Source: Octopus vulgaris
Lineage: Eukaryota
DNA: 64,000 bases
Direction: 5' to 3'
Assembly: GCA_951406725.2 (NCBI GenBank)
Contig: OX597818.1
Span: 57,722,001-57,786,000, forward strand
The notes under the pieces are model-generated. The model was not told the origin of the DNA and did no database searches. It saw only the letters and a list, made by a program, of their open reading frames with translations. Below, in pieces: positions 1 to 64,000 of this stretch. Numbering within the stretch: position 1 is the first letter of the stretch; each line of letters opens with the position of its first letter. The translations under genes and the position numbers were made by a program.

Positions 1-1426
1 GTAGTATCTTTATTGGTTTTACTAAGAATACTCTATGCCGAAGTGTGCGTTATAACAATCTAACACCTTACGTGTTGTAACAGTGTCGACGGGGATTTAA
101 AGAACTCACGAGTAATTAATAAACTCGACGAGGATAATCCAGTTCTCGTTGAGCTAATAGAAACTCGAAAGGGAGGTAATAAATTCATTAAATGGTTTGT
201 TGTGCGAATTTTCTGAAACAAAAAAATCGTAAGATTATGGAACATTTGTTGGCCGGTTAGCACGAGTAGCAAAAATAGTAACAACAGCAACTGGAAGAAT
301 AAGCAGCGGCTAGAACTGCAAGGACAACGGCTGAAGCAACAACACCTGAAACAGCTGAAAGAATATCAACACAAGCAGATACAACAGAAGGAACAGGAAC
401 AAATAATATTGCGGGAACAAATGCTACAATTACCGATGTCGTCAGGAAAGTCAGAAAAATTGTTCTGGACAGAATTTGTCGCGATCTCAATAACAGACTT
501 CAAATACGAACCTGACGAAGGAGTTACTTTCGAAGTATATTACAGAAGATATGAGCAAACATTTGAGAAAGAATGTAAAGATTGGGACGACGAGAAGAAA
601 ACGCACTTAATCTTGAGAAAACTGGCGGCAACAGAACATGAGTGATAGAGTAATTATGTACTCCAAAGGGAAACTCCTCACATGAACTTTAAGGACACAC
701 TAGATATATTGTGTAAAAATTTCATAAGGAAAAGTTTATGGTTGCACACACGTTGGAAGTGTCGGAACATAGAGAAAATTCGATGAGGGCAATATCACAT
801 ATGTTGGTAAACAGGGAATGAGAGACATCTAAGCTGGATGGATTGACGCCAGATATGTTCAAATGCATGATTTTTACACAGGAACTTGCTGCCGAAAAGG
901 ACGCAGAAGTTAGAACTAGAATTCTAGCAAAGCTGGAACAAAACCAGGACGTAACCCTACAGCAAGTGTCAGAAGAGTGTGAAAGGATAGTCAAATTAAG
1001 ATGCAACATAGAGGCAAGTGAACGTAAAGTTTGTTTCCAAGTAACGCAAGTGCGAAATGGTCAGAAAAGAGATAGTGTTTTCTAAAAAAACATGAAAAAA
1101 ATCAGGGAATAAACCCATGTTTTGCATGTGGAGGTTTACACTCGAGGAAAAATTCTCCATTTGAAAAAGTAGGGTGCTTTTGTTGTGGAAATATAGGATA
1201 TATAACGAGGTACTGTAGAACGAGCATGACAAAAAGTCAGAACAAAGGAAAAAGAATACTTAGTATGTCATAGGAAGAAATTGATAAGATAAGGATGATA
1301 ATATAAGGTGAAAATTAGAAAAAAAAATAAATATCGTCATTATGAACGGAGAAACGTGGAAATATGTTGATAAGCCAAACTCAATTAAATCGGAAAGTAG
1401 CACATGGTTTATGGGAAAAAAGATTA

Positions 1427-1847
1427 GGATCTTTTCGGTTTGAACGGCATTTTTTAACATAATTTCTAGGTAACTAAAAACTTTTAAACTTCGTATACTG
1501 GTAGAATGTGTTTATAAAACATCTTTTTCTCTTGGCTTTATTCAGAAAATTCTATAGTTTGTAAGATATTTGTTGTTTTTTTCTTCAATTTCTGCAATTT
1601 TAACCAATCACTGACGTCTATTTAGGTAAAAAAAAACATTCTATGCCGTATGAATATGTCCCTCGTTTAAGAAACAGATTGGGTTTATTTACATTTCTGA
1701 AGAAAAAAAAAGATGCCCTTATCTCCACCCCTAACCCTAACCCTAAAACAGATTGAAATGCAATAGATCGATACTTCGGTCATAATTATGGGTGACAATT
1801 TCATATGATACCACTACAAAAAACTGCCGTTCAAACCGAAAAGATCC
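1427..1847. mobile_element. MITE with 23-bp TIRs and an imperfect 8-bp TSD, nested in the LTR element
   Basis: ggatcttttcggtttgaacggca (1427-1449) is the reverse complement of tgccgttcaaaccgaaaagatcc (1825-1847). Flanks are aaagatta / aaagattg. Contains (CCCTAA)3 at 1729-1746. Confidence 0.85.
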
Positions 1848-2584
1848 AAAGATTGTATTTTTCGGTGAATTTGTATGTAGCGTAACATTTCGAAGTCAAA
1901 CAAAAGATACAAAGATGATGTGTTCACGCAATTTATTCATCGCAGAATATATGGAATTATTCGAAGTATGGGATACGACCATAATTGTTTTGTGTGGATA
2001 TATAGTCGATCCAGTCGAAAGTTCGGATGTGGCTGAGGGACTGAAACAAAAAAATGCAGTAAAACGGTGGAATACTTCTATGTAAGTGAAAACGAAATAA
2101 AAAATTGCCCACGATAATAAGTAAACATTGTTCAAATGTAGATGTTCAGTGGTCGAATATACACATCGATTTCGCTGGTCCTTAAAATGGTTCTTGCCAC
2201 TTAGTGATAGTTTATAGTTTCTCGAAATGGCCTGAAATTAGTAAGAGTAAAAAACCGACCTCCTCAACGGTGATAAATTTTTACAAGACTTATTTGCAAG
2301 ATGTGATATTCCAGACAAGACAGTGTCTAATAATGGAACGCAATTTGCGGTGGGACATATACCTATGGCACCCTACCATCCCAAATCTAATGGACAAGCA
2401 GAACTTTTTGTCAATGTCACGGATGAGGTAGCAGTACAACAATGTTTAAGAGTGTGCCGTGTGACACCCAATCCGAATACACCGACAGGTAGCTCACCAG
2501 CGGTGCTGATGTTTGCAACGAAAGTACAATCAGTCTTTGATAAATTGCTACCTGGCAAGAAAAGTAAAAGTATCAGGGAAGATA

Positions 2585-2826
2585 CAGTTGCGGTCAAAAT
2601 GTTCAGAACGGCATTGTTTTCGTCAGAAAAGTAGATATAAGTTTTTATCAAAGTTGTTTCATATTCTATAATTTTCACCGACAATAAATACGATATTATT
2701 TGTTATTGCCTGAAATTTTGGTGTAATTTGAGAGGACATACAAAAGTTATGGATGATTTAGTGATTTACTGCATATCTACTTTCCTGACGAAAACAATGC
2801 CGTTCTGAACATTTTGGCCGCAACTG
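2585..2826. mobile_element. Tc1/mariner-type MITE with ~55-bp TIRs and TA TSD
   Basis: TA|cagttgcggtcaaaatgttcagaacggcattgttttcgtcag ... ctgacgaaaacaatgccgttctgaacattttggccgcaactg|TA. Confidence 0.9.
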
Positions 2827-3158
2827 TATAACAAGATTCTTTAAAGTTGGCGAAAAGGTGTATATGAAGGCATGCCAGAATGGAAAACTGATTTGGGAAG
2901 AATACATACTTACCAAATGCATTGGTAAAGCGATTTATTGGGTAAAAAGTAGAAAAGGCCTAGAAAAGAGACAGCGGGACCAACTGGAACAGAGATTCGT
3001 GGAAACTGAACAGAAGAAGTTGGATGAAACGATCGAATGGTTGTACGATACGAACCAATTACCAACGTCCCTACAGGTGATTGGATCCAGGCGTATAAAT
3101 GAGAGGAAAACATAGAGTTTCTGAAAATAGATACGAAGCGCAAAAAAGGGGGATGGGG

Positions 3159-3667
3159 TGAATAAAAAAAATATTGCTAAATAAAATGACACTTCCTAAG
3201 AAAAACATAAAAGGAGGAGATGATTTAGAGAATAAGTAATAATTTAAACCACTTCCACGTGACGAATGGAATAATATATTTCTTTATTGCCCACAAGGGG
3301 CTAAACATAGAGGGGACAAACGAGGACAGACAAAGGGATTAAGTCGATTACATCGACCCCAGTGCGTAACTGGTACTTTATTTATCGACCTCAAAAGGAT
3401 GAAAAGCAAACTCGACCTCGGCGGAATTTGAACTCAGAACGTAACGGCAGACGAAATACGAATAAGCATTTCGCTAACGTTTCTGCCAGCTCGCCGCCTT
3501 AACAAATGGAATAATTATCGCTATAAGTAAAGAGAAGTACGTGAAGAACGGTGGTAGATGGTAGGTACAGTCGTGTATTTACAGAGACAGCCGTGCATTT
3601 ACTTTTTTGTACTAAGTATACAGTATAAGTGGGCGTTATAATAACCCAACATTTTAAAGATGTAACA
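3159..3667 (+). repeat. 3' LTR of the Gypsy element (interrupted by a SINE)
   Basis: Starts TG after the PPT and ends tgtaaca; its terminal ~60 bp resemble positions 21-82. Confidence 0.65.
3276..3501 (-). mobile_element. SINE family B (head ggcggcgagctggcagaaacgttagc)
   Basis: Matches the other family B copies; 14-bp TSD acgaatggaataat / acaaatggaataat. Confidence 0.9.
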
Positions 3668-4020
3668 AATATACAGTTGGTGACAAAAGTTTGTTTGTAT
3701 AGTGTGAGGTCGATTTACTGTAATTCTGACATTCAGAGAAAGATGATAGTTATAATTCTCTACGGAATAATAACAGTTTAATGATAAATAATTGCGTTGT
3801 TTTGAATGTAGACAGACACTATGTCATTATTATTCCATTCTTTGTTACAATAAATGCGTTTCTGGAAACTTATTTTATCAAAAACTAAAACATTCCAAGT
3901 ATACCATAATTTTAAAACGTCAACTCATAAATATCTCACGAATTTTAACTCTTAAGATAATGATATTTAAAATAATATTTTATCGCTAGTATAATCCTAA
4001 ATATTGATATTTTAAAAGCC

Positions 4021-4155
4021 CTCGTCTGTCTTTAAGTTCCGAGTTCAAATTCCACCGAGGTTGATTTTTGTCTTTCATTCATTAACTACCAGGCTCGATG
4101 TAATTGAGTGGTCACCTCCCTAAAAATTTCGTACCTTGTGCCGAAAGTAGAAAAG
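4021..4155 (+). mobile_element. Truncated SINE family B variant
   Basis: Core gagttcaaattccaccgaggttga; perfect 15-bp TSD gatattttaaaagcc (4006-4020 and 4156-4170). Confidence 0.75.
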
Positions 4156-4314
4156 GATATTTTAAAAGCCTTGGTGAAAACACATTCCGTTATCTAGTAT
4201 TAAGAGATCTGCTTTCTGATCCTAAGTGGATGTTCCCCATTATTTGGAAATCCTTCCTGTTTTTATTTTTCTCTACCAAAAATCGTCATATATATTTCTC
4301 AGCGAAAGAAATCG

Positions 4315-4350
<36 letters not shown>

Positions 4351-5059
4351 TGGGTTGATATTCCCCGCTGCTTTTTATCTAACCTCAATATCTACGGGTT
4401 AACAAACCCAAGATTTTATCACAAAATCTCGAAAAAAAAAAAAGAATGAAGGAAATATCCATACTGTTGCACATACAAAAGGTCACTCACTTCTGGAATG
4501 AGATTCCATTATACTTGAAAGTACACCGAACTTACAGTAACAGCTGCAAACATATCTCGACGCGTTGAAACCGTTGCTGGTTACATTTTGTCTCCTTCTA
4601 TTCTTACAAACCTTTTGACATTTATATGCAATCTGAACATTTCCGATATCAATAAATGTTTTCCTCTCTTAAATCGCGTGATTTAGACATTTTCAAACCA
4701 GGAATATATTCTAGCTTCATAAATTGAAATGTTTCCATAATTCTGAAAAACAAAAAACAACCCCCCCCCAGAAAAAACGCTCAGCTGGAATCGAATTTCC
4801 TTTCAAAATAAACATATGTTTAATGTTTCTGTATGCGAAAAACTTTGATCCGACAGTCAACCTCGTCATTTCGTGATTTCAATTTATACTAGAATACAGA
4901 TTTACCTTTAAACAGTTTAAAGGTAAAAGGTAAAGGTAAAACACAAGATATTAGTACAGCGGTATTGTTTCATTCTTTTAGCTTTCTTGAGCTAAACGTG
5001 TTGTAATGAAAATATGTATTTTTCCTTGGATGCCTACTGGAAATTTTGTACTCTTATGT

Positions 5060-5293
5060 TTACTCTTTTACTCTTTTACTTGTTTCAGTCATTTGACTGT
5101 GGCCATGCTGGAGCACTGCCTTTAGTCGAGAAAATCGACGCCAGGACTTTTGTTTTTTAAGCCCAGTACTTATTATATCGGTTTCTTTTGCCGAACCGAT
5201 AAGTTACAGGGACGTAAATACACCACCATCGGTTGTCAAGTGATGTTGGGGGGACAAACACAGACGCACCAACACAAACACACACATACACAG

Positions 5294-5329
<36 letters not shown>

Positions 5330-5504
5330 TCATATATACGATGGGCTTCTTTTAGTTTCCGTCTACCAAATCCAGTCACAAGGCTTTGGTCAGCCCAAGG
5401 CTACATAGTAGAAGACACCTGCCCAAGGTGCCACGCCGTGGGACTGCACCCGGACCTATGTGGTTCTTAAGCAAGCTACTTACCACACAGCCACTCCTGC
5501 GCCT
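5060..5504 (-). mobile_element. SINE family A (head aggcgcaggagtggctgtgtggtaag, internal (TA)n(TG)n, tail (gtaaaaga)n)
   Basis: tRNA-like head with A/B-box-like motifs; about 10 homologous copies in the window. Confidence 0.9.
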
Positions 5505-6195
5505 ATTTACTTTTATTATCACTATAACAGAACAGTGTTTACCAAAAAGCGAGAACACCAATTTCTGGGTGCTTTACAAGCTTTACTTTCAATCCAACGT
5601 GTGTTTGCCCATATAAGCACTTAAGTATGTATGCTACTCCGGATAACGATAGGAATATTTTGTCGGAATTTATTCACACAAATCTCTTGTATTGATTCAA
5701 ATGTTTTGCAATATTTTGTTAACTTACCTTCATTATTTGTCAAGTTATAACAAATGCGTCCTCTAATTCAGTGTAGAAACCAGCCGGTTCCATCATTTGA
5801 AGCCACCATATTTCTGCAAGTTCTTTGATTCCACGTTGATTCCACAGGATTCCTAACCTGCATAAGCAGTGGTTAAGCAAAGGCCAATTCCGAAGCATGT
5901 CACCGAACGTGGACATTTCGAACGCAAGTTGACTCTCTGCGTTTGGTAGAAATTTTAGGGAATAATTCTCAACGCTTTCGTTTCTGACAACCGAAGCGTC
6001 CATGCCAATCTATATAGCTAACAGTTGGGGTGGATTTAGACTATTGTGCGACATCAATATAGCCAGGAATCGTTAACAGAAAGCGAGCTTTTCTGCAACA
6101 AGAGAACACAAGACCTCACTCGACTCAAACGATCCGGAATGTACTCCAGTAACTTGAGGGAAATGATATGTTGACAAAATCAACGTAAGAGTGTT

Positions 6196-6646
<451 letters not shown>

Positions 6647-7351
6647 TATATATAGTTCGGACTTAGCACTCTCGGGTTACTCCTAGTTCCGATCCATGGC
6701 TCGCTTCTTGCAGTCGGGAAAATTGATTAATCCAGAGGATATGGAAGATTCAGTAAAGGAAGTCTTCACCTAGAAGCACAAGAACTGGTGACAGTGTAGG
6801 AACAAAGACCTGACAGAAATGTAACCTCCAAACAGTACAGCACGACGACCTCTATTCTGGAAGCTTGGCTGCTTTTGTTGTAACTAGATGAATAAAGCAA
6901 ATAATTTGCCGAAATATTGTTAAAGTTTTTAACTCAACACAATCTAATTCAGGTCATTGAGAGATATTTATATTTCAATCCCGTTTTGTCTATGACATAT
7001 TCCATTAAGTTTCTGTTTCATTTCACTTGCTATAAAATTTTAATTCACCCCATCCGCAGTTCTTTCGTAAAAATATTATTTAAAACAATATTGAAAAATT
7101 AAGAAAATATGTGTAGAAAATACTGCAACAAGAGACAATGTATTGATGATACTGAGGTTCTCATAAAATTATACCCAGATCTAAAACCAATAAGAGGAGA
7201 AAGCGGGTCCATGTTTATAAGGACACAGACACAAGAATTGCAGAGTTGTAGGGAAACATAAACTAGATATATGTTGGTTTAAAACTTTTGCAGAAGGTTA
7301 GCACGTTCTGGACAGAACGAAAGTCGATTGCGTCAACCTCAGTACTAAAAT

Positions 7352-7943
7352 GGTGCAGATTTACCTGGGTGCCAGGGATTCTTTCCCATCCCAGTTACAA
7401 AAAACCCAGACGTTTTGATGTGGTGTGAAAGAAGGAAAGTTGTAAATCTAATCGAGTTAACGGTTCCTCATGAATATAATATGGACGCCGCTCGGGCTCG
7501 AAAGATTGACCGTAATGTAAACCTCCTCGAGGAATGTGAAGACGCAGGCTGGAAAGCAGAGCATTTTCCAATCGAAGTCGGATGTAGAGGGTTAACTGGA
7601 CACAGTGTGAGACGACTGTTGTTATCGTTAGGTCTAACTCATCGTAAAGTCAATACCACCATGACCGATATCCAAACTACAGTGCAGAAGGCTAGCCACT
7701 GGATTTGGTTAAAAAGAGACGATGAGCGATGCCTAGAAGAATATTGAACTTTGTTTGATTACCAGTTGATGTACCAAGCGGGGCCTCATATCAATGAGGG
7801 GGGTGGGCTGTGCATTGATGCCGTCGAGAGGTAAGCCCCGAAGCGGCGCGCATTCTCTCCTGATGATCCCATACACTTGTTGGTTTCCGGTATGCGGAGT
7901 GTTTGACTTGTAGCACTTGCATGTGCAAGTTGTTTGCAAGACA
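7352..7943 (+). mobile_element. 5'-truncated HERO-like non-LTR retrotransposon (restriction-like endonuclease C-terminus plus 3' UTR)
   Basis: ORF 7415-7747 and upstream codons read PD..MW....VNLIELTVP.E....A..RK...L.EEC...GW....PIEVGCRG...AS.WIWLKR, the PD-(D/E)xK RLE signature typical of the HERO clade. Second copy at 38318-38643. Confidence 0.85.
7780..7866 (+). ncRNA. Candidate permuted hammerhead-like motif in the HERO 3' UTR (copy 1, GAAA mutated to GAAG)
   Basis: GGGGC 7780-84 pairs with GCCCC 7835-39; GCCG-TC-GAGAG 7820-30; GAAG-CGGC 7840-47; CTCTC-CTGATGA 7855-66. Confidence 0.45.
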
Positions 7944-8562
7944 TCGATCCCGAAAGGATAAAAGGCAAAGTCGACCACGGCAGAATTTGAACTCAGATCC
8001 CGAAGACGAACGAAATGTCGCTAAGCATTTTGCCCGTTATGCTAACGTTTCTGCCAGCTCGTTGCACTAAACTAGATATATGTTCTTAAATGCTTTCAAA
8101 AAAATCCTTTGCCAGACCAACCTATCTGCTAAAAATCATCATTTGAATTCCCCAGAAATTATGGAAATGATTCCGATCAAATAATGTGATATTTATCACT
8201 AAAATTGATATCACAACACTTTCCTTTTCTGTAAGTATATTTTAGATTCTATATTTAAGGCTGCGTTCTCCTAATTCAGCATCCTTATATGATGCGTGAC
8301 AGCAAGTCCTCATTGTACTTGGAACTGGTCCATAGTGTTAAGTTAAAAATAGGCAGATTAGATTTTAGAAAAAAAGCGCCGTGGTGAGTAAAAGTGAAGA
8401 GGCGATTAACACATAACTCACAGATCATTGATAGAAGATAAACTGACTAATCAAAAATATAAGTGTGATTTGATGTGTGTGTGTGTGTATGTGTGTATGT
8501 GCATATGTCTGTGCCTTGCACTTCTGTGCTCGAGTATTTTGTTTGCGTGTTTGTAGGTGTAT

Positions 8563-8648
<86 letters not shown>

Positions 8649-8898
8649 GTATGTATGTATACATATGTATGTATATATGCACATGTATATACATGAGTAT
8701 ATATGTTATACATGTGTGTATACACACTACGACGCACACACACAAATAGAGAGAGAGTGAAACACAGAGAGAAACGCATGCATGCATGGGTGTGTATATA
8801 TATATATATATACATATACAAAAATATATATATACATATATATATATATGCATATATATACACATATATAGACCTATATATTTGTATATAAATATATA

Positions 8899-8940
<42 letters not shown>

Positions 8941-8982
8941 CATATATATATATATATATTTTTTTTTTTATTATATAGAAGG

Positions 8983-9033
8983 AGCTTCTACAGGACTAGT
9001 ACTGTTTCATTCAAGAGAAATCTTCAGGAAGCT
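8983..9033 (-). ncRNA. Type I hammerhead ribozyme (PLE-associated)
   Basis: Minus strand agcttc-CTGAAGA-tttctcttgaat-GAAAC-ag-tactagtc-ct-GTA-gaagct; helix I agcttc/gaagct is perfect; loop III contains the palindrome actagt. Confidence 0.85.
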
Positions 9034-10039
9034 ATTTAACAAGAATTGTATTAGCATTTATACATTTAGGCAGGTTTAAAGGAGTGGTGGTGGGGGACTT
9101 TTTGGGGGTAGGCATAGCGCAAAATATCATACTTGGGGGAGTGGTCAAGGAGTCAGTGGTAAGTTAGATGAAGGAATAGATAAATAAAATAAATAAAAAA
9201 ATAAAAAAATAATAAAATAATAAAATAATAAAAAAATATAAAAAATAAAAAGTAAAAAATAAAAAAATATAAAATAAAATAAAATAAAAAAATAAAAAAA
9301 TAAAAAATATAAAAAATATAAAAAATATATAAAATATATATAAAAAAAATATATATATAAAATATATATATACATACAAAAATATATATATAAAAAAAGG
9401 GGGGATAGAGTTATAGGTAAATAAGGAGATTCTCACTTATACCTATACACACATGTATACGTATCTACACACACATACATACATTCACATATATATACAC
9501 ACACATATACACACACACACATATATATACATACATATACATACCTACACATACACACATACATACATACAAATATACATATACATATATATATATATAT
9601 ACAATCCAATACAGGCCCATTCCCTAATTTTAATTTTATTATCTTCATTTATTACTTTTGTTATCTTTGATCGCTAGGGCTAAGAATCCTGGCAATGGCT
9701 GCAGTCCATTTGTCTGTCTACTAGAAGGCAAGTACTCATTCCCGCACGCACACTCATTAGCACGTACATTCACCCATTCGTACACTCATACACATACACG
9801 TACGCACGCGTTATATTCATACATACAAACATCTACATACGTTCACGTATATACACATACGTACTCGTACCTACAGATTCGTGTCTACACTTTAGGAGGC
9901 TAGACTATACATATACACCAATAAATATACATACATATATATATATATATATACCCGCATATACATACACACACACACATATATACTCCTACATACAGAT
10001 ACATACCTATATATATATACATACATATATATATACATG

Positions 10040-10097
<58 letters not shown>

Positions 10098-11676
10098 TAC
10101 ACATACACACATACATATACACACACATACATACACATATATATACATACACAAACATATATACACACATATATATATACATACACACGTACACACATAC
10201 ATACGTATACATACATACATACATCCATACATCCATACTTACATGCATTTATACGCATACACACACCCATCTATATATATGCATATATATATATACATAT
10301 ATATATATACACACTCACACATACATATACAAATCCACGCACACACATACATACATACACGTATACGCATACACGCACATACACATATACATGCGTACCC
10401 ATACACGTGCACACACGCACGCGCATCCATACATATACACACACACACATATATATACACGTGTGCAAGCATACATGCATAATCATACGCGCACACATAC
10501 TTACAAATACATATATGCACACACTTACACACATATATATACATACACATATACATGCATACATACATATATGCATACATACACACACGCACTCATATAT
10601 ATATATATATACATACATATACACATATATGTATATATATATACATATATATATACATACATAGGTACACATACGCATACATACACATACACATACATAC
10701 ACACATATATACACATATATACATATATATATATGTATATATACACATATACACATACATATATACACACATACATACATATACATACACACACACATAC
10801 ATATATACATATACACTGATACACATACCCATACATACACATGCATATACTTATATCACTACATACTCACATATATAAACATATATACATATACACACAT
10901 ACATACATACATGTACATACACATACGTATGCATATACATACATATACATATATATGCACATATACATATATATATATATATATACATACATACACACAC
11001 ACATATACATGTATACATACGCAAAAATGATACACATATATACACATACACACACACAGACAGATGCATATACATACATATACATACATATATATATACA
11101 AACTACATATCTATATAAATACATACATAATACACATATACACACACATATATATACATTCATGCATATACATATACAAGTATACACATACATACACACA
11201 CACGCACACACATACATATACACACACACATATATACAAATACATACATACATACACACATACACACACATATATATATATATATATATACATACATACA
11301 CACACATATACACGTACACATATACATATGTATATATATATATCAACAAGGGAGGGTAAAGTTAATTAGTTATTAATCAATTTCATCAAGTGTTCAGTAT
11401 GTAAAGGGACCATTATTATTTTGAGTAAACAATGTTAGAGGGAAAAAATTCTCTAAGTAGTGGAAGAGGCTAAAAAACTTTATTGGCTGCTATTTCTAGA
11501 AAGTTTAGTATGTGGCAAAGTAATTTATTTTATTTTCCTAATCCCTAATTATATAATATTTTATACATACATACACATACATAAGCACATACATTTACAC
11601 ATACATATGCACATACATATATACACATATACATACAAACACATATACACATATACACACACACACACATACAAGC

Positions 11677-11719
<43 letters not shown>

Positions 11720-11963
11720 AATATATATACATATATATTTTTTTACATGCATACATACACACACACACACATAATACATGCGTATATTCCTACTGTACCC
11801 ATGCATTTCTATACAAATATACATACATACATACGATACACATATACAAGCGTGCACATATAATATGTGAAAGGTCTTAGGAGAAAAGGTAATCGGGGGT
11901 GCTAGGGGAACAGTGGGGTTGGGGGGGGTTTGTAGGGGGGGGCGTTGTAGGGGGTTGTTGTCA

Positions 11964-13089
11964 TCAATCAGGTTGCCGGGTAGGTCTATAGTTCTTGTAG
12001 TTCGCGTACTTCTTATGCATACAATTTGGGGAGTGTTCTGAAAATTTGTTAAGGAGAGGGCCTTTGGCGAACAAGATCTCTAGGCTCTCTGATATGCATA
12101 GGTCACAGCAGGTATGTCCTCCTGTGTACGAGCGCGCCTTCTGTAGTAGTTTCCACTTGGTCTTGAAGGGGATTGAGTTCCTTTTAAGGTACCAGATGTG
12201 GGCGGCGAGGGTAGTTTGGTTGGATTTATCCTGTCGCCGGAACGAGTGTGTATGTGCATACCAGCGGGTCTTAAAGCTGTTTGACGTCATTCCAATGTAG
12301 GATTTACTTTTATCGTCAAGGCCTGATCTTACCTCGCATTTATATACTAGGTCCCTCTGTAGGCAGTTGTTGTTGAGGGGGCAGGTGGTTTTATCATGGC
12401 AGTTGCAATTGCTATCGGACGTTGGATGGGCCCCGGAGAAAGTAGATATGTTAAGTTTTTTCACATTGTTGTTGGCTAGGTTCCTGGCTAGGTTGGGCGT
12501 GGTAGAGTAGGAGAGTCTAATAGTGTTCTTATTTAGGATAGTGTAGTACTTATGTTGGGTGGGGAAGTGTTTCTGTAGGAGAGTGAAAAAGATCTTAGCT
12601 ACAGGTGTAGCGACCTCACGGTTGAAGGGGGGTTGTACCAGCTAATGTGTCTTCGTCTATTTTTCCTGGGTTGGCGTGGGGCTATACTAGTGTAGGTAAT
12701 CTTATCTTTAAAACCACTGCGGGCCAGGGCCTCGTTGTAATAGGGGGCTGCGGCCTTAAAGATATCTTCCGTGGCGGACAGGCTAGAGATTCTAATTGAG
12801 ACACTTTTTACTAGGTTATCTAATATATTTCTGGGGTGGTTGGAATTGATATCTATATATCTAAGGGATTCATTTGGTTTGTGGTACGGGTAATAAAGTG
12901 AGGTTTTTAAGTCGAGGGTTACATCTAGGAAGTTAGCCTTAGTTAAGTTGGATTCTAGGGTAATCCTAAGGCCTAAGTTTTTAAAGAAGGTGTGAAGATT
13001 TTTCCGGAACCCATCCGTGGTCCTGGGGTTTATATTGTGGAGGGCGAAGAGGCCGTCATCTCGGTAAAGACCACCGGAGAGGCCTGTGA
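11964..13089 (-). pseudogene. PLE reverse transcriptase (C-terminal half) plus GIY-YIG endonuclease, with one frameshift
   Basis: Manual translation from 13089: GLYRDDGL...NFLDVTLDL...PYHKPN...SNHP...WYNPP, then a 1-nt loss in a G6 run (~12627-12632), then SYSTTPNL...CNC....CPL...CL...VYKC...YIGMT...FKTRW...CDLC..E to the stop at 11964. Confidence 0.92.
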
Positions 13090-14639
13090 ATGTGTTTGTA
13101 TGTATATGTGTATATATGTATGTGCATATGTATGTGTAAATGTATGTGCTTATGTATGTGTATGTATGTATAAAATATTATATAATTAGGGATTAGGAAA
13201 ATAAAATAAATTACTTTGCCACATACTAAACTTTCTAGAAATAGCAGCCAATAAAGTTTTTAGCCTCTTCCACTACTTAGAGAATTTTTTCCCTCTAACA
13301 TTGTTTACTCAAAATAATAATGGTCCCTTTACATACTGAACACTTGATGAAATTGATTAATAACTAATTAACTTTACCCTCCCTTGTTGATATATATATA
13401 TACATATGTATATGTGTACGTGTATATGTGTGTGTATGTATGTATATATATATATATATATGTGTGTGTATGTGTGTATGTATGTATGTATTTGTATATG
13501 TGTGTGTGTGTATATGTATGTGTGTGCGTGTGTGTGTATGTATGTGTATACTTGTATATGTATATGCATGAATGTATATATATGTGTGTGTATATGTGTA
13601 TTATGTATGTATTTATATAGATATGTAGTTTGTATATATATATGTATGTATATGTATGTATATGCATCTGTCTGTGTGTGTGTATGTGTATATATGTGTA
13701 TCATTTTTGCGTATGTATACATGTATATGTGTGTGTGTATGTATGTATATATATATATATATATGTATATGTGCATATATATGTATATGTATGTATATGC
13801 ATACGTATGTGTATGTACATGTATGTATGTATGTGTGTATATGTATATATGTTTATATATGTGAGTATGTAGTGATATAAGTATATGCATGTGTATGTAT
13901 GGGTATGTGTATCAGTGTATATGTATATATGTATGTGTGTGTGTATGTATATGTATGTATGTGTGTATATATGTATGTGTATATGTGTATATATACATAT
14001 ATATATATGTATATATGTGTATATATGTGTGTATGTATGTGTATGTGTATGTATGCGTATGTGTACCTATGTATGTATATATATATGTATATATATATAC
14101 ATATATGTGTATATGTATGTATATATATATATATATATGAGTGCGTGTGTGTATGTATGCATATATGTATGTATGCATGTATATGTGTATGTATATATAT
14201 GTGTGTAAGTGTGTGCATATATGTATTTGTAAGTATGTGTGCGCGTATGAGTATGCATGTATGCTTGCACACGTGTATATATATGTGTGTGTGTGTATAT
14301 GTATGGATGCGCGTGCGTGTGTGCACGTGTATGGGTACGCATGTATATGTGTATGTGCGTGTATGCGTATACGTGTATGTATGTATGTGTGTGCGTGGAT
14401 TTGTATATGTATGTGTGAGTGTGTATATATATATATATGTATATATATATATGCATATATATAGATGGGTGTGTGTATGCGTATAAATGCATGTAAGTAT
14501 GGATGTATGGATGTATGTATGTATGTATACGTATGTATGTGTGTACGTGTGTATGTATATATATATGTGTGTATATATGTTTGTGTATGTATATATATGT
14601 GTATGTATGTGTGTGTATATGTATGTGTGTGTGTGTATG

Positions 14640-14695
<56 letters not shown>

Positions 14696-15696
14696 CATGT
14701 ATATATATATGTATGTATATATATATAGGTATGTATCTGTATGTAGGAGTATATATGTGTGTGTGTGTATGTATATGCGGGTATATATATATATATATGT
14801 ATGTATATTTATTGGTGTATATGTATAGTCTAGCCTCCTAAAGTGTAGACACGAATCTGTAGGTACGAGTACGTATGTGTATATACGTGAACGTATGTAG
14901 ATGTTTGTATGTATGAATATAACGCGTGCGTACGTGTATGTGTATGAGTGTACGAATGGGTGAATGTACGTGCTAATGAGTGTGCGTGCGGGAATGAGTA
15001 CTTGCCTTCTAGTAGACAGACAAATGGACTGCAGCCATTGCCAGGATTCTTAGCCCTAGCGATCAAAGATAACAAAAGTAATAAATGAAGATAATAAAAT
15101 TAAAATTAGGGAATGGGCCTGTATTGGATTGTATATATATATATATGTATATGTATATTTGTATGTATGTATGTGTGTATGTGTAGGTATGTATATGTAT
15201 GTATATGTGTGTGTATGTGTGTATATGTGTGTGTATATATATGTGAATGTATGTATGTGTGTGTAGATACGTATACATGTGTGTATAGGTATAAGTGAGA
15301 ATCTCCTTATTTACCTATAACTCTATCCCCCCTTTTTTTATATATATATATTTTTGTATGTATATATATATTTTATATATATATTTTTTTTATATATATT
15401 TTATATATTTTTTATATTTTTTATATTTTTTATTTTTTTATTTTTTTATTTTATTTTATTTTATATTTTTTTATTTTTTTTTTTTATTTTTTATTTTTTT
15501 ATTATTTTATTATTTTATTATTTTTTTATTTTTTTATTTATTTTATTTATCTATTCCTTCATCTAACTTACCACTGACTCCTTGACCACTCCCCCAAGTA
15601 TGATATTTTGCGCTATGCCTACCCCCAAAAAGTCCCCCACCACCACTCCTTTAGACCTGCCTAAATGTATAAATGCTAATACAATTCTTGTTAAAT

Positions 15697-15747
15697 AGCT
15701 TCCTGAAGATTTCTCTTGAATGAAACAGTACTAGTCCTGTAGAAGCT
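15697..15747 (+). ncRNA. Type I hammerhead ribozyme (inverted-arm copy)
   Basis: agcttc CTGAAGA(15703-09) ... GAAA(15722-25) ... GTA(15739-41) gaagct. Confidence 0.85.
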
Positions 15748-15830
15748 CCTTCTATATAATAAATTAATTTTACTCTGCTATGTATTGAGTACCTTACTTA
15801 CTGTGGTTAACCCCGAATCAACCCGGGACC

Positions 15831-15883
<53 letters not shown>

Positions 15884-16364
15884 GTACATATATATATACT
15901 GTGTATACATACATATATATATGTATATATTACATATAAATCTATATATTTAGTCGAACCACATCTGTGTATGCATGCACTTGTGCCTATTCACCTCTAT
16001 ATGTTTACAAATATGTGTATATAAAATATATGAGATATTCTCTATGCATACATACGAGTTCGTTTTCAGTTATTTGAACATAAATATATCTCTATAAACC
16101 AATATTAAAGTGCAACAATCCCAACGGAGACTTCCTCACATGTCCGTCAGTATTGCTTACTGTTGTTGTCACTATATATATATATAACTGACTCGGATAT
16201 CGTTATTATTGCTGGTGGTAGTGTTTTTATGTTTTTAATTTATTCCGTTTACGTTGTATTGTTTTTTTCTATTTCTTCGTCTTGAATGAAGCTATCTGAA
16301 TCTCTCGTGGTTTCGTTTTTTTCCTTTTGCAAAACAAAAATGCACACAGACATACTTAAATAGC

Positions 16365-16482
16365 TACTCTTTCACTCTTTACTTATTCTATCGGTCTCTT
16401 TTTCCTGAACCGCTAAGTTACGAGGACGTAAACACACCAGCATCGGTTGTCAAGCGATGTCGGGGGGACAAACACAGACACA

Positions 16483-16557
<75 letters not shown>

Positions 16558-16741
16558 TAGATAGATAGATAGATATTCGACGGACTTCTTTCAGTTTCCG
16601 TCTACCAAATCCACTCAGAAAGCTTTGGTCGACCCGAGGCTATAGTAGAAGACACTTGGCCAAGATATCACGCAGTGGGACTGAACCCGGAACCATGTGG
16701 TTCATAAGCAAGCTACTTACAACACAATCACTCCTACGCCT
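16365..16741 (-). mobile_element. SINE family A (internal deletion)
   Basis: Homology to the other family A copies. Confidence 0.85.
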
Positions 16742-17420
16742 AGCTAGAATAGATATTTTTGTGATTGAATATTTTCCAACCTTATTTCTCGGTGCAATAT
16801 ACAAAAATATTTAGTTACAAAACCGCGATTTTGTTAACTCATGTGAAACGATACAATACATCTTATTGCTAAAAATTATTTGAATGCATTCACCTTCTCG
16901 TATATTACATTTCGTAAGATTTAATGTGTTGTGTACATCAGAATGAATTCATGTTAATTCGATGCTACAAAAATTTAAATTTCTCTTCAATATTCGTATG
17001 TTATTTTATTTGTATTTTGTACTTAACACAACCTATATATTCGAAAGCAAAATAACTGTTTCCGAATATATCTTACGATTATTTAGTTATTTATTATCTC
17101 TTTTCTAATTAATATATTGAAATTTATGTAAATTTGGAATTGTTACAAATTTCTATGTGCTTATATTTGTACTTTTGATATGGTTAACTTCCGTTGCCTT
17201 ACACACACACACATACACACATTTTGTCATGATATACCCTGAGTAAATTTGAAAATTAAAATTACAGAATTATTTATTGCTCACATCTTTTTAGCCTGAG
17301 ACATTCTAGATCAATGAAAATCACATATTTATTTTCTTCACGATGTCGTTTCAAATATGCTTTTGCTTGTCACTTGCTCTCGTTCACAGAAATAAATATG
17401 TATACAACCGAGATTTGAAT

Positions 17421-17792
17421 ATGGCCCAGTGGTTAGGGCAGCGGACTCGCGGTCATAGGATCGCGGTTTCGATTCCCCAGACCGGGCTTTGTGAGTGTTT
17501 ATTGAGCGAAAACACCTAAAGCTCCACGAGGCTCCGGCAGGGGATGGTGGTGATATCTGCTGTACTCTTTCACCACAACTTTCTCTCACTCTTACTTCCT
17601 GTTTCTGTTGTACCTGTATTTCAAAGGGCCGGCCTTGTCACTCTCTGTGTCACGCTGAATATCCCCGAGAACTACGTTAAGGGTACACGTGTCTGTGGAG
17701 TGCTCAGCCACTTACACGTTAATTTCACGAGCAGGCTGTTCCGTTGATTCGGATCAACCGGAACTCTCATCGTCGTAACCGACAGAGTGCTT
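17421..17792 (+). mobile_element. SINE family C (head ggaggcgcaatggcccagtggttagggcagcggactc)
   Basis: tRNA-like head with A/B boxes; homologues at 22605, 47708 and 52112. Confidence 0.88.
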
Positions 17793-17976
17793 TCACCACA
17801 TGGTCTCGACCAACCATTGCACTTTTCAGGTGATATACTGCTGATAGAATTATAATTGCGCCCAGAAATACTCAACTTCTTTTCAACGTATTTTGTCTGA
17901 CTTTCAGTTATTTTGAGCAGGTTGTGATTTTAGCTTTGATTACGTAATTTTGATTGTCTCGATTGCTGTTACATAC

Positions 17977-18059
17977 CTCCACTGCGACTGCGCGGAGTTC
18001 TGTTCCGTTTGCAGACATGTTCAGCGTTGATTTTAGTTAGTCGAGAATGTAGCAACTCA
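17977..18059 (-). other. Candidate exon of an unidentified host gene
   Basis: Acceptor catttcttttatgcag|, donor gag|gtatgt. Either starts MSANGTELRAVAVE (aacATG, in-frame upstream stop) or is open throughout in another frame (ELLHSRLTKINAEHVCKRNRTPRSRSG). Confidence 0.35.
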
Positions 18060-18550
18060 CTGCATAAAAGAAATGTTATTGCGTTGGAGTTTGGTTTTGC
18101 TTACAATTTAGCAATCTTTGTGTGTATTGTGTGTATTGTATATTCCTGTATTTTTAGTCGATTAAAATCTTTCAAACTTTGATATTCAAGTTAGGGTTTA
18201 TAACAGAGCCAAACTTACGATGAAATATATTTGTATTTCTAAAAGTGGTGAGATCAGTTAGAGTAAAAGAAGATGGTTATGAAGAAAACCACGAACACAT
18301 TTAGCTGTATAGTGTCTCAACAACTTCACTCTGTTAGTATTTAATGAAGCCCACAGCCGCAGTTGTGCATACAATTAGAATAAAAAGAAATAACATCTAT
18401 TTCAATACACTCCGATATCTGTATTCAAATAAGACCGCAATTTTACAATAGTTTAGCGGTACCCCTACAACATTTGGAATACTAGGCCGGGGACATGAAT
18501 TCCGCAACTTGGGATCAGACCAGAAGGTTAATAAAAATGATCAGTAACTA

Positions 18551-18779
18551 AGGCGGCGAGCAGAAACTTTAGCACGCCGGGCGAAATGCTTAGGCTTATT
18601 TCGTCCGCCGATACGTTCTGAGTTCAAATTCCGCCGAGGTCGACTTTGCCTTTCATCCTTTCGGGGTCGATAAATTAAATACCAGTTACGCACTGGAGTC
18701 GATGTAATCGACTTAATCCGTTTGTCTGTCCTTGCTGGTCCTCCCTGTGCTTAGCCCCTTGTGGGTAGTACAGAAATAG
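18551..18779 (+). mobile_element. SINE family B
   Basis: Full-length match to the family B copies. Confidence 0.9.
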
Positions 18780-19268
18780 AAAGAGAAATAGGTAATGCAT
18801 GTGATGAGGGGCACATGCAGCCACTCATAACCTCATTGTTATATAATCATCTCATTTATATTAATTTTATGTATTGTCCCCTCTGTGGTGACCTGTCTGC
18901 CCTTGTGTGTTGCCCTCTATTTTGGGCCCTTGTGGCTAATAAAGAAACGATGTATGAGTCCAAATGAAATATCCCAACTTAGCCACGGCTTTGAGGCTGG
19001 AATACGAAAAATAGTAAAAACACATACATATATATGAATATATAGATGCATACCTATGCATATAAATATGCACATACACTATAAATGAATACGTATGCAT
19101 ATAAATATTTACATACACTATACACACATACATACACACACAAATATCGGTTAGAAATGTTTGGATCATAATTTAAAAAATACCTTCTAGAAGAGATATG
19201 CATTTCAATTGGAAATGATTGGAAAATTTGTATTCTGTATTTCTTAAAAGTTATTTTTAAATTGGGTG

Positions 19269-19504
19269 ACTCTTTTACTCTTTTTACTTGTTTCAGTCAT
19301 CTGACTGCGGCCATGCTGGAGTACCGCTTTTAGTCGATCAAACTGAATCCCAGGACTTATTCTTTCTAAGCCTAGTACTTATTCTATCGATCTCTTCTGC
19401 CGAACCGCTAAGTTACGGGGACCTAAACACACCAGCATCGGTTGTTAAGCAATGCTAGGGGAAGGGTCAAACACAGACACACAAACACACACACACACAT
19501 ATAT

Positions 19505-19562
<58 letters not shown>

Positions 19563-19720
19563 GACGGGCGTTTCTGTTCGTCTACCAAGTCCATTCACAA
19601 GGCTTTGATCGGCCCGAGGCTATAGTAGAAGACACCTTCTCAAGATGCCACGCAATAGGACTGAACCCGGAACCATGTGGTTGGTAAGCAAGCTACTTAC
19701 CACACAGCCACTCCTGCGCC
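19269..19720 (-). mobile_element. SINE family A
   Basis: Full-length homologue. Confidence 0.9.
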
Positions 19721-20739
19721 ATATACTATTTATGTCGGTGTCTAAATCAAGTTAAGTCCAGTTTTCATACATGGCTGTTAAAGATTGGGATCCTTAACTG
19801 ACATTGGCAAGTTGTTCTGAAACCATCTCCGATGTTGCAGGTTGTAGCAGAGTTAAAAAAGCAAAGGAAATTGCGTTTTAAGCTTTTAAATTACATCTGT
19901 AGCACAAATGGTTCACTGTTTTTTTGTTAGTTAGAGTTTTCCGAGGCATTTATTTACTTTAGTTACTGTTTCCTTCTAGAATGATCTCCTTATCTGCAAC
20001 TTACGTTCAAAACAACACAATAATCAAATACAAACAAATTTCAAGTTAAGTTTGTATACAAATTTACTGATATACCAACATTCAAAATAAATGTACTTAT
20101 TTGACTTTCAAGGAAATCGAAATCATTCCATAAACTGTGTAATATTTATTCATATCTCCTTTTTGCTTTCCAAGTGTAAGGATATATCTAAAAAATCTTG
20201 CAATATTAGTAAAAGTAAAAGCCTCGAGATAATTCTCATTTCTCACTTTCATATCATTTAGAAAATATAGCGAATATAACTTTTCTTCTATTTTCTTTTT
20301 TAAGTTATGCATATTTCGAAATAACGTTAAGTATGTAAACTAATATTTTGCAACACTCGTTAATACATATTCATTTCACTTGTAGTCAAGATATATAGAG
20401 ATTAGCTGTAGCTCACATTAACATTTTAACTGGTATTTCATTTCCAAATGAATATACAAAATATTATTGTTGTCTAATCATAGAAGACGCATTGGATGTT
20501 GCAACACTGAGCTGCATTGTACAAACACGATTGTGGTATACTTACTTTTCATTATTCTAATGTCAATATTGTAAAGTATAGAAGCCATCTTAACATGGCT
20601 AACCACATAAGGGAGGGGGTGTTACTGTAGCTTTATAGCCCCAGGAGATCGTCGTCTCCAGCTGGCTTTAGACACCATTTCAGTGCTCTTGAAGTAGTTG
20701 CAAAGGGAGGCCATCCCTTCCTCGCAAGCCTGAGTGATA

Positions 20740-20782
20740 CGCTCGGACTAGTTTCGGGATTGTTGTCCCTTGTCAACGGGCG
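20740..20782 (-). ncRNA. Decayed minimal type I hammerhead motif within a ~250-bp GC-rich repeat fragment
   Basis: Minus strand cgcccg-TTGACAA-ggga-caacaa-tccc-GAAAC-ta-GTC-cgagcg; two core substitutions versus CUGACGA. Confidence 0.65.
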
Positions 20783-21482
20783 GTAACCACTAGGTCGCGA
20801 TGGAAGAGAAGGCCGCCTTGCAAATATATAAGAGTTTTTCTAGTCACGTCTGCCACTGATTTCGAAAAACTGACAGTAAGCATTATTAAATCTCAGAATG
20901 AGATTGAAACTGTAATGTCAATATTATATTATGTTTAGTAACTGACACCAGCGTATGACTGAATTATATGTTATTCCAAAGTAAGAATGGGAAATTATAT
21001 ATTTCACCGCCATATGTTGGGTTTCAAGGGCCTACAGATTGTCAATGACTGCCATAAAATCATGAGAACTATACAGGGTGGATACTTGTGTATTCAAATG
21101 AAAACTGAATCTCCTTCTGTCAAGTGTTCCGGATTTACCGTCCCCGCGGCAGATGCAACTGAGGGTAGCAACTTCAAACTCCCTCTCTCATCAAATTCCA
21201 CGCATCAGAGGAGATCTTCGAATAACGAAAGTGCTGCAAAACTAACGGCAGTGCCCATATATGGTCATAGATCTCGCGGTGGAAATAGGGAAAGAGTAAA
21301 AGAATATATGCATATATATATACACACACACACATATCTCGACAGAGACACAGATACACACACATGTATACATACGTACATACTACGTATTAATGTGAGT
21401 GCGCATGTGTGTATGTAAATATGTATGTGTGTGTATGTATGTACACATGTATCTATGTATTTATCTATATATATGTATATAT

Positions 21483-21689
21483 TACTCTTTAATCTTTTAC
21501 TTGTTTCAGTCATTTGACTGCGGCCATGCAGGAGCACCGCCTTTAGTCGAGCAAATCGACCCCGGGACTTATTCCTTGTAAGCCCAGTACTTATTCTATC
21601 GGTCTCTTTTGCCGAACCGCTAAGTGACGGGGACGTAAACACACCAGCATCGGTTGTCAAGCAATGCTAGGGGGACAAACACAGACACA

Positions 21690-21753
<64 letters not shown>

Positions 21754-21919
21754 TACGACAGGCTTCTTTCAGTTTCCGTCTACCAAATCCACTCACAAGG
21801 CATTGGTCGTCCCGGGGCTATAGCAGAAGACACTTGCCCAAGATGCCACGCAGTGGGACTGAACCCGGAACCATGTTGTTGGTAAACAAGCTACTTACCA
21901 CACAGCCACTCCTGCGCCT
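21483..21919 (-). mobile_element. SINE family A
   Basis: Full-length homologue. Confidence 0.9.
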
Positions 21920-22123
21920 ATATGTATATAAACAGTCAAAATCTGGTTCGAAAATTATTTAGCAGAATTACCACGGTGATACAAGGAATTTATAATTAGG
22001 TTATTAAAAGTTCCATACATGTGTTTAAAATGTAGCATCCAAAACAATTACTTCTTGTTTCATACCATTTGCTACCGACAAAAATGTGGAATTGCTATGG
22101 AAAAGACAAAAACAAAAACTAGC

Positions 22124-22470
22124 AGGCGCAGGAGTGGCTGTGTGGTAAGTAGCTTGTTTACCAACCACAAGGTTCCGGGTTCAGTCCCACTGCGTGGCAC
22201 CTTGGGCAAGTGTCGTCTACTATAGCCTCGGGCCGACCAAAGCCTTGTGAGTGGATTTGGTAGACGGAAACTGAAAGAAGCCCGTCGTATATATATATAT
22301 ATATATGCGAGTGTGTGTTTGTGTGTCTGTGTTTGTCCCCCTAGCATTGCTTGACAACCGATGCTGGTGTGCTTATGTCCCCGTTAGTTAGGGGTCGAGT
22401 TGCTCGATTAAAGGCGGTGCTCCAGCATGGCCGCATTCAAATGACTGAAACAAGTAAAAGAGTAAAAGAG
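22124..22470 (+). mobile_element. SINE family A (internal deletion)
   Basis: Intact head and tail; head-to-head with 21483-21919. Confidence 0.9.
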
Positions 22471-22604
22471 AGAGCCCCCCGTTCTTGCAAATCTAGTAAT
22501 GGGGTATTTTTAATTAACTATGTTAGTACAACTATTGCGTCAATTTCTTAGAGAGATCTTAGAGCTAGCATTTTTGCTAAAATATCAAATTTTTTTTCGC
22601 CCTT

Positions 22605-22884
22605 TTCAAGCCTAGCCAGGCTAATGGTTTCTGTGGCGTATGTGTTCCCCTGCATTGGACGGGACGCCAGTCCATCGCAGCGTTATTAAAGAAACAGGAA
22701 GAGAGAGTGGGAGAAAGTTGTGGCGAAAGAGTACAACAAGGGTCGCCACCAGCCCCTGCCGAAGCCTCATGGAGCTTTTAGGTGTTTTCGCTCAATAAAC
22801 ACAGGCAATGTTCGGTCTGGGAATCGAAACCGCAATCCACCGACTGCAAGTCTGCTGCCCTAACCACTGGGCCATTGCGCCTCC
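22605..22884 (-). mobile_element. SINE family C variant
   Basis: Reverse complement of the family C head, with a different 3' part. Confidence 0.8.
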
Positions 22885-22939
22885 ACTAAACATCAACTAG
22901 CACTACATTAATCAGGATACTCATTTTATTACTGTATAA

Positions 22940-23540
22940 GGGAGAACTGGAATATATATCTGGAAGATTGCTTTATCATTTGGAATAAATTTAAAGCATT
23001 GCTCAAGGGTATAAAAGTAGGCATTCAATTTACAATGGAATGCAGCATGGAGAAAGTTCCATTTCTTGTTATTTTAATTTTAAAAAATCAATAAATGAAT
23101 TGAAATGGACATCTAGTATAAGTCCACTCCAAGCAATATCTCCTATATAAATCTGCACACGCAACGGATTAAAATAAATATCCCTTTCAATTTACGGAAA
23201 CATATGGGAAATAGTATCTAATAATTCTACTTCTTCAGGAGCTTGAAACTTTTGTAGTTGAAAAATATTGTCCACCATCTGTAACAACCACTAAGGGAAA
23301 TAAGCGAAATAACAAACCTGATTTAACAAAAACTCCCCTCTTCATCTACCTGAAATCCAAGAAAAGATAAGGTATCTGAAATAATTAAGAATTTACATGT
23401 GGACTCTCAGATCAACGTAATTATACACGCGCAAATTCATCAAAATTAATAAAACTTTTACAAAATATCGTTTCTCCTAATAATATGTGATTAAAAGTTC
23501 TGATGATGGAATGAAGTTGCAACATCCTCACTAATTTCAT
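22940..23540 (+). pseudogene. Highly decayed PLE reverse transcriptase fragment
   Basis: Interrupted motifs ENWNIYLEDCFIIW (YxDD-like, ~22957), IQFTME...PFL, DI.YK.T..QYL and IPFNL in PLE order; CTGATGA at 23500. Confidence 0.65.
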
Positions 23541-23651
23541 AGTCATGATTAGCACTATCAAATTGTTCTACTTCAAACACACGCAAGCTCACACGCACAA
23601 ACACACACAAGAACACACGCACTCACACATATGTGTATGTGGGTGTTTATG

Positions 23652-23693
<42 letters not shown>

Positions 23694-23720
23694 TATGTAT
23701 ATATATATATATATATCATT

Positions 23721-23756
<36 letters not shown>

Positions 23757-24188
23757 TATATAAATGCATAGATATAGAGAAAAAGTTATACATACACGCA
23801 TACACATACATGCATACATATATGCATACATACATATATGTACTGCATACATATGATACATATATACGTATATATATATTTCTATATATATATATGTATA
23901 TATATGTATATAAATGTATATATATTTATATATATATATATGTGCATATACATATAAATATATGTGTGTATGCACTTCACCGCGTAGACTTACATTTCTA
24001 GTCGAGTTGGCATGATATCCTTATCCCTTCTCCGCTTACGCATGTATTAACAAACCAAATTAATATCAACCATAACGAATGCAAGCTAGATAAGAATATA
24101 ATAATTAACATTCTCTCTGTCACTCTGTGTACATTCACACATATATACGTACATATATGCATCTCTCTCTCTCTCTCTCTCTCTGTAT

Positions 24189-24261
<73 letters not shown>

Positions 24262-24360
24262 TAGATAGATATACATACACATATATTTCCTTGGATGTAA
24301 CCATCTCATTCCGAGATTAAATTATCCTATGGGTAACTTTATACACATACACACACACAT

Positions 24361-24401
<41 letters not shown>

Positions 24402-24944
24402 CATATATATGCATACATCATTACATTAATATATGTAGGAGGGAGTAATGGAATAATGTATGAAGGAGGTAAATCAATTATGAATATAATTTGAAAATGT
24501 ATTGACGAATCTCGGGTAATCCTTGGAATCTGATATCACATAAATAATTCTCCAATAATCATATAATCCATAAGATATTAACTGTTTACATAATGTGATT
24601 GGTGTTGCACATTCTCATTCATAAACATGCGCCAAACTATGCAGATACTGGTTTCAAAACCATTGCCTTTGGAATCAAAAGATGATGAAATCTATCGCTA
24701 ATATTAATTTATAACGTACGAAATTAACCGTATAGTGTTACATCATTTCCATTAAACTGTAATTTTATTCGCGGTTTTCTAGCCCCTTTTCTTGGCAACA
24801 TCGAATTCATTGCTCGAGCAACCTTTGATTTATAACGTAACAAACCAAGAAAACATCCATTGCCTTCAGTGACTTCAACGTGGCATTATGCTTCCTGGTA
24901 ATTCTAGTGCCAAGCTCCTATTTCAGTTAAACGATATATATATA

Positions 24945-25114
<170 letters not shown>

Positions 25115-26160
25115 TATATGTATGGGTGTGTGTGTGTGTTATGATGTTCTTGACAATCAAATACTAAGGCGCTACTGAATGAAATTAATTCATAGCTCAT
25201 TAATTTCTGAAATTACTTTTCAGAGACAGAGAACTTTCTGACATCTTCTACACATCAGTGCAAATAGATACCGCGAAATACATATATTTTTTTCTTGCAC
25301 ACTAACATGCAATGGCTCATATTTATGCTGGCGTTTATGAGCCTATGTATATGCGAACACACACACACATACACACATAAACATATTTATACACACACAT
25401 ATATATGCATATACATATATACATGTATATGCATGCTTACATATAACTATATATATATTTATATGTATATATATATACACGCACACATATATATATATAT
25501 ATCTTTGTGTGTTTATATATGCTCCCATGTTTGTGGATAGGTGTATACCCATGTGTTTGAGCGTATTATTGTATAAATTTATGTTGTCTGTGTGTATATA
25601 TGTTCACAATCATATAAAATATCATATTTCGCCTACCATTCACTTATTTTGCGAGAAGCACACCACAACCTTCGTTCCTAGCCTTCGTTAAAGATTAATT
25701 ACAGTGATTTAATATTTATTATGTGTTCGAAATGAAAATATTTACACTTCAAGTGGAAAATAAAAATGGAAATAGATCTGTTCAATATGAACTGTCGCTT
25801 CGATTAGCATATTCATGATTATTCATAATCAAATAGAAAACCTCATCGTTGAGTTAAATCGTATTGCCTACAGAGACTGTCGGTGCACAATAAAGAAAAC
25901 CTTCTCCCTCCATCTTTTCCAGTCATCTAAAATTTTAATTTTAGCTGAGTGGTTAGAGTGTTGCACTGACTATCGCGAGTTCGTTATTTCAATTCCGGGT
26001 GGTGCGTTGTGTTCTTGATCAAAACAATTCACCTCGCGTTGCTCTGCGATCACTTCAACACCTGACGCGTGGTACACGGGACAACTATTCAGACAAAGCC
26101 GATTTGTTGCCAAGTGTCTTCCTGACACTTAAGGCAGAGAAGCGTGCCTTATACAGTTGT

Positions 26161-26393
26161 AGGTTGGCGAGCTGGCAGAAACGTTAGCACTTCGGGCGAA
26201 ATGCTTAGCGGTATTTCGTCTGCCGTTACGTTGTGAGTTCAAATTCCGCCGAGGTCGACTTTGCCTTTCATCCTTTCGGGGTCGATAAATTAAGTACCAG
26301 TTACGCACTAGGGTCGATGTAATCGACTTAATACCTATGTCTGTCCTTGTTTGTCCCCTCTGTGTTTAGCCCCTTGTGGGTAATAAAGAAATA
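26161..26393 (+). mobile_element. SINE family B (preceded by an older tRNA-type SINE head at ~25945-26100)
   Basis: Full-length homologue. Confidence 0.9.
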
Positions 26394-26544
26394 TATTAAA
26401 ATACACGCACTAGATTTTTAATTTACAAAGTCATGCGATGGAGAAAAATTGGAAGACAGAGAGAAAAATGAGAAAAAGAAAACAGAGAAAAGTAAGCAAA
26501 TAAAATGAGGGGGCGGGAAAGGAACGAAAATTCACTGCGACATT

Positions 26545-27420
26545 GTTTTTCTCAATACGTGTGACGTACCATTTAAAACAATACTTGTGGACTTCCTGCA
26601 TGGATGGTTAGTCGGAGATCGTTCTTAAATAATTTTCAGATCCTCTTTTGATTATTCCAGCTGCTCCTACAATTACTGGTATTCTAACCGTCTTGAGATA
26701 CCACATTTTTTTTTTATTTCGATTAGCAAATCTTAATAGTTTCTGAACTTATCAAAGTATTTTGCCGTGATAATATGGTCACAAGACATCCTCATGTCAA
26801 TTAATATACAGACTTTATTGTTTTGATATTTCACAAGAATATCAGGTATAATTGCTTTCATGCTCCGCTCTGTACATAGTGAGAAGTCCCAAAGAATAGT
26901 TGCATTTTCTCCCTCAGGGTGGTGTTCGTACCATTTGTCAGCAGTTTTGATTTTATAAAGCCGAAACATTATCCAGTGTAGATATTGGCCAACTCTGGCA
27001 TGTCTTGATTTGTACTCTACAGGTACTAAAACCTTACACCCAGAGATATTAGGTGGTTCACTGTTTCTATCCCATTCTTGCAGTATCGGTACTTTGGGTC
27101 TACACCATATTTCATCACATTGGCTGAATAATTCCGGGTCAATAAACTCTGATCTTGGGCAACCAAGATAAAGCTTTCACTCTCTGCCTTTAGCCCTGAG
27201 CTCCGTATCCACTGATAGGTGTGCTTGTTGTCTACATCAACTTGTTTGCTATGGGCCACATATTTGCCATGCAGTGGTTTTTCTTCCCGCCTAATAGCCA
27301 ATTGTTCAAATGAGTTTTGCTTTGCTATTGATTTCACTTCCTTTACAACTACAGTTGCTGCACTTCCATAATTCTGTTCAACCTGGGTATTATGCATATA
27401 ACTAGCTTGAAATGTTTTTG
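26545..27420 (-). pseudogene. Dong/R4-like non-LTR retrotransposon 3' fragment (zinc knuckle plus RLE), frameshifted
   Basis: KPLHGKY...WIRSSGLKAESESFILVAQDQSLLTRNY...C...ETVNHLIS; YLHW...KWYEHHPE...ILWDF...PDILV...ILIDM. Confidence 0.85.
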
Positions 27421-27554
27421 TTCTCCTTTATAAGAGAATGAAGCTTCTTACGTCTTTCATGGTTTTCAACGAGATCTACCATCCAGTCATAAGACGTTTC
27501 AAAATATTTTGCCAGTCCAACAGTGGTGGTTTTGTAGAGAATTTCAAATTGGGT

Positions 27555-27745
27555 CCAAATCCTTCAGTCTCTGCTTTGAGTCCTGAGCTTTTCAACCATT
27601 GCTGGGATTTTGTCTGTCTATTTCTTTTGCATTTAGTTTAGTCCAGTATTTGCCTTGAAGGGGCCTTTCTTGCCATCGTTTTATCATGGTCCGTTGCTGT
27701 TCTAGTTTTAGTTTGGATTTCATTTGTTTTATAGCTTTTGTTGTT
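27555..27745 (-). pseudogene. Second Dong/R4-like fragment
   Basis: WQERPLQGKYWTKL...QWLKSSGLKAETEGF. Confidence 0.75.
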
Positions 27746-27751
27746 TCTTCT

Positions 27752-27783
<32 letters not shown>

Positions 27784-28349
27784 TTCTTCTTCTTCTTCTT
27801 CTTCTTCTTCTTCTTCTTCTTCTTCTTCTTCTTCTTCTTCTTCTTTTCTTCTCCTTCTTCTTCTTCATCATCATCTTCTTCTTCTCCTTCTTCTTCTTCT
27901 CCTTCATTTCTTATTCTTCTTCTTCATCATCATCATCATCATCATCTTCTTCTTCTCCTTCATTTCTTATTCTTCTTCTTCATCATCATCATCATCTTCT
28001 TCTTCTTCTTCTTCTTCTTCTTCTTTTTCTCCTCCTTCTTCTTCTTCATCTTTTTCTTCTTCTTCTTCTTCTTCTTCTTCTTCTTTTTGTCCTTCTTCTT
28101 CTTCTCCCCCATCTTCTTCTTCTTCTTCTTCTTCTTCTTCTTTTCTTCTTCTTTCATCATCTTTTCTCCTTCTTCTTCTTCTTCTTCTTCTTCTTCTTCT
28201 GTTTGTCCTTCTTCTTCTTCTCCCCCATCTTCTTCTTCTTCTTCTTCTTCTTCTTCTTCTTCTTCTTTTCTTCTTCTTTCATCATCTTTTCTCCTTCTTC
28301 TTCTTCTTCTTCTTCTTCTTTTCTTCTTCTTCATCATCATCTTCTTCTT

Positions 28350-28379
<30 letters not shown>
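27745..28379. repeat. Complex (TTC)n/(TCA)n pyrimidine tract
   Basis: About 630 bp, directly visible, with internal higher-order duplications. Confidence 0.95.
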
Positions 28380-28380
<1 letters not shown>

Positions 28381-28857
28381 AATGTTAGACACTTGCTTTG
28401 TATTTGTACAAGTTGGCTCGAAGTCTCACTCAGACACCCGAAGAGATGACAAGTTAGAAGTCCATGTTGGCGTTATGCCTAGGGCGTCATATATTTGGTT
28501 GTGAACATAGTATTGTTGTAGAGAACATTTAAAAAAAAGCATGAAAACTATGAGTTTGTTTTAACATTTGAGATAATCAAACAGTATTTTACTTAGGATA
28601 TGGGCAGCTACCTTAAGCACTATCTTTTTGGATTACTGCTATTTTGGGGTTCCCTGGTATCTGAGCTATGTAGGAATCAGCCCCTTTTGCTATCTTTCTT
28701 AGGGTACCTATGACAACAAATATTGTTTTAGTCTTTAGGTTCCACATTTTGCCAATTCTTATTTAAACATCATTATATTTGCTCAACTTTTGGTAGGTCT
28801 TGATAAATATATTTATGTCGATCGGGAAAATCATATCATTGAGGGGTCATGATTTTG
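28380..28857 (-). mobile_element. Dong/R4-like 3' end with 3' UTR
   Basis: MWNLKTKTIFVVIGTL...IPGNP...IQKIVL..AAHILSKIL; flanked by (TAA)n upstream and (GAA)n downstream on the element strand. Confidence 0.8.
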
Positions 28858-28872
28858 TATTATTATTATTAC

Positions 28873-28928
<56 letters not shown>

Positions 28929-28952
28929 TTATTATTGTTAGTGTTATTATTA

Positions 28953-29031
<79 letters not shown>

Positions 29032-29045
29032 TATTATTATTATTT
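28858..29045. repeat. (TAT)n microsatellite
   Basis: Directly visible. Confidence 0.95.
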
Positions 29046-29399
29046 TGAGCACTATTATTATCTCTTCAATGACACTGAGATTTTTATGTTTATAATTGCT
29101 CAAGACGTTATCGATTAAAAAGGAAATTTAGTGCCATCTATATTATGAGGTAGCTGTTTAATATTCCTCAACTCGACGGCCAAGTGATAGCATTTATGAT
29201 AGAATAGTCACACGTATTTGACACCTCTGAACGGGAAATGAGAAGAAATCATGAGATGTGCCAAGCTTTCGTGTGACAGTAAATTCTTCCTTGATACGTA
29301 AAAAAACATGATTTTACCAAATACGTTTATGAGAAACTATATTGAAATTCGTAGGTGTTAACTCTGGCCTACCACGAATGGAATATTGCAATAAGGCAG

Positions 29400-30245
29400 T
29401 GTGACCGAAGATGAACAGCGCTGTAAACAATAATAATAACGACAACACTAACAACTAACACATTTACAGAGCAAAAGTACCCCATAGCTTTTAAGTTAAA
29501 GGAAGCCTTCCAGGTGTTTAAATCAAAAGACCCCGAGCTCAAAATTTGTACAGCTAAGGCCAAAGGAATGCTGGTACATATAATGTGTGTGTATTGCACC
29601 ATTCATCAGAATGTCAAATTAATGATTTCTGGCATGAAACTATCTGATTTAACTAAGGATATGAAGCATCACTTGATTGATTATGAACAAGGTTTGGAAT
29701 CAATTACGTGCAACCCAACAAGAAACGACTGATATATGGACAACTGTTCATATCGTAATTCTTTGCTGAAAGACCTTGAAAAATTCTTATATGAAATAGG
29801 TAAGGTGTATATGATTGATGAAGCACGGTATAAGCAATGGCTAACAACAGACAGAACAAACCTAGAAAATATACCAAAATGAGCATATGATTTTATTGAA
29901 ATTTTCTGTCAAAAGCACTTAAAGTACATAATTTCACTGCAAAGAACAATTTAAATTCTGTACTTCAAGAAAAGAATCTTTAAGTGAAGGAGACATCGTA
30001 GTCATAGCAGATTTCTCAGATAATTATTCATTCATCTTGCAAGATGTCATGCGAACAATACCCAAGCCACTATCCATCTGTTTGTCTGAAATTATAAACA
30101 AAACAGCGATATGACTAACATTAGGGTTATTATTATATCCGACTGTGTGAAGCATGATACGGTAGCAGTCCATCTCTTCCCCAAAAAAGGCTGACAAATT
30201 TTCTTTGGGACAGAGCCTTTAATGTCAACAAAATTATCTATTTTT
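29400..30245 (+). pseudogene. Decayed DDD transposase, Sola2-like
   Basis: Fragments CV.CTIHQNVKLM, WLTTDRTNL, ADFSDNYSFILQD, QATIH, ISDCVKHDTVAVHLF and KIIYF across frameshifts. Confidence 0.65.
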
Positions 30246-30283
30246 GTTTTAAAAAAATCATGTTCATTTCATACATAATTACC

Positions 30284-33200
30284 TTATGAATGGATTCTTT
30301 TATAAAACTACCATGATAAGCTAAAACTCACAAAAACATAAATGATAAAACCTCCCTTTACTAAACACTATAACATACTTATATAGCAATCCCTTTAACC
30401 TATACATTCACACACAAATACACACACGTAAACCACACACCCATAACAAATACAAACACCCACCCCACTCACACACACCCACAACTACATATAAGCCTCA
30501 ACATATACACCAAACAAAATTACTTTACCAAGGAACTTAACATATGTATAAAAAGTATAACCGCTCTGGAAACGAACATCTTTTAAAATAATGAATGGAG
30601 AAATGGAATAAATGGAATTAAAAATAATATTCACGTGGCAAAACGAATAAGGTACACACACCCATAATAAATATAAGTGCCCACTTCATTCGCGCGTACC
30701 TAGAATTGCATGTGAGCCTCAACATATACACCAAACGGCCACTCCCGCCCCACACGGACAAATAAACACATACATCCCCAAACATGGGCGTAATCCCACT
30801 CACACCAATCATATATGTATACAATTATACACACTAGAATAATACATAACTAACCTAAATATACAGAACATACCAAAAATCACCAACAAACCACCATCAT
30901 AAATGAAACCCACACCCATACAATGACAAAACTCCCCCCTTCATACCCAATTTACACCCACATAGCAATCCCAATATATTTATCCATACATGGACGCACG
31001 TGCGTGAAGCACATGCACACTACAAATACGTACAACCCCCCAATACACACTCATATACATACGTATCAAGCTCGACATCCACAGCAATACGCTTACACCC
31101 ACTCACACCCAGATGGGTGAACTGCACAACCAAGGAACGCACACACACACGTGTGCGTATTTTGATTGTGCAATTCGCCCATCTGCTTGTATGCGGGCGC
31201 GATTACACCGTTGCACATATCGAGCCCAACTAGCATGCATATGTACATGTGAGGGGGTACACGCACATGCCGTGCGCGTGTACCCCCCGCATTTATACCC
31301 GTGCGTGAATATACACATGGAGACTACCACACAGGTACAAATGTGTATAGTAAAGGGAGCCCCATCACTACACTCAATGTATACTCTCACCCATCCGCAC
31401 GGATGTGAAAGTGAATCACCGGTGTATATATTGAGGCTAATACGTAGCGCTGTGGAGGCGAACGTCGTTGTAATTGTGAATGAATGGGTGGAGTTGGGAT
31501 TTGTAACCGGGTGGTGGGCTAGCGTTGCTTAGAATTGAGAATGGAATAGTGTAGTAATAAGGTAGGCATCGAGAATAGACTTGGGTTACTGCAAATTGAT
31601 TGTTAGAGCTGCTAAGATGAGCTAAAGCTCATAAATGTATATAATAATTTATTATGGTAGTTTTATTAAAGAATCCATTCATAATAAATAAATTTTTTTT
31701 AAGTAGTGTTGGTTTGCCACGTGGATATAGTTTTTAGTTCAATTTATTCTATTTCTCCATTCATAATTTTAAATGACGTTTACTTTCCATGGCGCGTATT
31801 CTTTTTATACATAAATTATATTTCTATGGTAACGTAATTTTGGTTGATTTTTTTAACGGCTTAGAATTTAATTTCACTTCATAATTTGAAACTGACTTGT
31901 AAGTATGTATTTTATTTCTCCTTATGTCATATTGTTATTTTTGATATTCTGGTTAATTACGATGTATTTAATGTTGTTTTTCATTGGAGTGTTTATGTAT
32001 ATGAGATTGTGTGTGAGTTTTTAGTTGTATAATTTATTTATCTGTATGAGTGTGGGTGTGTAAATATTGTTGTATATATCGAGTTTAGTGAGTATGTATA
32101 TGCGTATATGTGAGGGAGTATATGTATCTGTTGTGTGTGTGTTTTGCGTGTGTGTGTGTTTGTGTGTGAATGTGTATATGGGTTTGTTATTTAGGTTTTG
32201 GGATGTATGTGTTAATTTGTCTGTGTGGGGAGGGAGTGGGTTTTTGGTGTATATTGAGGTTTATAAGTTAGTATAGGTATGTGTGAGTGAGGTGGGTATT
32301 TGTATAAGTCGTGGGTCTGTGGTTTACGTGTGTGTATTTGTGTGTGAATGTTTAGGTTAGGGGGGATTGCTATATAGGTTTGTTATAGAGTTTAGCAAAG
32401 GTGATTTTATCGTTATATGTTTTTAAGAGTTTGGTTTATCATGGTTTTTTTTAGAGAATTCGTGGTAATTTGTCTACTTTCGATGTTGGTTGTTTTATTA
32501 CATTGTTTCATTCATAATTTTTGAGTGGTGTTCGTTTTGCCACGTGAATATTATTTTTAATTCCATTTATTCCATTTCTCCATTCATTATTTTAAAAGAT
32601 GTTCGTTTCCAGAGCGGTTATACTTTTTATACATATGTTAAGTTCCTTGGTAAAGTAATTTTGTTTGGTGTATATGTTGAGGCTTATATGTAGTTGTGGG
32701 TGTGTGTGAGTGGGGTGGGTGTTTGTATTTGTTATGGGTGTGTGGTTTACGTGTGTGTATTTGTGTGTGAATGTATAGGTTAAAGGGATTGCTATATAAG
32801 TATGTTATAGTGTTTAGTAAAGGGAGGTTTTATCATTTATGTTTTTGTGAGTTTTAGCTTATCATGGTAGTTTTATAAAAGAATCCATTCATAATTTTTG
32901 TGTTTATTTGTCTGTGTGGGGTTGAGTGGGTTTTTGGAGTATATGTTGAGGTTTATATGTATGTATAGGTATGTGTAAGTGGTGTGGGTATTTGTATATG
33001 TCGTGGGTGTGTGGTTTACGTGTGTGTATTTGTGTGTGAATGTTTAGGTTAGGGGGATTGCTATATAGGTATATTATAGAGTTTAGTAAAGGGAGATTTT
33101 ATCATTATATGTTTTTATGAGTTTTGGTTTATCATGGTAGGTTTGTTAAGGAATTCGTAGTAATTTGTGTCTATTTGCGATGTCTGTTGTTTTATTGCAT

Positions 33201-33967
33201 TGTTTCATTCATAATTTTTAAGTAGTGTTCGTTTTACCAAGTGAATATAATTTTTAATTCCATTTATTCCATTTCTCCGTTCATAATTTTAAGTGATGTC
33301 CGTTTCTAGAGCGTGAATGTGGGTTGTATGTGTGTGTGTGGGAGTATGAATAAGTATTGTGTTGAAGTATTTAGCTATTTTATTTATTTATAGTTGCCTA
33401 GACGTTTTTATGTGTATGTATAGGGATATATATATAAGTGTGTGATTTAGTGTATGTAGTTAGATATGGTTATATATAATTAGTTATATGTGTATGGGTG
33501 TATATATAGTTTATTATTATATTATTATTATTTTTTTGTTTTGTTTTATATTTTATATTTTATATTTTATATTTTATATTTAATTGTTGATAGGTTTATT
33601 TTAGTTTATATATTGTTTATATATTGATTATATATGGATTATATATAGGTTATATATGGATTATATATTTATATTTTTTCATTAATACTTTAATTATTTT
33701 AAAATTATTATTTTTATATTTTAAAATATTGATATTTTAGATTGGAAGTCCACCTGAAGATTGTCGATCAAGACAAGAAACAATTGTAGTGGCGGTTTTT
33801 TTGACTATTTATTAAAATTTTATGTATTGATTAAGTCTTTCCTTGTTTGTTTTGCAAAATAGTGGTTTTGTCTCTAATAATATTTTATAATATTTTACTA
33901 TAAAATTGGATTTAATCCTAAATCTGATTTTTTCCCTGTAAATTTGGATTTATTCCCTAATATTTAT

Positions 33968-33975
<8 letters not shown>
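30284..33975 (+). mobile_element. Non-coding PLE-derived element with 5' inversion, ~350-400-bp tandem subunits and a terminal HHR
   Basis: 30284-30647 is an inverted copy of 32531-32894 (364 bp). Strand composition flips from CA-rich to GT-rich near 31400. Diverged subunits lie at ~31620, 32200, 32640 and 32900, followed by a T-rich tract, an HHR and (TA)n. Confidence 0.7.
33750..33792 (+). ncRNA. Minimal type I hammerhead ribozyme with canonical core
   Basis: ccac-CTGAAGA-ttgtc-gatcaa-gacaa-GAAAC-aatt-GTA-gtgg; helices I and II are perfect; palindromic acaattgt replaces helix III. Confidence 0.9.
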
Positions 33976-33998
<23 letters not shown>

Positions 33999-35345
33999 AT
34001 GATATTACTGCACAAGTGGCATTGTTCTCTGTACCTATTTGCCTTTACGAATATTCTTTTAAACATTGCTAGAGAGTGGTTGATGACCCTCGGTAGATAT
34101 TTCATACATTTATTTCTAAATTATTTTTTATAAGATAGATTCCTGAAATATCCATGCATTTGTGAATCTCCAAGTGTATTTTATAACAGTAGTGTCATCA
34201 AAGAAAAATGAAAACTTAGAATCTAATATTTATGATACACGTCTCCATTTCTCATAATAATTCTCAAGATTTACTTTGATATCTACATACATTGCGCATG
34301 AAAAGAATCTTTGTACGAATTTTGTATTATCGACAGAAGCAGTCATTGTAACGAATGTTAATTAGCACATCTAACTTTATTTTAATATGCAGTTTAGAAC
34401 GCCGGGAATTGCAGAAAGCGTGCCAAGACATCATTCCTGTAGACGACAAATGCTAAAGAGTATATATTATATCGACTGAATTTGATAATTAACGTGATAC
34501 AACCTCACAGGTATATAGCAATTCATTTTTAGCCTCAAAGGTACTTATTTGAATGATAGGATATCTTTTGTGAATCATAAGTAATATTAGAATCCGTTCA
34601 GGATTTTAATACAAGCAAATAACGATCGAGTGTTGGATACAAGAAATATGTATTACACACCATTTTCCACACAGATTTACATGCATACATCCACATATAC
34701 AGTTGCTGAAATAAAGTTTTCCAACGTAGGCAAAAGCCAGGAACTTTGTGGAGAAAGGGTTAACAGAAACTGCTGACCCACGTTGTTATATGATACTTAG
34801 TTTTATCCACTTACCAAAGCAGGAAATCCGAAAGCACAAACTGAATTTGGAAATGTAAAAAGTCATTTAAACCGACTCTCTAACCAGATTTTGGCATCCC
34901 ATTGTTCTTTGGTGGCTACGTATTATGTATAATTAGCACAGATGATACGAAATGCATTGTTTAAAATGTGGACGCATCTTCAACACTTTCAATATACAGG
35001 CTTTTCTGAATATCTAATAGTGTAGCAGTAAAGATGTCAGTGGCTTTTACATGATGAAAGTAAAGTAAAAGGTAAACTGATGGATCTGTGGCTTAATGAT
35101 GTTAATGATGGAGATGCAGGACACAACATGCATGAAATCGACAAGAAAATTTCACATTAGTATCACGGGTGACATTCACAAGCTATCTACAGGTAGGGCA
35201 AAATATGTTATGTTAGAATTGGCACAAAGTTAACTTGAAGTTATTGTATATAAACTTTATACATATACACGTACATACATACACACATACAAACATACAT
35301 ACATACACACACATATATCTTTCGGTGCCAACGGTTTTCATACAG

Positions 35346-35808
35346 GGTGCCGTGTCTTAAAATCATGTAAATAATAATAATGGTATTTATATAAGCCTAA
35401 AGCTTACGTTGATCACCGTGCAATGGCCAAGGAAAATAGTCTGATAAATGGGCATATAAGCCAACGACAGAAAACAGAGGCTTTCCTATCCGCGTTGGAC
35501 TCGAACTCGCATCCCTTTGTTCATTCGACTGTGTTATCTTTACGCCAGCGAATCAGCTTCCTTGTTCCTGTCTATTTTAAGAACAATACTAGTTTGTATT
35601 TTTTTTAGTAAACAAACTTTCTATATCCATTCGATGCGAATCGATCTAATATACGGTGCCGTGTTTTACAATCCTGTAAAGAATAATAATGTTATTTATA
35701 TAAGCCTAATACTTATGGTGATCACCGGGCAATGACTGACGAAAATAGTCTAAAAACTGGGCATTTAAGCCCATGACAGAAAAAAGAAGGCTTTCCTATC
35801 CACGTGGG
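35346..35808. repeat. Diverged ~155-bp direct repeat (35346-35498 and 35655-35808)
   Basis: Both copies read ggtgccgtgt..taa..taataat..tatttatataagcctaa..tgatcaccg..gaaaatagtct..gggcat..gacagaaaa..ggctttcctatcc. Confidence 0.8.
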
Positions 35809-37595
35809 TCGATGGCATATTTCGAGTCGACGGTGTCTTTTGTTATATTTACGATTTCCTTTGCAACATAGGCAGTTTATCTCTAAACTTGATTTAGATT
35901 TGGGGCAAAGATCCAATAACACCTTCTAGATACATTTCTGTATGTTAATGTGTCACATAGAAAATAAGTTGGTAAACCTGGACTTACCCGAGTTATCCAA
36001 TAAATTTGTAGTTGTAAATTAAATGGATGCTGTTAAAATACATAGCAATATGGTGCATAATCTCAAGATTAAAGAAAATGCTTAAAACATATTGATCAGA
36101 AACTGTTCTGATAAATCTACAGAAGTATATCCCAACTACGTTATACATTTTCGGTTACCTTTTTAATTGTGTTTCGCTTTTTGATGTGAGTGCAAAATTT
36201 GGACAATTCATTAGATGATTTCAAACTACCTCAATAACTACATACAAATATTGTGTACATGTTCGACACATTCCTGCTCTCCAATATCCCTCAATATCGT
36301 ATCGTCTTTTGATTCCGTATTATTTGTTTGCTGCAAGATCCTTTCTTTCACAGAACTTTAATAACTTATCTTCTTGGGCATTAAGTTTCTCCAGGTGATA
36401 TTACTTTCAAGTATGTAATCAGATCTCCCAGATTATTCTAGTTTTATGTTGAAACCTCAAACGATATATGCTTGTGTGCGCCGAATTCGGCGTATCTCCG
36501 TATTTTCTTAACTATATTTAATTAAAATTGATTTTAATTATTTCTCTAGAACGATTTTTACACATTTTCGAAAATTTACTGTGCAATATTTCATTATTTC
36601 CACAATTGAATTTGTAATTTTCAGTCGGATTAAGTATTACAAAATCTTTCTTGAGGCGATACAAATCTTATTCTGCTGACGAATATTTCTTAGAATATGT
36701 AAATTTCCATTCAATGGATTACCCTTAATCTTGAATATCCTTTAAAATTACAGATTTTTGAGTTTTCATTTAGGGAAGACGCGAAATTATCAGCATTACG
36801 TGCTTCGACGCAAAACACAAAGTTTCTGTCGACTTTGTATGGCTGCTACATGTTCATACTTAATTAAATACTGCAAGTATATTTTCAAGTATATATGCAA
36901 ATATTAAAAAAAATACGTAAATTATTAACTAGCATTCATACGTACATGCGTGTTTGATAGTTTTACTCAAATAACTTTGAATATAAAATAGTTATTTAAC
37001 CACCTATATAAATACGTATTTAAAATGTGTTTCTGCACGTGATATAACATTATAGCCTGAAAAAATGTTAAACATTTCTAAATATCTTGTGTGATAGATA
37101 ACATCAAAAATGAAGCAATCGAGGAACGTAAAATTAGTCTGAGACTTACACGCAAAATAAAGAACAGAGAATATTGAAGATTCCGATGTCAAAGTAGATA
37201 GGATGTGGATTAAGACATTAATAAAAATATCAATAAAAGTAAGAAAAAAAATTGCAAGTAAATATCATGTTTTTTTCAATATATATATGGCTGCTAATGA
37301 CACTTCATAGAAAATATTTCCTTAATTTTTCACACAGACATTAAAAAATATATTCTTCAAAAGAAAACGTGAGATTAAATTGATAGAATATGTTTACTTG
37401 ATATATATTTATGTAAAGTAATTGATTTTTTTTTCTTAGTCTGCAACTAAATAGCAGTTTTCACGCAGTTGGATCTGATACTGACTCGAATAATAAAGAT
37501 ATACTAAATATGTTTTTAATCATGTGTCTATTATATTTGTCAATGCAATGTTCATATCATACAGTATATTATACTTACTTTGTATATTTCATTCT

Positions 37596-37596
<1 letters not shown>

Positions 37597-37654
<58 letters not shown>

Positions 37655-37712
37655 GTTGTTGTTGTTGTAGTTGTTGTTGTTGTTTTTCTTGTTGTTGTTG
37701 TTGTTGTTGTTA

Positions 37713-37747
<35 letters not shown>

Positions 37748-37808
37748 TATTATTTATTATTATTATTATGATCATTATTATTATTATTATTATCATTATT
37801 ATTATTAA
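37597..37808. repeat. (TAT)n-(TGT)n-(TAT)n compound microsatellite
   Basis: Directly visible. Confidence 0.95.
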
Positions 37809-38317
37809 TGCCTTTCGTGGTATTTTCATATTGTGTATTATACAGCATATTATAATTATTGCTAGTAAAATTAATATAAACATGATGAAGCTTTGATGTA
37901 ATTGTTCAAGAAGAAAACTTTTTTCAGATTTATGTCACGCCATCACACCACATACATACGCGTTTGTCTTTCAAAGAGATTGCTGTAATATAATATATTA
38001 TATGCTGATTATAAGATTATGATATCATGTAGCATTACTCTAGTAAATATGTTTGTAAAAATGAGAATTTTATTATAAATATACTAGTGATATTTTAGAA
38101 TTAAGTTTTATTGAAGTCTATATTATGTGGTAGTAGCTAATGTATATGTTTCAATATTTAGTTATATAGGTTGTTTAATGACGTTATGCTACTTCGTAAA
38201 AGGTATCTCTTTTCAAAAGTGGAAAGAAACAGAAGACTCAAAGAGAGAAGATAAAATTGTAGTTATCTTAGGCCAATGACCCCAATAATGCTCCCCAATA
38301 ATGTTTCGCATAATTTT

Positions 38318-38643
38318 TGTTATCGCTAGTCCTAACTCACCGTAAATTCAATATCATCATGACCGATATTCAAACTACAGTGGAGAAGGCTAGCCACAGG
38401 ATTTTGTTAAAAAGAGACGACGAGCGACGGCTAGAAGAATATTGAGCTTTATTTGATAAACAGCTGATCTAGCAAGCGGAGCCTCATATCAGTGAGGGGA
38501 AGCGGTGCGCATTGATGCCGTCGAGAGGTAGGCCCCGAAACGGCGCGCATTCTCTCCTGATGATCCCATACACTTGCTGGCTTCCGGTATGCGGAGATTT
38601 TGACTGGTAGCACTTGCATGTGCAAGTTGTTTGCAAAACATCA
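38318..38643 (+). mobile_element. Second, shorter HERO-like 3' end
   Basis: Colinear with 7620-7943 and shares the same 3' terminus (ttgtttgcaa.acatc). Confidence 0.88.
38478..38563 (+). ncRNA. Candidate permuted hammerhead-like motif in the HERO 3' UTR (copy 2, all core nucleotides intact)
   Basis: GCCG-TC 38517-22; GAGAG 38523-27; AGGCCCC-GAAA-CGGC 38530-44; CTCTC-CTGATGA 38552-63; upstream GGAGCCT 38478-84. Confidence 0.55.
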
Positions 38644-39025
38644 TGTATACACAAAGTAGTGCTTCAGCTCTCGATTTATATGTTTTAGATTATCGTTCAT
38701 GGTTCTACAGTTGGGTGTTATATTAAACTGCTAAACTTTCAGCATATTGAAACATTGCACAAATTACTCCGCTTCCCTTTTAATGATAGTAACACCTCTG
38801 CATAGAGAAGAAATGATTTTTGTGTGATTGATAGCTTGTCGCGAATTCATTGGTTTTCTAGTGACATTTATATCTATCAGCACATGCTGCTGTGTAGTAT
38901 AACAGTTCACATCATATCAGAATAATAATTATAACATTAGATTGAATGTTATAATTTCGAGAGCTAGTTCAATTTGGTTAGAAAACTTTTACACCTAGCT
39001 TTCATTCTGCTCATGTTAAACATCT

Positions 39026-39426
39026 TATTTCTTTATTGCTCACAAGGGGCTGAACATAGAGGGGACAAACAAGGACAGAGAAATAGATTAAGTCGATTAT
39101 ATCGACTCCAGTCCGCAACTGGTACTTAATTTATCGACCCCGAAAGGATGAAAAGCATATCGACCTCGGCGCAATTTGAACTCAGAACGTAACAGCAGAC
39201 GAAATACCTATTTCTTTACCACCCACGAGGGGCTACATACAGAGGGGACAAACAAGGACAGACAAAAGGATTAAGTCGATTATATCGACCCCAGTGCGTA
39301 ACTGGTGATCGACCCCGAAAGGATGAAAGGCAAAGTCGACCTCGGCGGAATTTGAACTCAGAACGTAGCGGCAGACGAAATACCGCTAAGCATTTCGCCC
39401 GGCTTGCTAACGTTTCTGCCAGCTCG
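39026..39426 (-). mobile_element. Tandem pair of SINE family B (one full, one head-truncated)
   Basis: Two consecutive copies joined at ~39208. Confidence 0.88.
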
Positions 39427-41594
39427 ACCCTCATCTTTAACATCAAGTCTCCAAATATCAGGGGGAAAGCCCAGAAGGCGTTGCCAATCCGTTTATGTAG
39501 TGACTGTCAGATAATTAACAGCAATAGATGATACTTTCCTTCCACTGAAGCATCCATTTTAATTTTCATGATCACTACGGTAGAAAGAGATAATGTTCAT
39601 TAAGTTTTATCACATATGATTCACAGGAAATATTTCTCCCACATCATATATCACACATAATTTCATACTTTTTCTGCTCTTCAGAATAACTTTGAACTAA
39701 TAAAAGCAAAACTTTATATTATTCAGAATGTATATAACAACGGCCAGATAAAAGTCTGACAACAAGCATGGAAGTTAGGAGAAACTCACAAAAGTGCTGT
39801 GAGCAGGCAAAATGTCGAAAGATTCCAGTGGCTTTGATTTTAACTTGTCTGTTGTTATCCTTGGTATTTTGTTCTGTAGTTTTCTTGTAAATCTTTGAAT
39901 AGTTTTCAAAAGATAAAATAATGTCAGTTATAAGAATAAGTCAATAGTTTCCGTTTTCGTTTGTTCTATTTCTTAGGAAAAAGAAATCGGAGATTTGATA
40001 TGGTGATCTAACCTGTTCTGCTCTGTATTCTTGTCTATGAAACGGAGCTTTACATGTAGAGGATACATCTATGCGTGCATTCGCACATACGAAAAAATCT
40101 GCATATAAACTTCAGATTAAATCTAAACTCTATGTCGACTTAATTTGGCTAGTTCATTAACTTTAATTATGGATATTTTAAGATTTATAGTAAAGTGCCC
40201 TAAAAAATTAACTTGTTTATTAGCTCGTAAAAAGTAAATTTAAAACTGTAACAAATATCACCCAAGCATATGTTATCGAAAACATAATATAGATATTTTC
40301 TTTCAAGCCGTGAGCATAATAATCAGTTTTTCAGAAGCTCTCTTCAAGGAAAGAATATCTGCGATTGCCTCGTTGAACCAATTCTGGTTTCTCCTTATAG
40401 AATCACTATTTATAAGGACTTCCTTAAAGTAGCTGAAGCAATATGCTTAAAGGAAAACACCATGTTCAGTCTTTTATAGATATATTCATTTTTTGTGTTA
40501 TGTAGATTATAAATTTAGTTTAGAATTTTTAGTTTATATTTTTAACAAAAATTGACGAAAATAATTTGCCTTTAAACAATATCTTTTATATAGTATTCCT
40601 CACGGGATCACTCATATTAGTTTCCATTTTAATATTCGGGTCGCATTGGAAATTCTAAATACAATGGTGTGATATATATATGTTTTATGCTCTGTGTGTG
40701 TTAAAAGCAGAAATGTATTCTATAGTAAATTGTAATATCGTAACAAAACATATAACACAACTATACTTCTAACAATTAACCCAGTTCTCAAGGAAGCTTC
40801 CATATATGCAAATTGAATTGTCTGGTTTGCTAAAGCATTTATAATGCCAACTTTATAAGTAATATGTCGTTCCGTAATGTGATTTTCATGTTTACGCTCT
40901 GTCCAAGAAATTGTTGCAAAAGAAAAGGCTAAGTTGATTTCCTTTGTTTATACACACAATATTGGGAAAAAATTCATTGTATGACATGTATAATTCATAC
41001 ATGAATACATACGTACATATATACATACATACATATTTACATATGTGTGGTGTGTGCACGTACGTATGTGTATATGTATGTCTCATCTGCTTTTAATCAT
41101 TTAAATTCTCTCTCTGAGGACTGAGATGGTTTCTAACAAAGATACAAAACTTGTCGTTGAAATGTAGGCAAGGAAAACAATATCACATTTTAAACCTGTG
41201 AAAATCTCACATCGTTTTACTATTCCTCGTGGAGATTGTACGTGTAACGTGTGCATTAATTGTTACCAAAAACGTTGAAACTCTACTAATTTGATCGATC
41301 TCTCACTGAACCAGGATTTTAATTTCATATGATACACACATTGCTATCATACTAGCGTAGGAATGCCTATGTGGTAAGTAACTTGCTTACCAGACACACG
41401 GTAACATGCGAATTAATTGGGTTGAGTTCTTTTTCTAGTTGATTTTTTTTCTAAGCTTCCCAAACTGACAGGCATTTGCATCAAAACCAAGTACTTCAGG
41501 TATTACTGGTATGTATGTATGCATGGAAGCATACAAATCCAGGTGGTATGAGAGTTGAATGCATTCATCGAACCACTTGCCTTCCTAAGGTTTA

Positions 41595-41891
41595 CGGCCG
41601 TATCGCAGCCGCCATCACGTCATGATAATTTCAGTGTGTGTCTGCACTAATATGCATTCCACTTATTATATAGTACAATGGTATATTTACAAAAGAATGC
41701 AAACAAAGCAGATTTGAAGGAATGGTATTTTCATGATGGCCTAGTGATTTGATGAACAAGCTTTCTTTATCTGCACTGATTTCTAAATATGCACTTGTAT
41801 TGTTCAATGCGAACCACACACATTTATGGATGTAAAATAATTTATTATCTACTGAAATTATTATTATGAAATGACGGTAACGAAACGGCCG
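41595..41891. mobile_element. Old Tc1/mariner-type MITE with ~43-bp diverged TIRs and TA TSD
   Basis: TA|cggccgtatcg...gataatttcagt versus actgaaattatt...cgaaacggccg|TA. Confidence 0.7.
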
Positions 41892-42136
41892 TAATCATAA
41901 CTATGACAATTCGCTACAAACCTGCAGATGATTTTCGGTCTATACATGTCGCACGAAACAATTTTATTGATGGGATCTCCTAGAGTTCATCTACAGAGAA
42001 CTCAGCATTATACTCCTATGTACTCGATAACTATGCGTTGCGCTAGCCGGGTCTGTTGGAAGAGCTCTCCATAGCAGTCACTTGATTCTGTGAATCCATA
42101 TATTACATTAGAAATTGGTATGTATTTTTGCATGTA

Positions 42137-42179
<43 letters not shown>

Positions 42180-44996
42180 TTCATCTATATATGTCAATAT
42201 GTATATATGTATATTTATGCGTGTATATATTCTGTACCATCATAGCAAGGTAGTTAACACAAGAATAATCCATTTAAAAAACGACATAATTTGAAACGTA
42301 TTATTTTCTGACTTAAGATTACATCTAAGGCAATTATGGATACCCGAACCCATGTATCGCAAAAGAGCACTATACGTAATAAGAAATGCATTTTGAAATT
42401 TCTAGTTTGTGAATAATTTGGTCTTTATGACACAAGATCTGTTCATATACCGCATTGCAAAACCTTTTGGTGGTTGAATATGTCTGTTGCTTTCTCATAT
42501 ATTTCTCCCCTGAAGTTGAGGGTATGATGATAATAAACGATTACCACATGTCCATCACTATCTGGATTTCACCTTCTATGCACTTAGCTATTAGCATTTG
42601 CTTCGAATTCTCGGAGAAAAAGAAATGTAACTGCCCTACATAACATTTACTGCTGCGCTCCGATTTCATATATTCGGCAGTCATGTCGGACCGAATATAG
42701 ATTCATGTATTGCCTTTCTTGCTCAAGGTCTTTACTTGAATATTCTGATTTATATGTATTCTTATATAATACGTGTTGTATTATATATTTTCGCACATAT
42801 TTTCAACCTACAGATGAATCTTTGAATCACAACATTCCAAAAATAGATGGAATGAAGTCAGTTACTTACAAACACCTGTCTTTGGTTCCTATTTCCTATG
42901 TCCTGCTCTGTCTGTCGTATTTACGATTCCAGAACACCTCCAAACGGCCCTACACACTCCATACGCGTTTGCCTGTTTTCTCCTCATCATCCATATAGAC
43001 TCTTTTACAGAGTGTCCTTCTTCTGTTAACTAGCAATGTTGAAATACTAAAGTTACTACATCGATTCGACTGGTCTATAAGATCACGTCCATCGCATGGG
43101 TAGATCTTGTTTCTTATATCCAAAATAATAAAAAGTAACATTGATATAAAACTTTGGTTTCCTGCGATCGGTGTATGATTCTAAGCATGTTGTTTATTCA
43201 GAAAAATATCACAATTACCTCTGCTACACGGCATTTAAAAAGTATTTATTAATTCAGTATTTATGGGAAGCACACTACGGACGACCTCATTGAAATCTGG
43301 ATATTTACATAACAAACTGTTAAGATTGCTTTTTATTTTCCAAACATGTTACTTTATGAACTTTGCATAAATTGCCCCATTTTAAAAAACTAATCAGAAA
43401 TTTAAAAATATAACGTAATTACTAATGCTTTCAATCGAATAGGAATTTATGTGTTTGAAAGAATATCGCATTAAACACTTCACATTGAAACATTGATAAT
43501 ATATTAGAGTCAGTAATTGAACAGAATATTTACACCAAAACGTATTCATTGGTTATAATATAAATGCTTTTATAAGTAGAAAAGTGTTTTTTTTAATACT
43601 GAAATGCTAATATATCTTTCACTTGAGACGACTAAAGCAATTTAATTAAAACACATTTTGCATTACGTTTTGATCATGATTCAAAGGGTATTAAGTGTTA
43701 TAAATTTAGGTTTAGAAAACCTTACCATTTTATATTGCTACTCGAACGTGAAGCAAGCATTACTTCAAAAGTCATCTGTTCCTCCTATCATTACTAGTTG
43801 TAAGAAAAAATGTGTTACGAATCGAAAAACGACGACTCCATTCTACAGCACACTGGTTCCAATCAATTTCATTCGGTTTCTGTCTGTTGAGGAAAATGAA
43901 AATCAATGAAATAAGCATGTTGCCTTCAAGTAGTAAATCAATGAAATTTCATATTAATCTAAAACAGAAAATTTCTACTTAAAAGCATGAACAAAATCCA
44001 CATGAATTTAATTTCATACATAGACATGCCCACGCATAAAAATTATAATATGGCCCTCAGTTAATTGGCTCCAGTTGTGATTTTACCAGCACTATAATTA
44101 TCGAAAGTATCTGTTGAGCTTTCAAAGGTTAGGGGTGGCAAAAACCTCCTCGCAGACTAGGTTATTTTGCATCATTTATTTGAATAACGACGTACGCATT
44201 GTCTTTTTTTCCTGCGTCAGAATCAAAAAGTTTGAATCAGGCAGCCGACAGATTGACTATGAAATTACAATTTCCAATCCTAGCTTCATCAAAGCTGCTA
44301 ATATGGATAAGGAGCGATTTCTATGACAGACACGTTGGAATCGTAATTATTTTTTTCGAGACTCATTCATTTAAAGATCTCCATTTCATAAACTATTTTA
44401 TATGGCTTCATTTATATTGTTTTTTTTTAAATCCCTGAATCATATTCTTCTATGTATTCCATCGCAGATATGAATATAGTACGTTAACGTTTCACGTTTC
44501 AGTTTCATTGTGTTTGACCATGATTTAGTGCCATTTTATAAAAGTCATTGCAACAGTAGTAATTATCACGTGATTTATAATTGGTATGTATCCAAATCAC
44601 TTATTGTTACCTCAGTGACGTTTTCTGCTGATAAAAATTTCCAAAGGAATTTATTTTTTAGAATTAAATTCAGTTTTAGGTCCAATCGTTAATTCGACAG
44701 AAAAGAAGAAATCTGCTATTTCTGTGAAGGGCTGATATTTCGCTAAGAATATCTGATGATGATAGATATGTCCCGAATTTTAGAATTGAACCTATGGAAA
44801 CCATTAATTTTGGTTCTGTTTAAAATTTCCCATCACAATTCGAATGAAACCCGCATTCAAATGACGTATTGGTATGTTTTTTTTCCTAAATTTACAAACA
44901 CGAAATGTATTCTAACACGAAAAATAGTATTTTGTCCGGAAATACAATGGATCTTAAAATTGAATGGTTTATAGATTTAAGAACGCACGCAAGACA

Positions 44997-44997
<1 letters not shown>

Positions 44998-45066
<69 letters not shown>
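44998..45066. repeat. (CA)n microsatellite
   Basis: Directly visible. Confidence 0.95.
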
Positions 45067-45067
<1 letters not shown>

Positions 45068-46071
45068 TTGCTGGAAACTTTCGCCCAATTATGTGAGCAA
45101 AGCAGCACGAAAGATATTTTTATTATATTCTATAATATTGTATTATGCTTTACGCTAGTCTGTGCTCGTGTTACTAAGTTTAAGAGTATGTAAATGTGTG
45201 TGAATTGACGCAGGCTGGTTTTTAAGGTGTTAAACTTACCCATCATGTTGGCGTGTGATTCCTTGAGCAATGCGCCAAGCCAGAACATTTAACTGAGGCT
45301 ATGCAAACGCTAATTGCTTGCGTAGCCGACGTATACCTTCAATCTATTACCAACTTTATTTGTCGAGGCAGGGTCTGTGTCAGCTAGTAACGACAGAGGC
45401 ATTAAAATCAATTAATGAATGCATATTACTTAGCATGGCATGCGATACTCATTTGCAAATGATAGTTGTGAAATGTACATATATGTGTGTGTACGTGTTT
45501 GTATATGTGTACATGTATGTATGTTTGCATTCGTATACAGTTACATACATACAAACACACTCACATACACACACACTGACACACACAGACACACACAGAC
45601 ACACATGTACACACACACACACAAACACACACATATATCCCCACAGTTCTCTAAGTACACTATGGAATACATCTGTGGAGTTCTGAATTGGAAGAATTAT
45701 TTGGGAGGGGGCCATTTGTTTTTAAGCCCTATTCATACAAACTCAACTTCAATGTAAAAAGTAGTTTGGGGGTTTCATTATTTGACAAAATTAGTGTAAA
45801 TGAATATGCACTTCATCTTGGATCATAAACATAACAATCACAGGAAAAAAATCTATTCTCACTCACTTATCTACCACAAGCTGTGCTTGTCTCTAACAAA
45901 AATTGTGTTAATTCAGTCACATTATATTTATATCAGATAAAGATGCTTGCATGTCAAGAGTTATCTGAAGCGTTTGCAAGTACCCGTAAAAAAGTAACCC
46001 CCACCCCGTATAAAACACAGCTCATCCATTTGCCCACTGGGATTTCTCATTGCATCATTTATTTTAAATAG

Positions 46072-46264
46072 GCATTTCCTCTGCCGCTACGTTCTGAGTT
46101 CAAATTCCGCCGAGGTTGACTTTGCCTTTCATCCTTTCGGGGTCGATAAATTAAGTACCAGTTACGCACTGGGATCGATGTAATCGACTCAATCCGTTTG
46201 TCTGTCCTTGTTTGTCCTCTCTGTGTTTAGCCCCTTGTGGGTAGTAAAGAAATAGGTATTTCGT
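46072..46264 (+). mobile_element. SINE family B (head-truncated)
   Basis: Homologue. Confidence 0.88.
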
Positions 46265-47707
46265 CTCGAGATTCACAAACATCTTGATTTCGTCTCTAAC
46301 CTTATACTTTCCTCTGAGTAACTGGATTCAAAATTATAATTTATTACAATTTTAACATCATATTTTGACATTAAGCACTGTTGTAAATATTTTAATCCAG
46401 ATAGTATTCCGAACAATTTGATCTCTGGATATCTTCAGGTGTCCTACGTATACTCCGATCCAAAAGGATACGGAAAAGAGATTTGATTCCCATGGAAACT
46501 TATGCCACGAGTGTTATGGATACTTTACAGCAGACTTACCGGCATCATTTTGATAATCATTTCTTCCTATCTGTCGGTCTGAGAGTGACTCATTGTGGGC
46601 AGGTTTTGTTGCAACTTGATTCAAGAAGAATTATCCATTCTGAAACAAATTTCTCTCTCCATTTCTCAAATTTTGTATTAGATGTTAATGTCTAACTTTG
46701 CACAAACTATTCCTGTCATATTTGTATAAGGAAAACAGGAACGTAAAATAAATGTTTATAATGTCGGAAAACAAGCCTAGTACAAGATACAGATATAAAC
46801 TCTACAAAGATTGGTTGCCTTTTCTTCTTTACTTCGAAGTATTGATTTTAACGCGGTGCCAAGCCGTTGTAGCAATGGTGGAGCCCCACCCGGTTTATTC
46901 CCTCGGGTACATTAACAAGATTTTAGATCGGCCTTCTATAACCAGTTGCGAAATCGATCAAGTATTTTCTCTCTCTGTCGTTTTCACTTCGTTTCTGTCT
47001 TCTTGTTATTAAATGCAGTTCAAATTTAGGATGAATGAATAATTTTGAGATAGAAGCATAGCAAATTTATTTTAACACAGAAGCTAAATCAATATAATGT
47101 TTAAATGAACTCAACTCTAAATTGATAATATTAAAGTGTATGAACAATTCTTGCATTAAATATGTACTATTGTCACAAAAGAAAATCAATAATCTTGTAA
47201 TTAATAGCACATGATTTGTAATTTAATATTCTACTAATTAATTTGCATTAACCTTAAATTGTTTAGGTTTAAAATTGATAATTTTTCACGCAACTATTTC
47301 AACGTAACGCTTTAGACTTTTTTGGTTTTTATGTTTTATTGATATCAAGTTTTCAACTGTTTTCTATTTATGATCTGACAAGAGTTAAATCAGTGATTGC
47401 AGGTTCGTGCATTCTGCTAATATTATTAATGTTTCCCAATGATGCTTGTATAAAATGCTATAATACATCACCTGCACTAAAACCGCCTTGTTCCCTGACG
47501 AACGCTAACAGAAACGAATGAAAATTGGAACCTTTCGATCATAAAACTCTTTCATTCCTAAATTTTATCCTTCATTCTGATTTGATTCTCTAACTTCACC
47601 TAACTTGATATTTCGTCACATATCTTAACTAGCCGATGAATATTTTCAAAGCAAGATATTCAAATACGTTTCATGGTTACTTGACACGTCATGCATAGAT
47701 TGACAGT

Positions 47708-48059
47708 GGAGGCGCAATGGCCCAGTGGTTAGGGCAGCGGACTCGCGGTTTCCATTTACAGACGGCGTTGTGAGTGTTTATTGAACGGAAACACCTAAAG
47801 CTACACGATCCCCGTCAGCGGGTGGTGCTGTACTCTTTCATCACAACTTTCTCTCGTGCTTTCTTCCTGTTTCTGTTGTAACTCTATTTCAAAGGGGCCA
47901 GCCTTGTCACTCTCTGTGTCACGCTGAATCTCCCCGAGAACTACGTTACAAGTACACGCGTCTGTGGAGTGCTCAGCCACTTGCACATTAATTTCACGAG
48001 CACTCTTTTCCGTTGATCGGATCAACTCGAACCCTCGTCGTCGTAACCGACGGAGTGCC
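47708..48059 (+). mobile_element. SINE family C
   Basis: Homologue of 17421-17792. Confidence 0.88.
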
Positions 48060-49008
48060 CCATAGGATTTCACACGTAATGTTTAATAAAAATTTCTTCC
48101 ACTAAATGAGGTACTTTACAGTTTTCCCTGTAATACACAGTGGATATCGACAACAAACCACTAATATACTAATATACAAGGTGGCGAGCTGGCAGAAACG
48201 TTAGCACGCCGGGCGAAATGTGCAGCCGTATTTCGTCTGGCATTAGCTACAGATAAGAATTCTCAGACGATAACTAATACTTTTTTCCATTTCGATATTC
48301 TTTTTAAATGTCTATATATCGGATGTGTAATAAGGATATTTAGATTATACCGAATAACCTTACTGCAAAGATATGTGATATTTTGAGACTTAGATAAAGC
48401 TAATGTACAGTAGTATTATAGATGTAATATAGAAGAAAGCTGGAAGTTATGCAGAATGATATAAAAATGTATATATGTAAGTATGCACGTTAACAAAAAA
48501 AAACAAAACGATAGCTTTTCTGAGTATGTACACTGATGTTCCGCAAAGACGAGCAGATATTAGCGTGTTGATATTCTTTTAAAGCTTTGCATGTATATTG
48601 AAGCTTGTTCGGACTACATCAAAAATATCTAATTGTTACTAAGAGGCTGGGAATTCTACTGAGGAAAGAGTCTTATATTCCCCTATCGCGGGAATATAAA
48701 TTGAAAGAGTAATTATTTTTTTGCCACACTGATAATTATTCCCGACTTTTACTTCGTCAGATTTTCCAAGCTATTAGAAAATAAAATTTAAACCGTCGTT
48801 TCTATTTCCCTAATGAATAAATCTATTATTTTCTTTATACGTTATAGGTCATAATGTAATTACGGCCCACTGGGAGATAGATGTTTCTGCCAAAGGTTAA
48901 AATAAGGAGAAATCCACTTTCGAAATTCATAAATATGAGATTAACTTTCAAACAAAGAAATGGGAAGAAATATGAGTAATATATGAAAATCTTGGTATCT
49001 TAGAATGC

Positions 49009-49050
<42 letters not shown>

Positions 49051-49053
<3 letters not shown>

Positions 49054-49226
49054 AGAGTTGTTTACGAAAAAAACAAAAGACGAAGACAGGTGGTGAACAA
49101 AACAAATAGATGTATTAGCATAACGCTCAGGAATAGAAAAAGTCTTTTACGTTTCGAGCCTACGCTCTTCTGCAGAAAGGGATACGGGAAAAAATGCGCG
49201 TAGTGGCTAACGATCTATCATGGCGA

Positions 49227-49228
<2 letters not shown>
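49051..49228 (-). mobile_element. Short PLE-end-like element in (TA)n carrying a variant HHR (49144-49179)
   Basis: Minus strand cttt-CTGCAGA-A-gagc-gtag-gctc-GAAAC-GTA-aaag; relatives at 59757-59880 and 63045-63135; (TA)n on both sides. Confidence 0.7.
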
Positions 49229-49266
<38 letters not shown>

Positions 49267-49275
49267 GAGATAGAG

Positions 49276-49334
<59 letters not shown>

Positions 49335-50241
49335 AGAGAAACTCAAGAGATATGTGGTAATATTTGACCAATTGATATCCATAAGATTGCGATCGTTTCG
49401 TAGCCAACATGTTTTAGCGTATGATATATTATTTTACATGTTGGTATCAAATTATATAGCGGGATATGTTATCCTTTGAAATGAGTACACTTTGTGGATG
49501 TTTTGTTGTTTTTACCATTAATTCCTAAACAGTATCTATATTAACTTATCTCATTATTATTTATTTTAGATGATATTTACTAAATTTTGCTTGTCTTATA
49601 TACCTCAATGTCCCGCCATTTGCCATACTAACATCTATTGCTCTTCTCTGTCTTATTTCCTTTCATCTTAATTTTTTCTTACAATTTATTTCTCTGTTGA
49701 TATTATTCCTTATATTACTATTTCTTTTGACTATGTATTTTTAATACTTCTAGATTGTTAACAGTAAACTACCTGACTCTCTCTTTATCTATCTCTCACT
49801 ACAGTATCATATACAAGCTTCATTTCCACCACCACAACCTGCTGTTTCCTTTTTAATATCTTAATACAACTCCCTATAAAAAATGTTCCATTAATTATTG
49901 CCTTTGATACTTTAATCTTTGAAGAAGACTTTTATTTTTGTATGTGTATATTGAGTTGAAGAATGGATGTAACAAAGATAGTTTATGACTTGAAGCGCTA
50001 GACTTCTTTGCTTATTTCGTCCAGTAAACTGTACAATCGTTCTATGTAATATAAAACATATACAGTCAGAGAAACTCTCTTTTACTTGTTTCAGTCATTT
50101 GACTGCGGCCGTGAGGGAGCACCACCTTTAGTCGAGCAAATCTACCCCAGGACTTATTCTTTGTAAGCCTATTGTTCAGGTCACTGCATGGAATCGAACT
50201 CGGAATCTTGGGGTCAATATCCCGCGCTCTTAACCACAGTG

Positions 50242-50309
<68 letters not shown>

Positions 50310-50885
50310 TAAGTCGTCTGGAGGCCAATGGCAATTTTATTGAATAAATTTACTCAAGATATTTCAAGATATTGATATTTGATTTTGGTAAATATGCAGT
50401 ACCAGGCAGTGGCTCTCATGGCTTCTGATCATAACTGATTAGAAGTGTTATCATGTACATTGTTTTGTCTTGATATAACAGATGGGCTACAGCAAATATC
50501 CTGCTCAATTCCACAGATTTGCTTGTCAGTTGTTTGACCTTAACCAGTTGAGCATGTCCCTTAGTGGCTGATGATATGTGCATCTGTGATCACGAGCAGA
50601 AGTAGTGGGGGAGCATCATAGCAATGTGTTGAAAGGAATTCTTAGAGGTTTGGATAATCCACTTTTGGTAACATGCGTGGTTCGTTCAACATCCTTAAAC
50701 AACCCTTATTCAGGGACCTTTTGAGCGGGATGGGCAACTCGACCTGAAGAAAATTCTAACTGGACCCCACCTATTTTACCCTTGTGTCAATTTGATGGCA
50801 CGCACTGCTCTCTCACTCAATAATGATAATAACAACATCGAAAATATACCTTAGGAATGAAAACCCAGGTTCGAAATTTCACCAA

Positions 50886-50931
50886 GATACCTGATGAAGG
50901 CTGGCGGGTATATCAGCTGAAATGTTGTGTT
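50886..50931 (+). ncRNA. Minimal type I hammerhead motif, slightly decayed
   Basis: gatac-CTGATGA-A-ggctg-gcgggtatat-cagct-GAAA-t-GTT-gtgtt; the deviations look like CpG decay; lies in a repeat bounded by (AAT)n-like tracts. Confidence 0.7.
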
Positions 50932-51342
50932 AACAACAAACAAGATGAGGACAAACATCTGTCAAATGTAAATAATGTAAATAATGTCGAAAAAGATTGT
51001 TTATAATTGTAGAGAAATTTATCATAGGAAAACTAAAGTATAGAGTTTTATAATTTTGATGTAGTGCAGCGGAGACAATAATTAATGAAAAAAGTGGGGT
51101 CATGCATATATTTTTAAAAAAAAAAAAATTAAAAAGTTTGACATCAGATATACATAAATATTTTGGGGTCATAACCCCGAAATATTGAATGCAAGGTAAG
51201 TCTACATTAATCCAGATATTTGTTTTCTTGTGATTTACCTTGCATTTACATCGCATTGTTTGGCCTTATCCACGATCTTTTATACAATATATTCTACACA
51301 ATGCTTCATAGCAATCATTCCATATATATATATATATATTCA

Positions 51343-51548
51343 ATAATAATAAAGGGTAAAATTAATTAATTTTACCAAGTAGTTCGGTATGTTAAAAGAA
51401 CCATTATCGGTAAACTTAAACAAAACTTTTTTTATAATTATTAGTATAATTATAATTAGGGTTTAGTAAAAATTTGTTTCACCACATACCGGAATTTAGA
51501 AATAGCAGTTAAAACTAAGTATTTCTCTACCATAAGAAAATCTCCCAG

Positions 51549-51556
<8 letters not shown>
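51343..51556. mobile_element. Rearranged relative of the PLE module at 11348-11560
   Basis: 51351-51408 resembles 11350-11416 (same strand); 51451-51556 resembles 13181-13303 (the opposite orientation of that module); flanked by (TA)n. Confidence 0.65.
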
Positions 51557-51595
<39 letters not shown>

Positions 51596-51665
51596 GGAGT
51601 AAACACATAAATGTGAAACAAGGTGGAAAAAAAGAGTACCCAAATACCAGTGGTAGAGTAATATG

Positions 51666-51830
51666 CTTTATTTAAAGCAGCAGAAAATTCAACAAAACCT
51701 GTTACTCTGAGTTTCCCGTTGCCGTTCGTCGGACAGTTTTTGCTAGAATTCTAGCAAAAACTGTCCGACGAACGGCAACGGGAAACTCAGAGTAACAGGT
51801 TTTGTTGAATTTTCTGCTTCTTTAAATAAA

Positions 51831-51831
<1 letters not shown>
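51666..51831. repeat. 166-bp spacerless palindrome containing two back-to-back hammerhead motifs
   Basis: Centre GAATTC (51746-51751), 83-bp arms with one mismatch. Plus-strand HHR 51761-51798: ctgt-CCGACGA-a-cg-gcaa-cg-g-GAAAC-tcaga-GTA-acag; mirror copy 51699-51736 on the minus strand. Confidence 0.9.
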
Positions 51832-51880
<49 letters not shown>

Positions 51881-52111
51881 GTGTTTATCCGTGCATATAT
51901 ATATATATATAGACACTAGAATATTGAAATTTCAATATAAATCAAATACATTTAGAATACGCAGTAAATAAACATCGAGTAACATAATTCTAGCGTTGTT
52001 TCATCTTTCCAAATAATATAAAAGAAACAAAAACAAAAGAACCTGTGAAGAAAATTACTTTTACTTTCCGATTCGAAAATCTCTATTGCAGTACATTATT
52101 GTTTTTTATCA

Positions 52112-52460
52112 GGAGGCGCAATGGCCCAGTGGTTAGGGCACGGACTCACGGTCATAGGATCGCGGTTTCGATTTCCAGAGCGGGCGTTGTGAGTGTTTAT
52201 TGAGCGAAAACACCTAAAGCTCCACGAGGCTCCGGCAGGGGATGGTGGTGATCCCTGCTGTACTCTTTCACCACAACTTTCTCTCACTCTTACTTCCTGT
52301 TTCTGTTGTACCTGTATTTCAAGGGGCCGGCCTTGTCACTCTCTGTGTCACGCTGAATATCCCCGAGAACTACGTTAAGGGTGCACGTGTCTGTGGAGTG
52401 CTCAGCCACTTACACGTTAATTTCACGAGCAGGCTGTTCCGTTGATTCGGAGTGCTTCCA
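52112..52460 (+). mobile_element. SINE family C
   Basis: Close homologue of 17421-17792. Confidence 0.9.
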
Positions 52461-52949
52461 ATCCAATTGTTTTTTATTAAATTAATCCTTTTTATTTGCT
52501 TCATAGTGTTTATTATGACACACACATACATTTACACACACACACACACACACACTCACACACACATGTATATATACTGCATGTATGCGAGTGCATGTGG
52601 TATGTATGTGTATTTATCCCGGAAGTTGTGAAAAACATATTTGATTTCCGAAATCTCTGTCTCAAGGAGAATGTGATCAGTGAATAAAAATAACAAAATT
52701 ACAATTTGCTACGAGAAATAACTGAAGTTTTAGATCGAAAACACTCTCACTCTCCATCTATCACCATCAATATCTCTGTATTAGTTTCCACATTCCTAAT
52801 GACTCTCCCTCCCCCACTCTCCCCCCTCTTTCTCTCTTTATATGCTTTATCTTCCACGTATTGTTTTCATTTTGTGTAAAACATCTAACGTTAACTTTCA
52901 ATATATGACAGCTCTTACGCACAATCCCTTCCTTTCTTATTCTCTTTCT

Positions 52950-53177
52950 CTTCTCTCTTTTACTTGCTTCAGTCATTAGACTGCGACCATGCTGCAGCAC
53001 CGCATTTAGTCAAGCAAATCGACCCCTAGTATTTATTCTTTGGAAGCCCAGTACTTATTCTATCGTTTTCTTTTGCCGAACCGCTAAGTTACTGGGACGT
53101 AAACACACCACCATTGGTCGTCAACCAATGTTGGGGGAACAAACACAGACACACAAACATATAAATACATACTCACA

Positions 53178-53241
<64 letters not shown>

Positions 53242-53402
53242 CATATATACGACGGGCACTTTCAGTCTCCGTTTACCAAATCCACTCACAAGGCTTTGGT
53301 CGGCCTGAGGTTATAGTAGAAGACACTTACCAAAGGTGCCACGTAGTGGGAATGAACCCTGAACCATGTGGTTGGGAAGCTACTTACCACACAGCCACTC
53401 CT
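52950..53402 (-). mobile_element. SINE family A
   Basis: Homologue. Confidence 0.88.
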
Positions 53403-53945
53403 GGGTAAAAGTAAAATGTTAATGCATATCATCGACCCTCATTGTTTAGGGTAGGTTAAACGATCGAACTTTAGAGAATGACAAACTCTGATCACCTTAG
53501 CTGTATTTGAAATTAAAATGTGAATCTCTACTACATGCTGCTAGACTCTAACCATGACACTTATCAATCGTTATTAAAAGCTGTTTCTGATTGAAGCTAA
53601 AATTTTTTGAGGCGGCGTTAGTCAAAGTCCTCAACTGCATTACGTCACTAGTACTTTATTCTATCATTAAATGAAAAGTTAATATCAGCAGAGATTAAGC
53701 TCTGAAAGGCACAACTTTTATTAATATTGCAAAACCGTTGTATTATCTCCAACTATTAGAGGATCTCATTGCTAGTATTGTCTCTCATTTCGACACAAAA
53801 ATAGCAGTTTTCATAGGAAGAAAATAGGTGATATTCTTACAGCTATTTCTAGTCTGCTACCTTGCTTTATCGAAACAGGATCGTTGAATGAAAGAATTTT
53901 TCCCGATGAAATTTCAACAACCAGTATAAAGGTGTGCAACAAATA

Positions 53946-54175
53946 CCTATTTCTTTACTACCCACAAGGGGCTAAACACACAGGGGACAAACAAGGACAG
54001 ACAAAGGGATTAAGTCGATTACATCGACCCCAGTGCATAAATGGTACTTAATTTATCGACCCCGAAAGGATGAAAGGCAAAGTCGACCTCGACGGAATTC
54101 GGACTGAGAACGTAGCGGCAGACGAAATACTGCTAAGCATTTTGCCCGGCGTGTTTCTGTCCGCTTGCCGCAGTT
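53946..54175 (-). mobile_element. SINE family B
   Basis: Homologue; 16-bp TSD-like aggtgtgcaacaaata / aggtgtgtaataaata. Confidence 0.88.
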
Positions 54176-56571
54176 GTAACAGGTGTGTAATAAATAACGA
54201 TTAAGGTTTTTTTCCAAATAGTTAACGATATCTTAATTTTGGCTTTCGTTAATTTAGCTCAAAAGTTCATATCTTGACTTTCATTAATATTTCAGAATGA
54301 TGTATAAATTCCCTGTTATCAAGCTAGCATTAAATCCGATGCTTCAGGTAATAATGCATTATGAATGTATTTAGAGAGCAAATGGACATTCACCTAATTA
54401 ATAATGTAACTGATGAATGAAATAGGATATTTACATAATTCCATAATTCCATAATTCACATATAATAGAGAAATAAATCATAGTATGAATGCGTGTTGAG
54501 TTATATATATGCGTGTCTGGCGGGGTACTTTTTTGGTGATGCGTTCAACTTTACTTTGTTCACAAAATTGATCTCTGAGATTAATCTAAATTACATATCA
54601 TGTTTATATATTCCTGCTTTAAATGACATCTCTTTAATTTGTAACTGCAAATTTTAAAAATGAATTATAAATATATCTCGAAGAATTTACTGTTGTTCTT
54701 TAAGTCAAGACTTGTAGGGGCGTGTTGCTATATTTGCCGTTTCTCTATTATAGATATAGAACAATGAAAATCACAACTAGAATATGGTCCTCTCTGATTT
54801 ATGGCATAACGAACCGTGGCTAGCATTTGAAACATAACTCTCCGATTTACCCAGTCTAGAGCTACAAATTATTATTAATGTAATTCTATAAATGAAGAAG
54901 AGGCGCCATATTCTCGTACGTGTCTACCAACCTGTTATTATCTACTATAGCTTTTCTGAGAAATGCATGTTCCAGCCGTGAAATATTCTTAAAAAATAAA
55001 CACACTAGGGCACTAGAATAGAACCATACAGCTGTAAACAGTAGTCAGACAGTTTGCTTATATGGTGGGATTCGTATGTTTGCTGTGAAAAAGGACTTAC
55101 ACAATTCCATGTGAAGAAAAAAACTTTGGACATCACACCCCATTGGCCGGGCGCATGCCCCACGTTGGGTATCACCGTATTAATATAAAGATTTAAACAT
55201 CTAATTTAATATATGTTCCCTCAAATAAGCACTAGATGAATTGTGGCTGAGGCAGAACTCTTTACATTAAGTATACGCGTTTTTACGCTAGACAGCTTGG
55301 CCAAAGATTCTAGAAGTGTGGTTAACAGATATAAAAGAACTGGCTAAGGGAACACTAACCGTCAATTGGAAACTATGTTGTCTTAGTGAGTTGTTCTCTC
55401 TCAACTTATGTTATTTTTAAATGTAATGTACTTAATCCATATTCAACAAAAGGTACCCTCCTTAACTTATAATGCATATTAATACATGTTAGTTATGTGC
55501 AGAGAACAAATTCGAAGAGGATACTGACCGAAAAGAGGAAAAATAACGCCAGGTAGACGGTTTTCAATCTTAGATAAATCGGAGGTTTTACTGTTACTGA
55601 GAACAGCAGTCTGCTTTCAACAATCACCTATAAACAAATCCATAGAATGAAAGAAGCCGCAATGAATACCAAGTATTTCGTATAAACTAATCGACATGAC
55701 ATAGAAGACAGCTGAGGTTAAACGTATTTAAAATGTACAAACTGCAGGCCTAGATTAATCTATGAACGTAAGGTAAACAAAATACTGAAAGGATTAAACA
55801 TTAGCCAAATCTCTTACAAGCGAACGCAAAATCCATTACACCTATTCGAAACCTAGCCTCAATTACACAATATAAATATAACTTAATAGTCTGATTGTAA
55901 AAGCATAACATAGAACAACAATTAGTACATGACGTAAATAATGTCAACGCGATTTATGAAAAGGAACATAAACATGAAATTGAAAAAGAACATGAATCCG
56001 GCATTTACATATATCCATGCAAGCGAACCCGTACTCACTGTCTTAACATGTCCTAAAACCAAGGAGGAATCACAATGTATTAAACACACAACAAAAGTGA
56101 CAGGGAAAACACTTGTGGAAGTCATATCAATATTGAAAATGTTTCACTAAAAATATCGCAAAAAGCTGTTAGATCGAAAACAAACAAAGCTCATATTTGA
56201 CATAAACAATAATAAGCAAAACTCGGATATTGCAAATATTTCCTCAGGTAAGACCGAGAGAAAATCACATTGCTTGTCTGTGATAAAAGATAAAAAAGAT
56301 AAAATCGTTTCTATATGAATGTGTGAAGCTCAATGCGTAGACAGTTCGATGTTAAAAAAGAGAATCTCTCGAAGTGTCTGCGACTTAATCTCCGAAGCTT
56401 ACGTTACGAGATGTAAGGATAAAAAGAAGTAAAAGATGAAAGATCAATGATAATAGGTCGCAATCGTGTTTACAATAGAGATAATCCTTAACGCAAACTG
56501 ATATGAAAATATGAAATGCATAAAACATGGCTTACACATGTATCTGCATACATACTTACACAGATGTATGC

Positions 56572-57085
<514 letters not shown>

Positions 57086-57518
57086 TGTTGGAATAATTTG
57101 ACGTGCATCGATTTGGTAAATTCAATTTGTTGTATATTTGAGATATTTCACCAACGTGTAATTTCATGTTTCATATAATTAAATTTCCTTCATACATATA
57201 ATATTTGCTTTAATTATTGATGGAGTAAAACCTGTACACACGTTTTCCCCATAGAGTTTATCCAAATACCCATTTTATCTAATTAGCTGCCATTGTGTTG
57301 ATAGTTAATCTGTCCTAATTACGGAATTGGACTCTCTGTATACATACTGAATATAAAAGAATAGTCCTTTATTGTGTATTACTATACATTATAAGAGTAC
57401 TTGTCGCAAACTTTAGTGTACTCCTGGCCTGCATCATTTGCATAGACAAGAGCAATTTATTGAAACGTATAATACTTCGTGTTATTATATGACATGTAAT
57501 ATCGATTTTGTTTTATTT

Positions 57519-57721
57519 CTCTCTTTTACTCTTTTACTTGTTTCAGTCATTTGACTGGGGCCATGCTGGAGCACTGCCTCTAGTCGAGCAAATCGACCCC
57601 GGGACTTATTCTTTATAAGCCCAGTACTTATTCTATCGGGCTCTTTTGCCGAACCGCTAAGTGACGGGGACGTAAACACACCAGCATCGGTTGTCAAGCA
57701 ATGCTAGGGGGACAAACACAG

Positions 57722-57772
<51 letters not shown>

Positions 57773-57915
57773 TATACGACAGGCTTCTTTCAGTTTCCGT
57801 CTACCAAATCCACTCACAAGGCATTGGTCGGCCCGGGGCTATAGCAGAAGACACTTGCCCAAGATGCCACGCAGTGGGACTGAACCCGGAACCATGTGGT
57901 TGGTTAGCAAGCTAC
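57519..57915 (-). mobile_element. SINE family A (head-truncated; same subfamily as 21483-21919)
   Basis: Shares the diagnostic variants acgacaggctt, aaggcattggtcg, ggggctatagcagaag and aagtgacgggg. Confidence 0.9.
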
Positions 57916-58049
57916 AATATCTAAAAATAACTTTATTTCTTATAAGAGTACAATTCGATAGGTTCATTAAGAAGATGCTGGTGTTTGCGCTGGGCATTAC
58001 AGTAAGGTTCTATGTTAGGTGGGGGCAATACGTCCCTGTCAAAACATAC

Positions 58050-58510
58050 AACACGTGATCAATACAAGTGCGTTACAAATCGAACAGGGATTAATTATCG
58101 ATATTATTAGAAGTAAAAACAGTCTATTCTTGTAACTTTTCTCGGCAATTAGATCAAGTGAAGCAATAGAGTAAAAAGTTCATTATCACCATCTCAAAAT
58201 CCTATAACATGTTGAGAAGCTGCACTCTGAGCATGAAACCCCAATTCCGTATATTGAAATACTCTGTCTACCCCATGTTAAAGTATGGAAGTGAGGCATG
58301 GTCTATAACATCAGATCTGAAAGTGCTTGTAGGGGAGTGAAATGTGGTTACTAACGAAAATATTAATGATAATATGGGCAAAGAGTATATTAAAGGAGTG
58401 ATGATCTCTGAATCTGTTTGGTGAGATAAGGGCCAAGTAACGAGTTTTATTGGTCATGTGATGAGGAAAGTGGCTTTGGAGAATTTAACGATGACTGTTT
58501 TGTTGTCGGA
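58050..58510 (+). pseudogene. Decayed RTE-clade LINE 3' fragment
   Basis: RILKYSVYPMLKYGSEAWSIT and FIGHVMRK..LENLTMT remnants. Confidence 0.65.
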
Positions 58511-58555
58511 GATGTACTTGCATAGTAAGTGACCTGATCGGAGACCGTGTGCTGG

Positions 58556-58829
58556 AACAAAAACAATTGCAGCGTTGAGGGTGTTTATAAGCGATTTAAG
58601 AAACACACTAAAACCCTTAGATTCACTTCAACATTTAAATTTAATTTTAATTTGTCAAAATATTTTCGTCACTTTGAGTCCGCGACCGGTTCACTGACAA
58701 AATTCCGCGAACAGTGACGAAAATATTTCGGCAAATTAAAATTAAATTTAAATGTTGAAGTTAATCCAAAGGTTTTAGTGTGTTACTTAAATGGCTTATA
58801 AACACCTTCCACATTGAAATTGTTTTGTT
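58556..58829. repeat. Fold-back element with ~115-bp diverged inverted arms
   Basis: 58556-58673 versus 58713-58829 in reverse complement. Confidence 0.85.
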
Positions 58830-59405
58830 GTCTTCATATATATATATTCTCTGGTTGATGATGTATTCGCCCAAATACAATATATTTAAGTTGACCTAAT
58901 ATGTTGTGAGTGAAACGTACATGTCTTTCATTTAAAACTATTTTCTTAATACTTGCTGCTGGTAAAAGAAAAGAATCGTCAAATGCAATTTTGTGGAGAA
59001 GGGTTAAAGATCAATTTCTAAGATAATTTAATTCGATTTACGTTTATTTTAACGATAAATGTAATTATAATTAAATACAAATACATGGCAGTAATCTTCC
59101 TTTGTCAATACAGAAAAGATACGTATAGCAGGAAGATAGTTCTAAATATATTCTCTAACATCTTACCTGCCACAAAGTCGTGAGAAGAATGAAATTACAT
59201 AACTATATCATCGAAATTAAAAGAAAGCATGAGATTTATGACTTAAGGTCATTATGAAGGAAAGCAACGACTTGTAACATTATAGCATGGAAATTGAAAT
59301 AAAACAACAAGTGTATGTGAGAGCGAGTGACATAGTTTTCAGAAGGCACGCTATCCATTAACTAAAATGAGAAAAATCCAAGCTTTTATAACTTTCCCAT
59401 GGCAG

Positions 59406-59756
<351 letters not shown>

Positions 59757-59760
<4 letters not shown>

Positions 59761-59880
59761 GAATTTAGAAAAAACAAATGGCGGGTGTATAGAGAACAAA
59801 CAGATGAATTAGTGTTTAACGCTCGGGAAGTGAGAATGTATTTTACGTTTCAAGCCTAAGCTCTTCGATAGAAACGAGAA
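59757..59880 (-). mobile_element. Decayed relative of 49051-49228 with a broken HHR core (59841-59874)
   Basis: Minus strand ttt-CTATCGA-A-gagc-ttag-gctt-GAAAC-GTA-aaa. Confidence 0.65.
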
Positions 59881-59973
59881 AATATATATACATTTATATA
59901 AATATATATATATACACAGAAATACATGCATGCATACATACATTCATATATATTTATATACATACATGCATAC

Positions 59974-60030
<57 letters not shown>

Positions 60031-60031
60031 A

Positions 60032-60908
60032 CAGGGTGTTTCAAAAAATTTGATAACATTTCACAATCTAATACCTTTGCAAGTTCTTGTTCCAATGACC
60101 TAAAATTTTAATAGCGTATATAGGAAAAGTTCGAAATGTTATGTTTAAAATTCTTTTATGTGTATCTTTTTAGGTACAGAAGGGGAATTTACTCGAAGAG
60201 AAAAGATTTGTGTGTATTGGAGAATGCTCTAACACAGTGGAATAAGACTGTGCAGCGTGCATGAGAGAGTTCTCTATAAAGTCACCAACGACATTGCATA
60301 TTTAGACACGGCACAAAACATTGAAACAGGAAGGCTGTCTGTGCAAGGTCAAAGGATATGGACGACCACTAACATTGGTAGAGACGGTCGAGTGCGTTCG
60401 CCAAAAATTCATGTGAAGCCCCAAGAAATCCATAAGAACAAGTTTGGAAACCCAGATTCCTCCAACTGCAGCTTGGCGCGCCCTGAGGAAACACTTGCTA
60501 ATGAAAGCCTACAAGCTGCATTTCGTTCAGGCCATAAAAGCAGATGACAAGCAAAAGCGCAAACATGGAGCTATGTGAAGGGCTACTTCTATGCCCCCCA
60601 CTCTTCCTGCAAACCTAGAGGAACTCAAACAGATGATAACTACTGCACTGGAGACTGTTAAACAAGACATGCTGCAGCGTGCTTGGGAGGAGCTGGACTA
60701 CTGACTTGACGTGTGTCGTGTCTCCGGCGGTGCGCATATTGAACATTTGTGAAATCGTTCATGGAATCCACATAACTTTAAATTTCTCATTCAAATTTGG
60801 AGGAATAAATCTTATGTTGCTCTAATTAAGACTGTTTAGTTTAATTTACTTTGACTATGTATCTGTGATATTTCACTCAAATGATATCAATATTTTTGAG
60901 ACACCGTG
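60032..60908 (+). mobile_element. Internally deleted Tc1/mariner-superfamily transposon
   Basis: ~30-bp TIRs cagggtgtttcaaaaaatttgataacattt / aaatgatatcaatatttttgagacaccgtg; transposase C-terminus remnant LEELKQMITTALETV..DMLQRAWEELDY*LDVCRVSGGAHIEHL; sits in (TA)n. Confidence 0.85.
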
Positions 60909-60910
60909 TG

Positions 60911-60969
<59 letters not shown>

Positions 60970-61149
60970 GTCAAAAATTTGAGTTTTGTGAGAATTATGT
61001 ATAGATTTTGGGAAATACGACTTTTTGGCAACAATATCATCCAGGAACACAAAAGGTGACGTTTCTATTTTTTTACCTGCCATCTTTTATATATGGCAAC
61101 AATAATAAAATAGTTGACAAAAATTATTTGATAACTTTCTTTAATATAT

Positions 61150-62340
61150 TCACAAAGGACTATGTAAGACATGGTATCATTTTGGTATCAAGGAATTCAA
61201 ATTTAACACTTTCAAATATGAAACAGCTACCATTTACAAAAGCATTTCATAATGTGTGTTTCGAACAACAGGTTTTGTAAATTTGATGTTTTCTCAGTGT
61301 TTCAAAATCGTTTCCGTCAGTTTTGTACGATTTATTTCTACACTATCTATACCATGGTCAGTCATGCACTCTTTGTACAACTTCTCTACCTCTACTATAG
61401 ACATAAATTTGCCACCATCTAAAGACAGTTGTAAATCTGCAAAGAATACAATTTCTCCTGCAATGCTTTTAACACATTTTTCTTTGGTATCAGAAAGACA
61501 ATTACGTTCTGAGTTCAAATTCCGCCAAGGTCGACTTTGCCTTTCATCCTTTTGGGCTCGATAAACTAAGTACCAGTTACGCACTGGGGTCGATGTAATC
61601 GACTTAATCCATTTGTCTGTCCTTGTTTGTCCTCTCTGTGTTTAGCCCCTTGTGGGTAGTAAAGAAATAGGTATCAGTAAGACAACTTACATTTGTGCTT
61701 GTAGACCCTTTAGGAGAAAAACAATACTTTACCCACTGACTTGTCAACCATAATGTGTGGCACATTACATCTTTTGACAAGAGGTCTTTCTCAGCAATGA
61801 TTTCTGCATGATATACTTTCCAGCTCTCATCGCTTTTCTGCACAATTTCATATATTTGATTTCCAATATTATCAGTGCTCTATGCATGTAAATTTCCTAA
61901 TTCGTTCCCTTGCAAAAAGAAGCATTTAGATCTTCGAAATGATTTTGATTTCTTGATGGTTCTTGAACACTGGAGGAAGAAATGGATGGGTGACTGCGCT
62001 TGCATTCATGGGGTGATATTGCCTCCTTTGCTCTTGCTGCATCATATCTACCGTTTGTTCTCCTCAGATGGTCTGAGTTGTTTGCATTGGAATAACATTT
62101 TCTATGCCAGAATGCTTCTTGTTTTATCAAATAATCTGCAGTAATGCCCTTGTCAAAACCTCTGGATCTTTCAACTCGACCAAAGTATTCATTTGACTGG
62201 CGAAGTTTTGAAATGTTTCTACAGCTGGATATCTTACTGTGGCTCCAGTATTCTTGATTTGCCAGACGATGCATAGTTTGTAGTCAGTTACAGGATGTTC
62301 GAGATGGATTTGTTTAGAATGTGGATGAATTACAAATTCT
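61150..62340 (-). pseudogene. Decayed ORF of an unclassified (probably DNA) transposon
   Basis: Fragments LIKQEAFWHRKCY, DLLSKDVMCH and EVEKLYKECM...RTKLTETILKH; colinear on the minus strand and split by a SINE. Family not identified. Confidence 0.45.
61503..61670 (+). mobile_element. SINE family B (head-truncated)
   Basis: Homologue; TSD-like ggtatcagaaagacaattac / ggtatcagtaagacaacttac. Confidence 0.88.
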
Positions 62341-63186
62341 ATGTCTTAATTCAAGAACATGCAAAGAGAGAGACGAAAGATCATAATTATTGATAGAAAA
62401 CATTTGCTTCTCCCCCACAAACTACTCATGAATCATCCCCGAAGATTTTGCAATATGTGGTATAAGCAATACTCAAAAATAATTATGACATGTAAAATAT
62501 TAGCACTATCGTATGTTATCAAAACATTTGGTAAGAAGGCTACTTTGGGTCGCTGTTATAAAAAACGATGGCTGCCATGCTCAAAATATAACGTTTTCAT
62601 ATCTACAAATATCATATTCAAAATCGTTGGCTTTATTTTAACCCATTTTCTTTCTTAATTTCATAGGAAGTCATGCAGGATTAATGTCTTTGACTGCCAT
62701 TTTTAAAGATGGCCGGTAAATATCTAAGATGGCAAAGCAAAGTCTGGAAACACCGATTTTTCCACTCCTCGACCTTCGTTTTATTGAAAAAATCGTGTTT
62801 CCAAAAATCTATATCTATAAAGTCATTATGGAGGAAAGCAACGTCTTGTAACATCACAGCAGCAACGTTAAAATACAACAAGAAGTGTATGCGAGATATC
62901 CTTGTTAGTTATTAGACTTTTGTTCACCTTACGTCGAGCTGTGCGGATAATACCAGTGTAACTTGGTGCCTCAACATAAGTACCTAATTCAGCCGAAACT
63001 TAATTATTTCCACACACACTCACACACACACACACACACATATATAACTATTTCTGAGAGTTATACTAATACAGCTGTTTGTTTTGTACACCACCTGTCT
63101 TAGTCTTTTGTTGTTTTTTTCGTAAACTCTCCCTATATATAACTATAACTATATACATATAACTCTTTTATATATATATATATATA

Positions 63187-63398
63187 GTTAATCCAAACAG
63201 GAAAGCACAAAAAAACACAACAACGCGAGAACGTGGAACAAATATAGTATTATTGGACGCGCTCAGGAAAGAAGGAAAGAAGGAGGGTTTAACGTTTCGA
63301 GCGGAGCTCTTCGTCGGAAACATAGGAAAAGGAAAGATCCAGAGAAGAGAAGACAGACGAAAAAAAATCGCCAACGGTACACACGAGGTCACACACCT
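63187..63398 (-). mobile_element. Short PLE-end-like element in (TA)n with a minimal HHR (63287-63321)
   Basis: Minus strand gttt-CCGACGA-A-gagc-tcc-gctc-GAAAC-GTT-aaac; palindrome aacgtt; (TA)n on both flanks. Confidence 0.75.
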
Positions 63399-63465
63399 AT
63401 ATATATATATATCAGGCGCTACTTCAGCATGGCGACAGTCAAATGACTGAAACAAGTAAAAGAGA

Positions 63466-63504
<39 letters not shown>

Positions 63505-64000
63505 CATACATTACATAAAATCACACACACATAAATGTGGAACTTTTCTAAAGTACAACGTTTTTCTTATGTATCTTGTAATGGTGGAGTTGAGTATCTT
63601 TGTTAGAAAACAACAAATTAAAAGCGAAGAAAACGTATTGATTAATCATTTATACTTTGTAATGATGGAAGATAAAAAAGATAAAGTGATGTGAAAATTT
63701 GAAATATTGATAAATTCATATTTTTTTTATGATGCACATGAATTAACATAGTAAATTGGATCGAAATATTAGCGAACATGATGTTGTTAGATTTAAAACA
63801 ATACTTTTTTAAAGAGTTTTAGAACGAACAATCAAAATGAATTGAATCTACCAATTAGAACTTTTATCCTTATATCCGATTCATATAAAAGCAAGCGTCT
63901 TTTAGAGTTGATTTGTTTACGCAAATGCAATCGAGGTGTGTAGAAAAAATGTATTCACAAACAATAAGAATCGGTATCTGTGGTTGAATATAATAATGTA

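Follow-up and report, generated by a model that had tools for sequence, protein, structure and literature searches.

Hammerhead strands downstream of the reading frame of an Octopus LINE

The finding of all strands of a hammerhead core in the 3' UTR of a LINE in the genome of Octopus vulgaris raises the question whether these strands assemble into a ribozyme, how its helices would be connected and what purpose it would serve in the propagation of the element. The locus is part of a stretch of 64 kb of genomic DNA, here referred to as the window, which contains two 5'-truncated copies of a LINE with RT and putative RLE. The label HERO, used here as in a preliminary description of this DNA, denotes a putative assignment to this clade. 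As already recognized in that description, both copies belong to the same family (88.7% identity over 327 bp in our comparison), the motif is located in the 3' UTR of an RT and RLE encoding LINE, all three hammerhead strands follow the stop codon of the RLE reading frame, by our analysis at 38517-38563 with the predicted cut 77 nt 3' of the stop, and helices I and III are formed by the pairings GCCG/CGGC and GAGAG/CUCUC. The features of both copies are as follows:

38317..38643, + strand, 327 bp: first 5'-truncated copy of the HERO-like LINE (RT and RLE), comprising the last ORF codons and the 3' UTR, 90.2% identical to the intact unit of L068
38443..38445, + strand: stop codon TGA of the ORF in the first copy
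38469..38476, + strand: 5' strand of a distal extension of stem IV, predicted from sequence to pair with 38573-38580; seen in this Octopus family, both strands being paired in the MFE fold of an intact copy
38478..38481, + strand: 5' strand of stem IV, GGAG here and GGGG in intact copies, whose partner is the strand directly 3' of CUGAUGA
38482..38497, + strand: hairpin V, 6 bp with a 4-nt loop, abutting stem IV and stem II with 0 unpaired bases
38498..38503, + strand: 5' strand of stem II, starting from G10.1, decayed with just 2 contiguous pairs remaining
38506..38510, + strand: 5' strand of bridging helix X, pairing with 38545-38549, the counterpart of type-SGC's interaction helix between stems I and II (PMC10085705, in excerpt)
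38517..38522, + strand: 5' strand of stem III and GUC triplet (GCCG-UC) located by the descriptor, predicted cut after C38522; 5' ends of genomic copies pile up at the next base
38523..38527, + strand: 5' strand of stem I, GAGAG
38528..38530, + strand: linker between stem I and stem II, 3 nt here and 1-8 nt in other families with resolved stem II
38531..38544, + strand: 3' strand of stem II, GGCCCC (ending with C11.1), GAAA at 38537-38540 and 3' strand of stem III, CGGC
38545..38549, + strand: 3' strand of bridging helix X
38552..38563, + strand: 3' strand of stem I, CUCUC, followed by the core strand CUGAUGA at 38557-38563
38564..38567, + strand: 3' strand of stem IV, immediately 3' of A9
38632..38643, + strand: 3' end of the LINE and putative priming zone, ~120 nt 3' of the cut, with no poly(A) and an exact end that differs among copies
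7354..7945, + strand, 592 bp: second 5'-truncated copy with an open C-terminal frame to TGA at 7745-7747, 88.7% identical to the intact unit
7780..7870, + strand: second copy of the motif, failing the strict descriptor, with IV5' at 7780-7783, V at 7784-7799, II5' at 7800-7805, H17 at 7825, GAAG at 7840-7843 and CUGAUGA at 7860-7866

For detection of the motif we have used a strict descriptor requiring CUGANGA, GAAA, UH, a stem I of at least 4 bp and a stem III of at least 3 bp beyond the U-A pair. In the window, it finds a single site on the + strand (38517-38563) and none on the - strand. Both copies have decayed: in the first, the 5' strand of stem II at 38498-38503 reads GGAAGC in place of the GGGGCC of intact copies, and the second, which had been regarded as another hammerhead, carries a broken core since GAAG replaces GAAA (A15.1 to G, position 7843). 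Rfam returned no match in the 64-kb window at gathering thresholds, in line with the earlier expectation that standard searches would miss the motif. The MFE fold of an intact copy differs from the ribozyme fold; the folding program used cannot form pseudoknots. A first look at the 2.8 Gb, 227-contig genome yielded ~2300 candidates for the 3' end of the LINE.

The window also contains a dispersed SINE-like repeat of ~220 bp (39026-39426, 3277-3493, 7943-8061, 18560-18779, 26168-26393, 46071-46266, 53941-54153 and 61503-61674), a piece of which abuts the end of the LINE copy starting at ~7.35 kb. Two microsatellite blocks at ~9180-11360 and ~13350-15550 are mirror images of each other, with an A-run facing a T-run and ATAC and TGTA arrays of equal length, which suggests an inverted repeat with ~2-kb arms.

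Occurrence of the motif in related elements

Relatives of the LINE were collected by scanning metagenome contigs with 16 aligned C-terminal protein sequences, a procedure that is blind to the RNA motif. Of 147 relatives, the best 80, with protein identities of 30-52%, make up the set analysed, in which 70 loci retain at least 150 nt 3' of the stop codon. Within this set, the strict descriptor matches 41 loci, at a distance of 34-200 nt past the stop, compared to 0 of 3450 shuffled sequences, and a descriptor allowing one mismatch adds 11 of the remaining 39 loci, compared to 0 of 552 shuffles. Of the 28 loci left unmatched by both descriptors, several are truncated or in visible decay and a few are devoid of any trace of the motif. 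Two matches in 431 kb of sequence serving as control turned out to be additional copies of the motif. The 41 matching loci, together with the Octopus family, were clustered at 75% into 25 families. A scan of viral contigs with a C-terminal alignment resulted in 30 pattern matches, none of which was a relative. At four loci (L217, L231, L234 and L241), stem IV has its 5' strand within the last codons of the ORF and the ribozyme thus overlaps with the coding sequence.

Predicted wiring of the motif

Comparison of the families shows the predicted strand order to be IV5'-V-II5'-X5'-III5'-GUH-I5'-linker-II3'-GAAA-III3'-X3'-I3'-CUGANGA-IV3'. The strand preceding GAAA finds its partner 20-25 nt 5' of the cut, in a segment that begins with G in 23 of 23 resolved cases, and this nearer window for stem II obtains a pairing score of 13.8 compared to a background of 7.7 in the 25 families. 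The partner of the strand following CUGANGA is located farther upstream, where it forms stem IV (21.2 compared to 9.2). The gap between stems IV and II is filled by hairpin V, generating a perfect four-way junction with 0 unpaired bases at its four corners in 23 of 25 families. If a stem IV of at least 4 bp is also demanded, such junctions are found in 20 of 25 families compared to 12 of 600 cross-family pairings.

This wiring differs from the one initially proposed, in which the first G-rich strand (38478-38484) served as partner in helix II and the nucleotides 3' of CUGAUGA were placed in a separate local hairpin, and in which stem IV and hairpin V between A9 and G10.1 as well as the bridging helix were overlooked. 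In the two decayed copies of the window, the first strand is indeed the better local partner. Across families, the same assignment scores 8.8 compared to a cross-family background of 8.4 and is the best of all in 3 of 25 cases, the true partner of stem II being the second G-rich strand (38498-38503), with the first one pairing with the strand 3' of CUGAUGA instead. In view of the much higher scores of stems IV and II, we regard the initial assignment as hardly credible.

Covariation was analysed in a MAFFT alignment based on sequence only, whose 30 rows contain representatives of the 25 families and L178, L186, L208, L212 and L255. Seven rows, including the Octopus family, are misaligned at the cleavage strand and were retained. 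With a structure string taken from rows L200 and L184, which leans towards these rows, and with stems I and III preselected in 25 rows, the resulting statistic is partly built in; with this limit, 84.2% of cells are paired compared to 61.1% in shuffled and 32-46% in slid controls, and 220 two-sided changes, compared to 75.6 after shuffling, are distributed over 27 of 30 pairs. No preselection applied to stems II, IV, V and X or to the core pairs. All six helices covary, among them helix X with 77.8% of its cells paired and two-sided changes in 3 of 3 pairs.

The core strands CUGANGA, GAAA and NUH are present, adjoined by stems I, II and III, the feature that defines membership among hammerheads. 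G10.1-C11.1 is found in 27 of 30 rows and G16.2-C15.2 in 25 of 25 families, the latter without being required by the descriptor. H17 is occupied by C, U or A in 9, 9 and 7 of the 25 families and N7 is free to vary. The pair C3-G8, present in 27 rows, is replaced by U3-A8 in two (L208 and L212) and by another combination in one, and a third copy with U3-A8 was found in L201. The same exchange is a known active covariation of the hammerhead core (PMC3088659 and PMC4209133, both in excerpt). Judged from these positions, the pattern of conservation is that of a catalytic hammerhead. At L188, the core in the 3' UTR combines U3 and G8 in the strand UUGAAGA and may represent an intermediate in the exchange of C3-G8 and U3-A8. 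The loops of hairpin V in L181, L200, L216, L226, L235, L236 and others contain a palindromic UGAUCA/GAUC or GACGU/C word, possibly reflecting a kissing or dimer contact.

Relation to known hammerhead ribozymes

Types I, II and III (CGS, GSC and SCG) follow the circular three-way order S-C-G, from which the LINE motif departs with its order S-G-C. The preliminary description was thus correct in noting a non-circular arrangement and a short linker between helices I and II, whereas its proposal of an undescribed topology holds in part. Type-SGC, reported by Eckert et al. (2023; PMC10085705, in excerpt), already displays the S-G-C order, a ~3-nt linker between stems I and II and a helix bridging both stems, and was shown to cleave, and therefore the order alone is not new. 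The LINE motif resembles type-SGC/CSG/GCS (HRIMA-1) in the order of strands, the short linker and the core nucleotides, and type-SGC in an extra helix that links stems I and II on their other sides (PMC10085705, in excerpt).

Both differ in the connection to stem II. In type-SGC, as described in the same excerpt, stem II is formed by the strand following CUGANGA. We have tried this pairing for the LINE motif and rejected it, as the strand following CUGANGA and the one preceding GAAA show a pairing run of 0 in 22, 1 in 1 and 2 in 2 of the 25 families. Instead, the chain of the LINE motif is opened between A9 and 10.1, where stem IV and hairpin V generate the four-way junction. The excerpt of PMC10085705 assumes that CUGANGA and the adjacent paired nucleotides cannot be interrupted, and the core insertions listed in the excerpt of PMC3088659 are confined to 1-2 nt. 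A further difference concerns the origin of the sequences, since the LINE motif is genomic and part of LINEs, whereas the excerpt of PMC10085705 places non-circular types, type-SGC included, in metatranscriptomes and metagenomes, with the exception of one bacterial candidate; type-SGC itself was reported from metatranscriptomes only and from none of the known genomes. In the full-text literature outside subscription journals, Repbase Reports and patents, we found no description of the topology of the LINE motif or of a ribozyme in HERO elements; while the S-G-C order is catalogued, an insertion between A9 and 10.1 was not found described. As a structure, the motif is strongly supported by the comparison as a hammerhead fold that is conserved, permuted in a non-circular manner and furnished with a predicted four-way junction between CUGANGA and stem II.

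5' ends of genomic copies at the predicted cleavage site

If the motif cleaves, its activity may have left footprints in the DNA. In a census of 5' ends, we have used patterns that demand bases foreign to the element upstream of a fixed core and that list truncations within a defined interval, with p values calculated against a uniform spread. In the interval -15..+1, 18 of 30 loci examined (from 36 matches) are true truncations, 11 of which start at +1 (p=1.2e-9), and in the interval -4..+12, which shares loci with the former, true truncations account for 11 of 24 loci with 7 starting at +1 (p=1e-6). Conversely, no more than 4 starts are found at any position between +13 and +30 (30 loci examined of 33 matches). 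The union of the sets contains at least 16 distinct copies starting at +1, of which 5 are young, 3 intermediate and 6 old, with 2 left unassigned. At a lower bound of 16 of 696, such starts make up ~2-3% of copies. In one of them (L089), an internal stretch of the ORF is directly joined to +1. Two other origins of the pile-up were considered and rejected: microhomology, since the flanks end with AT, TT, TA, AG or GT and never with the element's own upstream bases, and a single short master element, since three subfamilies are represented.

In 620 of 696 copies, G-T-Y is still joined to the base at +1, and no indel was found at the cut among 31 aligned copies. Such joins fit a circle and equally an uncut template. 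It had been cautioned that the presence of sequence on both sides of the cut would require slow or absent cleavage. This caveat is weakened by the at least 16 copies that start exactly at the cut, and intact junctions in DNA are to be expected if the template is re-ligated. The pile-up would most simply be caused by RNA whose 5' end lies at the site cut by the hammerhead, and from these indirect DNA footprints we consider it very likely that the motif cleaves in vivo.

Organization of the LINE

Young copies of the LINE in the genome contain open frames of more than 1100 aa. A frame of 1112 aa matches RVT_1 (E=5e-19), with R2 and L1 proteins as best matches in the PDB. In its C-terminal translation, a CCHC knuckle and PD-(D/E)xK-type motifs are recognized by eye with no profile match, and a Pfam search with the C-terminal 132 aa matched no family.

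A protein search supplied 20 long copies, of which 7 are organized as partial tandems, as is L054, all with an identical junction. In these, a 3' part of 248-1981 bp precedes a full unit of 3734-3738 bp (the full unit having 3737 bp). A junction pattern, which sees near-exact junctions only, identified 23 copies, including one duplicate pair. The upstream parts of these copies start between +96 and beyond -1394, none of them at +1, and 19 of the 23 read across the upstream cut site. Private variants common to both tandem copies are present at 4 of 13 comparable loci (2 in L071, 4 in L072, 14 in L310 and 6 in L312) and were not found at the other 9, and the similarity between tandem partners in L312, L313, L318 and L321 does not exceed that to another locus. 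Terminal 3' ends are found at varying points of the same sequence continuing past the junction and carry no poly(A), therefore pointing to internal priming. In other families, terminal or tandem repeats are found in L184, L201, L208, L221 and L226, the 3' end continues into sequence resembling a 5' UTR at 6 of 11 loci tested, and in L208 an ORF follows downstream of the 3' end.

Several further observations concern the structure of individual copies. Partial tandems in L313, L321, L322, L310 and L314 carry internal deletions and retain the junction and the 3' UTR, with tandem periods of 1440 bp in L313, 1153 bp in L321 and 3088 bp in L310. A contig of 1283 nt from run X1, at a depth of 76 (on L068:1690-5400), closes onto itself and represents an internally deleted unit of ~1.25 kb with ribozyme and 5' UTR kept, and runs X3 and X10 contain another deletion that matches the genomic L313. 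These deleted units are possibly non-autonomous derivatives. As evidence for circular RNA, the self-closing contig was rejected, since DNA contigs L201 and L208 also self-close. In the contigs of four runs presumed to be RNA, neither starts nor ends accumulate at one place, an outcome that bears on cleavage in neither direction. In L197, two families of ~70% identity follow head-to-tail in one contig with a ribozyme in each, which would be either a mixed tandem or a chimeric assembly. Downstream of the tandem junction, the 5' UTR of the intact unit (L068:1912-2050) contains a series of five short hairpins whose loops are of the GGAAAGAC type, and similar hairpins are found in L184, L189, L216, L217 and L226; our guess is that they act as protein-binding or cap-independent translation signals of an uncapped or circular RNA. 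In L206, L229 and L195, a tRNA-like A/B-box sequence is apparent by eye right after the ORF stop and 5' of the ribozyme, which could be an internal Pol III promoter; ARAGORN called no tRNA at 8 loci. Finally, many copies terminate at their 3' side mostly at AT, with (TA)n or (TC)n frequently coming next, which suggests a preference of the LINE for AT or microsatellite targets.

A proposed route of replication

In our favoured reading, the conserved fold would self-cleave after GUH, and partial-tandem transcripts would be processed to a unit RNA, which would probably undergo circularisation before the RT copies it from an internal start, a sequence of events that we hold to be likely on balance. 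Transcription across a partial-tandem locus would meet two ribozymes, and two cuts would release a unit RNA reaching from +1 to -1 with 5'-OH and cyclic-phosphate ends. The ribozyme itself or a ligase of the host may join these ends and, given cleavage, a covalent circle is the outcome we would expect with some confidence. The RT-RLE protein would then prime ~120 nt 3' of the cut. On a circle, the RT may cover less or more than one unit, resulting in truncated copies and in new partial tandems with an intact ribozyme, whereas on unligated RNA it would run off after ~120 nt, leaving short copies that start exactly at +1. This assignment of internal priming, with tandem and truncated copies originating from circles and +1 copies from unligated RNA, appears to us quite probable. 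Head-to-tail tandems that are partial, share one exact junction and vary in their internal priming are expected from a cut and circularised RNA. The same model with self-cleavage, ligation to a circle and more-than-unit reverse transcription yielding head-to-tail copies was proposed for Penelope-like elements (PLEs; PMC4209133, in excerpt), for one of which internal priming was shown in vitro (PMC11167929, in excerpt). We regard a cut-and-circle route in an RLE LINE clade as plausible.

Part of these steps would be dispensable if the ribozyme cuts with no covalent circle being formed and the RT primes near the 5' end of a linear unit and jumps from +1 to -1 of the same or a sister RNA. End-to-end template jumping is a property of R2-type RTs. 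Failed jumps would explain the pile-up at +1, and the ORF stretch joined to +1 in L089 is what a jump from that end would yield. Every long copy would nevertheless require one or two flawless jumps, and the exact joins and missing indels at the cut described above argue against a process of this kind, which we consider unlikely. A quite improbable alternative retains the ribozyme as a slow or conditional one, with long copies originating from uncut read-through of partial-tandem donors and cleavage trimming or limiting a fraction of them. It would be in keeping with the majority of copies crossing the cut site, with tandem copies that sometimes lack common variants and with the low rates of 0.007-0.19 per min of type-SGC relatives (PMC10085705, in excerpt). 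Yet the upstream partial copy, unless regenerated, would become shorter by 5' truncation with every generation, the presence of private variants in both copies would need a single-unit template or gene conversion, and the core nucleotides are kept across families despite the divergence of their proteins.

The motif might also be a non-catalytic binding site for a protein that merely resembles a hammerhead, with the +1 pile-up reflecting an RT stop. LINE proteins usually bind their own RNA in the 3' UTR, where the motif resides. A binding site would not account for the preservation of all positions of the catalytic core, the hammerhead-like variation at N7 and H17 and the change from C3-G8 to U3-A8. 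As judged from the structure, there would also be no helix to block the RT at +1 since the downstream strands of stems I, III, II, X and IV have by then been copied, and we regard this explanation as very improbable.

Relation to other retroelements

The proposed route shows similarities to several known systems. As in PLEs, there are partial tandems, one hammerhead per unit and an internal start of reverse transcription (PMC4209133, PMC11167929 and PMC6765202, all in excerpt), and a circular template giving rise to more-than-unit cDNA has been proposed for the latter (PMC4209133, in excerpt). In PLEs, according to the same three excerpts, the RT is telomerase-like, the nuclease is of the GIY-YIG type and the hammerheads in the pseudo-LTRs are mostly minimal ones of type I that cleave as dimers, whereas the LINE described here combines an R2/L1-like RT and a putative RLE-type C-terminus with a complete permuted ribozyme of the monomer type. 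With the HDV-like ribozymes at the 5' end of R2 and L1Tc (PMC6765202, in excerpt) and the twister variants at the 5' end of Perere-3 (PMC8501958, in excerpt), it shares a ribozyme that would define the 5' end of the RNA and an insertion boundary that marks the cut. Those ribozymes reside at the 5' end and free the element from a host transcript (PMC6765202 and PMC8501958, in excerpt), whereas the LINE motif is located 3' of the ORF and straddles the cut, with most DNA copies keeping both halves. Retrozymes are retroelements with hammerhead-processed circular RNAs and a tandem form; in contrast to the LINE, which encodes its own RT and putative nuclease, they are non-autonomous and carry type I or III hammerheads (PMC4918200 and 10.64898/2026.07.22.740005, both in excerpt). 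HERO elements resemble the LINE in their single ORF with RT, in an RLE-type C-terminus, putative for the LINE, and in a dispersed, non-specific insertion often into AT-rich or microsatellite DNA (PMC4640811, in excerpt). A ribozyme, tandem or circular-RNA feature of HERO was not found in the excerpts of PMC4640811, PMC7650587, PMC13580325 and PMC13708176 that were searched, and the excerpt of 10.64898/2026.07.22.740005 holds no mention of HERO.

Whereas the S-G-C order was known, the hammerhead wiring with a four-way junction is new with regard to the papers searched and the replication route is likely a new one for LINEs. Unit-length, probably circular templates generated by a hammerhead have so far been proposed only for PLEs and retrozymes. 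The LINE motif breaks the published rule of just six possible orders of hammerhead blocks and brings non-circular permutations, known from rare metatranscriptome contigs, to dozens of animal LINE families missed by Rfam. If true, it would be the first non-circular RNA permutation in animal genomes and convergent with PLEs. Its perfect four-way junction at A9/10.1 offers a fresh handle for ribozyme engineering, and a self-circularising template for an RT-RLE protein would be of interest for tools of RNA-templated gene insertion. We slightly favour the wider view that an entire clade of autonomous RLE LINEs employs ribozyme-made circular RNA and rolling-circle TPRT, with a seventh natural hammerhead permutation whose presumed indivisible block of CUGANGA and stem II is opened and then closed by a four-way junction. 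For a LINE with neither a poly(A) tail nor a fixed 5' end, it would provide a testable answer to how full length is regained, namely by cutting, circularising and rolling, and the young intact copies in the Octopus genome make the claims on ribozyme and replication directly testable.
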